Part shown: positions 1-64,000 of the stretch, one piece after another | Layout of the letters: every line of letters starts with the position of its first letter | How positions within the stretch are numbered: position 1 is the stretch's first letter | NCBI GenBank assembly: GCA_035685445.1 | Contig: DASSAK010000008.1 | Coordinates: forward strand, 13,131 to 77,130 | Source: Nitrosopumilaceae archaeon | GTDB taxonomy: Archaea > Thermoproteota > Nitrososphaeria > Nitrososphaerales > Nitrosopumilaceae | Direction: 5' to 3' | Length of the DNA stretch: 64,000 nucleotides | The notes under the pieces: generated by a model | Database searches by the model: none | What the model was told of the DNA's origin: nothing | Seen by the model: only the letters and a program-made list of their open reading frames with translations | Translations under genes and position numbers: made by a program

Positions 1-995
1 ATATTATGAGCAACATCATAAACTAGTTTCATATCTAAATCTGATTCTGATTGTTTGAAAACTCTTTCAAATGATTTTCTTGTCCAATGAGTTATCATTT
101 GCCTATTACTCCATGCAAAATTTAGTGCAGCAAACATTGCTTTTCTGTATGATTCTCCTTCCTCAGAAGAGTTTGGGACACAAGCCAATTCTCTGTCAGC
201 TAATTCAATATCATATTTTTCTAATGCACGTTCTGATGTTCTAAGGTAATCACTACATACTTGATGTCCAAAACCTCGTGAACCACAATGAATTAGAATA
301 GTTACACTGCCTTTTTTTATTCCCATTCTTTTTGCTGCTTCTTCATCGTGAACTTCTTCTACACGTTGTACCTCAAGGAAATGATTTCCAGATCCTAAAC
401 TTCCAAGTTGAGGAGCTCCTCGTTTTCTAGCCTTATCTGAAACTTTGTTGGGGTCAGCATCATCCATTTGTCCTGACTCTTCACACACATCAGCATCATC
501 TAAAGTACCATACCCCTTGTCTACTGCCCATTGAACACCTTTAACTAAAACTTCATCAAGTTGCGAAGGACTCAGTTTTATTGCGCCTTTTGAGCCAACA
601 CCAGATGGAATTGAATTAAAAAGATCTGTTACAAGGTCTTTAATTTTTGGTCTAATGTCTTGTTCTGTTAAGTTTGTTCTAATCAGTCTAACGCCACAAT
701 TAATATCATAACCAACTCCTCCGGGACTAATCATTCCTTCTTTTGCATCCATTGCAGCAACCCCCCCTACTGGAAATCCGTATCCTTCATGACCATCAGG
801 CAATACCGCTACATGACTTACTATTCCAGGCATTGATGCAACATTTGTTGCTTGCCAAATTGTCCTATCAGTGGTCATTTTTTTGAGAAGTTGTTCATCT
901 GCGAAAATCCTTACAGGAACATTCATTCCATTTGATGAATCAGGTTCAATAATGTATTCCATATCTCCGATTTTTTTAGGAGTTTGTATCTGCAT
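1..995 (-). CDS. rtcB: RNA ligase RtcB, N-terminal ~330 aa (C-terminus lies beyond the window edge)
   Basis: Absent from the ORF track because there is no stop in the window. Minus-strand translation from ATG 993-995 reads MQIQTPKKIGDMEYIIEPD... and contains GSGNHFLEV and HCGSRGFGHQ, conserved RtcB active-site motifs. Confidence 0.85.
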   Translation of the reverse strand, partial: MQIQTPKKIGDMEYIIEPDSSNGMNVPVRIFADEQLLKKMTTDRTIWQATNVASMPGIVSHVAVLPDGHEGYGFPVGGVAAMDAKEGMISPGGVGYDINCGVRLIRTNLTEQDIRPKIKDLVTDLFNSIPSGVGSKGAIKLSPSQLDEVLVKGVQWAVDKGYGTLDDADVCEESGQMDDADPNKVSDKARKRGAPQLGSLGSGNHFLEVQRVEEVHDEEAAKRMGIKKGSVTILIHCGSRGFGHQVCSDYLRTSERALEKYDIELADRELACVPNSSEEGESYRKAMFAALNFAWSNRQMITHWTRKSFERVFKQSESDLDMKLVYDVAHN

Positions 996-1072
996 TAAGA
1001 TCGGTAAAAAGTCAAGTCAAGCCAATTTAAATCATAAGTAGATTTATTTTCGTAAAAAAATGAGACTAATTA

Positions 1073-2434
1073 TTGGCAATTTTACCCATTGATGGAGGAA
1101 GATATGGCACAAAAGAAATGATTGCAATTTTCATGGAACAAAAAAAAATTGATTACCAATTAGAAATTGAGGGAGTCGCAGCAGTTTCTCAAAGTGAGAT
1201 AAGAATGATTCCAAAAACAGCTGGAAAAAATATTCTAAACACAGCAAAATCTGGAAAGATCACTGCCAAAAGAATCAAACAGTTGGAGGCAAAAAGTGAT
1301 CATGATACTGCAGCTCTTGTTGAAGCATTAAGTGAAAAATGCAAAGCTGAGGCAAAACCTTGGGTACATTATGGATTAACTAGTAACGATTTGGTCGATA
1401 CAAGCAATTCAATGCAAATGAGAGATGCGCTTGCAATTATACAACCAAAGGTTGCAAAACTGGGATTACTTTTAACAAGAAAGGCTATGAAATACAAAAA
1501 AATTCCAGCGGTTGGACGAACTCATGGTCAACATGCAAGCATCATATCATTTGGATTAAAGTTTGCAAACTGGGCTTCAGAGATGAGTACGCATTTGCAA
1601 AGAATTGACGAAATGAAAAAGAGAGTTCTAATATGCAAAACTCTAGGCGTGGTTGGTACAGGTTCACTAATGGGTTCAAAAGCAATCCAAGTTCAAGCGA
1701 AAGTTGCAAAAAGACTCAAGCTTTATTCTGCTGAAGTGACAACACAGATTGTTCCAAGAGAAAGATATGCTGAATATGTTTTTCAACTTGCATTGTTAGG
1801 TGCTACTTTAGAAAAAATTGCAGTTGAAATTCGTAATTTACAAAGAACTGAGATCGGAGAAGTTTCTGAATATTTTAAGAAGGGTCAAATGGGAAGTAGT
1901 GCAATCCCTGTGAAAAGAAATCCAATTAAAAGTGAAAGAATTTCTTCATTATCAAAACTGTTACGGAGTCACATTGCAACTGCATTTGAAAACATTCCAT
2001 TATGGCATGAACGAGATTTATCAAATTCAGCAAATGAGAGATTCATAATTCCTATGTGTTCAATTTTGTTAGATGAAATGCTTGAGACAATGATTCGTAT
2101 CATTGAAAATCTCAAAGTAAATGAGAAAAACATAAGAAAGAATCTTGAGATTACAAAGGGTCAAATCTTTGCTGAATTTGTTTTAGAGGCATTAATAAAA
2201 AAAGGAATCCCACGATTTTCAGCATATAGAGACGTTCAGAGAGTTGCATTCGCTGCAAAAGACAAAGATGTTAATTTTATTGATGCTGTAAGACATGATA
2301 AGAAAATCTCATCAAAGCTTTCTGAAAAAGAAATTAAATCAGTTTTCTCTCCAGAGAATCGTCTAGGAGCATCAGTTTCAATAATTAATAATGTAAATAA
2401 AACAGTTCAAAGAACTGCAAAAAAATTCATCTAG
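1073..2434 (+). CDS. purB: adenylosuccinate lyase
   Basis: 453 aa. Has GLTSNDLVDT, HGQHASIISFG and the GSSAIPVKRNP fumarate-lyase signature loop. TTG start as given by the track. Confidence 0.9.
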   Translation: MAILPIDGGRYGTKEMIAIFMEQKKIDYQLEIEGVAAVSQSEIRMIPKTAGKNILNTAKSGKITAKRIKQLEAKSDHDTAALVEALSEKCKAEAKPWVHYGLTSNDLVDTSNSMQMRDALAIIQPKVAKLGLLLTRKAMKYKKIPAVGRTHGQHASIISFGLKFANWASEMSTHLQRIDEMKKRVLICKTLGVVGTGSLMGSKAIQVQAKVAKRLKLYSAEVTTQIVPRERYAEYVFQLALLGATLEKIAVEIRNLQRTEIGEVSEYFKKGQMGSSAIPVKRNPIKSERISSLSKLLRSHIATAFENIPLWHERDLSNSANERFIIPMCSILLDEMLETMIRIIENLKVNEKNIRKNLEITKGQIFAEFVLEALIKKGIPRFSAYRDVQRVAFAAKDKDVNFIDAVRHDKKISSKLSEKEIKSVFSPENRLGASVSIINNVNKTVQRTAKKFI

Positions 2435-3179
2435 ATTTCAGCAGTGTTTTGTGAATTAACGAACCATACTGTAAGGCTTTTTTTCGTTTGTTTGTGGAAA
2501 TTTCAGGAACGCCAATTTCAGATGCCAATTTTCTAATAATGTGTTTTCGCATCAAGTCATCCTTTCCAGTAATTTTTTCTGAGACAGAAATTGATTTTGC
2601 ATAATCAATGAAATTTTCTGATAAGAGTGGTTGAATTATTTGCACATCAAATTCTGAAGTTACTTTATTTACTGTTTGCATCATTTTTTTTTCATTTTTA
2701 AGTTTTGAATTCATTAGATTCAGTACTTCATTTTCACCTTTTTCAATTGCTTCTCGATATGCATTATAACCACAAAAAAGTTCATCAATTCCATTTGCGG
2801 TTACAACTGTTTTTATTCCCAGATCATGTGCAAGCTTTGCCACATAATAAAATGCAATACAATTTTCATTCCAAGAAAGATTATCAGTGTTAATATGTTG
2901 ATTTATTTTTAAGGCAATTTGATTAAATGAATCTTTATCAATTTCAAAAATTTTATGAGGAAAATTTAGAATTCCATTTACTTCTTTTGCAAACGAAATG
3001 TCATGTGATTCAGGAAATCCTATTGTAAGTAAAGTAATATCATATCCAAGATCGTTACAAATTTTTGATACTAATGTGCTATCAACACCACCTGAAAACG
3101 CAACCCCAATTTTCTTTTCTAAAACTGATTCTTTGATCGCATTTTGAATTTTTCCTAAGAGGAAATTTTCCTTTTGCAT
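2427..3179 (-). CDS. PP-loop ATP pyrophosphatase, asparagine-synthase-like C-terminal domain without a glutaminase domain
   Basis: SGGVDS PP-loop near the N-terminus (GVAFSGGVDSTLVSK) and an ANGIDELFCGYNAY motif resembling AsnB. Overlaps the purB stop by 8 nt (convergent). Confidence 0.6.
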   Translation of the reverse strand: MQKENFLLGKIQNAIKESVLEKKIGVAFSGGVDSTLVSKICNDLGYDITLLTIGFPESHDISFAKEVNGILNFPHKIFEIDKDSFNQIALKINQHINTDNLSWNENCIAFYYVAKLAHDLGIKTVVTANGIDELFCGYNAYREAIEKGENEVLNLMNSKLKNEKKMMQTVNKVTSEFDVQIIQPLLSENFIDYAKSISVSEKITGKDDLMRKHIIRKLASEIGVPEISTNKRKKALQYGSLIHKTLLKSR

Positions 3180-3222
3180 GAAATAAGGGTTACAGTTTTA
3201 TCTATTAATTTGATTATGATAA

Positions 3223-3516
3223 TTGGAATTCATGACTGTAGAAAAATTATCATCAGATGCAATTGAAAATGAACTCAAAAGTTTGGAGGGGTGGTCAGTA
3301 GTAAATGGAAAATTACACAAGGATTTTCAGTTTGATGACTTTAACCAGGCTTTTGGATTTATGGCCAGAGCCTCAATGCATATTGAAAAAATGAATCATC
3401 ATCCAGAGTGGTTTAATGTGTACAACAAACTTTCAGTTGATTTGATGACTCATGATGCAGGAGGCATCACACAAAATGACATCAATCTTGCAAAAATATT
3501 AAACTCTCTTGTTTAG
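3223..3516 (+). CDS. pterin-4a-carbinolamine dehydratase (PCD/DCoH family)
   Basis: 97 aa of typical PCD size, with MNHHPEW (the HHPxW motif of the family). Confidence 0.8.
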
Positions 3517-3558
3517 TACTTCAGAATTTATATAAAGAGAAGAATTCATTTTTCACAA

Positions 3559-4377
3559 ATGACATCAAGTCCTGCAGTATTAGATTCTGACTTTAGATAT
3601 ATTGATAAAAAAGGAAACTTAATGAAAACTCGCACAGAATTATCAATTGCACAAATGCTTTCCTTTTTAGAACAAGATTATGAATATAATTATGAGCTAA
3701 AAATTAATGGAAAGCAAGTTGTAGTAGATTTTAAAACAAACAATGGATTGATTGAAGTAATTGATAATGAGGATGACATAAAAAAATACAGAGATATCAA
3801 AGAACTTTCTCCAGAAACAAAAATTATGGCAATTGGTCATCCAAAATATTCCGCACAAATAAGTGAGCTTGAAGAGATTGTGTTCTATGATAAAAAAAGT
3901 CCTCAAACAGGATCTATCTTCATTGAAGATCCTGCATTTGCATTTGATTATGCACACATTCTTCCACTAGTAGAAAAATGTTCAATTCTTCATGGACATA
4001 CATCTTCTGTAATGGTTGAGCTAGTAGGACAAATGAAAAATAATCTGTTAATTGATTTTGGTGAAGCAAAACAAATTATCAAAAATGTTCTTGGTGCATT
4101 TGATCATAAATTTTTCATAAACAGAAAATATCTGAAAAATGAAGATGGTTCTCACTACCAAATAACATTTGAAGGGCCCAAAGGAATGTTTGATTTACAA
4201 GTTCCAAAAAATACAACATACCTCTTAGAAGGAGAAGCAACTGTTGAAAATTTATCAACTGAGCTCATAAAACTACTTGCACCAAAATTACCAGCAAATG
4301 TTGAAGCAGTTGGAGTATACATTTACGAAGGAAACAACAAAGGTGCTCACATTATATCAAAGCTAGACAAACAATAA
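3559..4377 (+). CDS. 6-pyruvoyl-tetrahydropterin synthase / QueD-like domain fused to an uncharacterised ~120-aa N-terminal domain
   Basis: The C-terminal half has FDYAHIL and CSILHGH (the C-x3-HGH zinc/catalytic motif of the PTPS/QueD fold). The N-terminal half has an E...D...E-x pattern (TRTELS, VVDF, IEVID) that resembles PD-(D/E)xK nucleases, but weakly. Confidence 0.6.
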   Translation: MTSSPAVLDSDFRYIDKKGNLMKTRTELSIAQMLSFLEQDYEYNYELKINGKQVVVDFKTNNGLIEVIDNEDDIKKYRDIKELSPETKIMAIGHPKYSAQISELEEIVFYDKKSPQTGSIFIEDPAFAFDYAHILPLVEKCSILHGHTSSVMVELVGQMKNNLLIDFGEAKQIIKNVLGAFDHKFFINRKYLKNEDGSHYQITFEGPKGMFDLQVPKNTTYLLEGEATVENLSTELIKLLAPKLPANVEAVGVYIYEGNNKGAHIISKLDKQ

Positions 4378-4381
4378 GGAA

Positions 4382-6697
4382 ATGGAGCCAAAAATCCAAG
4401 AGAAAGCTTGGAATCCTGAATTAGAATTAAAGATATTAAAACAATGGGAAGGATCTCACCTTTACGATTTTGTTCCTCAAGAAGAGAATTTTACGATAGA
4501 TACTCCACCTCCATATCCCTCAGGACGTCCTTGGCACATTGGTGCAGCAGCTCATTATGCTCAAATTGATATGATTGCAAGAACCGCAAGGATGGATGGA
4601 AAAAATGTATTTTTTCCACTTGGAATTGATAGAAACGGGTTACCGGTAGAGCTTTACACAGAAAAAAAGCACAATATAAGAATGCGTGAAACAGAACGCG
4701 GGAAATTTCTAGAGCTTTGTAAAGAAGCGCTTGATGATTTAGAAGCAGAAATGATACAAATCATGAAAAATCTTGGTCTTAGTGGTGATTTAGAAAATCA
4801 TTACAGAACAGATTCAGAAGAATATCGTGCATTAACTCAAGCCACATTCATTGATTTGTGGAATAAAGGAATGATTTACCTTGCAGATAGACCAAACAAC
4901 TATGATTGGGTTTCAGGAACAACAATTGCCGACGCCGAAATCACATATTTGGATATTCCAACAAAACTTGTTTACATGAAATTTCAAGTAAAAGATTCTG
5001 ATAAAACAATCATAATTGCAAGTACAAGGCCAGAACTTTTGTGTGCATGCAAAACAATTATTGTTAATGAAGAAGATGAAAGATACACTGATTTAATTGG
5101 AAAAAAGGTAATAGTTCCAATTTCAAATCAAGAAGTTGAAATTAAAACCCATCATTCTGCTCAAAAAGAATTTGGGTCAGGAGCAGTAATGGTTTGTAGC
5201 TATGGTGACCATAACGACGTTGCATTATTCAGAGAATTCAAACTAGAAGAAGTTATTGCGATTGGATTAGATGGAAGAATGACCGAGGCTGCTGGCAAAT
5301 ATGCAACACTTAGACCAAAACAAGCTAGAACAAAAATTATTGAAGATTTAGAACAAAAAGGATTCTTAGAAAAAGTTGAAGATATTGTACATAGAACTCC
5401 AGTATCTGAAAGAAGTAAAAACCCAATTGAAATTATTCCAATGGAAGAATATTATCTAAAACAATTAGATTCAGTTGAAAAAATGAAAAAGTTGGGAAGT
5501 GAAATTGAATTTTTCCCATCAATGCATAAACAAATTCTAATGAACTGGCTTGACTCAATTAATATTGATTGGCCAATATCAAGAAGGAGATACTATGGTA
5601 CGGAAATTCCTATTTGGTATTGTAAAAATTGTTCAGAACCACATGTACCAAAACCTGGAAAATATTACAAACCATGGATGGAAGATTCTCCAATAAAACA
5701 GTGCAAAAAATGCCAATCTTCAGAATTTGTAGGAGAAGAAAGAACATTTGATACATGGATGGATTCAAGTATTTCTCCTCTTTTTGTTTCAAGATATTCC
5801 AAAGATGATGATTTTTTTGAAAAAACATATCCTGCGACAATTAGACCGCAAGCAAAAGACATAGTTCGCACATGGTTGTATTACACACTTCTTAGATGTG
5901 AACAACTGACTGGAAAAAAACCGTGGGCTAAAGCATGGATTATGGGATATGGTCTTGATGAAAAAGGAATGAAGATGAGTAAAAGTAAAGGAAATGCAAT
6001 TGATCCTCTTCCAGTAATTCAAAAAATGGGAGCAGATACATTTCGATTTTGGAGTGCAAGTGAGATTAATCATGGATATGATTTTAGATGCAATGAACAA
6101 AAGATTGAATCTACAAAAAAATTTCTTAGTAAGCTTTGGAATGTTTCAAGATTTTTGTCTAGTTTTCCTGTAATTGATTCTGCAAATCCCACTAGTACTG
6201 ACAGGTGGCTTTTATCAGAGCTTGACAAACTTGTTGATGAGTGCAAGAAAGGTTACAAAGACTACAACTTTTTTGTTCCAGCCATTGCACTTCGAGAATT
6301 TACTTGGAATGTTTTTGCTGCACACTATATTGAAATGGTAAAGGCAAGAGCATATGGCATTGGATTTTCAGAACAAGAAAAAAATGGTGCGATATACACA
6401 CTTCACAAAACACTATCAACAATTTTGAAACTGTTAGCTCCAATCACTCCATTCATCACAGACTATTTGTGGCAGATTCTGTATTCTAAGCAAAGTATTC
6501 ACAAAGAATTACAAGTAGAAAAAGAATCGTGTGAAGACCTAACAAAACTTACCCAAGAAATTACTGAATTTAATTCCAAGGTTTGGAATGAAAAAAAGGC
6601 AAAAAACCTTTCATTAAAAGACTCGATTTCTATTCCTATTCCTGAAAATTTATCACAGTTTGAAAAAGATTTGAAATCTATGCACAATCTAAAATAA
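4382..6697 (+). CDS. valS: class I aminoacyl-tRNA synthetase, most likely valyl-tRNA synthetase
   Basis: 771 aa with PPPYPSGRPWHIGAAAHY (HIGH region), WPISRRRYYGTEIPIW, TFDTWMDSS and KMSKSKGN. The length and motifs fit archaeal ValRS better than IleRS or LeuRS. Confidence 0.7.
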   Translation: MEPKIQEKAWNPELELKILKQWEGSHLYDFVPQEENFTIDTPPPYPSGRPWHIGAAAHYAQIDMIARTARMDGKNVFFPLGIDRNGLPVELYTEKKHNIRMRETERGKFLELCKEALDDLEAEMIQIMKNLGLSGDLENHYRTDSEEYRALTQATFIDLWNKGMIYLADRPNNYDWVSGTTIADAEITYLDIPTKLVYMKFQVKDSDKTIIIASTRPELLCACKTIIVNEEDERYTDLIGKKVIVPISNQEVEIKTHHSAQKEFGSGAVMVCSYGDHNDVALFREFKLEEVIAIGLDGRMTEAAGKYATLRPKQARTKIIEDLEQKGFLEKVEDIVHRTPVSERSKNPIEIIPMEEYYLKQLDSVEKMKKLGSEIEFFPSMHKQILMNWLDSINIDWPISRRRYYGTEIPIWYCKNCSEPHVPKPGKYYKPWMEDSPIKQCKKCQSSEFVGEERTFDTWMDSSISPLFVSRYSKDDDFFEKTYPATIRPQAKDIVRTWLYYTLLRCEQLTGKKPWAKAWIMGYGLDEKGMKMSKSKGNAIDPLPVIQKMGADTFRFWSASEINHGYDFRCNEQKIESTKKFLSKLWNVSRFLSSFPVIDSANPTSTDRWLLSELDKLVDECKKGYKDYNFFVPAIALREFTWNVFAAHYIEMVKARAYGIGFSEQEKNGAIYTLHKTLSTILKLLAPITPFITDYLWQILYSKQSIHKELQVEKESCEDLTKLTQEITEFNSKVWNEKKAKNLSLKDSISIPIPENLSQFEKDLKSMHNLK

Positions 6698-7390
6698 TCA
6701 TACTCTCATTATTCCATTTGAAATAAGATATTGAATGCCTGAAACAAAATCAGTATCTCCAATTAATCCGTCTGCCCACCAGCCAGCATTATTTTTAATC
6801 CATGATGGGATCTCTTGTGAAGTTCCCAATCCTGATTGAGTTGGAGGAATCATGATAATATCTTCAGTAATCAGATATTCTATTCCAGAAACAAAATCAG
6901 TATCTTGAATCTGTCCAGTTGCCCACCAGCCAGCATTATTTCTAACCCAATTTGGAATTTCAATGTCTACAATACCAATATCTCCAAGTGCGTTAGTACC
7001 TATAATTTCAAAAATTGTGTCTCCTGCAAAGAAAGGTATGAGCAAGGTTCTAGAGCTACCGTCCGATTCTAATTCGATGTAATCAGTTTCAAAACCATCA
7101 ATTAGAATAAAGAAAATGTCATCAGTTCCATCATATCGTGCATCTAAGAGTTGTCTTGGAATAGTTATTTCCAAAGTTCCATCAAATGCGGTGTCAACAA
7201 ATACCATGAGCTCAACAAAGTCTGGATCCAAATACATTGATTCTACTGTTCCGCCATCTACAACATAAGATACATCGTATTGCTCAACAGAAATTATTCC
7301 AGAATCAGCAAAAGATGAATTTATTGGGATAGTAAGAATAAGAGATAGGGAAAATGCCAAAACAAATGTAGTCTGCCCCTTTTTGATCAT
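6698..7390 (-). CDS. secreted protein with two C-terminal copies of an NNAGWW...DTDFVSGI.YLI module
   Basis: Hydrophobic N-terminal signal (TFVLAFSLSLILTIPINSSFA). Its ATG overlaps the upstream gene's stop as TAATG. Confidence 0.6.
   Translation of the reverse strand: MIKKGQTTFVLAFSLSLILTIPINSSFADSGIISVEQYDVSYVVDGGTVESMYLDPDFVELMVFVDTAFDGTLEITIPRQLLDARYDGTDDIFFILIDGFETDYIELESDGSSRTLLIPFFAGDTIFEIIGTNALGDIGIVDIEIPNWVRNNAGWWATGQIQDTDFVSGIEYLITEDIIMIPPTQSGLGTSQEIPSWIKNNAGWWADGLIGDTDFVSGIQYLISNGIMRV
6710..6958 (-). repeat. intragenic tandem duplication encoding two 34-aa modules (6857-6958 and 6710-6811)
   Basis: IPNWVRNNAGWWATGQIQDTDFVSGIEYLITEDI versus IPSWIKNNAGWWADGLIGDTDFVSGIQYLISNGI, roughly 70 percent identical by eye. 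Confidence 0.8.
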
Positions 7391-8892
7391 TAGTCGTCGT
7401 CTTCCTCATCGTCGTCATCGTCATCTTCGTCATCTAGATCATCATCTAGATCATCTTCGACTTCGATTTCTGTAGCAACTAAATTCCCATCAATCTTTAC
7501 AGCATCTATTTCTACTTCAAGGCCCTCTAAATTACTTAAATCAAATCCTTCATCAAATTCAGTGTCATCATTTACTGAAACCTCTATGTTGCCATCTTCA
7601 GTTTCAACTATTAACGAATCTTCTCCAACTGAACCTACTATACCCTTAATTTCAATTTCATCGTCTACATCATCTTCATCATCGTGAATTGCTTCATAAT
7701 CTGTAATTGAAGTAATAGAAGGAGATATGTTAGTAACTACTACACTTCCTTCTCCACTTAAGAACCATTGATGAATGATTTTGCTTTGAGGACTGTGCAT
7801 TGTCACAATGACGTCATCATGATCTTCTTCAAGAGTTCTAAGTACTGTATCAGATGAAACAAATGCCTTTAATCCTGGAACGGAACCTCCATTTCCATCA
7901 TCCAAACTTGCTATAATGACTAAACCATTCTTATCTCCACCAGGTCCATTTGAAGTTGTTCTCGCTTTTCCAAATTTACAGGAATAAGAATTTTCGCCAC
8001 CATCACCTATGTCACAATCTGTTACTTTGAATTTCATTGTACCTCTTGAATCAGTTGAAGAAGATGTAACTAATGTGATGGAACCTGAAAATTCTAAAGG
8101 TTCTGATGGTTGTCCAATTGGTTCAGCAGTTAATGAATCAAATGTTAATTCAAATTGTCTTAAGGATCCTTCATCTTCTATAAATTCATCAAAGTACTCA
8201 CCACTTTGAACTTTCTCTAGAATTTTTTGCATTCGTTTGTTTTGTTTTTCTTTAAATTTGTCAGCAAACTTCTGAGCTTTTTCCATGAATTTTTGTTCTA
8301 ATTTTGCACGTTTTTCTTCTAGTTTGGCTAGTTTGTTAGCTTTCCAAAATTCATATTCGTCTAAAACTACATCGCCTTCGGCATCACATTCTCCAACTGA
8401 ATCACCATGAGCAACATGTGCCTTTACAGCAGGTGTACCAACAACTATAGTACGATAATTGTCAGGATTTCCTCGGGGGATATGACAAATTGCTGTAGTT
8501 TTACTTGAATAATCAATTTCTACATGGTCACCAAATTCTTCAATGTCATCATTCTCATCGTAATCTTCTAATTTCTTAGCTTTTTCTTCTAATTTTTTAA
8601 GTTCTCTGTCATACTTTGCTTTTTGTTTCTCTTCTAGTTTCTTTGCTTTTTCTTCTAGTCTTTTAATTTCACGATCATACTTTTCTTTTAATTTCTCTTT
8701 TTGTTTTTCAGCTCTTTCTTTAGCTTTTTCAGCTTTATCTTTTTGTTTATCACTATCTCCAAAGGCATTAAAATCACCAATTGAGCTAGGAAATCCAATA
8801 AGTAAAACAAGCATTAGAAATACTGCGGGGACTAGTTTTCCCTTCATTCTACGTTCAAAGTCCCCAAATTGCATAAAACCATTGCTAAGCAA
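7390..8892 (-). CDS. secreted or membrane-anchored protein with a Lys/Glu coiled-coil repeat, a Cys/His motif domain and a poly-acidic C-terminal tail
   Basis: 500 aa. N-terminal hydrophobic segment (LVPAVFLMLVLLIGF). Duplicated KYDRE[IL]K[RK]LEEKAKKLE unit. CHIPRGNPDNYRTIVVGTPAVKAHVAHGDSVGEC motif. The last 21 residues are all D/E/L. The true start may be the internal MKGKL. Confidence 0.6.
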   Translation of the reverse strand: MLSNGFMQFGDFERRMKGKLVPAVFLMLVLLIGFPSSIGDFNAFGDSDKQKDKAEKAKERAEKQKEKLKEKYDREIKRLEEKAKKLEEKQKAKYDRELKKLEEKAKKLEDYDENDDIEEFGDHVEIDYSSKTTAICHIPRGNPDNYRTIVVGTPAVKAHVAHGDSVGECDAEGDVVLDEYEFWKANKLAKLEEKRAKLEQKFMEKAQKFADKFKEKQNKRMQKILEKVQSGEYFDEFIEDEGSLRQFELTFDSLTAEPIGQPSEPLEFSGSITLVTSSSTDSRGTMKFKVTDCDIGDGGENSYSCKFGKARTTSNGPGGDKNGLVIIASLDDGNGGSVPGLKAFVSSDTVLRTLEEDHDDVIVTMHSPQSKIIHQWFLSGEGSVVVTNISPSITSITDYEAIHDDEDDVDDEIEIKGIVGSVGEDSLIVETEDGNIEVSVNDDTEFDEGFDLSNLEGLEVEIDAVKIDGNLVATEIEVEDDLDDDLDDEDDDDDDEEDDD

Positions 8893-8921
8893 TCATCAGA
8901 TTCATGGAAATGCAGACAAGA

Positions 8922-9542
8922 CTAGTTTTCTTTTGTTTTTGTCATATTCAAAAAATACATGTGTAAAGAAACATCGGGTGTAAGTTCTGGATGAAAGGCA
9001 GTTGCCAAAATATTATCCTGTTTTACTGCAACAATTTCATCATTAAATTTTGAAATTGTTTCAACATTGTCTCCAACTTCGATAATTGTTGGTGCACGAA
9101 TAAAAACTCCGTTAAATTTTGGAATATTTATCGGATCCATCTGTACATTTGCTTCAAAGGATTCTTTTTGCCTGCCAAAAGAGTTTCTTTCCACTTGTAC
9201 ATCAAGTAGATCTAACAATGGTTGATCAGTTGCACCGACAATTCGATCTTTTGCTTCTTTTGACAGCAAAATCAGACCAGCACAAATTCCAAACACTGGC
9301 ATTCCTGCTTCAATTTTTTCCTTAATTTTTTTCAAAGAACCGTTGATTAATGATAGTTGTCCAATCATTGTACTCTCCCCACCCGGAATTATTAGTCCAT
9401 CAAGTTCTGAAATTTGTTCAGGGGTTTTGACGGCTTGTACTTTTCCATTAATTTCTAAATTTTCTAAAGCAATTTGTGTTGAACGAATGTTTTCTGCTAC
9501 ATCACCTTGAACTGCTAAAACTCCAATGTTTAATTCACTCAT
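8922..9542 (-). CDS. pdxT: pyridoxal 5'-phosphate synthase, glutaminase subunit
   Basis: GVLAVQGDV start, GGESTM and GICAG (catalytic Cys) motifs. 4-nt overlap with pdxS. Confidence 0.9.
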
Positions 9543-10507
9543 ACTGTACTTCCACGTTCCTGCATTCTTAATTCTAATTTATCAACATCTAATCCTAACA
9601 TTGATTGTCTTTCATCAATCATTTTTTGTGCTTCTTTTACTTTGTCTGGTTCTTCCCAGAATGTTGTTGCAAGAACTACTGCTCTTGCTCTTTCTTTTGC
9701 ATCATCAGCTTTGAAAATTCCTGAACCGACAAAAATTCCATCACAACCTAGTGACATCAAATATGCTGCGTCGGCTGGTGTTGCAATTCCACCTGCAGCA
9801 AAATTAACAACAGGTAATCTTCCAATCTTTGCAGTTTCTTTTACAAGATCATATGAAACATGAAATTCTCTTGCCATCTTTACAAGGTCTTGTTCATCAC
9901 CAGAATCATAAATTGATTTGATTGCTCTAAGTTCGTCATTTACTTTTTTGATATGAGTTACAGCTTCTGCAACATTTCCTGTACCAGGTTCTCCTTTTGT
10001 TCTAATCATTGCAGCACCTTCCTCTACTCTACGTAATGCTTCTGCAAGTGAGCGTGCACCGTTAACAAATGGAGTTGTAAAATCCCATTTCCAAATATGA
10101 TGATTTTCATCAGCTGGTGTTAAAACTTCTGACTCATCAATCATGTCAACATCAGTTTCAGCAAGAACTCTTGCTTCATACACATGTCCAATCCTACATT
10201 TTGCCATAACAGGAATTGTTACTGAATCCATAATATCTTGAATAACTCTAATGCTTGCTGTTCTTGCAACCCCACCAGCTGCTCTAACGTCAGAAGGAAG
10301 TTTATCTAAGACCATTACTGAAACTGCGCCAGCTTCTTCAGCAATCTGAGCTTGTTCAACTGTTGTTACATCCATAACAACTCCATTTTTTAGCATGTGA
10401 GCAAAACCACGCTTTACAGTCGAAGTGCCACGAATAACCGAAGTGGAATCTATATTTTCATTAACTATACCTGTTGCAGTTTTTATATCACCAGAAAGCG
10501 GAATCAT
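9539..10507 (-). CDS. pdxS: pyridoxal 5'-phosphate synthase, lyase subunit
   Basis: [26 protein letters not shown], and [17 protein letters not shown] is typical of PdxS/SNZ. Confidence 0.95.
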
Positions 10508-10531
10508 GATTCTAATCCATCAAATGGCTAT

Positions 10532-11065
10532 TTATTCTATTAATTGAGAAATTATCTGATCTAGTTCAGCTTCTACCATAGTAATGATTGGAGGAACAAA
10601 TTTCTCAGTTGCGTTTTGTTCAGGCCAATGAATTTGCTTTACTTGACCATTAAGCATTATCTTTAATGAAGATTTTTGATATTCTGTTACATTTTCATTT
10701 ACTGGAAAAGATTCTGTTGGAATTGATATGAATCCGGTTTCTTTAATCAATGCAGTGAGTTTTTTCATTCTTTCTTCATCAAGTTTAAAAAATTTATCAG
10801 GTTTTGTGACTCCTTCTTCTGTTACAGTGTATCTAACATCACCATTGTTTTGAATTGATAAAATTTCACTTTTCTGAGCACCAACTCTCTCAGTTACACC
10901 AAATGAGACTTCTTTGAGTTGATGTTTTGTATATTCAATCTCAATTTTATCATTAGGATTTGCAGCTGAAAAAGGAATTTCAGGTTGTGAAATTAAAGAT
11001 ATTCCAATTAATATTGCAAAAATAACAGGAATCGCGCCTACAATGAGTATAACTGGTTTTACCAT
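10532..11065 (-). CDS. hypothetical protein with an N-terminal membrane anchor
   Basis: ORF with a hydrophobic N-terminus (VILIVGAIPVIFAILIGISLI). No recognisable domain. Confidence 0.5.
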   Translation of the reverse strand: MVKPVILIVGAIPVIFAILIGISLISQPEIPFSAANPNDKIEIEYTKHQLKEVSFGVTERVGAQKSEILSIQNNGDVRYTVTEEGVTKPDKFFKLDEERMKKLTALIKETGFISIPTESFPVNENVTEYQKSSLKIMLNGQVKQIHWPEQNATEKFVPPIITMVEAELDQIISQLIE

Positions 11066-11182
11066 GATTAGTCTTTATGTTCTTCGCGTTTAATTCGCAA
11101 ATAAATCTTGGTAAAAATAACTTAAAATCCTACGATTTTTTTTGTTTGTTTGTGGGGTCGTAGCCTAGCCTGGTAGGGCGAC

Positions 11183-11209
11183 AGTGTCTACGAAATAGAT
11201 CACCGCTAA
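11183..11209 (+). other. tRNA-Trp intron 1 (27 nt), non-canonical position 28/29 in the 5' strand of the anticodon stem
   Basis: 4-bp helix GGCG(11177-11180)/CGCT(11204-11207) flanked by 3-nt bulges ACA and AAG that contain the splice sites. An inner hairpin GTGTCT/AGA(T)CAC completes a bulge-helix-bulge-like geometry. Confidence 0.65.
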
Positions 11210-11218
11210 GGGCTCCAG

Positions 11219-11270
11219 AGGTTAAACTAAGCTACTGATGAAAAGATGATGTAAGTTTGGAGCTGTAGTG
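11219..11270 (+). other. tRNA-Trp intron 2 (52 nt), canonical position 37/38
   Basis: Bulges AGA and TGA flank helix CTCC/GTAG (one mismatch). An inner helix GGTT/AGCT plus AAAC/GTTT follows. The splice restores the loop CTCCAGA. Confidence 0.6.
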
Positions 11271-11321
11271 ACCCGTAGGTCGCCGGTTCGATTCCGGTCG
11301 GCCCCACGTTATTTTTTAAGA

Positions 11322-13649
11322 TTATTTTTCTTTTGAACGAAGAACATTGAGTGCAGAACCTGCGCGGAACCATTCAAGTTGAAAATTATTGTATGAATGA
11401 TTTAATGAAATTTCATCTTTTGTACCATCGTCATGATGAATTATGCATTTTACAGGCATTGCAGGCTTTAGATCGTTTAACCCGACAATGCTAATTCTAT
11501 CATTTTCTTTGATTTTATCATAATCGCTTGCATTCGAAAAAGTCAATGCAAGAACACCTTGTTTTTTTAAATTTGTTTCATGTATTCTAGCAAAGCTTTT
11601 TACAATTACAGCGGCACAACCCAAAAATCTTGGAGTCATAGCTGCGTGCTCTCTACTACTTCCTTCGCCATAATTATTGTCACCAATTATTACCCAACGA
11701 ATTTGTTTTGCTTTATACTGTCTAGCAATTTGTGGGCAAGGCTCAATTTGATTTGTCAGAATGTTTTTTCCTTTTCCAACTTCATCATTAAATGCATTAA
11801 CTGCTCCAAGTAACATGTTATCACTAAGATTATCCAGATGTCCTCTAAAAGTCAGCCAAGCGCCTGCGGGGGATATATGATCAGTTGTACACTTGCCTTT
11901 TGCTTTAATCAATATAGGCAATTCTTCAAAATCCTTACCATCCCAAGAGTCAAATGGGTCTAAAAGCTGTAACCGTTTACTATTTTTATTAATAATTAAT
12001 TCAACACTTTCAGGATTTTTTGATGGTTCAATGTAAATTCCTTCTGGTCTTTTAAATCCATTTTCTGGAACTTCGGGTGATTTTTTTGGAGGTTCCAGTT
12101 TGAATTTAGAACCATCTTTTGCAATCAATGTGTCAGATAGAGGATTAAATGAAAGATTTCCACCAAGAGCTAATGCAATTACTAATTCTGGACTACTAAG
12201 AAAGCTCATTGTTTCTCGTCTTCCATCATTACGTCCAGGAAAATTTCGATTGAATGAAGATACTATAGTATTTGATTCTCCTTTTTTTAATTCTGGTCTT
12301 GACCACTGTCCAATACATGGTCCACACGCATTAGCAAGAACTGTAGCCCCAATGTCTTTAAGGGATTGCATTTGTCCATCGCGTTCAATTGTAGCTCTTA
12401 TTTGTTCGGAGCCAGGCGTTACAAGTAAAGGAATTTTTGACTTTATTCCTTTTTGTTTTGCTTGTTCTGCAAGGCTAGCAGCTCTTGACATATCTTCGTA
12501 TGAAGAATTTGTGCAGCTTCCAATCAGTGCAACTGAAATTTCATCAAGATATTGATTGTTTTTAACATCCGATGCAAGCTGAGAAATTGGTCTTGCCAAG
12601 TCAGGAGTGTGTGGTCCGACAATGTGTGGTTCAAGAGTTGAAAGATTAATTTCAATAACTTTGTCAAAATATTTTTCTGGATTTTGTTCTACTTCAGGAT
12701 CTGCAGTTAGTAATTCTTTATGCTGATTTGCAATCTCTGCAATTTTTTCACGATTAGTGTATTTTAGATATGTTTCCATTCTTTCATCGTATGGAAAAAT
12801 AGAACATGTGGCACCAACTTCTGCACCCATGTTAGTGATGGTAGCTTTTCCAGTACAGCTGATTGATTTTGCTCCAGGTCCAAAGTATTCAATAACTGAA
12901 TTTGTTCCACCGGATACAGTTAGTTCACCTGCAACTCGTAAAATGATGTCTTTTGGTGCGGTCCAACCATTTAATTCTCCAGTAAGATGAACCCCAATGC
13001 GTTTTGGATATAGAATTTCCCATGGCATTCCTGCCATCGTTTCTGCTGCATCAACACCGCCAACCCCAATTGCTATCATTCCTAAACCACCTGCATTAGG
13101 CGTATGAGAGTCAGTTCCAATCATCAAGCCACCCGGAAAGGCATAGTTTTCAAGTACAACTTGATGAATTATTCCAGCTCCGGGTTTCCAAAAACCAATT
13201 CCATATTTGCTCGCTGCTGATTGTAAAAATTTAAACACTTCACTATTTTCATCTAAAGAAACTCGCATGTCAGTTTCACCTTCAACTTTGGCTCGAATCA
13301 AGTGGTCACAGTGTACTGTTGTAGGTAATGATGTTTGTTTAAGTCCAGCTTGAATAAACTGAAGTAATACCATTTGTCCTGTTACATCTTGTAATGCAAC
13401 TCTATCAGGTTTGAGATAAACATAGTTTTTACCATCATCTAGATTTTTTTCTTCAATTTCAACTAAATGACCAGCAAGAATTTTTTCTGTAAGTGTAAGT
13501 GGTCTGTTAACGATTTTTCTAAATTCATTAATTTTTTCTTCAGAGTTTTTGTATACATTTGAAACCATTTCTGGCGTAGTTTCTATTTCCATAACTGGTT
13601 TTGGTTCAAGACTTGAATTTAATATTTCGAATTTCTTTTTATTAGGCAC
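11322..13649 (-). CDS. aconitate hydratase (mitochondrial-type aconitase)
   Basis: 775 aa with IGTDSHTPNAGGLG, IGSCTNSSYEDM and NRNFPGRNDG, the Fe-S ligand and active-site motifs of aconitase. Confidence 0.9.
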   Translation of the reverse strand: MPNKKKFEILNSSLEPKPVMEIETTPEMVSNVYKNSEEKINEFRKIVNRPLTLTEKILAGHLVEIEEKNLDDGKNYVYLKPDRVALQDVTGQMVLLQFIQAGLKQTSLPTTVHCDHLIRAKVEGETDMRVSLDENSEVFKFLQSAASKYGIGFWKPGAGIIHQVVLENYAFPGGLMIGTDSHTPNAGGLGMIAIGVGGVDAAETMAGMPWEILYPKRIGVHLTGELNGWTAPKDIILRVAGELTVSGGTNSVIEYFGPGAKSISCTGKATITNMGAEVGATCSIFPYDERMETYLKYTNREKIAEIANQHKELLTADPEVEQNPEKYFDKVIEINLSTLEPHIVGPHTPDLARPISQLASDVKNNQYLDEISVALIGSCTNSSYEDMSRAASLAEQAKQKGIKSKIPLLVTPGSEQIRATIERDGQMQSLKDIGATVLANACGPCIGQWSRPELKKGESNTIVSSFNRNFPGRNDGRRETMSFLSSPELVIALALGGNLSFNPLSDTLIAKDGSKFKLEPPKKSPEVPENGFKRPEGIYIEPSKNPESVELIINKNSKRLQLLDPFDSWDGKDFEELPILIKAKGKCTTDHISPAGAWLTFRGHLDNLSDNMLLGAVNAFNDEVGKGKNILTNQIEPCPQIARQYKAKQIRWVIIGDNNYGEGSSREHAAMTPRFLGCAAVIVKSFARIHETNLKKQGVLALTFSNASDYDKIKENDRISIVGLNDLKPAMPVKCIIHHDDGTKDEISLNHSYNNFQLEWFRAGSALNVLRSKEK

Positions 13650-13743
13650 AAAATTCCTAACAATTATAAGCGAAAAACGGGTTTTTTAGAGTGTTGTTTG
13701 GGGGAGTATTTTAAAATCTCGCTTTGAGGTGAGGTGATTCAAG

Positions 13744-14376
13744 ATGGTTAACAAAGGTTTTCCTAAATTTGGCATGTCTCAAGCTGGTGCATATGTTGCA
13801 GCATTAAAGAACTATAATTTACCAGATTTTATTTTAGTATTAGTTGCAAAAGAATGCAAGTCCGACTTGTTAGAACGTGGCCGAATTGATGATAGATTAC
13901 AAAGTATGAATGATCGGGCACTTGAATTATTGCATCAAGTGTTTGTTGATTGTGAGGAAGATGAAAATGGACATTTTGCTCAATATCGTTTCTATGCATA
14001 TGTTTCGAGCATGTATCACAAATGTGAAGTTTTAATCAATGAGACTATACCTGGAGCTTCAGGAAAAAACCACAAAGTTCCTGTTGCGGTAAAAAGTAAT
14101 GGAATGTACATTGCAATTGCATTTAACAAAGCAACTGGAAAACCTGTAAACAAACGTGAGACTACAAAATTCTATTCAATTGTAGATGATATTAAGAAAG
14201 GAGATCATGGTACTCAGTTAGGTGATGCAATTTATGGTTCTTCAGTAGGCTTTAGAGGAGAAGCCTTGGTGGAACTTGAGAAACTTAGCAAATCAAGAAA
14301 GCAAGATGCTGAACATAAATTAGATTTTAAGACAGCTAATTTTGAAAACAACATATATTCAGTTACAAAGTGTTAA
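13744..14376 (+). CDS. hypothetical protein
   Basis: 210-aa ORF with normal composition and no recognisable motif. Confidence 0.45.
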   Translation: MVNKGFPKFGMSQAGAYVAALKNYNLPDFILVLVAKECKSDLLERGRIDDRLQSMNDRALELLHQVFVDCEEDENGHFAQYRFYAYVSSMYHKCEVLINETIPGASGKNHKVPVAVKSNGMYIAIAFNKATGKPVNKRETTKFYSIVDDIKKGDHGTQLGDAIYGSSVGFRGEALVELEKLSKSRKQDAEHKLDFKTANFENNIYSVTKC

Positions 14377-14444
14377 ACACAATTAAATTAATTTCATTAC
14401 ATTTGAAATAAACAAAAAGATAGGTGGTTTTAATTTTGATTATG

Positions 14445-15011
14445 TTATATTTGAAAGCCCGACATATCCATTGTTAAAAACATTGGTTTATCTTCTGTTT
14501 TTTCAAAATCATGGTCATATTGTTCAAATTTTAAATCACTGTAGAAATGTTTTGTCCACACATCGTGTACATCCTGAATGTATCTTTTGTAACCAACCTG
14601 TCTTAGTAGTTCATGTGCAATCTCATGAGAAACAGTTGTGCAGTTTTTTTCAGCTAAGAATAACAAGTCATCTTGGTTTTTTGGTTGTTGCCACCAAACC
14701 ATTCCAAAGTTTTCTGCATGATATCCCTCACAAGTGCAATCGGTCCAAAATGGTTTGAAATGACTCAGATAGAAATGATAAATGTCTCTTCCACGTTCTT
14801 GATGATCTTTGGCAAGAAGATGGGTGTCTAATCTCTGAAAAAGGTTTCTAGGAGTTGTAATCATCTCATCTGTTTTGATCTCAAAATCTTTTGAAAAGTA
14901 TTTTTTAATCCAAACTTTGTAGAATTGTGCCATTTGTTTAATGTATTCGTATTCAGTTTTTCTTTTTTCTAGATCTTGTTCTTTAATTACAAAAATAAAA
15001 TGAAGCAGCAT
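14445..15011 (-). CDS. hypothetical protein with an HExxH zincin-like motif
   Basis: 188 aa. VSHEIAHELL is a metallopeptidase-type HExxH. I recognise nothing else in it. Confidence 0.45.
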   Translation of the reverse strand: MLLHFIFVIKEQDLEKRKTEYEYIKQMAQFYKVWIKKYFSKDFEIKTDEMITTPRNLFQRLDTHLLAKDHQERGRDIYHFYLSHFKPFWTDCTCEGYHAENFGMVWWQQPKNQDDLLFLAEKNCTTVSHEIAHELLRQVGYKRYIQDVHDVWTKHFYSDLKFEQYDHDFEKTEDKPMFLTMDMSGFQI

Positions 15012-15029
15012 TGTAATAAAAAGAGGTGA

Positions 15030-15269
15030 TTAAGTTTGGCCTTCTATTCCCATCAGCGTTAATGTTGAACGAATTTTTTCAATTTTTCTAATTTTCCAAG
15101 TGATTGTTTCTCTTAGTTTTTCAACAGTGTCTGATTCGATTTTGGCCAAAATATCATACGCTCCAAAGGTTCCATGAACCTCTTTAACGCCTTCAAGACC
15201 TTTCAGCTGTTGTATGATTGCTTCTTCAGATCCCAATTCACAATTTATTAGAACGTAAGCTGTTGCCAT
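15030..15269 (-). CDS. stand-alone Lrp/AsnC-type ligand-binding (RAM) domain protein
   Basis: 79 aa. AYVLINCELGSEEAIIQQLKGLEGVKEVHGTFGAYDILAKIE matches the typical RAM-domain pattern. Confidence 0.6.
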   Translation of the reverse strand: MATAYVLINCELGSEEAIIQQLKGLEGVKEVHGTFGAYDILAKIESDTVEKLRETITWKIRKIEKIRSTLTLMGIEGQT

Positions 15270-15317
15270 GATTTTGTTAATACGACGGCATATATCAATA
15301 AACCGATTTTTTTCAAC

Positions 15318-15728
15318 TTATTTTTTCGAGGTCTTCATAATATAGTTCCAGATTTCTTTTGGAACGGGCATTACGGATAATCTTGAAATTCTCAATAATT
15401 CCCAATTTTTGAATTTTTTTTGTTTTTTTATTTCGGCCAAAGTTACGGGATTTTTTAGTTCTTTTTTATATTTTACATCAACAACAACAAATCTCTTATT
15501 TTTTTCATCTGGATTTGGATATGGATTTGAGGTTACTTCCATGATGCCGACAATTTGCTTTTCACCACCCGAATGATAAAACAAAATTAAATCGCCTTTT
15601 TTCATTGCATTGATATGTTTTAGAGCAAGATTGTTATGAACTCCATCCCAAACTGTTTTCTTATCTTTTTTTAATGAAGAAAAATTGTAACTTTTTGGTT
15701 CCTGTTTGGCTAACCAGTAATTTACCAT
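15318..15728 (-). CDS. EVE (PUA-like) domain protein
   Basis: MVNYWLAKQEPKSY...WDGVHNNLALKHINAMKKGDLILFYHSG is the canonical EVE/DUF55 N-terminus. Confidence 0.7.
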   Translation of the reverse strand: MVNYWLAKQEPKSYNFSSLKKDKKTVWDGVHNNLALKHINAMKKGDLILFYHSGGEKQIVGIMEVTSNPYPNPDEKNKRFVVVDVKYKKELKNPVTLAEIKKQKKFKNWELLRISRLSVMPVPKEIWNYIMKTSKK

Positions 15729-15777
15729 TGTTGGATGTGTTGTAAAGAGTATTTTATTCCTTATCTAAGGAATTTAG

Positions 15778-15957
15778 AAAATAATTGTTCCCCGGTTCTG
15801 ACTCGCACAGGATCATTGGTGATAGCCATTCTCCTCCCTGAGATCTTTAACCGGGGCTGCCCACATGTAGCACATCTGGGTGAATTAGAAATCATTGGCA
15901 TCATTACGATCGACATCATTCTAATCCGTCTATGTGCCTGCTCTAAGGGCACTAAGT
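15778..15957 (-). ncRNA. candidate structured sRNA (~175 nt) of unknown class, possibly containing an H/ACA-like hairpin
   Basis: Roughly 50 percent GC block in an AT-rich genome. Both-strand ORFs here look non-coding. Three hairpins: GTGCC/GGCAC (15934-15952), GGATTAGAA/TTCTAATTC (15882-15927, a G-U on the minus strand but a C-A mismatch on the plus strand), and CCCCGGTT/AACCGGGG (15790-15856). A TTAATATTT element lies upstream and ACA plus a T-run lies downstream on the minus strand. Confidence 0.45.
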
Positions 15958-15964
15958 GATTTAC

Positions 15965-17602
15965 TTAGTCAAATATTAATCCAGATAGTTTGATTTCAAA
16001 TCCCACGACTGGTGCACGAATCTTAAAGTTATCTCTTACTTTAGAATCAATCTCGCCAATAATACCATATGGCTTTCCGTTAACTATGATTTCAGCTGTA
16101 CTACCTTCAGCAAAAGTTGGATGAGATGATGTTTTTGTGTTGCAATCAATGTTAAATCCAGTTTTTAGTGTTGATTGCATGATTGATTTAATTTCAGAGA
16201 AATTAGCATCGTTATGAGCACTAACACAAGCTAAATGAATTTCTTCATTTATTGGAGTACCTTTGGAAAAAACAGTTCCTGTTTCAAATAATTTTTGTGG
16301 ATATTGTTCATGTATATTACTTGAAAGATTGTTGATTAACCCAGCAAGCATAAAATCACGAAGAATCGTATGTTCTTGACTTTTTGAATCCATTACAGAA
16401 ATAATGTTTGATGAATCACGATTAGTAAGATCATAAAGAATTCTTTTGCTAGTTAAACTTGAATTTAGAGCTTCCATGTATCCTAAACCAACCATAGTAT
16501 GACTTAGACTGTTTAGGGTTTCAAATTCATCGTTTTTTTGTCCCAAAGTTTGAGAAGGAGAAAGATTAGGTGTCAGGTTGTCTATCCCATAACCTAAAGC
16601 AACTTCTTCAACTAAATCCATGGTTCCAAATATATCAAATCTATATCGTGGGATTGTGCAAACAATATTCTTGTTTTTTGCAGTAGCATCAAGTCTACAT
16701 TTTTTTAAAGCACTTGCGATTTTTGTTGATGAGAGATTCAATCCCAACATAGAATTTGCTAAATTCTCATTTAGGATGATTTTTCTATTCTTGAATTGCG
16801 GAGTAGAGTTTTTTGCTCCAGAAATTTTTACTGAATTAAGCTCAAATCCAGCACTTTGAAGAACGGTGGCAACAACTGACAACATATCTTCAACATCATT
16901 TTTATCAATCCCTGTAACTTCAACAAAAATATTTTTTGTTTTTGTGGTAACAGTTGTCATTGAAGAATTAATTATTGGTGGAAAAGAAACTGTTTTTCCA
17001 AGTGAATCTAGAATTATTGGTATTTTGGATGAGTTCCCCAAAATATAGCCATAATTTTGACCAACCTCAAAGTTTTTTAGAATTTCAGATATGGTACTTT
17101 CTTTAGTGGAATTGAGTGGAATGAATTTATGATCTCTTGTAGTTGTTGTGTATGATAATGGGAAGGATATTGTATCTAAATCATGAATTCCAATGGAAGA
17201 TTTTCTGCGACGTCGCCCTATACCAAAATGAAGATCCTCTTGCATAACAATGATTTGTCGTAAAACTTTATCGTCGATTTTTGCATTTCTTGCAACAATA
17301 CCTGTAACAAATGGCCTAATTTTGCTTACTGATGAATCAACCTTGATTTGAAAATTGTTTACATTTTTAATTTTTAGTTTTTGAATTCCTTTTTTTGTTC
17401 CAATCAATCCTTGCAAACCTAATGCAATTCCAAAATCAGTAGAATAATCAGGCCGGTTAGGACTGTATTCAACACGGACAAGATCATTTTCTTCAGACTC
17501 TATATCTAAACCAAGAAATGGAAGTTTTTCTAAGATTTTTTTTCTATTTGTTTTTCCAACCAATTTCTGAAGTCTTGGGAGCTCTAGCTCAACTACTGGC
17601 AT
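15965..17602 (-). CDS. pheT: phenylalanyl-tRNA synthetase beta subunit (archaeal type)
   Basis: Track ORF 15965-17623. I prefer the internal MPVVELELPRL start at 17602, which overlaps the pheS stop by 10 nt. Typical archaeal PheT length and B3/4-B5 region. Confidence 0.88.
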   Translation of the reverse strand: MPVVELELPRLQKLVGKTNRKKILEKLPFLGLDIESEENDLVRVEYSPNRPDYSTDFGIALGLQGLIGTKKGIQKLKIKNVNNFQIKVDSSVSKIRPFVTGIVARNAKIDDKVLRQIIVMQEDLHFGIGRRRRKSSIGIHDLDTISFPLSYTTTTRDHKFIPLNSTKESTISEILKNFEVGQNYGYILGNSSKIPIILDSLGKTVSFPPIINSSMTTVTTKTKNIFVEVTGIDKNDVEDMLSVVATVLQSAGFELNSVKISGAKNSTPQFKNRKIILNENLANSMLGLNLSSTKIASALKKCRLDATAKNKNIVCTIPRYRFDIFGTMDLVEEVALGYGIDNLTPNLSPSQTLGQKNDEFETLNSLSHTMVGLGYMEALNSSLTSKRILYDLTNRDSSNIISVMDSKSQEHTILRDFMLAGLINNLSSNIHEQYPQKLFETGTVFSKGTPINEEIHLACVSAHNDANFSEIKSIMQSTLKTGFNIDCNTKTSSHPTFAEGSTAEIIVNGKPYGIIGEIDSKVRDNFKIRAPVVGFEIKLSGLIFD

Positions 17603-18984
17603 TTTGAAACACTCCTTAACCATTTCAAGTTGTTGTTGTAAAACTCTCTAACATCATCTAGTCCATACTTTAGCATCGCAATTCTTTCGATTCCTCCTCC
17701 CCACGCTAGGACAGGTTTTGTGATTCCAAGAGGTTTAGTAACTTCTGGTCTGAAAATTCCCATTCCAAATAATTCTACCCATTTATCTAATCTTTCATTG
17801 TACACCATGGATTGTAATGATGGTTCAGTGTATGGGAAAAATGTTGGCCAGAATTTTACTTTGTTAAGACCCATCCTTTTGTAAAATTCTTGTTGAATTC
17901 CCATCAAATCACGTAATGTGGTATTTTTTCCAACAACTACTCCTTCAATTTGATTAAATTCAACTAGATGTTTGTAGCTAACTTTTTCATTACGAAAAAC
18001 TCTACCTAATGAAAAAACTCTTGCTTCATCTGGTTTGTTTTCAGCTAAATGTTTGATTGTAACACAAGTAGTATGTGTTCTTAAGACCATTTTTCGCGCT
18101 TCATCAATACTCCAAAGATATCTCCATTCTTTTTTGTGAATTTTTGAAACTTGCTGAATTTGTTTTTGAGTCGCAATTTTTTTTGATATTATTCCATCAA
18201 GATAGAATGTATCCTGCATTTCTCTTGCAGGATGATCTTGAGGCGTAAACAAAGCATCGAAATTCCAGAAACTAGGCTGGGTAAGGGTTCCAAGAATTTC
18301 GCTGAATCCAAGTGTGACAAAAATTTCTCTGATTTCATTAATTGTGTCCTTGAGAGGATGTGTTTTAGTAACAAAAACTTGTGGTGCAGCTGCTTCAACA
18401 TCAATGGCTTTTGAAGTATCAGTATCTTCAGAAATTTTAATTTTTTCAGTCAAAGAAATTTTTTGAGACTTTTCAATCTCTTCGGTGATAAAGTTTGGTC
18501 TTTTTTTGAGTGATTCTAAGGCATATTTATCTTCTATTTCCTCAATGAGAACTCTACCAGTTCCAATTTTTTTGATAATTTTTTCTTCCGGTGTTTCGGG
18601 GGGGATATTTTTTAATGAAACGGTTTCTCCATCAGTTTCAACCCAATTATTTTTTCTTGCTATGCCCATTGCAGGACCAAAAATTGATGGTAACTCTTTT
18701 TTTAATTCATTTAATTTCTTTGGTCCGTTTTTTAAAAGATTAAGTAATTTTCTTTCAGGCAAACCTTTAGCATTTGCCTCCAATCCATTTTCACCGAGTC
18801 TGAGATAGACATGTTTTGATTCTTCAATATTTGCTAAATTTTTTAGCTTAAGCCATTCAATTCCCCTTCTAACTTGATCAGGAGTTAAGCCAGTAGAGTT
18901 GCCAATTTTTTCTGGAGTTTGTTTTGGGTTATCATTTAACAATCGGATAATTTTTTTTTCAATCTCATGAAAAACTTGAGACAT
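17593..18984 (-). CDS. pheS: phenylalanyl-tRNA synthetase alpha subunit
   Basis: Class II motifs: FRNEKVSYKHLVEFNQIEG (motif 2 region) and GGGIERIAMLKYG (motif 3). Confidence 0.9.
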   Translation of the reverse strand: MSQVFHEIEKKIIRLLNDNPKQTPEKIGNSTGLTPDQVRRGIEWLKLKNLANIEESKHVYLRLGENGLEANAKGLPERKLLNLLKNGPKKLNELKKELPSIFGPAMGIARKNNWVETDGETVSLKNIPPETPEEKIIKKIGTGRVLIEEIEDKYALESLKKRPNFITEEIEKSQKISLTEKIKISEDTDTSKAIDVEAAAPQVFVTKTHPLKDTINEIREIFVTLGFSEILGTLTQPSFWNFDALFTPQDHPAREMQDTFYLDGIISKKIATQKQIQQVSKIHKKEWRYLWSIDEARKMVLRTHTTCVTIKHLAENKPDEARVFSLGRVFRNEKVSYKHLVEFNQIEGVVVGKNTTLRDLMGIQQEFYKRMGLNKVKFWPTFFPYTEPSLQSMVYNERLDKWVELFGMGIFRPEVTKPLGITKPVLAWGGGIERIAMLKYGLDDVREFYNNNLKWLRSVSKCQ

Positions 18985-19036
18985 CAGCAGTGAGTTCGAA
19001 AAAGACTTTTTAAACCTTAACCTAAGTCATTCATGA

Positions 19037-20149
19037 ATGTCGACTGATGATTTTGTTGTAACCCCCTGGTATGTGGAAGGGGAAATTGATTATGATAAAT
19101 TAATCAAACGATTTGGAACTCAAAAAATTTCAGATCAGCTTTTGAATAGAATAAAAAAAATTGCTGGGGAAGATCACTTTATGCTAAGAAGAGGAATCTT
19201 CTTTTCTCATAGAGATATGAATCGAATTTTAGATGAAGTTGAAAAAGGAAACAAGTTTTTTCTATATACTGGTCGAGGCCCTTCGGGTCATACTCACATA
19301 GGTCATTTAGTACCATGGGTTTTTGCAAAATGGCTTCAAGATAGATTTGGAGTGAATATGTATTTTCAGTTAACTGATGATGAGAAATTTTTTTCAAAGC
19401 AAAACTTGAAACTTGAAGAGACAAAAAAATTTGCTTATGAGAATGCTCTTGATTTTATTGCATTAGGATTCAAACCAGAAAATACCAAAATAATAATTGA
19501 TACTGAAAATATCAAAGAACTCTACCCAATAGCTGCTGAAGTTGCAAAAAAAATCAATTTTTCAAACACTAAAGCGGTTTTTGGATTTACAAATGATACA
19601 AACATTGGAATGATTTTCTATACATCTTTACAGTCAGCACCATGCTTTATTGAAAATAAACCAGTTCTCATTCCACTTGGTGTAGATCAAGATCCTCATT
19701 TCAGACTAACAAGAGATGTTGCACCAAAAATTGGGAAAGAAAAGCCTGCCATAATACACAATATTATGATTCCAAGTTTGCAAGGACCTGGTGGAAAAAT
19801 GTCAGCATCAGAAGACAACACTACCATTTACACTACAGATACTCCAGATGTTGTGAAAAATAAAATCAATAAATATGCATTTTCAGGTGGACAGCCAGAT
19901 GTTGAACAACATAGAAAATTAGGCGGTAACCCCGACATCGATGTATCATATCAATATCTTAGAATTTTCTTTGAGCCCAACGATAACGCATTAAAGAAAA
20001 TTTATGAAGATTACAAATCAGGTAAATTGTTAACAGGAGAGCTAAAAGCAATTTTAATTGAAAAAATTAATGATTTTCTCAAGGTGCACCAAGCAAAACG
20101 TGAAAAAGCAAGAGATCAAGTAAACAAATTTCTTTTTGAAAGCAAATGA
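19037..20149 (+). CDS. trpS: tryptophanyl-tRNA synthetase (archaeal/eukaryotic type)
   Basis: YTGRGPSGHTHIGHLVPW and KMSASEDNTTIYTTD closely resemble the eukaryote/archaeal TrpRS HIGH and KMSAS regions. Confidence 0.85.
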   Translation: MSTDDFVVTPWYVEGEIDYDKLIKRFGTQKISDQLLNRIKKIAGEDHFMLRRGIFFSHRDMNRILDEVEKGNKFFLYTGRGPSGHTHIGHLVPWVFAKWLQDRFGVNMYFQLTDDEKFFSKQNLKLEETKKFAYENALDFIALGFKPENTKIIIDTENIKELYPIAAEVAKKINFSNTKAVFGFTNDTNIGMIFYTSLQSAPCFIENKPVLIPLGVDQDPHFRLTRDVAPKIGKEKPAIIHNIMIPSLQGPGGKMSASEDNTTIYTTDTPDVVKNKINKYAFSGGQPDVEQHRKLGGNPDIDVSYQYLRIFFEPNDNALKKIYEDYKSGKLLTGELKAILIEKINDFLKVHQAKREKARDQVNKFLFESK

Positions 20150-20427
20150 AAACACAAATTTCTTGTCAAGACAAATACGAAGCCCAAAAACTTTCACACC
20201 TACTTTTTACTGAAGGTAATAAAGATGCGTATATTTCACAAATTTTGAATGTTGTAGATAATGAGGTTGTTGTCTCACTAAAAGACAAATCAGCACACAG
20301 TATTCTTTTTAAGAGTGTTCAAGACGTAGAAATGTTTGCTGACTTTCTTCAATCGGTATTAGAAAAAAAACACAAAATTGTAGAAACTAAAACAATTAAT
20401 GAAAAAATTGAAATTGTAAAAGAATGA
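20146..20427 (+). CDS. hypothetical protein
   Basis: 93-aa ORF whose ATG overlaps the trpS stop (ATGA), suggesting co-translation. Confidence 0.4.
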   Translation: MKTQISCQDKYEAQKLSHLLFTEGNKDAYISQILNVVDNEVVVSLKDKSAHSILFKSVQDVEMFADFLQSVLEKKHKIVETKTINEKIEIVKE

Positions 20428-20429
20428 AA

Positions 20430-20759
20430 CTAGACTAGGGATTTATCCACTTCACTTTCCATTATTTCCTGAACTTTGAGAAAATATAGTTTAGTTGAAT
20501 ATGGCATATGTTCTAAATTTTTTTCAACGGCCATCATAAAATATTGAACTGCGCGTTTTGAAATATCTAGATTGAATTTCATTTGCAATATTGGATCCTG
20601 TTTTACCTTAATTTTATCATGTAGCCATGTTGGAGCCATCTCTTTTGTTTCTTTGATAATTTTACCATACCAGAAGACAAGGTTTTCAGGATGTAGACCT
20701 TCTTGCAGGTTTGTTACGTCATTATCAATTTGCTTCATCATATGATTGATTATTGGCAT
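20430..20759 (-). CDS. hypothetical protein
   Basis: 109-aa ORF with no recognisable motif. Confidence 0.4.
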   Translation of the reverse strand: MPIINHMMKQIDNDVTNLQEGLHPENLVFWYGKIIKETKEMAPTWLHDKIKVKQDPILQMKFNLDISKRAVQYFMMAVEKNLEHMPYSTKLYFLKVQEIMESEVDKSLV

Positions 20760-20823
20760 GAATACGTGTAGAAATTTTTTGTTTTATCAGACTTACTCAA
20801 ACATTGAAAAGTTACTTGTCAAT

Positions 20824-21288
20824 TCAAGGCAAGTTTCCTTGAGGATCAATTTCTGAATTTTTAATTCGCGATGTGGAAATTCTTTTTCCATCTTTAGCCA
20901 AGACCATTGGAACCACAATTACATCAACTTTAGGAAGATTTTTTTCAGTTCTAAGCTTGTTAAGAAAATCTCCTTGAGAACTTGTTTCATCGCTTGTAAC
21001 CAAAGCTTGTACCTCACCTTCAAGAACGGCAGGGCCAAAATCATTCTCAAGTTTACTAATTCTAAATGAAGAACCAGGAAAATTTTTTTCAATGATTGAG
21101 GTTAGTGTTATTAGTCTTGTGGGATAATCATTAATTGTCTTTTTTCCTTTTTTAGCTGCAAGCTCATCACTAGTTAATCCGATAATTACGGTGGAAGAAA
21201 TCTCAAACGCTTTTTTTAATAATTCAATATGTCCTTTATGGATTATATCAAAAGTACCACCGGTTGCAACAAGTTTGTATTTTGGCAT
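20824..21288 (-). CDS. coaD: cytidylyltransferase-family protein, probable archaeal phosphopantetheine adenylyltransferase
   Basis: 154 aa with ATGGTFDIIHKGHIELLKKA, the (H/T)xGH nucleotidyltransferase motif. Size fits archaeal PPAT. Confidence 0.65.
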   Translation of the reverse strand: MPKYKLVATGGTFDIIHKGHIELLKKAFEISSTVIIGLTSDELAAKKGKKTINDYPTRLITLTSIIEKNFPGSSFRISKLENDFGPAVLEGEVQALVTSDETSSQGDFLNKLRTEKNLPKVDVIVVPMVLAKDGKRISTSRIKNSEIDPQGNLP

Positions 21289-21321
21289 TATTTGGTATTA
21301 TATTCTTCAAAAATAAATTAG

Positions 21322-22434
21322 CTAGGTTACAAGAATTAGAATTATTGGACCTTTTGATGCAAGAGGGATTCCGTTTGGATCCCACACGAATGTTTCAACA
21401 AAATACAATCCTGTTTTTTGTGGCGTCCACTTTATAGAGGGAAATTGAACTTCTGCTGAGCTAAATGAACCCTCTGTAATTCCAAGAAATTCAACAAACG
21501 CTTTTTCGCCAGATTGCTTTACTTGGATATAATATCTGTAGGGTTGTTCTCCTATTTCTTGGTCTTCAGAATACTGAATTCCAACTTTACTTTTTATGGT
21601 AATTCTATTTCCGACAGAAACATCGGTTAGTTTGTTTCCATCATCATCTTCAATTACAACATCGTGAATTGTTGCAAGTTTTGTTAATGCCTTATATTGT
21701 GAAATCACAGCATTGTGAATATTAGAATAATAATTTGTTGATTCTGCAAAAACTTTGTAACCCAAAGAGCGTGAATCAAATCTTTCATTAAATTCAAAAT
21801 CCGTACTAGAATTTGCGCCCAGTGGTTCTTCAAGATCAATTGTTGCAATACCTAAAATTCTAGGTGGCTTGAAAGCATCAAAAAATGCAACATGTATTTT
21901 GGTTTGAGATGCATCTATTGTGGCTTTGTTTGTGATTGTCCCTGAAATTTTGATTTTTTCTCCAATTTCTGTAATTTCAGAATCTACAACAAGTTGTTGA
22001 TTTTTTGGGGATGCTGATGTAAAACCAAGAAGGTTTACTGAGACACCAGTAATAGCCGCATTTGGGGTTGGGGATTTTATCATATATGGGGATTTACCAA
22101 GAGGCGGAATTACATCTAGTAAAGTTGTACCAATTGCGGTTTCAAGAGGTTGTTCATTAACATCATCATAAAATCCACCCCACACCTTTACTTGAGTAAT
22201 TGGGAAGTTTTTCAGATTTTCAATTTCTCCAACTATTATGGTATGTCCATCAGAGTCTTTGAAATTATACGGTGTAAAGCTAGTCAGTGTAATTCCATAC
22301 TGTGATGGTTGATCAGTTTTTTGAGAAAAACTAGAACTGATTGGAAACAACAAAAATGCAAAAAATACAATCAGTATGATTCTTTTCATATCTTCAAATT
22401 TATTCAAAGTGTTTAATTTTGTACGATATATCAT
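21322..22434 (-). CDS. secreted hypothetical protein
   Basis: 370 aa. Signal-like segment RIILIVFFAFLLFPISSSFS, beta-rich composition. Confidence 0.5.
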   Translation of the reverse strand: MIYRTKLNTLNKFEDMKRIILIVFFAFLLFPISSSFSQKTDQPSQYGITLTSFTPYNFKDSDGHTIIVGEIENLKNFPITQVKVWGGFYDDVNEQPLETAIGTTLLDVIPPLGKSPYMIKSPTPNAAITGVSVNLLGFTSASPKNQQLVVDSEITEIGEKIKISGTITNKATIDASQTKIHVAFFDAFKPPRILGIATIDLEEPLGANSSTDFEFNERFDSRSLGYKVFAESTNYYSNIHNAVISQYKALTKLATIHDVVIEDDDGNKLTDVSVGNRITIKSKVGIQYSEDQEIGEQPYRYYIQVKQSGEKAFVEFLGITEGSFSSAEVQFPSIKWTPQKTGLYFVETFVWDPNGIPLASKGPIILILVT

Positions 22435-22520
22435 AATGTCAACAAGGTAGGTTAGAAGGTTTAACCTAATAGAATCTTAGATTAGAAAATAAGAAAAAGA
22501 AGTTATGAATTAAAATAATT

Positions 22521-22622
22521 TTATCTTCGTTTTGCTGTAATGACAAGCCAGTAAACTAATCCTGGAGCCAAACCAACAATAAGAGGAATCCATACAGGCC
22601 ATCCATCTGCTGCTGTTGCCAT
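22521..22622 (-). CDS. candidate 33-aa single-pass membrane micro-protein
   Basis: Below the ORF-track cutoff. MATAADGWPVWIPLIVGLAPGLVYWLVITAKRR. A TTTAAATA element lies about 25 nt upstream of the ATG, the spacing expected for a leaderless archaeal mRNA. Confidence 0.35.
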   Translation of the reverse strand: MATAADGWPVWIPLIVGLAPGLVYWLVITAKRR

Positions 22623-22703
22623 GTGTTTCAGACCCTAACTTATCCTATTTAAATCCATCTTGGATTATGAAATCCCGAACTGATCGCTATAAAAAAATTG
22701 TAA

Positions 22704-22777
22704 TGGACTGAGAGGGATTTGAACCCTCGACCCCCCGCGTGCAAGGCGGGTATACTACCAGTCTATACTATCAGCCC
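22704..22777 (-). tRNA. tRNA-Ala(UGC)
   Basis: GGGCTGA-TA-GTAT-AGACTGGTA-GTAT-A-CCCGC-CTTGCAC-GCGGG-GGGTC-GAGGG-TTCAAAT-CCCTC-TCAGTCC-A. The G3-U70 alanine identity pair is present. Confidence 0.9.
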
Positions 22778-22815
22778 TGGCTTTGATGAATTCCGTGTAG
22801 ATTTTAATTGTTGTC

Positions 22816-23409
22816 TTGGCAAAGATTTTATTTGCTATTTTGTGTTTTTTGTTTATGGTTTTATTAGAGTCACAAATTAAACTAAAGACTGGAGATAAAG
22901 CGCCTGATTTTGATTTAATGGGGATTGATGACAAAAGGCATTCACTAAATGACTATAAGGATTATGATGCTTTGCTTGTACTTTTCATTTGTAATCACTG
23001 TCCTTATGTAAAAGCTAAAGTTGATGCAATCAAAGAAATTCATGAAAAATTCAAAGACAAAGTTGCACTTGTTGGAATAAACAGCAATGACCCAACCAAC
23101 TACCCCGATGACAGTTTTGAAAACATGAAAAAAACTGCCCAAGAAAAAGGAATAAAATTTGATTATCTGGTTGATGATACTCAAGAAGTTGCCAAAAAAT
23201 ATGGGGCCATTTGTACTCCAGATCCATTTCTTTTCAACAAGGAAAGAAAACTTGTTTTTCATGGAAGAATTGATAATGCAATGAAGCCAGAAGACACTGC
23301 AACTGAAAAAACCATGATAAAAAATATTGAAAAGTTACTTGCTGGAGAAAAAATTGAAAAGGATTTTGATCCTTCTATTGGATGTTCCATCAAGTGGAAA
23401 GAAAATTAA
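22816..23409 (+). CDS. thioredoxin-fold protein (redoxin / AhpC-TSA-like)
   Basis: LLVLFICNHCPYVKA contains a CxxC-type active-site motif (CNHC) in a thioredoxin-like context. N-terminal hydrophobic segment. TTG start per the track. Confidence 0.65.
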   Translation: MAKILFAILCFLFMVLLESQIKLKTGDKAPDFDLMGIDDKRHSLNDYKDYDALLVLFICNHCPYVKAKVDAIKEIHEKFKDKVALVGINSNDPTNYPDDSFENMKKTAQEKGIKFDYLVDDTQEVAKKYGAICTPDPFLFNKERKLVFHGRIDNAMKPEDTATEKTMIKNIEKLLAGEKIEKDFDPSIGCSIKWKEN

Positions 23410-23441
23410 ACTTAAATGACTGCTTCAAAGGAATTTTCTGA

Positions 23442-23530
23442 GGGCCGGTAGCTCAGCTTGGCTGGAGCGTTCGACTGATAAATCTACTTCAGACATCGAA
23501 AGGTCGTGAGTTCGAATCTCACTCGGCCCA
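23442..23530 (+). tRNA. tRNA-Ile(GAU) with a 14-nt canonical intron
   Basis: GGGCCGG...TTCGA-CTGATA[intron]A-TCGAA-AGGTC-GTGAG-TTCGAAT-CTCAC-TCGGCCC-A. Anticodon GAT at 23477-23479. Confidence 0.9.
23481..23494 (+). other. tRNA-Ile intron (37/38)
   Basis: Helix CTGA/TCAG is flanked by 3-nt bulges TAA and ACA next to the anticodon stem, a textbook bulge-helix-bulge arrangement. Confidence 0.8.
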
Positions 23531-24430
23531 TTATTTTGTTTCTGAACTTTCAAAAGTTGTCTGGCACCATTGAACGATATCCATTGGTTTTTCTGAAATT
23601 AAATCAGCTTTTAGCCGAGTCTTTTTACCAACTTTTCCACACAATACTAAAAATAACTTTTTTCTAATATTTTCTTTAACAGAGTTTACTGCTTCTGAAA
23701 AAAAATTCAAACCTTCCTCAGTATCTGAAAAAACTACAACAATCATTATTCCAGTTTTTTGTTTCCATATTTTGCCAAGAAATTTCTGCAAGTCCAAATC
23801 AAACAAAACATCTATGGAAGAAGACATGTCTCCCAATGAGGAAACTTTCCAACTATCTGAATGAAATGCCGCAGCCGTTGCATCAGAAAGTAGGACGCTT
23901 TTTGTGTCAGCAGCCAACACAATGACGTTCTTTTTTGGATTTTCTTCAACTGAAATTAAATTTAAAATTTGAATAGAATTTGAAATTATTTTACTAAGAT
24001 GTTTTTCTTCCGAGTTTCCAATTTTGCCATCCTTGTAAAGTTTTTGGGTTGATTCAATTGCAGGAATAATAATTTCTGTTGCAATTTTTTGAATCTCAGC
24101 TTCTGAACGAATGCAATTACGAATTAGGTTGTATGCTTCGTGTTCTGAACCCTCAGCTAGACATTCAATGAATTTTTCTTTTACTTTGTAATAGTCATCA
24201 GGAAATTGAAACTGCTCTGAACCTTCTTCAATAAACCAGAGATTTACATTTCCAATTTTTTTTTCTCGAATTATTCCTTCCGCTGCAAAAACATTCAGAT
24301 ATTTTGTAATTGTGATTCTATTGACTCCAAGTTTTTCTGCTATCTCAACTCCGGACATTCCAGTTTTGGAATCCTGTAATACATCAACCAGTTTTTGTTT
24401 AATTTCATCTGTTTGGTATCCTCGAGCCAT
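23531..24430 (-). CDS. winged-helix DNA-binding regulator with an uncharacterised C-terminal sensor-like domain
   Basis: The N-terminus GMSGVEIAEKLGVNRITITKYLNVFAAEGIIREKK is a classic wHTH. The C-terminal alpha/beta part resembles B12-binding-type domains but I cannot find the His-containing motif. The stop codon directly abuts the tRNA-Ile 3' end. Confidence 0.55.
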   Translation of the reverse strand: MARGYQTDEIKQKLVDVLQDSKTGMSGVEIAEKLGVNRITITKYLNVFAAEGIIREKKIGNVNLWFIEEGSEQFQFPDDYYKVKEKFIECLAEGSEHEAYNLIRNCIRSEAEIQKIATEIIIPAIESTQKLYKDGKIGNSEEKHLSKIISNSIQILNLISVEENPKKNVIVLAADTKSVLLSDATAAAFHSDSWKVSSLGDMSSSIDVLFDLDLQKFLGKIWKQKTGIMIVVVFSDTEEGLNFFSEAVNSVKENIRKKLFLVLCGKVGKKTRLKADLISEKPMDIVQWCQTTFESSETK

Positions 24431-24543
24431 ATTGGATTACACTTGAAGTATTGTATAAAGACTAATTCTTGATTCCAAGCACAAAATTCTAAACAACAAA
24501 TGTTTTATACTAGGTACTTTAAAGTACGGTAAGGAAAGGTAAA

Positions 24544-24930
24544 TTGCCAAAAGAAGGTTTCAAATCAATCACCGTTTCAGAAACAGTCTATAACAAGTTC
24601 TTTGATGTTTATCAAAAAAATAAAGAAGACCTTGTAATGAAAGGCGTTAACAGCTTTTCAGGTTATGTTACTTACATGTTAGAGGAGATGATGCAAAAGG
24701 ACAAAACCTTTGCAAGATATGCTCCAAAAATTGAAAAGATTTCAGTTGATGAAGACAGAGTTATTCTAAAGGATACTATTGAAAATAGAATTGCCGAGGT
24801 CGCAGTACAAAGGGGAGAGCTATTCTGCCAACTATGTGAAGACAAGAATTGTGTTCATGTTGGATTTGCCTGGGCAATTCCAGAAGTTTACGAAATTTTA
24901 AACGCCAAAGGAATCAAGCGTCCAAAATAG
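24544..24930 (+). CDS. hypothetical protein, possible ribbon-helix-helix N-terminus and a Cys/His cluster
   Basis: KSITVSETVYNKFFDVYQKNKEDL resembles the CopG-like strand-helix pattern. CQLCEDKNCVH could bind metal. Confidence 0.4.
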   Translation: MPKEGFKSITVSETVYNKFFDVYQKNKEDLVMKGVNSFSGYVTYMLEEMMQKDKTFARYAPKIEKISVDEDRVILKDTIENRIAEVAVQRGELFCQLCEDKNCVHVGFAWAIPEVYEILNAKGIKRPK

Positions 24931-24981
24931 ATCAAGTGGAGGAGGTGGGATTTGAACCCACGAACCCCTAAGAGACGGGAT

Positions 24982-24997
24982 CACCCATTTTTATGAT
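24982..24997 (-). other. tRNA-Leu intron 2 (16 nt), canonical 37/38
   Basis: Helix CTTA/TGGG (two G-U pairs) with bulges AGA and TGA next to the anticodon stem. Confidence 0.75.
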
Positions 24998-25011
24998 CTT
25001 AAGTCCCGCGT

Positions 25012-25034
25012 GTCCAAAAACTGAAAACAGTTTT
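25012..25034 (-). other. tRNA-Leu intron 1 (23 nt) inside the 3' strand of the D stem
   Basis: Perfect 4-bp helix CCAA(25037-25040)/TTGG(25014-25017), 3-nt bulges AGA and ACA, and an inner 6-bp hairpin AAACTG-TTTT-CAGTTT. Confidence 0.75.
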
Positions 25035-25155
25035 CTTTGGCCAGGCTTGACTACTCCTCCGCTCAAAATAGCAAAAAGATGCTGGAAATTTAACAGTTGA
25101 GTTTTTTCAAAAATTAATCAAGAATTATAAGGATTTTCTACAACCGGAACATATC

Positions 25156-25229
25156 GCTTCGATAGCTCAGCCTGGTAGAGCGTTACCTTGGTAAGGTAAA
25201 GGTCGCGGGTCCGGATCCCGCTCGAAGCT
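25156..25229 (+). tRNA. tRNA-Thr(GGU)
   Basis: GCTTCGA-TA-GCTC-AGCCTGGTA-GAGC-G-TTACC-TTGGTAA-GGTAA-AGGTC-GCGGG-TCCGGAT-CCCGC-TCGAAGC-T. The T loop is unusual (TCC instead of TTC). Confidence 0.88.
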
Positions 25230-26093
25230 TTAATAATTTTTTATCAATAATTCAGAATGACCAGTTCGTTTTCTAGAATTAGAATTAATTGCACGATTTG
25301 CTTCTATTTCAAAAACCTTCCAAGAGTTATTTGAGAATGTTTTGAGAACATCTTCTGAATTTGAATTTGATAGCATGAATTTGCATCCTTCAGAATCTAG
25401 TTTTTTACATAGTTTAAGGAGTCGTTTAAGATCATCATATGTGAAATCTCGATTTGTGTAGCTAGTGAAATTTGCAGTAGAGCTAACTGGTTGGTATGGA
25501 GGATCAAAATATACAAAATCATCTTTTTTTACATCATCCAAAGTTGCTGAAAAATCCCTACAGTTGATTTGAATTTTTTTAGATTTTAGAGCAGAGCTGA
25601 CAGAGCGAAGGTTTTCCTCGTTTACAATATTTGGATTTGTATACCGACCCAATGGAACATTGAATTTTCCCTTACTGTTAACTCGGTATAATCCATTAAA
25701 ACAGGTTCGATTTAGGAAAATGAGTCTTGATGTTTTTTCCACCTGGTTTTTTGGATCTGACTCTCTAACATCATAATAGTAGGATTTTTTATTTTTGAAA
25801 TATTTTCTAGAGTGAGATTTTAGAGATGAAATCAGTTCATCAACTTTGTCTCTGATTGTGACATATGCTAAAACCAAATCAGAGTTTAGATCAGATACAA
25901 TGCATTTTTGTTTTGGATGATTTGTTACCACATGAAACAGCATTGCGCCTCCTCCCAAAAATGGCTCAAAAAATGTACCATAATTATCTGGAAGGTGCTG
26001 ATTCAGAATTGGAATTAATTGTCTTTTTCCACCTGCCCATTTTACAAAGGGTTTCGGATATGATGTTGCAATCTGGGTATATTCCTGTTTCAC
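25230..26093 (-). CDS. dam: DNA adenine methyltransferase, Dam/D12 class (N6-adenine)
   Basis: FVKWAGGKRQLIPIL near the N-terminus, FEPFLGGGA SAM-binding loop and the FDPPY catalytic motif. No adjacent endonuclease gene. Confidence 0.85.
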   Translation of the reverse strand: MKQEYTQIATSYPKPFVKWAGGKRQLIPILNQHLPDNYGTFFEPFLGGGAMLFHVVTNHPKQKCIVSDLNSDLVLAYVTIRDKVDELISSLKSHSRKYFKNKKSYYYDVRESDPKNQVEKTSRLIFLNRTCFNGLYRVNSKGKFNVPLGRYTNPNIVNEENLRSVSSALKSKKIQINCRDFSATLDDVKKDDFVYFDPPYQPVSSTANFTSYTNRDFTYDDLKRLLKLCKKLDSEGCKFMLSNSNSEDVLKTFSNNSWKVFEIEANRAINSNSRKRTGHSELLIKNY

Positions 26094-26277
26094 CCATCAT
26101 TCTTTTGAAATTCTTTATTGTAGAAATTAAGTTGTAAAAGATTACAACCTGTACAATATTTTTTTATCAACCACAGAATAGGTTAAATACAAATTTCGTT
26201 TGAAACCAATTTTAGAAAATTTTCAAGAAATCGCTTTAGAGGATTCTAATAAAATGAAAAGGAAGGTTTGGAATTGT

Positions 26278-26928
26278 TTAGTCCCACTTTGACCAAGCGG
26301 CCATCCATCTATACGTCCACGTTGTTAGCTTACATCCTAACGCTGCAAACGTAACGGACAATACTGCACCAGCACCTGCACCAAGCGCGACCGGACTGTT
26401 ATAGAACTTTCCGACCTGCGGTTCTATTGGTGTCATGTATGGTGGCAATGTTGGTCTTGGATATTTGAATGCCGTTTCTAGTGGGTCTGCTACTGTTATC
26501 AGGTTTACCATGTTGAACAATGGCAATGACATTCCTACCAGTACTCCGCCAAACAGTATCAACGAGTGCTTGTTTCTCTTTGTTGCCCAATATGCCAAGT
26601 CCAACAGCATTGCTGATGGTAACCATACTGGTGTAACAATGAAGTCATATGGATATCCAAGTGCAAACCATGCACCTTTTGCAACCCACGTGTATACTGT
26701 CATAATCAGGGCATAATACGTAGCTGTTCCCGGTACGCCAGTGAATGTTAGATAATAACATGCTCCGACGGTAAGCATCAACGTTTGTGATATAGAGAAT
26801 ACTACAAACGAAGTCCAGGCCCAATCAGTATAGAAAATGTAGTCACCTGCGTTAATTGTTAACAGTGTTGAGTTTACCGCAACTACTACAATGAATAAGT
26901 AGTGGGTACATCGTCTAAGCCAGACCAT
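26278..26928 (-). CDS. amoA: ammonia monooxygenase subunit A (archaeal)
   Basis: 216 aa. MVWLRRCTHYLFIVVVAVNSTLLTINAGDYIFYTDWAWTSF... is recognisably the Nitrosopumilus-type AmoA sequence. Confidence 0.97.
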   Translation of the reverse strand: MVWLRRCTHYLFIVVVAVNSTLLTINAGDYIFYTDWAWTSFVVFSISQTLMLTVGACYYLTFTGVPGTATYYALIMTVYTWVAKGAWFALGYPYDFIVTPVWLPSAMLLDLAYWATKRNKHSLILFGGVLVGMSLPLFNMVNLITVADPLETAFKYPRPTLPPYMTPIEPQVGKFYNSPVALGAGAGAVLSVTFAALGCKLTTWTYRWMAAWSKWD

Positions 26929-26951
26929 TAACCAGTAGAATATGGGGTCAG

Positions 26952-26959
26952 TATATAAA
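26952..26959 (-). promoter_or_regulatory. putative TATA box of amoA (TTTATATA on the minus strand), 24 nt upstream of the ATG
   Basis: The spacing implies a transcription start at or next to the start codon (leaderless mRNA). Confidence 0.4.
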
Positions 26960-27068
26960 ATTTTAGCAAAAGTTCATGATCGGATAAAAGGCCAGAACCT
27001 AATTTCTGTAATAAATTTGATAATACTTGACAGTAAGATTCTAGTTAATAAAAAGAGAAAAAATGGAT

Positions 27069-27431
27069 TTAAAATCCCACGTACAAGGAGATGATTACAG
27101 TGAGTACTGCTACTCCAGCAACTGTTGCAGCAACTACACCATTGCTATTCTTATTGGAACCTTCCTGCATTACTTTAACACAGAAGATGTAACCAATTGC
27201 TTCAATGATAGTTAGGACAATAAATGCATAGTGACCGCTGTTTGTTGGATATGCCCATGGATAATAGAAGTATCCTGCTGCAGTACCACCAAAAGTTGCT
27301 AACCATGCAGCGATGAATGATAGAGTAATCATACCCGTCATGTTTTCGACGCGTTTGCCAATCATCCTTTCGACATCAGCGCTGCCGGCGCCACCGCCGC
27401 CTCCTGATCCAAATCCTTTTGGAAGAGTCAT
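27069..27431 (-). CDS. amoX: AmoX, small membrane protein between amoA and amoC
   Basis: 120 aa with a Gly-rich N-terminus followed by hydrophobic helices. It occupies the conserved amoA-x-amoC position known from marine AOA. Confidence 0.8.
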   Translation of the reverse strand: MTLPKGFGSGGGGGAGSADVERMIGKRVENMTGMITLSFIAAWLATFGGTAAGYFYYPWAYPTNSGHYAFIVLTIIEAIGYIFCVKVMQEGSNKNSNGVVAATVAGVAVLTVIISLYVGF

Positions 27432-27544
27432 TTGCGATATATCGAGAGAGAATCCTATTAAGTCTTTCCTAAAATATCATGAATACTCGATCAGGTTTTT
27501 TGAAAAATATAAAAAGAAAAGAGGTGCTTATCGCACGTTTTTGC

Positions 27545-28108
27545 TTATGGTATGGATCTGCTGTACAATTTGCCTTCCAGGGCCATCTTGTACATTTCAG
27601 CAACATAGGGGTTTTCACCTGGTGTTTCTGCGCCAAGTTCAACCAGTCTTGCGTAAACCCTAACTACGTATGCTAGAGCGCCCATAAAGGCTACGACAAC
27701 ACCCATGTTAAACATCCAGTGATTTGGTACTGCAAAGATTTCTTCAACAAACCAGAAGTGCCACATCTCATTGATTCCAATTGTGAACATTGTTGCAAGG
27801 TAACCAAGAATGGTCATCTTCAAACCAGTGTTCATTGAGTTATTTGGACCTCTGAGAATTGGTACTCTTCTATCATAGATTGCTACAGAACCCCAACCCA
27901 ATGGTAGAGCCACAAAGTGACTGTATAACCACCAGTGTGCTGGTGTAAATGCACTATCTCTGATAGATGTTTGATGTAGAGAACCATCAACGAAGTTGTC
28001 TACTTCGACTGAAGCAGCAGTTGATCCCATCGCAATAACGATAAGCCAGATTTTCTTAAGTCTTTGAATCTCGACTTCTTTTGGGATTAATGCTGGCATT
28101 TGTGCCAT
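27545..28108 (-). CDS. amoC: ammonia monooxygenase subunit C (archaeal)
   Basis: 187 aa. MAQMPALIPKEVEIQRLKKIW...HWWLYSHFVALPLGWGS...NEMWHFWFVEE is a typical archaeal AmoC. Confidence 0.95.
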   Translation of the reverse strand: MAQMPALIPKEVEIQRLKKIWLIVIAMGSTAASVEVDNFVDGSLHQTSIRDSAFTPAHWWLYSHFVALPLGWGSVAIYDRRVPILRGPNNSMNTGLKMTILGYLATMFTIGINEMWHFWFVEEIFAVPNHWMFNMGVVVAFMGALAYVVRVYARLVELGAETPGENPYVAEMYKMALEGKLYSRSIP

Positions 28109-28131
28109 GTGTGTAGTGCTTGTTTTTTGAG

Positions 28132-28138
28132 ATATAAA
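28132..28138 (-). promoter_or_regulatory. putative TATA box of amoC (TTTATAT on the minus strand), 24 nt upstream of the ATG
   Basis: Same TATA-to-ATG spacing as amoA. Confidence 0.4.
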
Positions 28139-28370
28139 GGAAGGGTTCCAAATATTATAAAATTATTAAAAATTTTATAAGAAAAGCGCTTATTTCTTTC
28201 TATTTTTTATATGATTTGATAACAAAAAAATCAAAAAATCAACCAATCAAAAGAGTAGTTCCATTGTTAATCATTGATGTCAATCATTAAGATCTCGTTC
28301 TCGATCCACGACATCAAGGTAAAACATATAACGATGGTTGTTACCTTTCTGATTAATTAACGGGATAACT

Positions 28371-28943
28371 ATGGTCGTCGATAAAAAACTAATTGTTATT
28401 GGACTCGGAATGGTTCTAGCACTAGGAACAATTGGATTCAATTGGGTTGAAACAATTCTACCAACTGCTGAAGCACACGGTGTCCAAGCACAACTCCAGA
28501 GTCGTTTCATTAGAATCGAAGATGAGACATTCAACAGACAATCACTTACAACTGGTGAAAACATTTGTCTTTCAGGCCAACTTGTTAGCTTGATTGAAAG
28601 AGACAGCAGAGCATGGGTATCAATCTTCTCGGAATCAACTAATGCTGGAAACAGATGGGAGATTCTAACAAGAGATCCACCTGGCAATGTATTTGACATT
28701 CCAGGAAACGAAGTAGTACCATACCAGATATGTGCAATGGCACTTGAGCCAGGAGTATATCATGTACATACTCAGCTTAATGTGGCAAACGTTGGTCCGG
28801 GACTAGGTCCAGGTCAAACAGTTGTGGTTGATGGCGAATTTATCTTAAAACCAATCCCATACACCAACATTGCATATCAATCAATCATGATTGGTGTTGG
28901 ATATGTCATTACATTTGCGACTCGACCCTGGCAAGTAATCTAA
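28371..28943 (+). CDS. amoB: ammonia monooxygenase subunit B (archaeal, short form)
   Basis: 190 aa. N-terminal signal/TM, then AEAHGVQAQLQSRFIRIED (the N-terminal His of the Cu site) and a C-terminal TM. Divergent from amoC, as in Nitrosopumilus. Confidence 0.93.
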   Translation: MVVDKKLIVIGLGMVLALGTIGFNWVETILPTAEAHGVQAQLQSRFIRIEDETFNRQSLTTGENICLSGQLVSLIERDSRAWVSIFSESTNAGNRWEILTRDPPGNVFDIPGNEVVPYQICAMALEPGVYHVHTQLNVANVGPGLGPGQTVVVDGEFILKPIPYTNIAYQSIMIGVGYVITFATRPWQVI

Positions 28944-29052
28944 ACTCCCAACCTTCCTTTTCATTTTCTAAAATAATTACCTGACATCATTCATACCATC
29001 CTCATACTTTATGAATCAAAGTTTTATCTCATACGAAAATGTTACAATATAG

Positions 29053-29370
29053 ATGATGCTAAGTTTCAAAATTCTCAAACTTAACATAAATCAAAGTTAT
29101 TTTTTTGGAGAGGTAGAATACAAACAACAAGGATTCAAAATTAATGTGCAAAACGAAAGAAGAGGCAAAGTTCTAAAATTGCCTTTTGGCTTTTCTCCAA
29201 AAAAAGAAAGAATGATTGTTAGATTTACCGGTCCTGGCGATATTTTTGTTGAAGACTTTTTGCCATACAAGGGAGAATCCGAATGGGTAGAAATTGACTC
29301 TGATGAAATAACTTACTTTATTGCAGATCATCAGGATCAGTTTGATACTTTAGAAATAATGGATGAATAG
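29053..29370 (+). CDS. hypothetical soluble protein downstream of amoB
   Basis: 105-aa ORF with no TM segment. Confidence 0.45.
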   Translation: MMLSFKILKLNINQSYFFGEVEYKQQGFKINVQNERRGKVLKLPFGFSPKKERMIVRFTGPGDIFVEDFLPYKGESEWVEIDSDEITYFIADHQDQFDTLEIMDE

Positions 29371-29398
29371 TCATAGAAACGACTTTAAGTAATTTGTA

Positions 29399-29950
29399 TT
29401 GATTCATGACATGTTTTGGCCTGGAATGGGTGATCCCGCAAAGCGGAAAAAGACTTTACGATTTCTTGGCATTACAGCGGCAATTGCTATTTCAGTAGGT
29501 CTTGGTAGTTTAGCTATTCAACAATATCTCAATATTGATAATCCTTTGAAAGTTTGTATTGATAATAGAGACATTAACTACAAAATTTCTGCAACACTAG
29601 AACTATACGTTGATGGTCAAAAAGCTGAGATTCCAGCAAATATTGGAATAGCGGATAGATGTACACATTCTCTGTACACTTTGTCTAATGATGGAACAAT
29701 TTATGCAGAATGGGATGAAGAGTATCCATTTGAAATTGGTCACTTTTTCTGGACATGGACTACATATCATGAAGGAGGATTCCCAATGAGAGATATGGAT
29801 CAAGGAAAATCGAAAATAATTGTAAATGGGCAAGAGTCATCCCGTTTCATTAGTGCTCCACTGGAGGATGGATACCATTATCGAGCCGAATTCATTACAA
29901 AGGAATATGATGAATCCAAGGATTCAGACTTTTTGCCACCTGATGCATAA
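29399..29950 (+). CDS. membrane-anchored hypothetical protein downstream of amoB
   Basis: 183 aa. One N-terminal TM (LRFLGITAAIAISVGLGSLAI) followed by a Trp/Tyr-rich extracytoplasmic domain. Confidence 0.5.
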   Translation: MIHDMFWPGMGDPAKRKKTLRFLGITAAIAISVGLGSLAIQQYLNIDNPLKVCIDNRDINYKISATLELYVDGQKAEIPANIGIADRCTHSLYTLSNDGTIYAEWDEEYPFEIGHFFWTWTTYHEGGFPMRDMDQGKSKIIVNGQESSRFISAPLEDGYHYRAEFITKEYDESKDSDFLPPDA

Positions 29951-30004
29951 TACAGAGAATAGCCAACGCTAATTCTAGATAAAATAATGAAAAGAAGAAA
30001 GGGT

Positions 30005-30274
30005 TTACCAGTATTTTCCGTTGTCTGGAATTAGACCAATACCTTCTCTTTCAAAGTGTCTATCTAATTCATCAACCCATCTCTCACGGTTGTCTTTGTA
30101 TGACCATCCATGGACACGAAGCCAAAATGATATTATTGCTAACAAGAATATTGTGAACATCATTGTGCCAAAGATGTAAATCATTACATCAAAGAATAAT
30201 GGGTCATAGTTTGGTCCTAGCTGTCCTGTCAATGATGACAGTATACTAAGGAATATTCCCACGATAGGAGTCAT
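30005..30274 (-). CDS. small two-TM membrane protein
   Basis: 89 aa. Two hydrophobic helices (IVGIFLSILSSL..., MIYIFGTMMFTIFLLAIISFW) and a charged C-terminal tail. Confidence 0.5.
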   Translation of the reverse strand: MTPIVGIFLSILSSLTGQLGPNYDPLFFDVMIYIFGTMMFTIFLLAIISFWLRVHGWSYKDNRERWVDELDRHFEREGIGLIPDNGKYW

Positions 30275-30385
30275 TGTTTAGACAACGCTATTAGTGCGTT
30301 ATATAGATTTCTGCGATTCTCAAAAAAACAGGGATCAGCAATATACACTAGAGATGTGAATAAAATAAGAAAGAATGGTTCTTGC

Positions 30386-30715
30386 TTAGCCTCTTCCTTG
30401 AGCGGCATACTTGCCAGATCTTCCTCTAAAGAAGAATGCTCCAGCGATTCCACCAAAGACTGCACCTGCTATAGCTGCAGCACCAAGAACACCATCAGCG
30501 TCTAGGTATGGTGTACCAGAACCACTTGCTGGGTTTGCTTCAGCAGCTTCGATTCGACGTCTGGCTAGTTCAAGGGTTTCTTCAAGTGTGCCAGCACCTG
30601 TTTCTCCAGCACCGCCAACATTACCCATGTATTGAGCATATGCAAATCCAATGAATCCCATACTGCCCACTGCAACCAGCGTCAACATAATTGATAAAAC
30701 AATTATTTTTTTCAT
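30386..30715 (-). CDS. small secreted/membrane protein, Gly/Ala-rich with a C-terminal TM
   Basis: 109 aa. Signal-like MKKIIVLSIMLTLVAVGSMGFIGFAYA and C-terminal GVLGAAAIAGAVFGGIAGAFFF. Locally GC-rich like the amo genes. The overlapping ORFs 30271-30465 and 30411-30635 are treated as artefacts. Confidence 0.55.
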   Translation of the reverse strand: MKKIIVLSIMLTLVAVGSMGFIGFAYAQYMGNVGGAGETGAGTLEETLELARRRIEAAEANPASGSGTPYLDADGVLGAAAIAGAVFGGIAGAFFFRGRSGKYAAQGRG

Positions 30716-30833
30716 AGCGTTTACCTGCTCAGATGAGCTTTATGTTAATATTTAACTTTTCTTTTTACTCCGGATTTTGATTTTTGGGAAGGGATCAAGT
30801 AACGTTTAATTTTGTTCTAAAGTCAGGCAGGAC

Positions 30834-31283
30834 ATGGGACGAATGCATACTCACAGACATGGAAAATCTCATTCGATTAGACCTGTAACTGTACGATCAC
30901 CATCTTGGGTTTCTCAGGATTCAAAGCAGATTGAGGAACTTGTGGCAAAGTATGCAAAAGAGGGTTTAACCCCAAGTCAGATTGGAATAAAGCTTCGCGA
31001 TCAGCATGCAATTCCTCTTGTCAAACCTGTAACAAAAAAAACAATTATGCAGATCTTAGAAGAAAATAATCTTAAACCAGAAATTCCTGAAGACTTGGAT
31101 AACATTGTAAAAAAGGCAGTCGGTTTACAAAGACATCTAAAGTCTAACAAAGGAGATAGTCGAAATGTTAGATCGCTTGAGCTAATCGAAGCTAAAGTTC
31201 ACCGATTAGCATCTTATTACAAAAAAACAGGTCAACTTGCTAAAAACTGGAAATATAAATCCGTGGTCGCTCAACTAGAGTGA
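30834..31283 (+). CDS. rps15: 30S ribosomal protein uS15 (S15P/S13e)
   Basis: MGRMHTHRHGKSHSIRP is the characteristic archaeal S15 N-terminus. Confidence 0.9.
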   Translation: MGRMHTHRHGKSHSIRPVTVRSPSWVSQDSKQIEELVAKYAKEGLTPSQIGIKLRDQHAIPLVKPVTKKTIMQILEENNLKPEIPEDLDNIVKKAVGLQRHLKSNKGDSRNVRSLELIEAKVHRLASYYKKTGQLAKNWKYKSVVAQLE

Positions 31284-32701
31284 TGGCAAAAGATCTCACT
31301 GAATCGCTTTCATATTTTCACGATAAGATTTTTGATTGCATTAAATCAAACAAATCAATTTTTGTTTTAACACATATTGATTGTGATGGTCTAAGTTCTG
31401 GCAGCATAATTACCAAAGCACTAATTCGAGCAGGTGCAAATTGTACTGTTCGGACAACAAAAGAGTTAAACAAATCTGTTATTTCGAATCTTCAAAAAAA
31501 TTCTAGAGATTTGCATATAATAACTGATCTTGGTGGAGGGTTTGCAAAAGACCTCGATGAAAATCTTGGCGACAACTGGATGGTTTTGGATCATCATGAA
31601 ATTTCAGAAGACGAACATGAAAATGAAAGAATGGTTAATGCATGGAAGTTTGGGATTGATGGAGGTACAGAAATTTGTGCCGGCGGAATGGCATATTTAG
31701 CCGCAAATTCCCTTGATAGTAAAAATTCGGATCTTTCTCCAATAGCAATAGTTTCAGCTTTGGGAGATAGACAAGACCAAGGTGAAAAAAAATCCTTTAG
31801 AGGAAAAAATTTGGAAATTGCAAAAACTGCAAAAAAAGAAGGTCTACTTGAAATAGACTTGGATTTATTATTGGTTGGCAGAGAAACAAGACCTCTTCCT
31901 GATGCACTTGCATTTACATCTCAACCATTTATTGAGGGACTAACATGGAACAGAGATGCATGTCTTTCTTTGATAAATTCTGCAGGAATCAAGGTAAAGG
32001 ATGGACAAAGATGGAGAGTGCCAGCTGAATTATCTGAAGACGAGAAAAGAATACTCATTGAAGGAATTACCAAAGTCACTGCAGGAAAAGATGCCACCGA
32101 CATAATGGAAGAATTGATTGGATACACATACTCTTTTCCAAGAGAAGATAGAAGAAGTTTTTTGCGAGATGGCCGAGACTTTGCCACAATGCTAAATTCT
32201 TGTGGAAGAATCAGCAAAGCTGGTGTTGGAATAGCAATTTGTATGGGCGATAGAAATAAGCTTCTTCAAGAGGGAGAAAACATTCTAACAGAGTACAGAA
32301 AAATGATAAGAAATTACATGAATATTTTAGCGAATGAAAGATGGAGGATTTCTGATAACAAAAATTGTGTTTTGGTAAACGGAGAAGGTGTCATTCCTGA
32401 AACTATGTCCGGTACAATATCATCTCTAATTGCAGGTTCTCCAAAAAATTCTGGAAAAATCATAATACTTAGAACAAATGGAGATGAAGGGACAATCAAG
32501 TTCTCATCAAGAAAATCATTTTCTTGCAAATCAAATGTAAATCTAAGTGAATTGATGAGACATGGAGCTGAGAAATTTGATGGTGTGGGTGGAGGGCATG
32601 ATGCAGCCGCAGGTGCCAGAATAACTAAAGACAAATTGGATGGGTTCTTGGACTATCTAGAAGCAAATGTCATTAACGTGCAAAGTTCAAGTAACTCTTG
32701 A
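31280..32701 (+). CDS. DHH/DHHA1 phosphoesterase, archaeal RecJ/Cdc45-like (GAN-type) nuclease
   Basis: HIDCDGLSSG (motif I), LDHHE (DHH) and GVGGGHDAAAG (the GGGH of DHHA1). The start overlaps the uS15 stop, a linkage common in archaea. Confidence 0.8.
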   Translation: MMAKDLTESLSYFHDKIFDCIKSNKSIFVLTHIDCDGLSSGSIITKALIRAGANCTVRTTKELNKSVISNLQKNSRDLHIITDLGGGFAKDLDENLGDNWMVLDHHEISEDEHENERMVNAWKFGIDGGTEICAGGMAYLAANSLDSKNSDLSPIAIVSALGDRQDQGEKKSFRGKNLEIAKTAKKEGLLEIDLDLLLVGRETRPLPDALAFTSQPFIEGLTWNRDACLSLINSAGIKVKDGQRWRVPAELSEDEKRILIEGITKVTAGKDATDIMEELIGYTYSFPREDRRSFLRDGRDFATMLNSCGRISKAGVGIAICMGDRNKLLQEGENILTEYRKMIRNYMNILANERWRISDNKNCVLVNGEGVIPETMSGTISSLIAGSPKNSGKIIILRTNGDEGTIKFSSRKSFSCKSNVNLSELMRHGAEKFDGVGGGHDAAAGARITKDKLDGFLDYLEANVINVQSSSNS

Positions 32702-32909
32702 TAATATTTCTGAAAAAAAGGCCAAAACCGTTAGAAAAGCTCTTGAACCTGACAATGTGAATTTTCCAGAAAACTTGACTCTAGAACTAGAAAATTTTGA
32801 TAACAAACTTGTTTTTAATTTTCAAAGTCAAGGGAATATGAAAAAATTGATTGCCACAGTAGATGAGGTTTTAGAACATGTGCAATTAGCACTAAAAGTG
32901 ATTGAATAA
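32667..32909 (+). CDS. small protein, probable KEOPS subunit Pcc1
   Basis: 80 aa. The pattern ...ALEPDNVNFPENL...ATVDEVLEHVQLALKVIE resembles the Pcc1/CTAG family. The exact start is uncertain because it overlaps the recJ-like 3' end. Confidence 0.5.
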   Translation: MSLTCKVQVTLDNISEKKAKTVRKALEPDNVNFPENLTLELENFDNKLVFNFQSQGNMKKLIATVDEVLEHVQLALKVIE

Positions 32910-34171
32910 TGTTAGACCCAAAGATTCTCAGAGACAATCCTGATAAAATTCGTAAGATGTTAAAAGACAGATTTGTTGAATTTGATATCGATGCACTAGT
33001 TGATGCAGACAAAAAAAGAAGAGAATTCATAATTAAAACGGATGAGTTAAGAAAAAAGAAAAACCGAGTTTCTTTACAAATTTCAGAAAAGAAAAAGGCA
33101 GGAAAAGATATTTCTCAAATTTTAGATGAGATGAAAAAGGTTTCATCAGACCTTGAATCACTTGAAAAAACTCAAACAAATATTGAACAAGAGTATTCAA
33201 AGCTTGCTTACACAATTCCAAATCTAATTCATGAATCAGTCCCTATCGGAAAAGATGAGACCGCAAATAAAGAAATTAGAAAATGGGGAAATATTCCAGA
33301 ATTTAATTTTCAGATTCAAGACCATGTTGATCTATCAGATAATTTAGATTTGGTTGATTTAGAACGTGCAGCAAAAGTCTCTGGTGCAAGATTTTATTAT
33401 CTTAGAAACGATCTAGTTAGATTAAACCAAGCATTGATAAATTTTGCACTAGATTTCCTTTCTGAAAAAAATTATTCTCCGGTGCAGCCTCCTTACCTCA
33501 TTAAAAGAAAAGCAATGGAAGGCGCTATTATTGCTGAAGACTTCGAGGATGTGATTTACAAAATTCAAGACGAGGATCTGTATCTTATTGGAACATCAGA
33601 GCATGCAATGGCTGCAATGCATTCTGGTGAAATTATTGAAGGCAACATACTACCATTAAGATATGCTGGAATTAGTCCTTGTTTTAGAAAAGAAGCTGGG
33701 GCACATGGAAAAGATCAAAAAGGAATCTTTAGAGTTCACCAGTTTGAGAAAGTTGAACAATTTGTTTTTTCAAGACCTGAAGAATCTTGGAATGAACATG
33801 AAAGAATGATTCAAACAGCTGAGGAATTCTATCAAAAGTTAGAGATTCCACATAAAGTAATGCTTCTTTCAAGTGGAGATATGGGAAAAGTTTCTGCTAA
33901 AACTTATGACATTGAAGCATGGATGGCAGGACAAAATGCTTACAGGGAAATTGTTTCTTGTTCTAATTGTCTTGATTATCAAGCTAGAAGGCTAAAGATT
34001 AGATTCAGAGATAAAACAAATGAAGATACACAATATCTTCACACTTTAAACAGTACTCTAATTGCAACTTCTAGAGTTTTGGTTTCAATTTTAGAAAATT
34101 TTCAAACTAAAGACGGTCACATCAAAGTACCAAAAGCTTTGAAAAACTATATTGGAAAATCCACAATCTAG
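32909..34171 (+). CDS. serS: seryl-tRNA synthetase
   Basis: MLDPKILRDNPDKIRKMLKDR N-terminal coiled coil. Class II motifs FRKEAGAHGKDQKGIFRVHQFEKVE and TLNSTLIATSR. Confidence 0.92.
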   Translation: MLDPKILRDNPDKIRKMLKDRFVEFDIDALVDADKKRREFIIKTDELRKKKNRVSLQISEKKKAGKDISQILDEMKKVSSDLESLEKTQTNIEQEYSKLAYTIPNLIHESVPIGKDETANKEIRKWGNIPEFNFQIQDHVDLSDNLDLVDLERAAKVSGARFYYLRNDLVRLNQALINFALDFLSEKNYSPVQPPYLIKRKAMEGAIIAEDFEDVIYKIQDEDLYLIGTSEHAMAAMHSGEIIEGNILPLRYAGISPCFRKEAGAHGKDQKGIFRVHQFEKVEQFVFSRPEESWNEHERMIQTAEEFYQKLEIPHKVMLLSSGDMGKVSAKTYDIEAWMAGQNAYREIVSCSNCLDYQARRLKIRFRDKTNEDTQYLHTLNSTLIATSRVLVSILENFQTKDGHIKVPKALKNYIGKSTI

Positions 34172-34211
34172 TCACATACCCTTATATTTTGGATTCAAAG
34201 GTCGTTACTAA

Positions 34212-34823
34212 TTGGCACGTAGAAAAACTAGAGTAAAAGACAAATGGAGAGAGAAAAAGTGGGTTACTGTCATAGCACCAGATTCATTTAACAACGTACC
34301 AGTTGCATACATTCCAATTACAGATGAAGAAAACGCGGTTGGAAGAGTAGTAGATGTCACATTATTTGACATTCTAAAGGGAGATCCATCCCAACACCAA
34401 TACAAAATATTCTTCCAAATTAGCAAAGTTGAAGGTGAAAAAGCCTATTCAATTTTCAAAAAATTTGAATATGCAAAAGAATTTTTACGTAGCCTTGTTA
34501 GAAGAGGGTCTTCCAAAGTAAATTTTATCGTTGATATAAAAACAAAAGATGGATACATTTTCAGATTAAAGATAATAGCATTAACACATAGACAACTAAA
34601 TACTTCAAGAAAACATGCCCTTAGATTAATTGCAAAGGATGTTATTGAAAAAACTGTTCCTCAAATGACAATTGACCAATTTGTACAGGCAACATGCTAT
34701 GGAAAAATAAATTCGGACATAATGGCAGCTGCCAAGAAATTAATTAGAATTAGACACGTAGGACTTGAAAAAGTAAAGTTAGTAAGAACTGCAGAAAAAG
34801 AAATTGCACTTCTTAAAGCGTAA
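34212..34823 (+). CDS. rps3ae: 30S ribosomal protein eS1 (S3Ae)
   Basis: The MARRKTRVKDKWREKKWVTVIAPDSF N-terminus is diagnostic. Confidence 0.9.
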   Translation: MARRKTRVKDKWREKKWVTVIAPDSFNNVPVAYIPITDEENAVGRVVDVTLFDILKGDPSQHQYKIFFQISKVEGEKAYSIFKKFEYAKEFLRSLVRRGSSKVNFIVDIKTKDGYIFRLKIIALTHRQLNTSRKHALRLIAKDVIEKTVPQMTIDQFVQATCYGKINSDIMAAAKKLIRIRHVGLEKVKLVRTAEKEIALLKA

Positions 34824-34847
34824 AGTTATTGATTTTTCCAATCATAA

Positions 34848-35276
34848 ATGAATGCTAAAATTGAAGTAACTGTAAATGTGATAGTTCATGCAACAGAAGA
34901 CATTACAAAATTTTTTAATGCATTTGAGGAGCTATTTCAAATAAAACAGGATGAGTTTGACATTCAGAATTTGAAAGGTCATTTTGATAATCCAATAACC
35001 ACGTTACAGACAAAGATTACAAAAAAAGATGCAAAAAATTTTGTTGAAAAGTTGATTGTCAATTTGCCAAAAGTGCAACAAAATGAATTACTGGAAAATT
35101 TGGAAGAAAGAATTCACAATTCTGCATTTCATTTAAGATTAGATAAACAAAAGTTGGTTACAAGAAAACTGGACTTGAGGGATAAAGATCCTGTTAAGAT
35201 AAAAATTTTTACCCCAATCTATAACAAAAAAGATACGGCTAAAATTTATTCAGAACTTTTGAAAGCAACCAACTAG
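34848..35276 (+). CDS. conserved archaeal protein, possibly a DUF54/COG1931 RNA-binding (exosome-associated) family member
   Basis: 142 aa. IEVTVNVIVHATEDITK resembles the V-H-x-T-ED start of that family. The link is based on remembered patterns only. Confidence 0.4.
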   Translation: MNAKIEVTVNVIVHATEDITKFFNAFEELFQIKQDEFDIQNLKGHFDNPITTLQTKITKKDAKNFVEKLIVNLPKVQQNELLENLEERIHNSAFHLRLDKQKLVTRKLDLRDKDPVKIKIFTPIYNKKDTAKIYSELLKATN

Positions 35277-35301
35277 AATAAATAAGAATTAGTTGTAATC
35301 A

Positions 35302-35380
35302 GGTCGGGAATGAGGAGATAATAGCCGCTCCAGTCTGAGCTATTGCCTTGAAGACGCCGCGACGATCCGACCCAAAATTT
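35302..35380 (+). ncRNA. candidate small structured RNA (~75 nt) of unknown class
   Basis: GC-rich island in an AT-rich spacer. Terminal stem GGTCGG(35302-35307)/CCGACC(35367-35372), inner stem AATAGC/GCTATT, followed by a TTTTTT run (35378-35383). An AT-rich TATA-like stretch lies about 20-25 nt upstream. Confidence 0.4.
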
Positions 35381-35421
35381 TTTGATCTGAAATAACAAGA
35401 TTATTTTAAATATCTATTAAC

Positions 35422-36891
35422 GTGGGAATGATTGTGTCAGATTTCGATGTAATTGTAGCGGGTGGAGGATTAGCAGGTACTGTAGCAGCTCAGTCTGTAG
35501 CACATTATTCAAAGCAAGGATTAAAAATTCTGGTCATTGACAGAAGTTCTAGCCATTTACCAGGACAAAAAAGTGTTAGCGGATGGATATGTGGTGATGC
35601 AGTAAGCAAAGAAGCCGTTGACTTCATGACAGAGCGCATCAAAGTTCCGTGGACTGAACCAGAAATTGAACATAAAGTAAAAGGAGTCATGGCATTTTCG
35701 CCAGACAGAGAAACTTCAATTCCCTTTGATGGAGATGGTTACATGCTCAATAGGCAAAAACTCCCTGAGCATCAGAATGAAAGAGCAAGAAAAATGGGAA
35801 TTGAGTTTGATTTTGAAGTTAATCTAACAGGTTTACTTTATGATAATGGTCAAGTAAGTGGAGTTAAAGGAGTAGATAACAAAAACAAACAACCGTACAA
35901 AAAAACTGCCAAAATTGTAATTGATGCGACAGGCATTACCTCAATGTTGAGAAATCAATTACAAAATTCTGACAAGATGGAAAAGAAAATTGATCGCCGA
36001 GATGTTGAATCAACTGGAAGGCATATCATGTATTTTGAAAATGGTGAAAAAGATTTATCTGAATTTGACCCCGATTATTGTATTATTCATTTAGATCAAG
36101 ATATTGCTCCTGGTGGTTATGGTTGGGTTTTTCCAAAAGGTGAGAATAAAGTAAACATTGGATTAGGTGTTGAAAAAACACTTTTGGAAAAAAGAAACAA
36201 AAGATTAGGAAAAAACGATAATGTTTCTATGTTAATTAATGAGTATGTTAAAAGAAATAAAGCGATAAAAAATCCGAAGCTTTCAACAGACCCAGAAGAC
36301 AAAAATAATGCAACCGGTAATTTCCAAGTTTCTGTTAGAAGACAAAATGATTGTATGGTTGCAAATGGGTACATGCTTGTTGGAGATTCTGCATGGATGC
36401 CAAAACCACTTGATGCAGGAGGAATTGGGCCTGCATTAGTTGCAGGAACAATTATTGGAAAATGCGTGGTAGATGCAATTCAATCAGGTGATTTAACTGA
36501 GAAAGGGTTATGGAAGTATAACAAAGAATTCATCAATGAATATGGTTACAAAACTGCAGGTCTGGAATTATTTAGGAGATTAATTCAAACTCTAACAAAC
36601 GAACAGATTAGTTATGGAATGAAACATTTTTTGGGAAATCTTGATGTTGAAGCAATTTCAAAAGGTGAACACCCAGATTTTAGCAGTTTAGGTAAATTAG
36701 GAATGATTATTCGTGGTGCGCTAAACAAAAAACTTGCCAATGGACTCAAATACACTACTCAACAAAACAGATGGCTTACGGAGCATTATTACAACTATCC
36801 TGAAACTCCAGAGGGATTCTACGAATGGAGTAAGAAATTACACTCTGTATTAGACGAGTCTAATGCCAAATTAGTGGCCTTTCAGAACTAA
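35422..36891 (+). CDS. FAD-dependent geranylgeranyl reductase family protein
   Basis: DVIVAGGGLAGTVAA dinucleotide-binding motif, GWVFPKG and LVGDSAW motifs typical of archaeal GGR. GTG start per the track. Confidence 0.75.
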   Translation: MGMIVSDFDVIVAGGGLAGTVAAQSVAHYSKQGLKILVIDRSSSHLPGQKSVSGWICGDAVSKEAVDFMTERIKVPWTEPEIEHKVKGVMAFSPDRETSIPFDGDGYMLNRQKLPEHQNERARKMGIEFDFEVNLTGLLYDNGQVSGVKGVDNKNKQPYKKTAKIVIDATGITSMLRNQLQNSDKMEKKIDRRDVESTGRHIMYFENGEKDLSEFDPDYCIIHLDQDIAPGGYGWVFPKGENKVNIGLGVEKTLLEKRNKRLGKNDNVSMLINEYVKRNKAIKNPKLSTDPEDKNNATGNFQVSVRRQNDCMVANGYMLVGDSAWMPKPLDAGGIGPALVAGTIIGKCVVDAIQSGDLTEKGLWKYNKEFINEYGYKTAGLELFRRLIQTLTNEQISYGMKHFLGNLDVEAISKGEHPDFSSLGKLGMIIRGALNKKLANGLKYTTQQNRWLTEHYYNYPETPEGFYEWSKKLHSVLDESNAKLVAFQN

Positions 36892-36922
36892 GACTTATTT
36901 GTAAAAAAAGTCCCAATTACAA

Positions 36923-37726
36923 TTGACATTGTTACAAGAAACAAGCTATCTAGATTGGAATAATTCTATTAATATTCTAAACAAAGCATATGAGGCAGGA
37001 TTATTTGTTCTTATTATAGGTCCAAAAGGAACTGGCAAAACAACTTTGGTGAGAGATTTTGCAAAAAGAAAATCAAAAAAACTTGAAACAATAAATTTTA
37101 GCCTTAGAACTAGAGAAAGTCATCTAGTTGGAACAAAAACTCTAACAGAAGGATCTGTTGGTTTTGATGAAGGAATTTTGATAAAATCAATGAAAGAAGG
37201 AGGTATATTATATCTTGATGAGATAAACTCTGCTGAAGCAGATGTTTTACTAAGATTAGATGAAGCATTAGATGACAGACGTCAAGTTGTTCTAAAAGAA
37301 GCGACTGGTGAGATAATTAATGCACATAAAGATTGGTTTGTTGTTGCAACAATTAATCCACTTACACATGTTGGAACAAAAGAATTACCACCACAGCTTC
37401 TAAGCCGATTTCCAGTAAGAATTAGACTTGAATATCCACCAGAAGAGATTGAATTACAAATTGTAAAAAAATATGTTTCTGAAAATCATGATAAAGAACT
37501 CATTCAGGGAATAAAACTTGCAAATAATTTGCGTCAAGCAGCTGCAGTTGAAGAATTGTATTATTCACCTAGTCTTAGAGAAACCATTTCTTATGGTAAA
37601 ATGCTTGATTCAGGAATTACTCCTAAAGAAGCTGCAAACATAGTTTTTGGAAACGTATATGCACAATGGGGAAATGTGGAATATCAAAAAGTAAGTGACA
37701 TCATAACCTCAATGTTTGGTAACTAG
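36923..37726 (+). CDS. AAA+ ATPase of the MoxR / CbbQ-NorQ (AAA_5) type
   Basis: Walker A GPKGTGKTT, Walker B ILYLDEIN, compact 267-aa single AAA module. Immediately followed by a VWA protein. Confidence 0.8.
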   Translation: MTLLQETSYLDWNNSINILNKAYEAGLFVLIIGPKGTGKTTLVRDFAKRKSKKLETINFSLRTRESHLVGTKTLTEGSVGFDEGILIKSMKEGGILYLDEINSAEADVLLRLDEALDDRRQVVLKEATGEIINAHKDWFVVATINPLTHVGTKELPPQLLSRFPVRIRLEYPPEEIELQIVKKYVSENHDKELIQGIKLANNLRQAAAVEELYYSPSLRETISYGKMLDSGITPKEAANIVFGNVYAQWGNVEYQKVSDIITSMFGN

Positions 37727-39292
37727 ATGCAAGCACTAAGTTTACGTCACGATACTCTAATTGAAATAGCTACATTTCTTGTTCGACGTTGGGCCGGAGA
37801 AGAAAATGTTACTGTAGAATTTTCAGATAAAACTGATATTAGAACTAGATTAAAGGAAAAAAGAGTAATCTTATCACCTATAGAAAAATTTGTAGGTGAT
37901 GATTTTCAAAGGTATAGACAATTTCGTGCTGCATTGTGGTATGAAGCAATGAGAATAAAATTTTGTAAGAAGATTCTCAGTAACGATCATGCCTTTGGTT
38001 TTATTCTTAACACAATTGAAACGAGAAGAATAGAATTACTTGGAAGAAAAATTTGGAGAGGGATGGATGAAGAAATTATTTTTAATTATGGTTTTCAATG
38101 GAATTATAGACCATTATTAAACTCAATCTATGGAAAAGCAAGAATAGTTGAAGCGTTTTTTCAATATTTCTTATTTGGATCAATTAAGGGGGAAGTTCAA
38201 GCAAGTCATTACGACAAAATACACAATGCGTCTGAATATGCAAAAAAAGTTCTTCAAAGGGCAATTGACAACAATTATGAAACAGAATGGATTGAAAAGC
38301 AAATTCCAGAAATAATCAAAATTTTAGATATTGATTCATTGATGACAATTCCTATGGCACTTCCAAAAATGAAGCTAGGTATGCCAGTTTCAGAAGAAGA
38401 ACTCCTAAAAGCTCTCATCAAAGTTTCAAAACATCGTGAAGGTGATTTTGGAAAAGTTGATCCAAAAGCAACAATCAAAGGAGAAAATGTGTTTGATGAA
38501 TACAAAGTTCTCCTTGATGAAAATAAGAAAAATGAAAACAAAGGTCTTGGTCCTGAAACAATTGGAGTGAAGATTCCAAAATCAACAAGCGTGGATGAAA
38601 CCACAATTTATGATTTAGATCTTATTAACAATCTAAAAACTAAATTTAAAAATTGGAAATCTGGCTGGAAAGAGCATCATCTACGTTCTGGAGAAGAATT
38701 TGATGAAGAGTCATATATTGAAGGACATGAACCTTTTTTCACCGATATTAAAAAAACTATTAAAACAAAAATTGTAATTCTTCTAGATCACTCGTCTAGT
38801 ATTTCATCAGATCAACTAGAATACAAAAAAGCAACCTTGGCTTTATGTGAAGTTCTTTCATATCTGAAAATAAAATTTGCAGTATATGCATTCAGTACAC
38901 AGGCACGCTCAGTTGTCTGTTGGCTCATAAAACCAGAAGATGTAAAATGGAATAATGTTTGTGCAAAAAGACTAGCACAAATTGATGCAAATGGGAGTAC
39001 TCCATTAGCTGAAGTGTATGACAAGATGTATCCAATCATGCAATCAAAAAGACCAGATATTTTTCTGACACTTACAGATGGTGAACCTTCAGATACTGCT
39101 GCGGTTCGTTCAATGTTAAAATCATTCAAATCAATGGGAATTAAGATGGTTGCACTTGGTTTAGGTCCAAATACTATGCGTGCTACAATGATTGCAAATA
39201 ATCTAAGATATTTAGGATATGAGAGAACGCTTGCAGTAAGTAGATTAAATGATATTCCAAAAAAAGTTCTAAATGTTTTAGGAGGAAGTTAA
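37727..39292 (+). CDS. von Willebrand factor A (VWA) domain protein, NorD/CbbO/CobT-like partner of the AAA+ ATPase
   Basis: C-terminal VWA with MIDAS residues LLDHSSSIS (DxSxS) and LTDGEPSD. Its ATG directly follows the ATPase stop (TAGATG). Confidence 0.75.
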   Translation: MQALSLRHDTLIEIATFLVRRWAGEENVTVEFSDKTDIRTRLKEKRVILSPIEKFVGDDFQRYRQFRAALWYEAMRIKFCKKILSNDHAFGFILNTIETRRIELLGRKIWRGMDEEIIFNYGFQWNYRPLLNSIYGKARIVEAFFQYFLFGSIKGEVQASHYDKIHNASEYAKKVLQRAIDNNYETEWIEKQIPEIIKILDIDSLMTIPMALPKMKLGMPVSEEELLKALIKVSKHREGDFGKVDPKATIKGENVFDEYKVLLDENKKNENKGLGPETIGVKIPKSTSVDETTIYDLDLINNLKTKFKNWKSGWKEHHLRSGEEFDEESYIEGHEPFFTDIKKTIKTKIVILLDHSSSISSDQLEYKKATLALCEVLSYLKIKFAVYAFSTQARSVVCWLIKPEDVKWNNVCAKRLAQIDANGSTPLAEVYDKMYPIMQSKRPDIFLTLTDGEPSDTAAVRSMLKSFKSMGIKMVALGLGPNTMRATMIANNLRYLGYERTLAVSRLNDIPKKVLNVLGGS

Positions 39293-39350
39293 CCTGAAAA
39301 ATTTCTGCACAATGGGAAAGTTCTAAATTAAGTAAAAATAAAACGATTGT

Positions 39351-40886
39351 ATGGACAACATTCTACTTGAACGCTTTGAACAAGAAATATGGACTAAGGT
39401 TCCTCACATAGAAAAAAAGGACGGAGAAGCAAAGGTTGTCAATGCTACACCTTTGATTGACATTACTGAGGATTTGAAAGAATGTGCAAAAAATGTGTTT
39501 AACATTAATCTTGCTAATACAGATCTAAAAGTTTTCGGCAAGTTTGATTCTGACTTGTTAACAGGCTCGATTAAAGTCAGACCTGCAGTACACATAATAC
39601 ATGATGCCATTGTTACAGGTAAGCTTTCAAATGGACAAACAATAATTGAAGCTACTTCAGGTAACTTTGGAATAGCACTTGGTTTGTTATCTAAACTGGG
39701 ACTAAATGTAGTTGCACTTGTTTCAAGAAAACTACAAGAAGGAGTCTTTGAAGAGTTAAGAAACGAGAACATACGCATCATGGACCTTGACATGGACATA
39801 TGTCCTGCTCCAGGAATGAAAGATAATCCAAATCTTTTGGCGGCAAAAGCAACAGCAGCAAATATTCGTTCACAGTTATCTGAACTGGGTTTTGATCCTG
39901 CCGTCTTTGATAAAGAATATTCTGAGATAGAATCACTTTTAGCAGCACAAGACATCATAAACTTGGCAAAAGTTCTTGCAAAGATTTACGGATGTTTCTG
40001 TCCAGAACAGTATGATAATGAATTGAATATTGATGTGCATAGAACGGTTACCGCATCTGAAATAGATCAACAATTACATGAACAAGGAAATTCGTTAGAG
40101 GACTTTGAAGTCGTATGCACCTTTGGTACAGGTGGCACCTCGGGGGGTTTGAGTAGATACTTGTCTGAAAAATATGGGAAAAAATCTCTGCATGTAGTGT
40201 TCCCCCCAAGCAATCAGGATGTTGCAGGAATTAGAACAAAAGACAAGGCATCTGGCTTGACATTATATGAACCTGAGAAATATGCTGGACAACACGAAGT
40301 AGACTTTGAACAAGCAAAACTTCTTCTAAAGTTTTTTGTAGACAAAGGTCACAACATAGGAGAAAGTAGTGCTCTTGCACTTTATTCGGTAATTCAAATG
40401 GCAAACTTTGGTGGAGGTAGAAAGTTTGTTGTAATAATTGCTGATGGGATAGACAAGTACAAAAAGAATCTAGAAGAGATGTCTAAGGAGAATAAGCCCC
40501 AGATATCTCTACAAGAAGCTGCATCAAACATAGATGATTATGATAAAGTAATCTGGATTCATACCCAGTATACTCCACGCGAAGAAGGAATAGAGGTAAT
40601 TGCAAAATCGCTTGGCGTTGATAAAAGCAAAATCTCTGTTCCAAAGGCAAGAACTGTAGATCAATTGTTAGCAACGCAACAAATTCCAGAAGAGTTAAGT
40701 AAAGATCTGAGAGGATCTAAAGGTAAATCATTGCTTGTTTGTATGGCAGGCAATACTTCGTTGATGGCTGTAAAAGTGCTTGAAAGTAAAGGAATTGTAA
40801 CTCAAAGTTTGAATGGCGGGATATCAGAACTGCCAGAAGCAAAAACTAAACCAATTCCTGAATTGATTAAAGTGGCTACAGAATAG
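39351..40886 (+). CDS. PLP-dependent cysteine-synthase/TrpB-fold enzyme fused to a C-terminal rhodanese domain
   Basis: GSIKVRPA (PLP lysine context), SGNFGIALG and GTGGTSGG loops. The C-terminal ~100 aa contain LLVCMAGNTSLMAVKVLESKG, a rhodanese active-site Cys loop. Confidence 0.75.
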   Translation: MDNILLERFEQEIWTKVPHIEKKDGEAKVVNATPLIDITEDLKECAKNVFNINLANTDLKVFGKFDSDLLTGSIKVRPAVHIIHDAIVTGKLSNGQTIIEATSGNFGIALGLLSKLGLNVVALVSRKLQEGVFEELRNENIRIMDLDMDICPAPGMKDNPNLLAAKATAANIRSQLSELGFDPAVFDKEYSEIESLLAAQDIINLAKVLAKIYGCFCPEQYDNELNIDVHRTVTASEIDQQLHEQGNSLEDFEVVCTFGTGGTSGGLSRYLSEKYGKKSLHVVFPPSNQDVAGIRTKDKASGLTLYEPEKYAGQHEVDFEQAKLLLKFFVDKGHNIGESSALALYSVIQMANFGGGRKFVVIIADGIDKYKKNLEEMSKENKPQISLQEAASNIDDYDKVIWIHTQYTPREEGIEVIAKSLGVDKSKISVPKARTVDQLLATQQIPEELSKDLRGSKGKSLLVCMAGNTSLMAVKVLESKGIVTQSLNGGISELPEAKTKPIPELIKVATE

Positions 40887-40927
40887 TATGAAATAGGTAA
40901 TAATGTCGAAGTAATAACAGATGTTAA

Positions 40928-41383
40928 ATGAAGTGTCTTTCTGTTTCACAGCCTTTTGCCGACTTGATAGTATCTGGCAAAAAAACTATAGAGCTTAGAA
41001 AATGGAATACTAGTTTTCGTGGAGAATTTTTAGTTCATTCTCCATTGAAAATTAGAATAAATGACTGTAAAAGATTAAAAATTTCAAAAAAACTTGTGGT
41101 TGGAGCTATTATTGGAAAAGCTGAGATCATCGATGTAAAAAAATATAATTCAAGATTAGAAGTTAAAGCTGATTCCAAAAGACATCTTGCTTCACCAGAT
41201 TTTTTTGATAGAAAATATGGTTTTGTTTTAAAAAATCCAAAGACATTTCGAATTCCAATTCCTTGTAAAGGAAAACTAGGTTTTTTTGATGTTGAGATTC
41301 CTAAAAATAAAATCAGAAAAAATGAATTAACATTAGACATCATCGATGAAGAACAAAGATATCGATTAGTAGGACATCATTAA
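40928..41383 (+). CDS. ASCH (PUA-like) domain protein
   Basis: MKCLSVSQPFADLIVSGKKTIELRKW is the canonical ASCH N-terminus. Confidence 0.7.
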   Translation: MKCLSVSQPFADLIVSGKKTIELRKWNTSFRGEFLVHSPLKIRINDCKRLKISKKLVVGAIIGKAEIIDVKKYNSRLEVKADSKRHLASPDFFDRKYGFVLKNPKTFRIPIPCKGKLGFFDVEIPKNKIRKNELTLDIIDEEQRYRLVGHH

Positions 41384-41446
41384 AAATTCTAAATTTGGAG
41401 AAAAATTTACTATCTATATATAAAGGGCTTTAAAAGGAGACTAAAA

Positions 41447-42010
41447 ATGCCGCAAACAAAGCCAATAGTTAGTGTTGAAAACGTTGTAGCTTCTGCATCG
41501 GTGGACCAAAAAATTGATCTAAATGAAGTAACAAAAAAATTTCCAGATACAGAATATCATCCTGATCAGTTTCCTGGTTTGGTATTTAGATTAAAAACAC
41601 CAAGAACTGCGACATTGATTTTTCGAACGGGCAAAATGGTTTGCACCGGAGCAAAATCTGAAGAAATGGCAATAAAAGCTGTTAGAACAGTAGTACAAAA
41701 ACTTAGAAAGGGAAGAATTAAAATTAAAAAAGATGCAATAATTGTTGTTCAAAACATTGTAGCTGCTATTAACTTGGGTGGGAAAATTCATCTTGAAAGA
41801 GCTGCAAGGGTATTACCACGAAGTATGTATGAACCTGAACAATTCCCAGGTTTGATTCACAGAATGCTTGATCCAAAAACTGTAATTTTGTTATTTGCTT
41901 CTGGAAAACTTGTTTGTACTGGAGCTAAAAAAGAGGCAGATGTATATCGTTCTGTTCATAATTTACATTCACTATTAGAAGAAAAAGAACTTATGGTATA
42001 CAACGAGTAG
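41447..42010 (+). CDS. tbp: TATA-box binding protein
   Basis: Two direct repeats, each with ENVVAS.../QNIVAA... and FPGL(V/I)(F/H)R...F.SGK.VCTGAK. Confidence 0.93.
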   Translation: MPQTKPIVSVENVVASASVDQKIDLNEVTKKFPDTEYHPDQFPGLVFRLKTPRTATLIFRTGKMVCTGAKSEEMAIKAVRTVVQKLRKGRIKIKKDAIIVVQNIVAAINLGGKIHLERAARVLPRSMYEPEQFPGLIHRMLDPKTVILLFASGKLVCTGAKKEADVYRSVHNLHSLLEEKELMVYNE

Positions 42011-42016
42011 ATAGTT

Positions 42017-42331
42017 GTGATTTATTCAGTTAAAGCTAAATTTATTGAAGATAAGATGGAAGAATTTTATAGAAAATTAATTGACGGCACAATTAAGAAT
42101 CAAAAGCCGGATGGGCAAGAAATTGTAAATTCTATGAAACGTGCAAAAATTACAGCGCCAAATACAATTGAATGGTCTGAAATGTGTTTTTGTTCACCAC
42201 CATTAAAACATGAAAGAGAAACTATCTACAATAATTTTTTTACAAATATAGAGACAAAAATTATAAGTGATTATACAGATTTTGATGGTGAATTATTTTT
42301 TGAGTTTTTGGAAAAACAATTTAAAAATTAA
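42017..42331 (+). CDS. hypothetical protein
   Basis: 104-aa ORF 6 nt after tbp. GTG start per the track. Confidence 0.4.
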   Translation: MIYSVKAKFIEDKMEEFYRKLIDGTIKNQKPDGQEIVNSMKRAKITAPNTIEWSEMCFCSPPLKHERETIYNNFFTNIETKIISDYTDFDGELFFEFLEKQFKN

Positions 42332-42339
42332 GACTTTTC

Positions 42340-42618
42340 TTAAATTAAATAGATATTTATTAATTGTTTTTTATCAGTTTTTTCTGGGATTTTAAAAGAT
42401 GGCACAATTGAAGTTTGAATTATTTTTCCCTGAGAGCGTATTTTGATAGCATGAGTTTTTGTGAAAATTTGTGATTGTTTAGAAAGTTGTTTTATTTTCC
42501 ATTTTCTATCGCACTGACTACAAACCGTAAAGTAAGTATCATTTTCATTCTCCAACCAATGTTGAAGGATCTTATTGTGACCAATAATCATACATCCTAG
42601 ATATCTTAGTATTTTCAC
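42340..42618 (-). CDS. hypothetical small protein
   Basis: 92-aa ORF. One CxxC (CSQCDRKW). Confidence 0.35.
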   Translation of the reverse strand: MKILRYLGCMIIGHNKILQHWLENENDTYFTVCSQCDRKWKIKQLSKQSQIFTKTHAIKIRSQGKIIQTSIVPSFKIPEKTDKKQLINIYLI

Positions 42619-42751
42619 AGGTTTTCCTCAAAATTTGGTTTTTTCATATTTGATGTATTAAATTGTTAGTAAATTGAATAAACTTGTTAGACCAAGTAGC
42701 CTCAACAAGATAATCTTTTAATTTGATTAAAAAAGATTCCAAAAGGGCACT

Positions 42752-43087
42752 ATGAAAAGAATTGACGCCATGATTCCAAGTATTAGGAGAAATGTTGTTG
42801 TTGATGCAATTATGAAAGCTGGTGCAAAAGGTGTCACAATCGCTGAAGCTAGAGGAAAAGGTTCTGGTGAAAGGCCTCTTGTAAGAGGTCCACGTGCTGC
42901 TGCAAGATACGTTGCTGAATATAACAGAACAGATTGTATTTCAGTAATTCTTGAAGATTCTAAAGTTAACGACATGGTTAATGCAATAATAAATGCTGCA
43001 CATACTGGAAAAGCAGGTGATGGAAAAATATTTGTTTCTACAGTTGAAGAAACCTATGATGTAGGAACCAAATCAAAAATAATGTAA
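42752..43087 (+). CDS. P-II family nitrogen regulatory protein with an atypical T-loop
   Basis: 111 aa. MKRIDAMIPS...GAKGVTIAEARGKGSG...TGKAGDGKIFV matches the P-II fold and B-loop. The T-loop reads ERPLVRGPRAAARYVAEY. Confidence 0.8.
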   Translation: MKRIDAMIPSIRRNVVVDAIMKAGAKGVTIAEARGKGSGERPLVRGPRAAARYVAEYNRTDCISVILEDSKVNDMVNAIINAAHTGKAGDGKIFVSTVEETYDVGTKSKIM

Positions 43088-43113
43088 TTAATTTTGTATT
43101 AGTTTTAGATAAT

Positions 43114-43962
43114 TCAGAACTTGGTTCTAATCTTTGAAATTAGTATTGCAGGAGCTACAAAGTACATTCCAACATTCATAAGTATAATTCCAATCCCATA
43201 ACCAAGCATTTCTTGCTCTGAATCAATATCAACATGATTTAGAATTGATAGTGACATTAACAAGGGTGTAATTGTAATCTTTACTGATTCCTTAAATGCA
43301 TAGTTTTGTCTTTCCCAATCAGCTATTGTAGGTGAAAAAGAATAGTAGATTTTATTGAATAATTCCATAAAAGATGATCCTGAATCAGTTTGAAGCAAAG
43401 TGTTGTCTCTAGTCTCTCGCAATAACTGTACTTGTGGTGAAAGCTCAGAACCATATGTTGCAGTTGCAATTAGACATCCACCTCCTTCAGGAGTTTGGAT
43501 CTCTGTTGTAGAACATTTTCCATCAATTAGAATTTCTCCTGGTTTGCAAACAGGTTCTTTGATTTCTTCTTTAACTTCTGTTTTATTTTCACGAGTCATT
43601 GCAGGAGTCGGATCAACTACTCCAGTTTGGGCTTCCTCGGCACTTTCTGCGATTTCAAGTGCAACATAGTATCTACTTTTTTCAATAAGTTTTTCATATC
43701 TATCTGGACCATTATACGTCCAAAGTGGATCGTTGTATAAGCTTACACAAACTCTGGATTCAATTGAATGCTTATGATGATCAAAAAACTTGTTTCCAAG
43801 TATCTGGTATAGTGATAAGTTTTCTTCACACCACTCTATTCCATTTTGTGTAAAGGCATCATTGGCAAAAAATGGAGTGGCAGCATCTACTGAATAAATG
43901 TCAGATAATGGCGGTAAGGATATCGTAACGATTACAAAAATCACCATTAATTTTGATATCAA
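43114..43962 (-). CDS. secreted protein with a C-terminal membrane anchor and a C-LIATA-YGS...LRETRD module
   Basis: Signal-like N-terminus, GGGCLIATATYGSELSPQVQLLRETRD motif, and a hydrophobic C-terminal segment (GIGIILMNVGMYFVAPAILI). Confidence 0.5.
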   Translation of the reverse strand: MISKLMVIFVIVTISLPPLSDIYSVDAATPFFANDAFTQNGIEWCEENLSLYQILGNKFFDHHKHSIESRVCVSLYNDPLWTYNGPDRYEKLIEKSRYYVALEIAESAEEAQTGVVDPTPAMTRENKTEVKEEIKEPVCKPGEILIDGKCSTTEIQTPEGGGCLIATATYGSELSPQVQLLRETRDNTLLQTDSGSSFMELFNKIYYSFSPTIADWERQNYAFKESVKITITPLLMSLSILNHVDIDSEQEMLGYGIGIILMNVGMYFVAPAILISKIRTKF

Positions 43963-44047
43963 GGTTCAAAGTGATATTGATTCACCAAAAGATAATACTT
44001 TCTACTAATTTACGGATTTATCTAGACGAATAAAAATTCGTTACAAA

Positions 44048-44731
44048 TTATCTTTTAAAACTAAATGTAATTTGTTCATTTTCGTTTCCATGTTTCATTT
44101 TTAATGTATATGTTCCACTGTTTTCCCATCCAGAGCCACCGGCGATGGCCAAAGTAGAATATTCACCACTTTCTTTAATCTTGATGTCTTCTGCCCAAAT
44201 CAATTCTCCATTTGGATTTTCAATTGATAAATTTATTGTGTTTCCAAGTGATTTTTTTGATTTTCCAGAAATTGAAATTATATCGCCTTCATTATATGAA
44301 GATTGATCTAAATCTAACAACCCAGAACTTGGAACAATCACAGGATTGTTGGAACCAACATCAATCTCATTTGTTCCCAGCAACACTGCCGCAATTATTG
44401 CTAGTACAATTGCAGCTCCGCCAATTATTACTTTGATGTTTGTTTTGTCTTTAGGTTTATGTGTTACAATAGTCGAAGTGTGAAGTTGTGGCGATGTGGT
44501 AGGAACTTGTTCTTGAGGGGATAAAATTTCTGTAAGTTTTTCTGGAGGGGTTTCTACTTTAGGTTCTGGGGGTTTTCTTAAATCTTCAATTAATTTTCTA
44601 ACATAATTTCTCTCATAATTTGAAATTGCTTCATTGTTTTCAGCAGCACGTTTGATTTGCTCAAGGACTTTTTTATCACCTATGTCTTTGTTAAGCAGTT
44701 CCTTTACATTGTCAAGTATATCTTCTGGCAT
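44048..44731 (-). CDS. single-pass membrane protein with a Pro-rich linker and beta-rich ectodomain
   Basis: 227 aa. TM IIGGAAIVLAIIAAVLLG. Its start lies 1 nt from the upstream gene's stop. Confidence 0.5.
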   Translation of the reverse strand: MPEDILDNVKELLNKDIGDKKVLEQIKRAAENNEAISNYERNYVRKLIEDLRKPPEPKVETPPEKLTEILSPQEQVPTTSPQLHTSTIVTHKPKDKTNIKVIIGGAAIVLAIIAAVLLGTNEIDVGSNNPVIVPSSGLLDLDQSSYNEGDIISISGKSKKSLGNTINLSIENPNGELIWAEDIKIKESGEYSTLAIAGGSGWENSGTYTLKMKHGNENEQITFSFKR

Positions 44732-44732
44732 C

Positions 44733-45098
44733 TTAGTTAGAATACTTGGATTGCTTTTTAAGCTCTGCTGCTAATTTGCGGAAAATTTCATTCACGCTCA
44801 CATCAACAAGGTTGAGAGTAGCGTTTTCCCTTACAATTTGATTTTCAAATTTTTCCTTTATAGCAAAAGATACTGATGACCAGTGAAGTACCCCTTTAAG
44901 CTGTTCCTCCATAACGATGTTAGTTGTTGGAAAGTTCACTGGTGAAAAGGCCACTCCATCTGCCCATTGCATGGTTGGAATTCCTCCGCCTGAGGTTCTA
45001 CTTGAAAAAGCAATCTGTTTTACCCAATCATCAAATTTGTATTCAATTACTTCATGAATAATGAGTTTTTTCCATTCTTCTATTGAAATTTCCATCAA
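44733..45098 (-). CDS. hypothetical cytoplasmic protein
   Basis: 121-aa ORF tightly coupled to the next gene. Confidence 0.45.
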   Translation of the reverse strand: MMEISIEEWKKLIIHEVIEYKFDDWVKQIAFSSRTSGGGIPTMQWADGVAFSPVNFPTTNIVMEEQLKGVLHWSSVSFAIKEKFENQIVRENATLNLVDVSVNEIFRKLAAELKKQSKYSN

Positions 45099-45125
45099 AT
45101 GAAGTAATTTTTAGGGGTAAATAAT

Positions 45126-45302
45126 TTAACGGGATCGAATATTTTTTGCTCGAATAATTACTGTTCTCACATAATCTTTGGCAGTGGAATCTGAAACACC
45201 CATCTGTTTTGCTCTATGATATAGATCAAGGTCTCTTGGATTACTGAGATAAAATCTGAGAAGATAATTTAGTCTGTGTGATCTCTTCTCATCGCTTTTC
45301 AT
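45126..45302 (-). CDS. candidate 58-aa basic HTH-like protein
   Basis: Below the track cutoff. MKSDEKRSHRLNYLLRFYLSNPRDLDLYHRAKQMGVSDSTAKDYVRTVIIRAKNIRSR. The GVSDSTAKDYVR segment looks like a helix-turn-helix. Confidence 0.35.
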   Translation of the reverse strand: MKSDEKRSHRLNYLLRFYLSNPRDLDLYHRAKQMGVSDSTAKDYVRTVIIRAKNIRSR

Positions 45303-45436
45303 GCTATGAATTTAAATTTTCACTAAAAAAAGACCCAGTATAATGATATTACCTTCAAATCATATATGAAGTTGTGCCTATTTCGTTTCACTTCATCTTA
45401 AAAATGAAATATAAGTAAATTCTGTCAATATAGTAT

Positions 45437-45754
45437 ATGAAGAAAGAATATGTAGTTCGAAGCATTGATTCTGCCCCAGATGGCGCACCATATGTGATTG
45501 TGTCATTATCATCTGCAAAGGAGCTAAAAGAAGGCACTACAAGTCCCCAATCACCATTTGGTCCAAAAGTTATGGGATTTACAAACATGAATGATATGAT
45601 GAAAGATCTGAACAAAGTGTTAGGAGGAATGGGAGCGATGCCTGGTGGAATTACTGCAATAAAACTTGAAATGCACGAATATAAACAGATGAATCTTTCA
45701 GTTGGCGATAAGGTGTTCTTAGAAATAACTAAGGAAGAAAATCTAGGTATATGA
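45437..45754 (+). CDS. hypothetical protein
   Basis: 105-aa ORF. The opposite-strand ORF 45388-45615 looks less protein-like. Confidence 0.4.
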   Translation: MKKEYVVRSIDSAPDGAPYVIVSLSSAKELKEGTTSPQSPFGPKVMGFTNMNDMMKDLNKVLGGMGAMPGGITAIKLEMHEYKQMNLSVGDKVFLEITKEENLGI

Positions 45755-45755
45755 T

Positions 45756-46421
45756 CTAAATTCTAATATTTGGATCTTCTGCTTTTAATTTTTCCCAGTC
45801 TGCCAAGAAGTTTTTCAAACCAATATCGGTTAATTGGTGTTTTAGCATTTTTCCTAAAACGGCAGGAGGTAAAGTAACAACATCTGCTCCAATCTTTGCA
45901 GCATCAACTACATGCATTGGATGTCGGACACTAGCAACTAGTATTTGAGTTCCAAAATTATAATTTGAAAAAATTTGTTTAATTTCTTTAATGAGAAGCA
46001 TTCCATCTTTTCCAACATCATCTAATCTTCCAATAAAAGGACTAACGTATTTTGCACCTGCCTTTGCTGCCAAAATTGCTTGATTTGGAGAAAAAACAAG
46101 GGTAACATTAACCGGGACTCCTTCTGCAGTAAGAGCCTTACACGCTTTAAGGCCATCTGCTGTCATGGGACATTTTACTACAACATGTTCACCGTATTTT
46201 CGTAATCTACGGCCTTCATCCATCATCCCTTCAAAATCTGTTGCAACAACTTCAAGACTAACATCACCTTTGATAATGCTAACAATCTCTTCCATTGTTT
46301 TATGAGGATCGCTGCCTTCTTTTGATAATAACGATGGGTTTGTTGTAATTCCATCAAGTAGTCCCATATCATTATACATCCTGATAGATTCAAGATTAGC
46401 AGTATCGAGGAAAATTTTCAT
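45756..46421 (-). CDS. tal: transaldolase (short, fructose-6-phosphate-aldolase-like type)
   Basis: MKIFLDTANLESIR...GITTNPSL...VVKCP (Schiff-base Lys context), 221 aa. Confidence 0.9.
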   Translation of the reverse strand: MKIFLDTANLESIRMYNDMGLLDGITTNPSLLSKEGSDPHKTMEEIVSIIKGDVSLEVVATDFEGMMDEGRRLRKYGEHVVVKCPMTADGLKACKALTAEGVPVNVTLVFSPNQAILAAKAGAKYVSPFIGRLDDVGKDGMLLIKEIKQIFSNYNFGTQILVASVRHPMHVVDAAKIGADVVTLPPAVLGKMLKHQLTDIGLKNFLADWEKLKAEDPNIRI

Positions 46422-47398
46422 GATGTCTTTCTCCGTACTTCTTTTACAGTCTTTACTATATTAAAAGATGATATTCCATGCTTTTCAAGCAAAAGTGGAA
46501 TTTCTTTATCTCGGCATGATTCACCAAACATGTCTTGCGCTCCAATACGCTTTATTGGTACAGGGTATCGCTCAGAAACTGCTTCTGCAACGGCAGAACC
46601 CATTCCTGCCAACACATTATGTTCTTCGCATGTCACAATTGCGCCAGTTTCTCTAGCTGCTTTTTCTAATAATTCAGCATCAATTGGTTTTATTGAAAAC
46701 ACATCAAGTACTCTACAAGAAATTCCTTCTTGCTTTAACAATTCAGCGGCTTCAAGTGCCAACTTTACCGTAATTCCACAAGCTGCAATTGTACAATCAG
46801 AACCATCATTTAGAGTAATTCCTTTTCCAATTTTGAATTCTTGTGAATCCTGATGAATTACAGGCGTCTTTGAACGCGCCATTCTCATATAGAATGGACC
46901 ATACTGCTCAGACATTATTCTTACAAGTTTTTTTACAGCAACAGTATCTGCTGGAATTAAAACTCTAAAGTTTGGGATTGCACGCATAATTGCAATATCT
47001 TCAATTTGTTGATGAGAACCACCATCTGCACCAACAGATAATCCACCATGAGAAACTACAATTTTTACATTTAGTCCTTTTTTGTCTCCTCTAGACGGAT
47101 ATGCAATTGCATTTCTAATTTGATCAACTGCCCTTCCTGGAACAAAAATAGCATATGTACTTGCAAAAGAAGTTTTTCCATTTATTGCAAGACCTGCAGC
47201 AACTGAAACAAGATTTGCTTCTGCAATTCCCACATTGAAAAATCGGTTTGGAAATTCTTTTCCAAAACCTGACGTTTTTAATGAATCAGTTGTATCTGCT
47301 CCCAAAACAACTACATTTGGGTTTTCTTTTCCAATATCTATCAGAGTTTTTCCATATTCAGTTCTCATGTCAGTCATTTGTGGTTCAACTGTTGTCAA
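46418..47398 (-). CDS. transketolase, C-terminal (pyrimidine-binding) subunit
   Basis: FNVGIAEANLVSVAAGLA and GGSHQQIEDIAIMRAIPN. 4-nt overlaps with both neighbours. Confidence 0.9.
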   Translation of the reverse strand: MTTVEPQMTDMRTEYGKTLIDIGKENPNVVVLGADTTDSLKTSGFGKEFPNRFFNVGIAEANLVSVAAGLAINGKTSFASTYAIFVPGRAVDQIRNAIAYPSRGDKKGLNVKIVVSHGGLSVGADGGSHQQIEDIAIMRAIPNFRVLIPADTVAVKKLVRIMSEQYGPFYMRMARSKTPVIHQDSQEFKIGKGITLNDGSDCTIAACGITVKLALEAAELLKQEGISCRVLDVFSIKPIDAELLEKAARETGAIVTCEEHNVLAGMGSAVAEAVSERYPVPIKRIGAQDMFGESCRDKEIPLLLEKHGISSFNIVKTVKEVRRKTS

Positions 47399-49062
47399 AT
47401 GTATCCTACCTCTTTTGCCATTTTGATTAATTGATCCTTTTTGTCGCCAATTTGATGCAATTCAATCCATTTATTGACAAGCTCGGAACCTCCAAGTTCA
47501 TTTGCTTTTGTTAAAAGTGCTAACCGTCTAGCTTTCAAAGTCGCTTCTCTAAATTGTCTAATTGCTCCTCTTACATCGTCTTGTCCAACAATTGCACTTC
47601 CTCCAACAAATACTCTTGCGCCATCTGCAAAACAAGAGCCAATATTTTCAAGTGTAACGCCTCCATCAGCCTCAACATAACCTTGGAATTGATTTTCATT
47701 TAGAGTCTTCATTATTTTGATCATTTTGTCATGTGTTGCTTCAATGTATTTTTGGCCAGACTTGCCAGGTACAACGGACATGACAATTAATTGATCAAGA
47801 GTTGGTAAAAATTTTAAAGACCATACTGGAAGATCAGAATCAGGATTTATTGCAATTCCAACACCAACTCCATTTTGCTTTAGCGTGTCATGAATTTCAC
47901 CAAAGCTTGATTCATCACATACTTCTGCGTGAACTGTAATAATGTCACTTCCAGCATCTATGAAATCTTTAACATGTTTTACTGGCTCATTGATCATCAA
48001 ATGAGTGTCAAACGGAATAACTGTTAATGGTCTAAGTTCACGAATTTTGTTGTGATCAAATGTTGTATTTGGAACAAACTGGCCATCCATTACATCAAGA
48101 TGTATGTAGTCTGCTCTTCCGTTGATACACCGCTTTACTTCATTTGCCAAATTAGACATATCACCTGCAATAATGGATGGTGCAATCATGAACTGACTAT
48201 CAAGTTCTAGATCAATAATGGGAGCAATCTCAGGCTTTGGTGCTTGTCCATGCCACTTTGGGTTGTCTTCCATATGTTCAACTGCTTTTCCTTTGATTGT
48301 TCTTGCGATAATCATTGTTGGAACTCCTTTTGTCGAGATTGCTTTTGATAGTGCGTCATTAATTTGTTCAATTCTATGACCATCAATTTCAATTACATTC
48401 CAACCAAATGCACGCCACTTATCGCCAATTTTCCATCGTGATGCGTCCTTCCACATTTCAGATAGATCATCTCCTGCTAATCTCTCATCAAGCGGCATTA
48501 TTTTTTCAGTGTACGAATCTTGTTGAATGAAATTTCTATCCAATATTGCAGTAAGATTATCAACTTGATATTTTGCAGCAGTCATTGCGGCCTCCCAAAC
48601 TTGACCTTCATCAGACTCACCATCGCCAATAATTGTAAAGATGTGATGTTTTTTTTCATCTATTTTTGCAGCCAATGCAGCACCAATAGAAAATGATAAT
48701 CCTATTCCTAGTGAACCACCACAAAATTCTACTCCAGGACATTTTAGATCAGGATGTCCTTGTAATCTACTTCCAAACTTTCGTAGAGTTTCAATTTCTG
48801 ATTCATCAAAATATCCTGCCACTGCCAAATTTGAGAAAAGTCCGGGTGATGCATGTCCTTTTGATAAAACTAACCTGTCACGATCTTCCCAAAGTGGGTT
48901 TTTTGGATCAAAATGCAGATAATTGTTAAACAAAACACCCAGTATTTCTGCCATAGAAAATGAACCTCCAGGGTGTCCAGAAGCTGCAGATGTGGTGCCT
49001 TTGATGACTAATTTTCTTGCTTTGCGCACATGTTTTTTAATTTTATAATAATTTAGACCCAT
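47395..49062 (-). CDS. fusion protein: transketolase N-terminal (TPP-binding) subunit plus ribulose-phosphate 3-epimerase
   Basis: Residues ~1-285 contain SGHPGGSFSMAEIL, LSKGHASP and GDGESDEGQVWEA (TK-N). Residues ~295-500 contain IAPSIIAGDM...IHLDVMDGQFVPN...HLM...VMSVVPGKSGQ...EADGG (Rpe). Confidence 0.85.
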   Translation of the reverse strand: MGLNYYKIKKHVRKARKLVIKGTTSAASGHPGGSFSMAEILGVLFNNYLHFDPKNPLWEDRDRLVLSKGHASPGLFSNLAVAGYFDESEIETLRKFGSRLQGHPDLKCPGVEFCGGSLGIGLSFSIGAALAAKIDEKKHHIFTIIGDGESDEGQVWEAAMTAAKYQVDNLTAILDRNFIQQDSYTEKIMPLDERLAGDDLSEMWKDASRWKIGDKWRAFGWNVIEIDGHRIEQINDALSKAISTKGVPTMIIARTIKGKAVEHMEDNPKWHGQAPKPEIAPIIDLELDSQFMIAPSIIAGDMSNLANEVKRCINGRADYIHLDVMDGQFVPNTTFDHNKIRELRPLTVIPFDTHLMINEPVKHVKDFIDAGSDIITVHAEVCDESSFGEIHDTLKQNGVGVGIAINPDSDLPVWSLKFLPTLDQLIVMSVVPGKSGQKYIEATHDKMIKIMKTLNENQFQGYVEADGGVTLENIGSCFADGARVFVGGSAIVGQDDVRGAIRQFREATLKARRLALLTKANELGGSELVNKWIELHQIGDKKDQLIKMAKEVGYI

Positions 49063-49135
49063 GCGGCTTTTCTCCCCCCAAGAATTAATAAAAATCTACT
49101 TGAAAATTTTAATCAGATCGAGAAGTATCAATTGT

Positions 49136-49531
49136 ATGGATTTGAAGGGTATGGTGCCACTTGTAATTTACGATAACCAATGTTATCTTTGCACTAAATT
49201 TGCTAAAGTTGTAAATTTTCTTGCAAGAGGAAAATTACTTCTTGTTGGTCATTATTCTTCGCTTGGAGAAAAACTTCGAAATGAGATCTTGGATTCAAGT
49301 GCTCTTGAGATGTTTTGGTTTGTTGATGAAAAAACAGCGTATGGTGGAAGAGCGGCACTTGGACCTTTATTTAATGCAATTTTATCATCAAAGAGTTCAA
49401 AATCAAGTAATGTAACTATTGAAGAAGCATGTGATACAGAATGCAAAACAGCAAAAGCTGTCTTTATTCGTTCTGCAAGTTTGCTTTCAAACAGTAAGAA
49501 GATAAAATTAGGCCATAGAACTTCTAATTAG
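49136..49531 (+). CDS. DCC-family thiol-disulfide oxidoreductase-like protein (DUF393)
   Basis: VIYDNQCYLCTKFAKVV is the YDGxCxLC-type motif. I moved the start from the track's 49061 to the internal ATG at 49136. Confidence 0.55.
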   Translation: MDLKGMVPLVIYDNQCYLCTKFAKVVNFLARGKLLLVGHYSSLGEKLRNEILDSSALEMFWFVDEKTAYGGRAALGPLFNAILSSKSSKSSNVTIEEACDTECKTAKAVFIRSASLLSNSKKIKLGHRTSN

Positions 49532-49955
49532 AAATCTTCATATCCCATTCTGAAAACAATTTAGAACCGCCAAATATTTTACATATTTTGTCTGCGAGTT
49601 TTTCGATATTTACATTTGGTTCAGCAGATATTAGTAACAGATGTCTGCTAATAGGAAAAGGGAAACTTACCAAAACAACTTTATCTCTTCTACATGCGAC
49701 ATAATTTAATTCTCCAAGCGATTCTTTTTGTTCTCGACGTAAGGAAATTTCAATGACTCTATCCAAAAATTTGTTAAATTTTTCTTTATCTTTTTCTAAT
49801 GGAGAAACCCCAGATTTAAAACCACCAGCTACTAATTTTCCTGATTCATCAATAATTCCAGCAAAGCGGACTCCTTCTTCTTCCATTGCATCCTTGCATC
49901 TAACTTCATAGACTTTGTGTTCGCTTATTTCTTCTGCCATGTGGTTACTTCTCAA
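49524..49955 (-). CDS. hypothetical protein
   Basis: 143-aa ORF with no motif recognised. Confidence 0.4.
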   Translation of the reverse strand: MRSNHMAEEISEHKVYEVRCKDAMEEEGVRFAGIIDESGKLVAGGFKSGVSPLEKDKEKFNKFLDRVIEISLRREQKESLGELNYVACRRDKVVLVSFPFPISRHLLLISAEPNVNIEKLADKICKIFGGSKLFSEWDMKISN

Positions 49956-50159
49956 TTTAAGTAAATAAAGATAAGTCTGGTATGTTGGGACGCCATATTC
50001 ATGATTCTTTTTTCTTTCTATTGTAAAAAATAATAAATAATTTCAAGGATTTTTCTCATTACAGAAAATTTTTTCACACATAATTAGATTTTAGTCTAAA
50101 TAAGCCCAATTCTATAATTAGAAAGTCAGAACTACATATAAAAAACAAAAAAACCAAGT

Positions 50160-50345
50160 ATGACCCTCCAAATGACATGTAGAGGTATTTGTGAAAGGTA
50201 TAGGGCTGAAAAAAGCAGGTATCAGATTGGAATAAAGCGCTGTACTTCTTGTGATGTTTACTTGCAATGCCAAGAAATTAGCTGTCCTTGTTGTGGAACA
50301 CAGCTACGTTCAAAAAGAAAAGCAAAAATTCGTTTGCAAAACTAG
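50160..50345 (+). CDS. small zinc-ribbon protein
   Basis: 61 aa with CRGIC, CTSC and CPCC pairs, and basic. Confidence 0.4.
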   Translation: MTLQMTCRGICERYRAEKSRYQIGIKRCTSCDVYLQCQEISCPCCGTQLRSKRKAKIRLQN

Positions 50346-50346
50346 A

Positions 50347-50475
50347 TCAATATCCTCTACTATTCCTATCTGGTTTGTCAACATTTGAATTTCTGAATCC
50401 ATGTTTTTCCATCATGTGATTTAAGAATCGAATATCGTCTTCAAATTGTTGACCACACACAGAACAGTTAGCCAT
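50347..50475 (-). CDS. candidate 42-aa C2H2 zinc-finger protein
   Basis: Below the track cutoff. MANCSVCGQQFEDDIRFLNHMMEKHGF... fits CxxC-x12-HxxxxH. Confidence 0.4.
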   Translation of the reverse strand: MANCSVCGQQFEDDIRFLNHMMEKHGFRNSNVDKPDRNSRGY

Positions 50476-50522
50476 ATTAAAATCAGAATGTTTGTATCAT
50501 AAAAATTTGTGTAAAATTAAAA

Positions 50523-50639
50523 ATGCCAGCACTATTGCTTCCCAAGAGCTCTCGCATCTTAGTAACACAACAGCGACATTAGGTTTGACTTCCAAGTTCG
50601 GAATGGGATTGGGTCGCACCCTAACGCTATGGCCGGCTT
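50523..50639 (-). rRNA. rrf: 5S ribosomal RNA
   Basis: The minus strand reads AAGCCGGCCATAGCG..GGGTGCGACCCAATCCCATTCCGAACTTGGAAGTCAAAC...GGGAAGCAATAGTGCTGGC. Helix I pairs GCCGGC/GCTGGC, and the CCGAAC loop C motif is present. Ends are accurate to within a few nt. Confidence 0.9.
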
Positions 50640-50734
50640 GAATAATATTTGTTGGATGGTATCTATTAACCTAACGCAATTTGAACTAAATTTTTAGCCA
50701 AAGAGGTATAAAGTATATACCAACCGTATATCTC

Positions 50735-52519
50735 ATGACGCATCGTGTTGCTGTACTTGACAAAGAACTTTGTCAGCCAAAAAAATGTGGATTAGAATGC
50801 ATAAAATATTGTCCAGTTAATAAATCAGGAGCAGACTGTATTATACTCAACGAGGACATAAAAAAAGCACAAATTGATGAGAATCTTTGCAATGGTTGTG
50901 GAATTTGTGTAAAGGTTTGTCCGTTTGATGCAATCACGATTGTGAATTTAGCTACAGAGTTAGCAACTGACAAAGTTCATCAATATGGAATTAATTCATT
51001 TAGACTTTACAGATTGCCTACTCCAAAAAAAGGCGAAGTGGTTGGGTTACTTGGAAGAAATGGAATGGGTAAAAGTACTGTAGTCAATATTCTTTCTGGA
51101 AACATAAAACCAAACTTGGGAAATTATACAGAACCGCCAGACTGGGAAGATATTTTAAAATACTATTCCGGAACGGAATTAAAATCTCATTTTGAAAAAA
51201 TTAAGGATGGCCACATAAAGGCATCAATAAAACCACAGCAAGTATACCAAATTGCAGAGGCATTTGATGGAACTGGTAAGGAATTACTTGAAAAATATGA
51301 TGAAAGAGGAGTTTCAAGTCAATTAATCAAAGAATTAGGATTAGAAAATTCTATGGAGAATGGCTTAAAGGAGCTAAGTGGGGGGGAGCTACAACGATTA
51401 GCGGTGGCAGTTGCAGTTTCAAAGGATGCTGATTTTTATTTTTTTGATGAGCCGTCTTCTTACAATGATGTTTTTCAAAGAACACGAGTTGCAAAAACAA
51501 TTCAAAACCTAACCAAAATTGGAAAGACAGTAATGGTAGTTGAACACGATTTAACACTACTTGATTATCTGAGTGATTATATCGAAGTGTTGTATGGAGA
51601 GCCAGCCGCATATGGAATTGTTTCTAGTGTTTTATCAACCAAGGTAGGGATTAACGTATTTTTGGATGGTTATCTACCAAGTGAAAATGTAAGATTTAGA
51701 GATAAAAAATTCACATTTGATGTTTCATCGTCATCAGACGAGTTTTTAGAAGGAAATGATGTAATTTCGTATCCTGTTATTGAAAAAAAGTATCCTTCAT
51801 TTTCGGTTTTAATTGAACCAGGCAAAGTAAGAAAAGGCGAGGTTGTTGGAATCATAGGTGCAAACGCACTAGGAAAAACCACCATGATGAAAATGATTGC
51901 AGGTGTTGAAAATCCTGATTCTGGTGAAATAGACAAGAAGGTAAAGATTGCATACAAACCGCAATATCTTCAAAATGATATCGATGTTGATGTTATATCT
52001 GTTTTAGACAAAGCAAATGAAGGACAAATTGAGGGTAGTCAAGCAGAAGAACAGATTATCGATCCTCTTAAAATAAAAAAACTCTACAACAAATCAATAA
52101 AAAACTTGTCAGGTGGAGAACTGCAAAAAGTGGCAGTGGCATCATGTCTTTTACAAAAAGTTGATCTTTATGCGCTTGATGAACCATCTGCATTTTTAGA
52201 CGTAGAAGATAGAATTACAGTTGGAAAGTTTATTCAGAAATTTGTTCGTTCTTATGGAAAATCAGCAATTGTAATCGATCATGACTTGCAACTAATGGAC
52301 TTAGTTTCAGATACAATGATAATTTTTGAAGGCACGTCAGGTCGTAAAGGACATGCAACATCACCTCTTTCAAAATCTGAAGCCATGAATAGGTTCTTAA
52401 AATCATTAGACATGTCATTTAGAAGAGATGAAAAAAGCCTTAGACCACGTGTCAATAAAGTTGACAGCAGATTAGATAAACAACAAAAAATTTCAGGAAA
52501 TTTCTATTATAAAAAGTAA
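50735..52519 (+). CDS. ABCE1 / RNase L inhibitor (ribosome recycling ATPase)
   Basis: N-terminal double 4Fe-4S domain (CQPKKCGLECIKYCP, CNGCGICVKVCP) followed by two ABC cassettes (GRNGMGKST, LSGGELQR, GANALGKTT, LSGGELQK). Confidence 0.93.
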   Translation: MTHRVAVLDKELCQPKKCGLECIKYCPVNKSGADCIILNEDIKKAQIDENLCNGCGICVKVCPFDAITIVNLATELATDKVHQYGINSFRLYRLPTPKKGEVVGLLGRNGMGKSTVVNILSGNIKPNLGNYTEPPDWEDILKYYSGTELKSHFEKIKDGHIKASIKPQQVYQIAEAFDGTGKELLEKYDERGVSSQLIKELGLENSMENGLKELSGGELQRLAVAVAVSKDADFYFFDEPSSYNDVFQRTRVAKTIQNLTKIGKTVMVVEHDLTLLDYLSDYIEVLYGEPAAYGIVSSVLSTKVGINVFLDGYLPSENVRFRDKKFTFDVSSSSDEFLEGNDVISYPVIEKKYPSFSVLIEPGKVRKGEVVGIIGANALGKTTMMKMIAGVENPDSGEIDKKVKIAYKPQYLQNDIDVDVISVLDKANEGQIEGSQAEEQIIDPLKIKKLYNKSIKNLSGGELQKVAVASCLLQKVDLYALDEPSAFLDVEDRITVGKFIQKFVRSYGKSAIVIDHDLQLMDLVSDTMIIFEGTSGRKGHATSPLSKSEAMNRFLKSLDMSFRRDEKSLRPRVNKVDSRLDKQQKISGNFYYKK

Positions 52520-52526
52520 ATTTTTC

Positions 52527-52739
52527 ATGTCAGAATCAACAAAACAAAGAAGTAGATTTTGGTATGTTCTGCCAATTATATTTTGTATATTTGGTGGAGT
52601 AATAGCATATTTCATAATCAGGTGGGATGATCCTACAAAAGCAAAGAACTGTTTTTGGCTTGGAGTTATTTTGTTTATAAGCTATATTTCGTACTATGTT
52701 GTATTTTCATTAATGATAGACATGTTTGAGTTTTCATAA
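52527..52739 (+). CDS. small two-TM membrane protein
   Basis: 70-aa ORF with two hydrophobic helices. Confidence 0.45.
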   Translation: MSESTKQRSRFWYVLPIIFCIFGGVIAYFIIRWDDPTKAKNCFWLGVILFISYISYYVVFSLMIDMFEFS

Positions 52740-52848
52740 AATGACTACAGAGTGGGGAGAATATATCATGATTGCTGCAATTATTGCAGCCGTAGCTATC
52801 TTTGTTGGAAGCAGAATCTTTATGGCTTTTAGAAAATAATGTCTTAAA

Positions 52849-53535
52849 TTGACAAATGAATCTCCAAAAAAACTAGTACCAAAATTTTTTGATAATACAG
52901 CAAACACATATGATAAAATTGCCGTATGGTGCACATTTAGCAAGGATAGATATTGGAAAAACGAAATTGTAAGGCATACGGAAGGAAAATTAATTTTAGA
53001 TTTGGCTTGTGGAACAGGAATTTTAACAAGAAAAATTGCAGAAAAATTTCCAAATTCTAAAGTTATTGGAGTCGATATTACTGAAAGCTATCTTCAATTG
53101 GCAAAGAAAAATTCCATATCATTCAATAATATTGATTACATCCTTCAAGACGCAGAAAATCTAAATCTTGATTCAAAATTTGATTGTATTACATCATCAT
53201 ACATTCCAAAATATTGTGATGCAAAAATTCTTGTAAAAAAATGTGTTGAACACCTAAACCCTGGTGGAAAAATTATTTTTCATGATTTTACTTATCCAAA
53301 AAATTTTCTTCATAGAAAACTCTGGAATTTTTATTTTGTTATATTGAATTTTATAGGATTTTTTATTCCAAGCTGGAAAGAAGCATTCGAAAAACTTCCA
53401 AAATTGATAAGATCAAGTACTTGGATGGATAGTTATTCTAATGCGATGAAAAAAAATGGTCTTGTTGTAGAACAGCATTCTCTAACTTATGATTCTTCAG
53501 CAATATTGATTGGCACTAGTAAAATCTCAGAATAA
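52849..53535 (+). CDS. class I SAM-dependent methyltransferase (UbiE/COQ5-like)
   Basis: LDLACGTGILTRKIAEKF (motif I) and an N-terminal FFDNTANTYDKIA. TTG start per the track. Confidence 0.7.
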   Translation: MTNESPKKLVPKFFDNTANTYDKIAVWCTFSKDRYWKNEIVRHTEGKLILDLACGTGILTRKIAEKFPNSKVIGVDITESYLQLAKKNSISFNNIDYILQDAENLNLDSKFDCITSSYIPKYCDAKILVKKCVEHLNPGGKIIFHDFTYPKNFLHRKLWNFYFVILNFIGFFIPSWKEAFEKLPKLIRSSTWMDSYSNAMKKNGLVVEQHSLTYDSSAILIGTSKISE

Positions 53536-54202
53536 AGAAGAGTGCAGTTCCCGCAATCACACCAAATGTTATTATTTTTAGAATAATTTCTTTTTTATGA
53601 ATTAAAGAAACGTTTCCAAAATTTCTTTTGAGTTCTTTGTATCTTCTTGAGTTTATTATCAAAACATAAGTAACAAGTGCTGAGACTGCAGAAAGTGCCA
53701 ATGTTTCAACGGAAATAGAATTTGTTTGTATTGCGGAACCAGCAAATACTGGTAAAACACCCCAAGAGATTACCGTTGAAATGTTATTGTGAAATTTTCC
53801 GCCAAATAATTCCAAATTATATGCAAATAGAAAGAATCCTTCTGCAATTCCAATTGGAATCAATAGTGGAGAATCTAAAAATGCATAGTATAATCCTAAA
53901 GTAAATGCAATTCCTAAAGCAACTATTGAGACCATCCAAAGTTTTCTTTTAGGAAGATTTCCCCAAGGTTTAGTTTTTCCGCCCACTGCATCAAGACAGT
54001 GTGCAGCTACTCCAACTGATAAGAAGTATACAATACAAATTGTCCCAAGCCTATCTAATTCAAAACTACCCGAAAGAGATCCCCAAACTGCAAAACAGGT
54101 AACAATACTAGTGTATGGGAGAAAAAGAATACCTATACTAATCCTAAAGTTTCGCGAGCCAAACTTGGGGACAAACCATTCAGAAAGTCTATCAGTTTGC
54201 AC
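53516..54202 (-). CDS. polytopic integral membrane protein
   Basis: 228 aa, about 7 hydrophobic helices. The 3' end overlaps the methyltransferase gene by 20 nt (convergent). Confidence 0.5.
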   Translation of the reverse strand: MQTDRLSEWFVPKFGSRNFRISIGILFLPYTSIVTCFAVWGSLSGSFELDRLGTICIVYFLSVGVAAHCLDAVGGKTKPWGNLPKRKLWMVSIVALGIAFTLGLYYAFLDSPLLIPIGIAEGFFLFAYNLELFGGKFHNNISTVISWGVLPVFAGSAIQTNSISVETLALSAVSALVTYVLIINSRRYKELKRNFGNVSLIHKKEIILKIITFGVIAGTALFFILRFY

Positions 54203-54288
54203 AATAATTTATGGAAATCGTTGTTTATATGGTAACCAGTTTTTGAATAAAAAATACATTATTTATTACCAAAAAATGAATCTAATTC

Positions 54289-54663
54289 ATGAAGCGCTAT
54301 CAAAAATTTATTAAAAAAGGAATTAACGAGCCATTATCTAAAGTTCCATTTCATAGCAAGGCTCCAATCAAACGTTTATCTATGCTAAGTAAAAAATTAA
54401 TTCCAAAATCTAGTACTCATGTTGCAGTTCATTTTGTGAATTCAAAGAAAAAAATGCCAGAATATAGTGTTCTGCATAAACATAATCATGATGAAATAAA
54501 TTTAATTTTATCAGAGGATGAAAAATTAACATATCAAATTCAATTAGAAGATGAAATTTACAAAGTTTCATCCCCATCCACCGTATTTATTCCAAAAGGC
54601 ATAAATCACAAGGCAAAAGTAATTTCTGGAAAAGGAATTTTTGTGTGTATAATACTAAAATAG
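54289..54663 (+). CDS. hypothetical protein, possible cupin fold
   Basis: HKHNHDEINLIL...VFIPKGINHKAKV resembles cupin motifs 1 and 2. Confidence 0.4.
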   Translation: MKRYQKFIKKGINEPLSKVPFHSKAPIKRLSMLSKKLIPKSSTHVAVHFVNSKKKMPEYSVLHKHNHDEINLILSEDEKLTYQIQLEDEIYKVSSPSTVFIPKGINHKAKVISGKGIFVCIILK

Positions 54664-54672
54664 TTACTAGAA

Positions 54673-55509
54673 TTGACAAAAATGCTAAAGCGGGCACTTG
54701 AAGGTGTCCTAACAGATCAAGAAAGCGAAGAACTGTTTTCAGCATTTGATCAGATTGGAGACATCATAGTGATTAGGATTCCAGATGCATTACTTTCAAA
54801 GAAAAAAGTAATTGGAGAAACTTTGTTAAAACAAGTCTCTACAGCAAGATCTGTTTTTTATCAATCCTCAGATGTTTCGGGTGATTTTAGAACAAGAACA
54901 TTAGAATTACTTGCAGGAGAAGACAAAACAGAAACTGAATACAAAGAATTTGGATGCAGGTTTTTAGTTGATGTTGAAAAAGCATTTTTTTCACCTAGAC
55001 TATCAACTGAGCGAGAACGAATTGCAGATATTGTTAGAGATGGAGAAACAATCATCAATATGTTTGGTGGAGTAGGTATGTTTTCAATTCTTGCTGCAAA
55101 GAACAAAAAATGTACCGTATATAGCATTGACATAAATCCCATAGCCTCAAAATTGTGTGAAAAAAATATTTCCATAAACAAACTCGCAGGAAATGTAATT
55201 TCTCTTAATGGGAATGCCGCTCAAATTGTAAATGAGTGTTTAAGAGAAAAAGGGGATAGGACACTAATGCTACTTCCTGAAAAATCTGATGAATTTTTAG
55301 AATCTGCAATTCTTGCAACAAAAAATGGTGGAACAATTCATTATTACTCTCACACACATGCAGACAAAAAACAAAATGCGCCAAAACTTTCAGAGGAGCA
55401 TTTTCTAGAGATCATGCCAATAAAATCAGAAATTCTTGGTTCAAAAATTGTTAGAGCGGTTGGGCCTCATTATTATCAAACTGTTGTTGATGTAAAAATT
55501 ACAAAATAA
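54673..55509 (+). CDS. trm5: tRNA (guanine37-N1)-methyltransferase Trm5 family
   Basis: FSPRLSTERERI and INMFGGVGMFSI...YSIDINP are hallmark Trm5/Taw22 motifs. Confidence 0.75.
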   Translation: MTKMLKRALEGVLTDQESEELFSAFDQIGDIIVIRIPDALLSKKKVIGETLLKQVSTARSVFYQSSDVSGDFRTRTLELLAGEDKTETEYKEFGCRFLVDVEKAFFSPRLSTERERIADIVRDGETIINMFGGVGMFSILAAKNKKCTVYSIDINPIASKLCEKNISINKLAGNVISLNGNAAQIVNECLREKGDRTLMLLPEKSDEFLESAILATKNGGTIHYYSHTHADKKQNAPKLSEEHFLEIMPIKSEILGSKIVRAVGPHYYQTVVDVKITK

Positions 55510-55734
55510 TTATTTTTCATCATCAAATGTAATTGATGATGGAGTAGATTTGGTAGTTGCCATAGTGTAACCTATCCACGCCACTACACCCAACAACCCA
55601 CCAGCAATCATTAAAACTGATAATTGCAAAACAACACCACTCCATTCAGATAACATTAGAAGATAGGCATAGATAAAAAATGCACTAATACATAAGATGA
55701 AAATTGTTATTCCCATTCCTTTACGTTTGTTCAT
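55510..55734 (-). CDS. small two-TM membrane protein
   Basis: 74-aa hydrophobic ORF. Confidence 0.45.
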   Translation of the reverse strand: MNKRKGMGITIFILCISAFFIYAYLLMLSEWSGVVLQLSVLMIAGGLLGVVAWIGYTMATTKSTPSSITFDDEK

Positions 55735-55760
55735 TGCGCTACAAGTTTGGTGTGAGTTAT

Positions 55761-56273
55761 TTATCTTTTTGAACTAGGATCAAATTCTATTGCCATAAGA
55801 TAGGCGTCTTCGCCATCACGATAGTATGTCTTTAACCTTTGTTTTATAATAAATCCCATTTTTTCATATAATCGTACAGCATCTGTGTTACTACATCTAA
55901 CTTCTAGGTAGAGTTCATCACATTTTTTTGATTTAACACCGTTCATAGCTTCTTCCACTAGAACGCGACCAATTCCTTTTCTTCTATGTTCATCTAAAAC
56001 TGCAACAGATACAACATGTCCTTTTTTGACAAATCCTAATTTTTTAAAATTTGAAAATCCGTATTCTGTTTTGCACATGATATAGCCCACATGTTTTCCT
56101 TTAATCTCAGCTACAATGAATGCTTCTGGAAGCTCAGCCAGCAAACTTTCATAGAAGTAATCAGAATAATGTTCTGGTAGAGTTTTCAAGTTGATTTCCA
56201 TTACTGGAATAAGATCACCTAATTCTGCTCGTCTTACCGCGCATTCTCCTATCTCTCTAAGAATTACCTGCAC
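55761..56273 (-). CDS. GNAT N-acetyltransferase (RimI/Ard1-type protein N-terminal acetyltransferase)
   Basis: VAVLDEHRRKGIGRVLV (acetyl-CoA Q/RxxGxG/A motif), 170 aa. Confidence 0.8.
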   Translation of the reverse strand: MQVILREIGECAVRRAELGDLIPVMEINLKTLPEHYSDYFYESLLAELPEAFIVAEIKGKHVGYIMCKTEYGFSNFKKLGFVKKGHVVSVAVLDEHRRKGIGRVLVEEAMNGVKSKKCDELYLEVRCSNTDAVRLYEKMGFIIKQRLKTYYRDGEDAYLMAIEFDPSSKR

Positions 56274-56305
56274 AAGAATAGGAAATAGCTATCAAATATT
56301 TAATT

Positions 56306-57490
56306 TTGAGCATGATTTTTGGAACAAAAATCAACAATTGTGATTTTTTGACCGTAAAGTCAATTAAAGGAAAAAATCCATTCCCAATAACTGTGAGTGA
56401 ACCAACCCAAGAAGAGGTAATGTCAGTTGTTTCTTCTATTTTTGATGTAAGTGCTATGGGACGTACATTAGATACTTTACACTTCAAGATCGAAGATGAT
56501 GAATTTAAATCAAAATTTGTTAATCTTGCACAAAAACTTGAAAGGCGAGATCTTGTTTGTAAATTAGAAGAGCTAAAAGATGGAAAATATATCATAGTGA
56601 GAAGATTTCCTGAACGGAAAAAAAGCTGGTGGCGTTCATCATCATGGACGCCTAGAATTTTGTTTGCAGTTGTTGTAGTATTTGTAATGATTGATGGTTA
56701 TTTCAGAACAGAAAATGCAAATGTGATTCTTGATATTGGTGATCCTTTAGAAATGGCAGGGATTTACACACTAGCACTTTTAGGAATTTTAGGAATACAT
56801 GAATCTGGACATCTTGTGGCTGCAAGGTTTCATAAATTAAGAACAACTTGGCCATACTTTATTCCTGGAATTCCTGCAATTGGAATGCTTCCAACATTTG
56901 GTGCTTTCATTCAATCAAGAGGACTTACAATCAATAGAGAAATTTTGTATGATGTTGCAATTGCTGGTCCAATTGCTGGTTTAGCAATAGCAGTTATTGT
57001 TACAGTTTTTGCAGCGTATACTGCTCCTGTGATTGATTCTGAAATAATTGAACAACTTCCAGAAGAAACAAGACTTGTTGATTGGGGTTTGGGAGAACCA
57101 CTTTTGATGACAGCTACACTTGCAATATTTGGAAAAGGTGATGATGGACAAGTTGTATTAATGACACCATTATTGTTTGCAGCTTGGGTTGGATTTTTGA
57201 TCACGTTTTTGAATTTACTTCCTGCATGGCAGTTAGATGGCGGGCATATGGCAAGGACATTGATTGGTGAAAAATGGCACAGATATGCAACTTATGCAAG
57301 TATGGGAATTCTTGTACTACTTGGATATTGGGTGATGGCAATGTTAATTTTACTTTTATCATCTAGGAGTCCTGGTGCACAGCCGCTGGATGATATTTCA
57401 CCACTTCCAAAGAATAGAAAACTAATGTATGCAGTTGTAGTTGTGCTTGCAATTTTGTGTGCGCCGTTACCTGTTGGTTTCTTATCTTAA
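56306..57490 (+). CDS. site-2 protease family (M50) membrane metalloprotease
   Basis: HESGHLVAA (HExxH) within a TM helix and NLLPAWQLDGGH (the NxxPxxxLDG motif). Confidence 0.8.
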   Translation: MSMIFGTKINNCDFLTVKSIKGKNPFPITVSEPTQEEVMSVVSSIFDVSAMGRTLDTLHFKIEDDEFKSKFVNLAQKLERRDLVCKLEELKDGKYIIVRRFPERKKSWWRSSSWTPRILFAVVVVFVMIDGYFRTENANVILDIGDPLEMAGIYTLALLGILGIHESGHLVAARFHKLRTTWPYFIPGIPAIGMLPTFGAFIQSRGLTINREILYDVAIAGPIAGLAIAVIVTVFAAYTAPVIDSEIIEQLPEETRLVDWGLGEPLLMTATLAIFGKGDDGQVVLMTPLLFAAWVGFLITFLNLLPAWQLDGGHMARTLIGEKWHRYATYASMGILVLLGYWVMAMLILLLSSRSPGAQPLDDISPLPKNRKLMYAVVVVLAILCAPLPVGFLS

Positions 57491-58564
57491 AAGTAATCGC
57501 GCACCATCAGAAATTACTTCAACTTTTTGTCTAGCACCTTGTGTTTTGAGAATGTAATCCATGGCATGCTTAGTACTGTTTAATGGTATCATGTTCAATC
57601 TTTTTGCATAAAGTTCTGGAAGAATAGAAACTAGTGCGATCTGAAATTTCTTTTGAATTTCAGTTAGAAACAATAGATCTTCCATTCCATCAATGTATTT
57701 TGTAGGATTTTTTAATTTCTCAATACTTAGTCGGCCTTCAATGAATTGTTCAATTGCTTGAGATCCTATACCATTTTTGCATTCTGCAAGCAATATAGCT
57801 AGACCATCTTGTTTGATTGAGCTACTACAATTCCACAAAGATGACAAAGACCTTGAAAGTGTATCATTACTAGCATCCTTTCCAGTACTAATCACCATTG
57901 TTTTATGCTCACCTACATCTTTTGTGCCAAACCCTTCGAGTGTCTTAGAAAGTGAAATAGTCTTTGAAGGATGACCTACTGCTAAATCTACTATTCCTTT
58001 AGAGCCTGCAACTACCTCAATTCCTTGTATTTCAAAATTATTTGTAAATTTTTTTGCTTCTTCCATACTTTCTCCAAGATGACCAGGCGATGGAAGATTT
58101 TCCCTTCGTTTGGCGTATGCGGATAGCATTTCATCTTTACCAAATTTTTTGATTAATCTTGTAGCTATTGTTTCAAATCCAAATAATCCATTAAATTCCA
58201 TTTCTCCTAAAAAAACCAAGTTTGCGTTAGAAAGCTCAGAATCACTAAATTCAGAAATTGTGCTTCCCTCAGGTAGCTTTTGCTTTACCTGATTGATAAT
58301 TCGTTTTTCTGCAAATATTTGAGGAAATGGTTTTGATTTTTGCTCACACATCATGTAGAGAGTAGATAGAATTTTTTGAACTGCTTTTGAATCATGTAAA
58401 ATAACAATTTCATTTGGTTTTGAAATATTCAAGGCTCCGAGTTTTTCTTCAATAGCAGAATCTTCAAGTACCTTAGCCTCAGAATCTACGTTTTGTTCCA
58501 GATTTTCTGCTTTAATATCAAGTACTACGTTTGTGACTCCGTAATCTAACCAAATTTCAGGCAT
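57482..58564 (-). CDS. LarA-like / DUF2088-type protein (tentative)
   Basis: Overall pattern and C-terminal VISDGARLL resemble the lactate racemase N-terminal domain family. I trimmed the start to MPEIWLDYG (58564) because the track's 58639 start overlaps pyrE. Confidence 0.4.
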   Translation of the reverse strand: MPEIWLDYGVTNVVLDIKAENLEQNVDSEAKVLEDSAIEEKLGALNISKPNEIVILHDSKAVQKILSTLYMMCEQKSKPFPQIFAEKRIINQVKQKLPEGSTISEFSDSELSNANLVFLGEMEFNGLFGFETIATRLIKKFGKDEMLSAYAKRRENLPSPGHLGESMEEAKKFTNNFEIQGIEVVAGSKGIVDLAVGHPSKTISLSKTLEGFGTKDVGEHKTMVISTGKDASNDTLSRSLSSLWNCSSSIKQDGLAILLAECKNGIGSQAIEQFIEGRLSIEKLKNPTKYIDGMEDLLFLTEIQKKFQIALVSILPELYAKRLNMIPLNSTKHAMDYILKTQGARQKVEVISDGARLLLR

Positions 58565-58614
58565 AACTAAACCAAAATACAAACCAAAATAAATCCAGTT
58601 AAGTAAATTTTGGT

Positions 58615-59217
58615 ATGGAGTTTGTGAAAGAGTTTTCAACCTTTTTACACGAAAAAGGCGCTATCAAATTTGGGGAATTTACTCTCTCAAGTGGAAAGAA
58701 AAGCTCTTACTATATCGATTTAAGAGTAGTTCCTAGCTTTCCTCACCAATTTAGAAAAATGATAAAACAGCTTCAAAATGAAATTGCTGAAAACATTGGT
58801 CTTGATAATTTTGATTATCTCGTATCAGTTCCAACAGGTGGACTTGTAATTGCATCTGCTTTAGCTATTGAGACGGTAAAACCGCTGATCTATGTAAGAA
58901 ACAAATCAAAAGATTATGGTACATCAAAATTAGTTGAAGGGTATTTTGAATCCGGAAAAAAGGCGTTGATGATTGATGACGTGGTAACAACTGGAGGTTC
59001 AGTGATTGCTGCATTAAAATCATTAAAAAAAGCTGGAATTGTGGTTTCAGATGTTTTTGTTATCATTAACAGAATGGAAGGGGCCAATAAAACCTTAGAA
59101 TCCAATGGAGTTAAAATTCATGAATTAACCAACATTCAAGAGATAACAAATTTACTCAATGAGCAAAATTTGGTTTCAGACGAGATACTAAACAAGGTCA
59201 AAAATCAAACCAGTTAG
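58615..59217 (+). CDS. pyrE: orotate phosphoribosyltransferase
   Basis: GAIKFGEFTLSSGKKSSYYIDLR and the PRPP loop LMIDDVVTTGGS. Confidence 0.88.
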   Translation: MEFVKEFSTFLHEKGAIKFGEFTLSSGKKSSYYIDLRVVPSFPHQFRKMIKQLQNEIAENIGLDNFDYLVSVPTGGLVIASALAIETVKPLIYVRNKSKDYGTSKLVEGYFESGKKALMIDDVVTTGGSVIAALKSLKKAGIVVSDVFVIINRMEGANKTLESNGVKIHELTNIQEITNLLNEQNLVSDEILNKVKNQTS

Positions 59218-59329
59218 AAATTAGGCAGCTCAGACAAATGCCTTCACATCATTTTTCAGATATAACTCTGATTCTTCATTGCAGCCAAGTGAATTACGCA
59301 TGACTTTTTTTTAAACTAATTGAATTTGA

Positions 59330-59403
59330 TGGGCCCGAAGGGCTTCGATCCCTTGGCTCACCGGTTATGAGCCGGTTACTCTACCAAGCTGAGTTACGGG
59401 CCC
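59330..59403 (-). tRNA. tRNA with anticodon CAU (elongator Met or the Ile2 precursor)
   Basis: GGGCCCG-TA-ACTC-AGCTTGGTA-GAGT-A-ACCGG-CTCATAA-CCGGT-GAGCC-AAGGG-ATCGAAG-CCCTT-CGGGCCC-A. No initiator features (G1-C72). The T loop is unusual (A54, G60). Confidence 0.85.
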
Positions 59404-59443
59404 CGCAAAAAGGTTCAATTCTGAGTATAAAATGTTATAGAGA

Positions 59444-60079
59444 TTAACAGTAACATTCGTAACAACTATCAAGTAACAAGTTTTGTGCAGAAATTGAAAC
59501 GTCTGCAGCTTCTCTAAGTATTTCTGGATCTGTAGTAGATTTTTCTAAAATATTTCTCCAAGATGCTGCGTGTCTGATATCAGCTTCTGTATGTAATTTA
59601 AAATATTCTGTTGCATCCTCATTTAAAATTCCATAAAATTCTGCTAATCCATCTAATTTTATTTGGCTTATTTTTGGAAGCTCTTTTTCAAAAGCATACA
59701 TTGCACATGCTCCACTCTCATAAGAATTCATTAGGGAGGCAAGTGAAGAAACTGCTTGTTTTGTTTTTTTACGTCCTTCATATTTTTCTAATTCGTCTTC
59801 AGAAACTCCAAGTGCGGTAGCAAATTTTATCCAAGGTTGAATGTGTGAAGACTCTTCTTCTTGATTAGAAACTAATTCATCAACAACAGAGTCAGGAGCT
59901 TGTTCAATTATTGGTGACATAAAAGATGGAACGGCTTTTACAAGTTGAAAATATTCTTTAGAGTAACCAGCTAATGATTCTAATTTGAGTTTTCCGTCTG
60001 ACCACATTTCATAAAATGGATGTTTTAACAAACTTCTTTCTTCAATCATGTCATCAATTTTTTTAATTAAAGAATTCAT
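59444..60079 (-). CDS. heme-oxygenase-like di-iron protein of the PqqC/TenA/CADD family
   Basis: The KHPFYEMWSDGKL start motif and conserved E/H-rich helices (EEESSH, EADIRH). The start is trimmed to MNSLIKK (60079) because the track's N-terminal extension runs into tRNA-Glu. Confidence 0.65.
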   Translation of the reverse strand: MNSLIKKIDDMIEERSLLKHPFYEMWSDGKLKLESLAGYSKEYFQLVKAVPSFMSPIIEQAPDSVVDELVSNQEEESSHIQPWIKFATALGVSEDELEKYEGRKKTKQAVSSLASLMNSYESGACAMYAFEKELPKISQIKLDGLAEFYGILNEDATEYFKLHTEADIRHAASWRNILEKSTTDPEILREAADVSISAQNLLLDSCYECYC

Positions 60080-60157
60080 GTGTCTGGTTTTATCAGCCGA
60101 TAAAAAAATCTTTGTGGTGAAAACGATTTTAAGGACAAAATAACCCGATGCAAACGG

Positions 60158-60253
60158 GCTCCAGTGGTGTAGACCGGTCAAGCATACTGCCCTTTCAAGG
60201 CAGTGATCTCGGGTTCAAAATCTTAAAAGATGAAAATCCCGACTGGAGCACCA
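60158..60253 (+). tRNA. tRNA-Glu(UUC) with a 17-nt intron in the T loop and a genomically encoded CCA
   Basis: GCTCCAG-TG-GTGT-AGACCGGTCAA-GCAT-A-CTGCC-CTTTCAA-GGCAG-TGATC-TCGGG-TTCAAA[intron]T-CCCGA-CTGGAGC-A-CCA. Anticodon at 60194-60196. Confidence 0.88.
60220..60236 (+). other. tRNA-Glu intron at position 59/60 (T loop)
   Basis: Perfect 4-bp helix TTCA(60214-60217)/TGAA(60231-60234) stacked on the T stem, 3-nt bulges AAA and AAT carrying the splice sites, and a small inner hairpin TCT-TAAA-AGA. Confidence 0.8.
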
Positions 60254-60295
60254 AGATTTAATTACTTATCCGTAAGAGTTTTCACAGGAACAGTT

Positions 60296-61153
60296 TTGGA
60301 CAGAAAAAATATCGAAACTAATCCTCTAATTGAGACCTACGGAAGGTACATTCAAAAAATTAATCAAGCTTTAGATGCAGAACTTGGTCTCTATTCAGAG
60401 TCTGAATTCATAGAACCACTCAAGTATTCACTAGATGGTGGCAAACGAATTAGACCCATAATTTTGTTACTTGCTGCTCAAAGTGTTGGCAAAGTTGATG
60501 ACAATACCTACTCGGCAGCCTGTGCGGTTGAATTTTTGCATACAGAATCGGTAATTCATGACGATATCATAGATGAAGAAACTTTGAGAAGAAGAAAGGA
60601 TCCTTTTCACATCAAGTATGGTTACAATACTGCCATACTGACAGGAGATTTTGTTTTAGGTTTAATTCTTAACATTTCTTCAAGATTAAACAATCCAAGA
60701 ATCACTAAGGACTTGGCTACAACTGCCATGCTAATGAGTGAAGGAGAAACCATTGAGGGCAGACTTGAATCAAGTGAGGATGTAACATTTGATGATTATT
60801 TGAAGGTGATTGAATACAAAACATCTACTGCATTTGAGGTCGCAGCAAGACTTGGAGCAATAATTGGCGGTGGAACAGAAGAACAGATTGAAGCATTAAC
60901 TGACTATGGAAAAAATATTGGAATTGCATATCAAATAAAAGATGATCTTATTGATTGGAAAAATGAGGACAAACTATTCAATTTGTTAATCAAGAAGAGT
61001 AATGATCCAAGAATAGTATTTGATAAAATGGAAGAGTTGTTAAAAGACTATTCTACAAAAGCTAAAAATGGTTTAAGAAAAATTCAAGACAGTGATGCAA
61101 AACATCATCTAGAGGAATTGATTAAATTTACTATTCTAAGGGGAAGCGCTTAG
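60296..61153 (+). CDS. idsA: polyprenyl (geranylgeranyl) diphosphate synthase
   Basis: FLHTESVIHDDIIDEE (first DDxxD) and YQIKDDLID (second). The track start (ATG 60230) lies inside the tRNA-Glu intron, so I propose the in-frame TTG at 60296. The start is uncertain. Confidence 0.75.
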   Translation: MDRKNIETNPLIETYGRYIQKINQALDAELGLYSESEFIEPLKYSLDGGKRIRPIILLLAAQSVGKVDDNTYSAACAVEFLHTESVIHDDIIDEETLRRRKDPFHIKYGYNTAILTGDFVLGLILNISSRLNNPRITKDLATTAMLMSEGETIEGRLESSEDVTFDDYLKVIEYKTSTAFEVAARLGAIIGGGTEEQIEALTDYGKNIGIAYQIKDDLIDWKNEDKLFNLLIKKSNDPRIVFDKMEELLKDYSTKAKNGLRKIQDSDAKHHLEELIKFTILRGSA

Positions 61154-62620
61154 CGTTAGTGTTGGTGCTGCAACTTTTGCAAATTCTATAATTGGATCTG
61201 GATACACTCCAAATCCTACTATGAATATTATTGAGAATATCATTACAGCAATTACTGATTTTGGTTCTGAGACTCTCTTTTCGGTTTCACCTTCAAAGTA
61301 CATCTTTCTAATAATCCAACCATAGTAAGCTAGTGACAATGCACTGTTTAGTACACCAGCTATTGCCAACCACGGCGTCCATCCTAATAAGGGTCCTGCA
61401 TCAAGTGCTGATCCAAACAACATCAACTTACTCCAAAATCCATTGAGTGGCGGTACTCCTGCCAATGCAAGAAGTGAAATTACTAGTCCCAATGCAGTAA
61501 TTGGCATTTTTCTTCCCAATCCCTTTATCTTATCAAGATGTGATGATGCAAGTACAGTTACAATTCCAGCAACAGCAATGAATGCAGAACCTTTCATGAC
61601 AGCGTGATTCATTATGTGGAACAATGATGCTTGTATTCCAATGTCTGAAAATGGTGCAATAGAAATACCAATTAGGATGTAACCTGCATGTCCAATACTA
61701 GAATATGCAAGAATTCTTGCAAGATTTTTTTGCATGATTGCTGCAACGTTTCCAATTGTCATCGTCATTACAGCAATTACTCCAAGGGCTAAAACCCAAT
61801 CAAGATTAAGTGCAAAGGTTCCCATAATTATAACTCTAATTGCTGCTGCAAATCCTGCTTTCTTTGTGCCAGCAGCTAATAATGCTGCAATTGTTGGTGG
61901 GGACCCCTCATATGTATCTGGAAGCCACATGTGGAACGGAACAAGTCCCATCTTAAATCCAAATCCTGCAATAAACATTCCAATTGCTAACAGAGCTAGT
62001 GGCAACATTGATGCATCAACTGTAGCAAATCCTTCAATCACTTCACCAATGTTTGTGGAACCAGTAATTCCATATGCTATGGAAATTCCGTAAATAATTA
62101 TGGCAGATGACAGTGCACCAAACAAAAAATATTTGAGCGCTCCTTCGTTTGAGCTGGGATCTTTTTTCATAAATCCTGCCAACACATATGTTGGAATACT
62201 CATCAATTCCCATGCAACAAACAACATAACAAGATCCGTTGAATAGGCAATGAGGACCATACCAATTGTGGCTAAAAGAATCAGAGAATAGTAAACTGCT
62301 GGATGATTTTTGTTTCTCATATAATTGAAGGAACCAACTGTTGTGAATATTGCAACAATTAGCATTGCAATAGCAAAGAATCCACCAAATGTATCATCAG
62401 CTACAACATCTTCCGAAAAGAGAATTCCTTGTGTAAGATGATCACTAGCAAGCTGATATACAACATAACCAATTGATGCAATTAATGCACCAAAGGCAAT
62501 TACTGCATAGAAAGAGTTAGAACCTGTTTCTTTTCTTGCAATACTAATTATTGGAATAATTACACCTATTGTTCCAAGGATTGCAATCAAAACAATTGGG
62601 GTTGATGTAATATCGATCAT
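61136..62620 (-). CDS. nuoN: NADH-quinone oxidoreductase subunit N
   Basis: 494-aa polytopic antiporter-like protein. FHMWLPDTYEGSPPTIAALLAAGTKKAGF is the NuoN/ND2 motif. Confidence 0.85.
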   Translation of the reverse strand: MIDITSTPIVLIAILGTIGVIIPIISIARKETGSNSFYAVIAFGALIASIGYVVYQLASDHLTQGILFSEDVVADDTFGGFFAIAMLIVAIFTTVGSFNYMRNKNHPAVYYSLILLATIGMVLIAYSTDLVMLFVAWELMSIPTYVLAGFMKKDPSSNEGALKYFLFGALSSAIIIYGISIAYGITGSTNIGEVIEGFATVDASMLPLALLAIGMFIAGFGFKMGLVPFHMWLPDTYEGSPPTIAALLAAGTKKAGFAAAIRVIIMGTFALNLDWVLALGVIAVMTMTIGNVAAIMQKNLARILAYSSIGHAGYILIGISIAPFSDIGIQASLFHIMNHAVMKGSAFIAVAGIVTVLASSHLDKIKGLGRKMPITALGLVISLLALAGVPPLNGFWSKLMLFGSALDAGPLLGWTPWLAIAGVLNSALSLAYYGWIIRKMYFEGETEKRVSEPKSVIAVMIFSIIFIVGFGVYPDPIIEFAKVAAPTLTLSASP

Positions 62621-62632
62621 TTTCTTATCACC

Positions 62633-64000
62633 TTAAATCAGCAATATCAGGACCACAAAGAGGATTCCTGCTCCAAATACGAATAGATATGATTGTGCGA
62701 CACCTGTTTGAGTACCTTGAACTACCTTAGCTCCCCAAGCAGTAGCCTTTTGAACGCCCAAGTTCATTCCCAAATCAATTGCGGTTTTCTCAAAATATCG
62801 AAATACACCTCTAGCAATCCAGAGTGGTGCAATCACAAAGCACCAATAGATTAGTGCATTAAGGTACCATCTGTTTAGAAAGAATTTGTGAATTGCATAA
62901 AAGAAAATGTTTGAATTAACAAATTTTACAGGATCAACCCATCTTCCAATATAGAATATGTATCCTAAACCAAATCCTACTGCAAATGCAACAAGAGATG
63001 AACCAAGTGCAATTGGATTAAGTCCTGCCAATACTCCTGGCAACATAGAATCTTCTAGACCATGCTCAACATGTATTCCAAATGAATGTTCAAGATATTC
63101 AGTAAACAATTCATGTATTCCTTCTTCTGCAGATAGTCCAATGATACCAATTCCAATTGTTAGTGCTGCCAAAATTCCATAAGGAATCCACATTGATTTT
63201 GGTGCTTCGTGAATGTGATGGCCTTCTGATTCCATCTTTTCAATGTGTTTGCTTTTTGGTCCAAAGAAAACCATTCCAATCATTCTTGTTGTGTAAAATG
63301 CAGTAATTACTGCAGTTAGTACTGCAATTGCAAATATTGGTAATGCCCAGTCACTTCCAGATTCATAAACTGCTGCAAAGATTGCATCTTTGCTCCAGAA
63401 TCCTGTTGTAATGAATGGAGCTCCCATTAGTGCAAGACCTGCTGCCCACATAAACGCGTAGGTCTTTCGCATATGTTTGCGTAAACCTCCCATGTCTGTC
63501 ATAAATCTAGAACCAACAATGTGTAACAACGATCCTGCTGCCATGAACAAAGATGCTTTGAACATTGCATGTGAAATAAGATGGAAGAATCCTGCAGTGT
63601 AACCATCAACATATTGTTCTGATAATCCTGCAACACCCAGTGCCATCATCATGTAACCAATTTGAGAACCAGTAGAATATGCAAGAACTTTTTTGATTTC
63701 TGGATTTACCATTCCTTGCGTAGCAAGAAGTAATGCAGTGATTGCGCCAACCCATGCTACAATTTCAAAGAATTGATCTAAGAATATACCAGCTGCTGCC
63801 AATGAGAAGAAGAGAGGTCCTAACCTTGCAACCAAAAATACACCCGCTTTCACCATTGTCGCTGCGTGGATTAGGGCCGAAACGGCCGTTGGGCCAGTCA
63901 TAGCCTCAAGTAGCCATTCATTTAGTGGAAATTGAGCTGATTTTCCTACTGCTCCTCCAAATAGCAATACAGCTGCAGGTACCAAAAGTCCTTGTGCCGA
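62633..64000 (-). CDS. nuoL: NADH-quinone oxidoreductase subunit L (ND5-like), C-terminal ~455 aa; the N-terminus lies beyond the window end
   Basis: GKSAQFPLNEWLLEAMTGPTAVSALIHAATMVKAGVFL is the NuoL/ND5 signature. The reading frame stays open to the window edge. Confidence 0.8.
   Translation of the reverse strand, partial: SAQGLLVPAAVLLFGGAVGKSAQFPLNEWLLEAMTGPTAVSALIHAATMVKAGVFLVARLGPLFFSLAAAGIFLDQFFEIVAWVGAITALLLATQGMVNPEIKKVLAYSTGSQIGYMMMALGVAGLSEQYVDGYTAGFFHLISHAMFKASLFMAAGSLLHIVGSRFMTDMGGLRKHMRKTYAFMWAAGLALMGAPFITTGFWSKDAIFAAVYESGSDWALPIFAIAVLTAVITAFYTTRMIGMVFFGPKSKHIEKMESEGHHIHEAPKSMWIPYGILAALTIGIGIIGLSAEEGIHELFTEYLEHSFGIHVEHGLEDSMLPGVLAGLNPIALGSSLVAFAVGFGLGYIFYIGRWVDPVKFVNSNIFFYAIHKFFLNRWYLNALIYWCFVIAPLWIARGVFRYFEKTAIDLGMNLGVQKATAWGAKVVQGTQTGVAQSYLFVFGAGILFVVLILLI

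Follow-up and report, generated by a model that had tools for sequence, protein, structure and literature searches.

Archaeal box H/ACA guide hairpins obey a small set of structural rules. The ACA box directly follows the lower stem, the distal of the tandem G:A pairs of a kink-turn lies 9-10 nt from the base of the upper stem, the target position is about 15 nt (14-16) away from the ACA, and pairing with the target takes place through two guide duplexes of 4-8 nt each (PMC7075261, PMC3608112). The closest known RNA to the one described here is sR-h45 of Haloferax, which belongs to the Pf7 family. Both RNAs hold two H/ACA stem-loops per molecule, are of ~170-210 nt, and have tandem G:A kink-turn pairs in each stem-loop. 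In sR-h45 the 5' unit addresses the peptidyl-transferase loop of 23S rRNA near position 2586 and the 3' unit addresses helix 69, the same two regions that are predicted as targets here (rRNA positions are given in E. coli numbering, checked against the E. coli 23S rRNA). The equivalent of E. coli 2586 is modified in haloarchaea, as Psi2621 in Haloarcula and Psi2605 in Haloferax, where Cbf5 acts with the sR-h45 5' stem-loop (PMC7075261).

Pyrococcus Pf7 / Pab40 and Archaeoglobus Afu-4 are likewise multi-hairpin archaeal H/ACA sRNAs that serve these two 23S regions; the two haloarchaeal units are considered homologous to their stems II and III. On the eukaryotic side, yeast snR3 and snR84 guide the helix 69 stem modifications Psi2264 and Psi2266, which correspond to E. 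coli 1921 and 1923 (human Psi3747 and Psi3749) and are the positions predicted for the 3' unit of the RNA described here. Both belong to the eukaryotic snoRNAs: they carry H and ACA boxes, work with Nhp2 and lack a kink-turn, and no sequence relation to them is claimed. To our knowledge, records of modification at 1921 and 1923 have so far come from eukaryotes only.

Ammonia-oxidising archaea rank among the Earth's most abundant microbes. A full-text literature search, in which all terms were required jointly and 'H/ACA' was not searchable as such, returned no H/ACA guide RNA from this group. Here we analyse a spacer in a stretch of 64,000 nt from a Nitrosopumilaceae genome, hereafter the window. 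The minus strand of about 15783-15951 very probably encodes a box H/ACA sRNA of ~170 nt with two guide hairpins, a reading to which we give a probability of about 0.88. The sRNA is a solid, hitherto unannotated member of the known H/ACA class and not a new kind of system.

Results

The locus and its distribution

The sRNA is located in the spacer between pheT, which encodes the phenylalanyl-tRNA synthetase beta chain (15965-17623, minus strand; Pfam tRNA_synthFbeta, B5 and B3_4 domains), and a gene for an EVE-domain protein (15318-15728, minus strand; Pfam EVE, E 4.5e-44). An earlier note, made from the letters of the window, had singled out this spacer as GC-rich and as the source of a structured sRNA read from the minus strand, with a largest hairpin resembling an H/ACA guide. 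It had also named an Rfam scan, folding, covariation in related spacers and a search of rRNA for complements of the internal loops as ways of checking the proposal. The GC content indeed peaks at 0.48 at 15800-15949, as calculated over segments of 150 nt, versus 0.27-0.35 in the flanking genes (about 0.30), and the limits set for the element in that note (15778-15957) are nearly identical to the stretch conserved in relatives (15778-15954).

The gene order is stable on one side of the element. In all 49 loci checked, the sRNA is immediately preceded by pheT on its own strand; downstream, the EVE gene is found in most of them, not all, and is missing from that position in several genera that retain the sRNA. 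The EVE domain has a PUA-like fold and is linked to the binding of modified nucleic acids; a functional tie between this gene and the H/ACA RNA would be pure speculation. Just upstream of the sRNA, a 7-bp hairpin (ACUAAGU / ACUUAGU; 15952-15970, minus strand) spans the pheT stop codon, and it is not kept in relatives.

A DNA search of 40 relatives recovered the element from 19 more genomes of the host's family, with 15778-15954 as the aligned part. A covariance model built from 19 orthologues detected a single copy in 79 of the 80 genomes sampled in the family, at E values between 1e-22 and 1e-50. Weaker matches were obtained in seven other families of the class (E 1e-11 to 3e-4), and outside the class there were only two weak matches among about 130 genomes of the phylum. 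The sRNA is conserved throughout the ammonia-oxidising archaea, and its distant homologues in the class retain GACGG, ACCCAG, GUCAG and AGA in their guide pockets. The model can be used to annotate the sRNA across the host's family, where one copy per genome is found.

No Rfam family was assigned to the spacer, at gathering or at permissive thresholds; the best match below threshold is SNORA62, an H/ACA snoRNA (21.3 bits, E 0.06, gathering threshold 80). Further H/ACA hairpins were sought in the host genome by other means. A scan for GC islands gave 427 islands and was not discriminating. A descriptor combining lower stem, ACA, kink-turn and spacing gave 64 matches versus 37 in a reversed control, with the 5' hairpin of the sRNA at the top and no other convincing H/ACA hairpin in the genome. 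This descriptor scan is insensitive, since it missed the 3' hairpin of the sRNA itself. A genome pattern scan for a guide to the helix 69 loop returned only matches that look like coding sequence.

Anatomy of the RNA

Comparative analysis resolves the minus-strand RNA into a 5' hairpin, HP1 (15870-15937), a 3' hairpin, HP2 (15790-15856), and a short helix, P0, that encloses HP1 together with its ACA box (all features in this section are on the minus strand). The earlier note had counted three hairpins and had read only the largest, HP2, as an H/ACA unit. Two conserved H/ACA hairpins are indeed found, and its reading of HP2 and of the class was correct; the small hairpin at the pheT stop codon is not conserved, an enclosing helix, P0, is present besides, the 5' hairpin is a second full unit with an ACA of its own, and neither P0 nor any target had been named.

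HP1 has a lower stem GCACAU / AUGUGC (15932-15937 with 15870-15875), followed by an internal loop made of the 5' pocket AGACGG (15926-15931) and the 3' pocket UCACCCAG (15876-15883), both of which are invariant. In the free RNA, the pairs G15927-C15882 and G15926.U15883 are able to close the top of this pocket. The upper stem AUUAGAA(U) / (U)UUCUAAU (15918-15925 with 15884-15891) leads to an invariant motif in which GA (15916-15917) faces AAU-GA (15892-15896). The ACA box (15866-15868), also invariant, is found 1 nt past the lower stem, within the internal loop closed by P0.

In HP2, the 8-bp basal stem CCCCGGUU / AACCGGGG described in the earlier note is present at 15849-15856 and 15790-15797, and its six C-G/G-C pairs are invariant. 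It is followed by the 5' pocket AAAGA (15844-15848) and the 3' pocket AGUCAG (15798-15803), and by an upper stem (15837-15843 with 15804-15812) that is irregular in its lower part. The AAU-bulged GA motif, which the earlier note took for a possible kink-turn, is seen as GA (15835-15836) opposite AAU-GA (15813-15817); it is invariant among the aligned sequences and is continued by a C-stem of GG (15833-15834) with CC (15818-15819). Overall, GAGG, GGCUA, CC-AAUGA and GAGUCAG are invariant or nearly so in this hairpin. The ACA box (15786-15788) was likewise found where it had been described, 1 nt past the stem and followed by AUUAUUUUC, and is invariant. This T-rich tail (15777-15785) is likely an archaeal oligo-T termination site; the 3' flank is T-rich in most orthologues and otherwise not conserved. 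The helix GGAUUAGAA / UUCUAAUUC with its G.U pair also exists as claimed.

P0 is formed by UGCCC (15947-15951), probably the 5' end of the RNA, and GGGCA (15858-15862). Because this helix is poorly aligned by both alignment methods used, it was inspected sequence by sequence, and a helix of 4-8 bp was found in 36 of 36 distinct sequences. Its variants GCCUC/GAGGC and ACCUC/GAGGU preserve the pairing by compensatory changes. A nearly invariant single-stranded AGAGCA (15939-15944) lies between P0 and HP1, across from the ACA box of the latter.

Both hairpins comply exactly with the archaeal rules for the ACA, the kink-turn and the 15-nt distance. From the base of the upper stem to the distal G:A pair there are 10 nt in either hairpin, and the distance from the upper stem to the ACA is 15 in both, made up of 8 (3' pocket), 6 (lower stem) and 1 in HP1 and of 6, 8 and 1 in HP2. 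The hallmarks of the class in stems, pocket, kink-turn, ACA box and spacing are all present and conserved, in support of the proposal of a minus-strand sRNA with an H/ACA-like largest hairpin. The GA motifs of both hairpins are predicted to adopt the three-dimensional fold of a kink-turn and to bind L7Ae. The UGAUG motifs of the RNA were also considered as parts of a C/D-box RNA, a reading that was rejected, since the RNA lacks both a D box and a terminal stem and the motifs make up halves of the kink-turns within the H/ACA hairpins.

The arrangement of the two units varies outside the host's family. In another family of the same order, P0 and HP1 are followed by an AU-rich spacer of ~65-90 nt and then by HP2 (loci L078:95-320:-, L079:95-350:- and L080:95-350:+), which recalls the linker of 56 nt in Haloferax sR-h45. 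A single genome from a further family shows HP2 only, in a 119-nt match to the model with the HP1 region unaligned (L075:60-225:+).

Covariation and strand

Folding of the single sequence gave a z of -2.5 on either strand, only modestly better than shuffled sequences. Since this type of folding cannot separate the strands, both strand and structure were settled by comparison. In a MAFFT alignment of the 19 orthologues, 93.1% of the cells in paired columns are paired and 19 of the 38 pairs have a compensatory change; none of 500 shuffles equalled this, and partners slid along the alignment are only 30-51% paired. In an alignment of 46 distinct sequences, which was fitted to the covariance model and hence leans towards the structure, 94.9% of the cells are paired and 21 pairs are compensatory, with slid partners at 28-50%. 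The covariation sought in the spacers of relatives is present, at 19-21 compensatory pairs and with far less pairing among slid partners.

The support is distributed over both hairpins. Compensatory changes occur in five of the six pairs of the HP1 lower stem and in five of the nine of its upper stem, with 97-99% of the cells paired, and in three to four of the five pairs of the HP2 upper stem. The ACA located 1 nt past each lower stem, together with the GA and NNN-GA motifs, is invariant in all the aligned sequences. The argument made in the earlier note for minus-strand transcription, from a G.U pair that would be a C-A mismatch on the plus strand, extends to several conserved G.U pairs, one of which, in an upper stem, is G.U in 42 of 46 sequences. 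The conserved G.U pairs, the ACA boxes and the GA motifs together fix the minus strand as that of the RNA.

Transcription, proteins and proposed mechanism

The sRNA is probably transcribed from a promoter of its own within the end of pheT, as judged from the TATA-like box TTAATATT (15972-15979, minus strand) within the last pheT codons. In more than ten genera an A/T-rich 8-mer precedes the first nucleotide of P0 by 21-23 nt, with variable sequence between the two. The conservation of this box is ambiguous, since it overlaps conserved codons of the PheT C-terminus.

Metatranscriptomes give evidence on a discrete transcript that is weak either way. In a DNase-treated metatranscriptome, unstranded contigs (100-212 nt) cover conserved segments of the sRNA only and leave the flanking genes uncovered; in another, an unstranded contig of 1000 nt from a relative spans pheT, the spacer and the EVE gene.

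The host genome encodes Cbf5, Nop10, Gar1 and L7Ae, all above the curated cut-offs (Cbf5 at 375 bits). Two further ORFs resemble these proteins. One of 169 aa (contig C63, 31935-32162) aligns with no more of the Cbf5 model than its PUA-domain end, at 30 bits, and one of 103 aa (contig C39, 31050-31316) is a second member of the L7Ae family, at 42 bits, besides the main L7Ae gene.

By analogy with the class, L7Ae would bind the kink-turn that caps each hairpin, and Cbf5, with Nop10 and Gar1, would bind the ACA and the lower stem. The internal loop would pair, through its two strands, with 23S rRNA on both sides of a uridine, and Cbf5 would convert this flanked uridine to pseudouridine. P0 ties the 5' end to the linker and may serve to shield that end or to arrange the two units.

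Predicted target of HP1

Since the 23S rRNA of the host is not assembled and only the first 828 positions of its 16S rRNA are present (contig C5, 35523-36339), the targets were read from the rRNAs of five complete relatives. This search for complements of the internal loops gave candidate sites in 23S rRNA for both hairpins.

For HP1, the best bipartite site in 23S and 16S rRNA is CUGGGU (2579-2584), UUAGA and CCGUC (2590-2594), where ACCCAG of the 3' pocket pairs with C2579-U2584 and GACGG of the 5' pocket pairs with C2590-C2594 (6+5 bp). Only two of 300 shuffled pockets score equally (p about 0.007), for a pairing that leaves five target bases unpaired instead of two. These are U2585, U2586, A2587, G2588 and A2589, and they remain unpaired because U2585 is opposed by a C and the 5' duplex is displaced by two bases. 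An AACCCAG pocket, which would pair through U2585, occurs in more distant relatives within the class. A canonical HP1 target with two unpaired bases was sought in the 16S and 23S rRNA of a relative and in the whole host genome, with nothing convincing obtained; the best 'UN' target of this kind is equalled by 265 of 300 shuffles. The complementarity points to the peptidyl-transferase-centre loop as the predicted target of HP1, with U2585 and/or U2586 as the candidate uridines.

The guide for 2586 in haloarchaea has a 3' pocket AACCC(A/G)G, a stem of the GUGUGCG type and an ANA box, and the corresponding elements of HP1 are CACCCAG, AUGUGC and ACA. In contrast to sR-h45, HP1 leaves U2585 unpaired, with a C in the pocket instead of an A, and its 5' duplex lies at 2590-2594 rather than 2588-2590, with five instead of two unpaired target bases.

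Predicted target of HP2

The best site for HP2 is found in the 3' strand of helix 69, where CUGAC (1916-1920) is followed by U1921, C1922 and UCUU (1923-1926). GUCAG of the guide pairs with C1916-C1920 and AAGA pairs with U1923-U1926, which leaves U1921 and C1922 unpaired and gives a 5' duplex of only 3-4 bp. When the kink-turn and n+15 rules are used to set the limits of the pocket, this site scores 22 versus 13 for the runner-up and is equalled by 4 of 1000 shuffles; with a looser pocket, 67 of 300 shuffles are equal, which is not significant. U1921 is at the canonical distance of 15 nt from the ACA of HP2. The guide bases that take part in the pairing, GUCAG and AGA, are conserved across the class, and in one lineage with AAGG in the pocket the pairing is kept through G.U. 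Helix 69 of these archaea has U at 1921 and 1923 and shares the eukaryote-type sequence. These observations suggest U1921 in the stem of helix 69 as the target of HP2.

Other pairings of HP2 were considered. A role as guide for U1915/U1917 in the loop of helix 69 was rejected, as its 3' pocket lacks complementarity to the 5' side of that loop. In a different register, GAGUCAG would pair with 1916-1922 and UUAA with 1925-1928, which places the target U1923 at 17 nt from the ACA; this register is kept as no more than a possibility: UUAA is not conserved among the orthologues, AGA is.

The 3' units of the sRNA and of sR-h45 differ in their sites. The 3' pocket of HP2 would bind the 3' strand of helix 69, towards U1921 and perhaps U1923, whereas the 3' unit of sR-h45 is directed to 1915/1917 in the loop; its pockets are GAGGGUU and GUUA, those of HP2 AAAGA and AGUCAG. 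A complement to GGGAGUAAC is absent from HP2. The RNAs differ also in the region between the units, with P0 enclosing the 5' unit and its ACA here and a 56-nt linker with a possible pseudoknot in sR-h45. The published sequences of Pf7, Pab40 and Afu-4 show three abutting hairpins, other pocket sequences and no P0.

Discussion

Other readings of the spacer were weighed against that of a two-hairpin H/ACA guide. One is that of a cis-acting mRNA element, in the 3' UTR of pheST or in the leader of the EVE gene, for instance a regulatory kink-turn bound by L7Ae. Such an element would agree with the constant position right after pheT on the same strand and usually ahead of the EVE gene, and with the metatranscriptome contig that covers all three. 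It would, however, give no role to two fixed ACA boxes, to the n+15 spacing or to the conserved complementarity to rRNA. The RNA is also kept in several genera where the EVE gene is absent downstream, the 65-90 nt between the hairpins in another family fit independent guide modules, and the distance to the upstream A/T box is conserved; we therefore regard a cis-acting element as very improbable. The chance that the spacer codes for a small protein appears negligible. The ORFs that overlap it, one of 74 aa (plus strand) and one of 63 aa (minus strand), do exist, but neither has a match in Pfam, in line with their dismissal as noise in the earlier note, and orthologues differ by indels of 1-2 nt. 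The substitutions are paired compensatory changes in stems, so that the pattern is that of an RNA.

Another reading accepts an H/ACA-type RNP and disputes the sites. The RNA would then be an orphan guide, acting on tRNA or on another sRNA, or a chaperone of rRNA folding or processing. The atypical pairing of HP1, with no canonical UN target, and the dependence of the HP2 evidence on how the pocket is delimited both leave room for it, and in Sulfolobus H/ACA guides are known that target tRNA and crRNA, as are pairings with bulges or mismatches. Against this, the two best sites are known pseudouridine positions in other organisms, within the two rRNA regions served by sR-h45, and the pocket nucleotides due to pair are the invariant ones, distant families included. 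The genome-wide scan for canonical HP1 targets gave nothing convincing. An orphan guide or chaperone is in our judgement unlikely, though less so than a cis-acting element.

The reading of a guide for the two 23S regions gives concrete predicted pseudouridine sites in the peptidyl-transferase loop and helix 69, the two most important centres of the large subunit, for an RNA that is an expected part of archaeal ribosome biogenesis. From the likeness of the published sequences, the sRNA may be related to sR-h45 and the Pf7 lineage, which would link a thaumarchaeal guide to those of haloarchaea and Thermococcales.

HP2 further suggests that a modification of the helix 69 stem like that of eukaryotes may exist in archaea. 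The full proposal, that HP2 pseudouridylates U1921 and possibly U1923 (a 'UNUN' target, U-C-U-C) and, jointly, that P0 represents an undescribed organisation of a two-unit H/ACA RNA, is a tentative one, to which we give somewhat less than an even chance. If it is true, a eukaryote-like modification of helix 69 and its guide would predate eukaryotes or would have arisen in parallel, and P0 would correspond, in archaea, to the hinge/H-box arrangement of eukaryotes.

The window contains other RNA genes. The 5S rRNA stands separately at 50521-50640, and two tRNA matches, at 11154-11306 and 24937-25060, are unusually long, at 153 and 124 nt, which implies that they contain introns.

Follow-up and report, generated by a model that had tools for sequence, protein, structure and literature searches.

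A probable Nitrosopumilaceae amo supercluster with amoY, amoZ and a candidate amoE beside amoB

The amo genes and their small neighbours

The window, a 64,000-nucleotide stretch from a Nitrosopumilaceae MAG at NCBI, of a species other than N. maritimus, carries eight ORFs between positions 26278 and 30715: amoA, amoX, amoC, amoB and four small ones, here ORF1 to ORF4 (Table 1). A sequence-only reading had described an archaeal amo locus with amoA, amoX and amoC on the minus strand and amoB divergent from them, and the Pfam matches and the identities to N. maritimus bear this out. The amoB product is identical to HET6516781.1 of NCBI, annotated as subunit B, and the amoX product has a Gly-rich N-terminus and hydrophobic helices, with two strong hydrophobic segments and a weaker one. 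The four small ORFs had been placed correctly, their positions having been given without the minus strand of ORF3 and ORF4.

Table 1. Genes and other features of the amo region, in window positions
Feature	Position	Strand	Product	Remarks
amoA	26278..26928	-	216 aa	Pfam Archaeal_AmoA, E 1.8e-118; 94% identity to N. maritimus Nmar_1500
amoX (AmoD in the 2026 preprint)	27069..27431	-	120 aa	77.5% identity to the 120-aa N. maritimus gene flanked by amoA and amoC
amoC	27545..28108	-	187 aa	Pfam AmoC, E 2.6e-14; 98% identity to N. maritimus
amoB, divergent from amoC	28371..28943	+	190 aa	Pfam Monooxygenase_B, E 9e-6; 82.5% identity to Nmar_1503
ORF1, Nmar_1504 orthologue	29053..29370	+	105 aa	70.6% identity to ABX13400.1/WP_012215887.1 (N. 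maritimus SCM1)
BRE/TATA-like box upstream of ORF2	29375..29393	+		AGAAACGACTTTAAGTAAT; family consensus AGAAAGGACTTTAAGGAAT; conserved
ORF2, Nmar_1505 orthologue, inferred archaeal AmoE	29411..29950	+	179 aa	49.4% identity over the full length, E 1e-59
ORF3, amoY by sequence (AmoF in the preprint)	30005..30274	-	89 aa	94.4% identity to Nmar_1506 (ABX13402.1, A9A4U8_NITMS)
BRE/TATA-like box upstream of amoY	30294..30312	-		AGAAATCTATATAACGCAC; consensus AGAAATGTATATATCGCAC; conserved
T7 run between amoZ and amoY	30322..30328	-		read from sequence
ORF4, amoZ by sequence (AmoG in the preprint)	30386..30715	-	109 aa	71% identity to Nmar_1507
BRE/TATA-like box upstream of amoZ	30744..30763	-		AAGAAAAGTTAAATATTAAC; consensus AGAATAAAAGTTAAATAAGT; conserved across loci
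rps15 (ribosomal protein S15P/S13e)	30834..31283	+		synteny anchor adjoining amoZ

The ten-gene layout and the strands, from a DNA methyltransferase to rps15, are those of Nmar_1500-1507 in N. maritimus SCM1, and against this chromosome segment (CP000866.1:1364991-1375305) the reciprocal identities of ORF1 to ORF4 are 70.6, 49.4, 94.4 and 71.0%. The order is kept in about 80 Nitrosopumilaceae species: among 80 species-level loci, copies of ORF1, ORF2, ORF3 and ORF4 stand beside amoB in 63, 77, 72 and 68, respectively, many of the misses being contig ends. All eight ORFs are under purifying selection (median dN/dS against orthologues of 0.11, 0.14, 0.07 and 0.20 for ORF1 to ORF4), and these low ratios together with the synteny beside amoB mark the four small ORFs as genuine genes rather than chance reading frames.

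Orthology, synteny, selection, topology by hydropathy, the fold model of ORF2 and the upstream boxes come from the present analysis, whereas membership of subunits in the complex is taken from the literature and carried over to the window by orthology. A cryo-EM preprint on N. maritimus (September 2026, 10.64898/2026.08.31.748207; not peer-reviewed; PDB 9XJ2) reports eight subunits per protomer, in which AmoD, AmoF and AmoG are AmoX, AmoY and AmoZ, AmoE is new, all are encoded in the cluster, and AmoH is added. As AmoH was modelled as poly-Ala and has no assigned gene, the description of our locus as complete, though all eight ORFs are present, was too strong.

Assignment of ORF3 and ORF4

By sequence ORF3 is AmoY and ORF4 is AmoZ, both of which had been expected among the four small ORFs. 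The assignment is based on identity to Nmar_1506 and Nmar_1507, named amoY and amoZ by Hodgskiss 2023, on an amoY-amoZ-rps15 order like that of N. viennensis, and on the SCM1 locus tags. In the dataset of that study the tags RS08050/55/60/65 denote amoA/X/C/B and RS08080/85 denote amoY/Z, so that exactly two genes separate amoB from amoY; the amoABCX and amoYZ clusters were reported to lie 1-2 genes apart in Nitrosopumilaceae. In the window amoZ precedes amoY on their shared minus strand and adjoins rps15, which has 79% identity to the N. maritimus gene with Ribosomal_S13_N/S15 Pfam matches. In N. viennensis amoZ is likewise directly upstream of amoY and adjoins rps15p, yet there the pair is far from amoA, amoB and amoC. 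The N. viennensis proteins (AmoY, NVIE_004540, 82 aa; AmoZ, NVIE_004550, 123 aa; Hodgskiss 2023) are close in size to the 89 and 109 aa found here and are also small, helical and single-TM, a likeness of description, size and gene order. Whereas a disulfide was predicted in the soluble domain of N. viennensis AmoZ (Hodgskiss 2023), 61 of 64 Nitrosopumilaceae AmoZ sequences, ORF4 included, contain no Cys.

ORF3 had been read as having two TM segments; we find one strong segment (residues about 25-56), a short hydrophobic N-terminus and a charged C-terminus, in agreement with the published single-TM AmoY. AmoY is taken to cross the membrane once, the N-terminus lying outside and the charged C-terminus in the cytoplasm, and almost all of its positions show 90% conservation or more among 63 distinct sequences. 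The features first read from ORF4 stand: it has a Sec-type signal peptide (ending …AYA, followed by QY), a short helical soluble part, a Gly/Ala-rich C-terminal TM segment and a basic tail, with hydropathy segments at 1-27 and 73-97. AmoZ would expose a short extracytoplasmic helical part after its signal peptide and be anchored by one Gly/Ala-rich TM helix with a basic cytoplasmic tail. In the N. maritimus structure, where AMO is a trimer, AmoY and AmoZ pair up and form a clamp between adjacent protomers (10.64898/2026.08.31.748207).

The GC content of ORF4 is indeed raised (0.43-0.48), but it is not the signal of the amo genes, with which it had been grouped. Its codon positions 1/2 have a GC of 0.61/0.54 while GC3, at 0.25, is at background, and the high GC is due to 37% Gly+Ala rather than to codon bias. 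It is ORF3, not ORF4, that groups with amoA and amoC in codon bias, by both codon-position GC and dS: GC3 is 0.36-0.42 in amoA, amoC, amoX (0.36) and ORF3 (0.36), and the dS of ORF3 is low, like that of amoA and amoC. This grouping fits the published expression in N. maritimus, where amoY is highly expressed and amoZ lower (Hodgskiss 2023).

The box upstream of amoY is present in essentially all loci, high-GC Cenarchaeum-type ones included, and directly 5' of the amoZ ATG lies a conserved CAGGTAAACG.T (30716-30727). We infer that the boxes 5' of ORF2, ORF3 and ORF4 each act as a promoter of their own. The interval between amoZ and amoY is T-rich in most orthologous loci, and its T7 run is a possible archaeal terminator for amoZ.

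ORF2 as a candidate AmoE

ORF2 almost certainly starts at ATG 29411 (179 aa) and not, as first read, at 29399 (183 aa), because its homologues have 172-183 aa, mostly 173-179, and the conserved box lies 20-40 nt upstream of the ATG. This box keeps a fixed distance from ATG 29411 in almost every orthologous locus, even where ORF1 is missing. The N-terminal TM segment and aromatic-rich ectodomain noted earlier are confirmed: a short cytoplasmic N-terminus (WPGMGDPxKRKK) is followed by one TM helix and an ectodomain of ~135 aa, and in the family alignment (A1) C49/C84 and the N-terminal motif are invariant. The ectodomain carries a short insertion (YHEGG) absent from some Nitrosopumilus sequences.

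The AlphaFold2 model of ORF2 (mean pLDDT 83.8) consists of a helix at 9-42 and a mixed alpha/beta domain. Foldseek gave no match to it at E 1e-3, and the best matches, all weak (E 7e-3 to 0.1; target-normalised TM about 0.5), were beta-grasp (ubiquitin-like) proteins: HVO_2177 (2M19), SAMP1, MoaD, Urm1 and the DUF4430-like 3U7Z. Unlike these, the ORF2 domain is larger, membrane-anchored and extracytoplasmic and has two invariant Cys; as modelled, it resembles beta-grasp proteins in fold class only, not in family membership.

The AmoE of the preprint (10.64898/2026.08.31.748207) is a cluster-encoded single-TM subunit with a C-terminal domain, which its authors call specific to marine AOA and not equivalent to bacterial AmoE. 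Although 'Nmar_1505' is never written there, we infer by elimination from a figure legend that AmoE is Nmar_1505, and hence the ORF2 family: the ORF2 model has the same anatomy as N. maritimus AmoE (9XJ2), and ORF2 is the orthologue of the sole unassigned membrane-protein gene in the cluster. It would be a type-II membrane protein with a beta-grasp-like, likely disulfide-bonded ectodomain on the side of the AmoB cupredoxin domain; as ORF2 is strongly diverged from Nmar_1505 (49% identity), interface details may differ. In contrast to the marine specificity proposed for AmoE, ORF2 homologues also occur in Nitrosotenuis (e.g. Ca. N. cloacae), Nitrosarchaeum and CSP1-1 type genomes, and the family looks Nitrosopumilaceae-wide rather than strictly marine.

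ORF1 and ORF2 could instead be mere neighbours, held in place by genome streamlining and functionally unlinked to AMO. Their dS of 1.8-1.9 and GC3 of 0.24-0.26 are at background, unlike those of amoA, amoC and amoY, ORF2 evolves fast, and distant relatives of ORF1 are unlinked to amo genes. We consider this very unlikely: ORF2 lies beside amoB almost throughout the loci with a conserved promoter-like box of its own, and the cryo-EM map holds a protein of its description, while for ORF1 the reported pull-down of Nmar_1504 with AmoB domains (10.64898/2026.08.31.748207) and its place next to amoB in different genera speak for a link of some kind.

ORF1 and its relation to AmoB

ORF1 is small, acidic and, as first read, soluble (maximum 19-residue hydropathy 0.58, pI 4.8, no Cys), and its hydrophobic/polar pattern suggests ~9 beta-strands, that is, an all-beta protein. 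According to the preprint (10.64898/2026.08.31.748207), Nmar_1504 is a soluble beta-barrel that is absent from terrestrial AOA, is not incorporated in the AMO complex and structurally resembles the second, periplasmic cupredoxin domain of bacterial AmoB. Its authors regard it as that domain in detached form, acting outside the cell, where it would bind the cupredoxin domain of AmoB and tune the capture of ammonium. The position of ORF1 directly 3' of amoB on the same strand, its acidity and its all-beta pattern accord with this; we nevertheless find the proposal rather unlikely. Neither signal peptide nor TM segment was found in ~60 orthologues and no upstream extension of the ORF is possible, so that export is not expected. 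ORF1 showed no similarity to Pfam, to the PDB (a copy without entry 9XJ2) or to AmoB: its family profile matched no PmoB/AmoB chain in the PDB, the best E being 0.23, to an unrelated protein, and hhalign against the archaeal AmoB profile gave a probability of 0.1%. When 1.84 billion proteins were searched exhaustively with phmmer, all relatives returned were stand-alone proteins of about 100-135 aa. Moreover, ORF1 is deleted or decayed in about 11 related species, and its divergent marine relatives sit among unrelated genes, away from amo.

That ORF1 is itself AmoH, which as a trimer closes off the complex at its cytoplasmic base, seems to us scarcely credible. ORF1 is the sole cluster gene that the structure leaves unplaced, and the cytoplasmic side on which AmoH lies suits a protein lacking a signal peptide. 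The reported exclusion of Nmar_1504 from the complex speaks against it, however, as do the many flexible loops of AmoH (10.64898/2026.08.31.748207), set against the strands suggested for ORF1, and the losses of ORF1 among Nitrosopumilaceae and its absence from terrestrial AOA. We favour a protein that, having no export signal, most likely stays in the cytoplasm and would act as a dispensable accessory or regulatory factor and not as a subunit, a role suggested mostly by negative results. Of the four small ORFs once put forward as subunit candidates, ORF2 (by elimination), ORF3 and ORF4 are thus retained and ORF1 is not.

At least two unexplained conserved neighbours of the enzyme had been anticipated. 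Two of the four, AmoY and AmoZ, became known in 2023, and descriptions of Nmar_1504 and Nmar_1505 followed in 2026, which leaves none. The region is very probably the canonical amo supercluster of Nitrosopumilaceae, here in a marine-type ammonia-oxidising archaeon, with ORF2, ORF3 and ORF4 as AmoE, AmoY and AmoZ and ORF1 as a soluble non-subunit. Its order is amoA-amoX-amoC (minus strand), amoB-ORF1-ORF2 (plus strand) and amoY-amoZ (minus strand, amoZ being transcribed before amoY), with rps15 as the boundary.

Layout of the locus and constraint on its small genes

The eight reading frames that a sequence-only reading had placed at the amo locus are all present in the ORF list. Pfam scores of 393.3, 53.6 and 25.6 bits for AmoA, AmoC and Monooxygenase_B, against gathering cut-offs of 25.6, 26.7 and 22.7, mark the predicted AmoABC as the copper membrane monooxygenase core. 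The four small genes beyond amoB, ORF1 to ORF4, matched no Pfam or NCBIfam family and, by sequence search of a PDB copy without the archaeal AMO structure 9XJ2, no chain significantly; at NCBI, where the window belongs to a metagenome-assembled Nitrosopumilaceae genome, ORF3 and ORF4 are annotated as 'hypothetical protein' (VFG25_00995 and VFG25_01000, exact-sequence look-up).

Genes of the amo locus and its flank, with BLASTP matches of the products to N. maritimus
Feature	Position	Strand	Identification	N. maritimus orthologue, identity
tRNA gene	22704-22777	(-)		
tRNA gene	23442-23530	(+)	over-long, 89 nt	
tRNA gene	24937-25060	(-)	over-long, 124 nt	
tRNA gene	25156-25229	(+)		
DNA adenine methyltransferase gene	25230-26093	(-)	Dam-like, 287 aa, DPPY motif	72%
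amoA	26278-26928	(-)	ORF list, Pfam AmoA	Nmar_1500, 94%
amoX	27069-27431	(-)	ORF list	Nmar_1501, 77.5%
amoC	27545-28108	(-)	ORF list, Pfam AmoC	Nmar_1502, 98%
amoB	28371-28943	(+)	ORF list, Pfam Monooxygenase_B	Nmar_1503, 82.5%
ORF1	29053-29370	(+)	ORF list	Nmar_1504, 70.6%
ORF2	29399-29950 as listed; likely start ATG 29411	(+)	ORF list	Nmar_1505, 49.4% over 176 residues, full length, E 1.4e-59
ORF3 (AmoY)	30005-30274	(-)	ORF list	Nmar_1506 / AmoY, 94.4% over all 89 residues
ORF4 (AmoZ)	30386-30715	(-)	ORF list	Nmar_1507 / AmoZ, 71.0% over 107/109 residues, E 1.5e-51
rps15	30834-31283	(+)	ribosomal protein S15 gene, beyond ORF4	

Synteny was assessed in 80 genome loci, chosen at species level around relatives of amoB and searched with the window proteins. 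The order amoA-amoX-amoC / amoB-ORF1-ORF2 / ORF3-ORF4 / rps15 is nearly universal among them; 77 loci have ORF2, 72 have ORF3, 68 have ORF4 and 63 have ORF1, the misses falling mostly at contig ends. Compared with the window, median dN/dS is 0.11 for ORF1, 0.14 for ORF2, 0.07 for ORF3 and 0.20 for ORF4, a range similar to that of amoB (0.12) and amoX (0.10); all four therefore encode proteins, are expressed and evolve under purifying selection.

The methyltransferase gene directly beyond amoA, the orthologues of which carry Pfam MethyltransfD12, adjoins amoA in 52 of the 80 loci and in N. maritimus, its orientation differing among loci. Two of the four tRNA genes just upstream of the methyltransferase/amo block are over-long and probably contain introns; one of these received no anticodon call from ARAGORN and the other was missed by ARAGORN and found by Rfam only. 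Ahead of its helices AmoX carries a Gly-rich N-terminal stretch (MTLPKGFGSGGGGG…) that is conserved and also present in N. maritimus.

Subunit assignment by orthology and protein anatomy

AmoY and AmoZ were defined as NVIE_004540 / Nmar_1506 and NVIE_004550 / Nmar_1507, respectively, and in Nitrosopumilaceae the amoYZ pair lies one to two genes away from amoABCX (Hodgskiss et al. 2023, PMC10030591). The gene order in N. viennensis is amoY (82 aa), amoZ (123 aa), rps15p (Hodgskiss 2023 supplementary tables, PMC10030591), and the SCM1 tags, RS08050/55/60/65 for amoA/X/C/B and RS08080/85 for amoY/Z (PMC10030591), leave exactly two genes between amoB and amoY. A bioRxiv preprint dated 1 September 2026 presents N. 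maritimus AMO by cryo-EM at 2.88 Å, with eight subunits per protomer, and reports that Nmar_1504 is within the cluster and yet not incorporated in AMO (10.64898/2026.08.31.748207). AmoY has been shown to be part of the AMO complex in N. viennensis, N. cavascurensis and N. maritimus (PMC10030591; 10.64898/2026.08.31.748207).

Exact look-ups with AmoY-like sequences of Nitrosopumilus loci returned the N. maritimus protein ABX13402.1 / A9A4U8_NITMS, and the ORF1 cluster contains an N. maritimus protein of 104 aa, ABX13400.1 / WP_012215887.1. As the latter accession is two below that of AmoY (WP_012215889.1, Hodgskiss supplement), it corresponds to Nmar_1504. Its contig is the SCM1 chromosome (locus L120, CP000866.1:1364991-1375305), on which the layout is the same as in the window.

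By BLASTP, ORF3 is AmoY and ORF4 is AmoZ, which answers the question, raised by the sequence-only reading, of which of the four small genes these subunits are. The further expectation that at least two of the four would remain unexplained neighbours does not hold, since ORF1 and ORF2 also map to described genes, Nmar_1504 and Nmar_1505. AmoY and AmoZ have been on record since 2023, and the other two neighbours were already described in the 2026 preprint, ORF2's counterpart probably as a subunit and ORF1's as a protein outside the complex; the sequence-only reading was a correct reading of a well-known locus. We found no printed AmoY or AmoZ sequences or peptides in the Hodgskiss supplements, and the link of ORF3 and ORF4 to the N. 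viennensis proteins rests on gene order and size and not on sequence alignment.

The anatomy of ORF3 is that of AmoY: its 89 aa are within the size of ~80-90 aa, and a single strong hydrophobic segment at about residues 25-56 indicates one TM helix. The N-terminal hydrophobic stretch spans ~15 residues only, and the second full TM helix previously claimed is not borne out. The C-terminus is highly charged, and nearly all residues are at least 90% conserved among 63 distinct sequences. ORF3 also has the position of AmoY, directly downstream of amoZ on the same strand and one to two genes from amoABCX (72/80 loci).

Two further small proteins, P0249 (L084:10001-10309; L086:1435-1743) and P0254 (L081:2143-2484), share AmoY's highly conserved extracytoplasmic N-terminal module (…TGQLGPNYDPLF[FY]DV…), followed by a TM helix and then by a cytoplasmic tail that differs from AmoY's and bears a zinc-ribbon (CPxCG…CxxC). 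P0249 is set in a VWA-FHA-Ser/Thr kinase-PP2C signalling cluster with an integrase nearby and no amo genes close; its first ~105 coding nt resemble amoY and its promoter does not. P0249 could be a sensor or decoy docking at AmoY's docking place.

ORF4 carries a Sec-type signal (MKK…AYA|QY), a signal-peptide-like segment at residues 1-27 ending in AYA, followed by a conserved TLEE.LE…RR helical stretch, a Gly/Ala-rich hydrophobic TM segment at 73-97 and a basic tail. These segments agree with the signal peptide, Gly/Ala-rich composition and C-terminal TM helix ascribed to it before, and hydropathy and sequence give the extracytoplasmic N-terminal helical part and single TM helix of AmoZ. Unlike N. 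viennensis AmoZ, for which a disulfide is predicted in the soluble domain, ORF4 and N. maritimus AmoZ have no cysteine, and neither do 61 of 64 ORF4 orthologues. As N. maritimus AmoZ is also cysteine-free, the disulfide is a trait of the lineage of the Nitrososphaera model and does not define the family. The AmoZ orthologues of N. piranensis and N. adriaticus bear the automatic UniProt name 'PDGLE domain-containing protein'; a Pfam scan at E up to 0.1 reported no such domain in ORF4, and the name is probably a marginal automatic assignment to the Gly/Ala-rich TM segment.

ORF2 and Nmar_1505 share their position between an Nmar_1504-type gene and amoY. The tag Nmar_1505 is printed nowhere in the preprint, whose Fig. 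1a legend places AmoA-G in the cluster and excludes Nmar_1504 alone (10.64898/2026.08.31.748207); by elimination, we infer that AmoE is the Nmar_1505 product. Homologues of ORF2 are called at 172-183 aa, mostly 173-179, among the matches listed (at least 120), and because of these lengths ATG 29411 is most likely the true start. In the alignment all members share a cytoplasmic WPGMGDPxKR motif and a pair of cysteines (C49/C84), both invariant, and a single TM helix; a W/F cluster is likewise among the invariant residues. The N-terminal TM helix and ectodomain proposed from sequence are supported by an alignment-based AlphaFold2 model (mean pLDDT 83.8) showing a helix at 9-42 and then a folded domain (pLDDT ~90), the single TM helix and C-terminal domain of AmoE. 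Foldseek against the PDB returned only weak beta-grasp matches (HVO_2177, SAMP1, MoaD and Urm1; E at least 7e-3, TM ~0.5), so the modelled ectodomain appears beta-grasp-like in fold, without a close relative among solved structures. The positive-inside rule places it on the extracellular side, where the AmoB cupredoxin domain also lies. Whereas AmoE is marine-only in the preprint, the AmoE-like gene described here is also found in Nitrosotenuis, Nitrosarchaeum and CSP1-1.

Promoter-like boxes and codon usage

When the upstream regions of orthologous loci were aligned on the start codons, ORF2, ORF3 and ORF4 each displayed an A-rich/TATA-like box, strongly conserved and constant in its spacing from the start codon. 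The ORF2 box (AGAAAGGACTTTAAGGAAT) lies ~20-40 nt before ATG 29411 and is also present in loci without ORF1; that of amoY (AGAAATGTATATATCGCAC) lies upstream of its start, and that of amoZ (AGAATAAAAGTTAAATAAGT) is accompanied by a conserved CAGGTAAACGGT immediately ahead of the ATG. In the window a T7 run lies between amoZ and amoY. The boxes would be a separate promoter for each of the three genes, and the ORF2 and amoY transcripts would have a short leader or none.

GC3 is raised in amoA, amoX, amoC and ORF3 (0.36-0.42 vs a background of 0.21-0.28), and dS is low in amoA, amoC and ORF3 (0.75-0.83 vs 1.8-1.9 in ORF1 and ORF2). Raised GC3 together with low dS is typical of very highly expressed genes, and the codon usage agrees with the putative promoters. 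ORF4 had been said to share the raised GC of the amo genes; its high GC is real but confined to codon positions 1 and 2 (0.61 and 0.54), GC3 being 0.25, because 37% of the protein is Gly and Ala. This contrast in codon bias between amoY and amoZ matches published expression in N. maritimus, high for amoY and less for amoZ (Hodgskiss 2023, PMC10030591).

The Nmar_1504 family

ORF1 is an acidic (pI 4.8), cysteine-free protein with an all-beta-like sequence pattern. Neither a signal peptide nor a TM segment was detected in ORF1, Nmar_1504 or ~60 orthologues, and an upstream extension of the ORF1 reading frame is not possible; with a maximal 19-residue hydropathy of 0.58, ORF1 is soluble, as first described. 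The beta-barrel reported for Nmar_1504 is said to resemble AmoB's C-terminal cupredoxin domain (10.64898/2026.08.31.748207). An extracytoplasmic location would be needed for Nmar_1504 to meet the AmoB cupredoxin domain in vivo, and an extracellular role for ORF1 fits badly because the family has no export signal.

Sequence comparisons were negative for kinship with AmoB. An exhaustive phmmer search with ORF1 of 1.84 billion representative proteins gave 58 clusters only, almost all stand-alone proteins of ~100-135 aa, with no bacterial AmoB/PmoB among them; the hhalign probability between the ORF1 profile and the archaeal AmoB profile was 0.1%. The family profile found nothing in the PDB (best E 0.23, an unrelated protein), and no Pfam family recurred among 31 members. 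The AlphaFold2 model from the single sequence, at pLDDT 34, was too poor to bear on the fold either way. Two candidates were set aside. Similarity to Pur-alpha (PDB E 0.75-1.3; 1 of 31 members to Pfam PurA at E 0.048) did not recur in the family and is attributed to chance; the 237-aa protein P0407, in which an ORF1 domain is C-terminal, was considered as an AmoB fusion, but its N-terminal part looks by eye like an aminotransferase fragment and it is probably a chimeric gene call.

In ~11 of the 80 species ORF1 is absent between amoB and ORF2, the gap being only 147-255 bp. Complete genomes without ORF1 beside amoB include OY763927.2 and OZ243037.1. One such gap (L058:8570-8825) holds an internally deleted remnant in which N- and C-terminal pieces are fused (E ~2e-11), and two others (L039:8570-8727 and L068:8570-8717) hold short C-terminal traces seen by eye only, with best BLAST E values of 2.1 and 0.56. 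If these remnants are real, the losses look like independent decay rather than one ancestral absence. The window has no second copy of ORF1. A metagenome scan was run with a narrower alignment, the broad alignment of distant relatives being too divergent. Divergent relatives with 26-37% identity to ORF1 occur on low-GC marine metagenome contigs (L087-L109, e.g. L095:5944-6333), with no amo genes near them; their conserved neighbours encode Dus, an MqnC/CofH-type radical-SAM enzyme, a TPR protein, a WelO5-like 2OG oxygenase, an SRPBCC protein and an amine oxidase. One possibility for their host is heterotrophic marine Nitrososphaerota.

We agree with the preprint that ORF1/Nmar_1504 is not an obligate AMO subunit. 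The missing export signal, the repeated loss and the amo-unlinked relatives make a poor fit with the proposed extracellular role. It is conceivable, and in our estimate rather unlikely, that the family is an AMO-linked, dispensable cytoplasmic factor, which might help to assemble or regulate the enzyme at its cytoplasmic face or even account for the AmoH density that the preprint left unassigned. Were the family such a cytoplasmic factor, ORF1 would not be an extracellular relic of the lost second cupredoxin domain of AmoB and the ammonium-capture story of the preprint for Nmar_1504 would be topologically wrong.

For the window, the result is mainly a tidy annotation in which four genes labelled 'hypothetical' at NCBI become amoY, amoZ, amoE-like (Nmar_1505 family) and Nmar_1504-like. 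Added here are direct orthology for this genome, the conserved promoter-like boxes and the amoY/amoZ codon-bias contrast, an objection on topological grounds to the role proposed for Nmar_1504 and, for ORF2, a corrected start, a beta-grasp-like ectodomain with a conserved cysteine pair and a wider distribution. In the ocean and many soils nitrification begins with archaeal AMO, so the subunits of which it is made matter to biogeochemistry and to inhibitor design.
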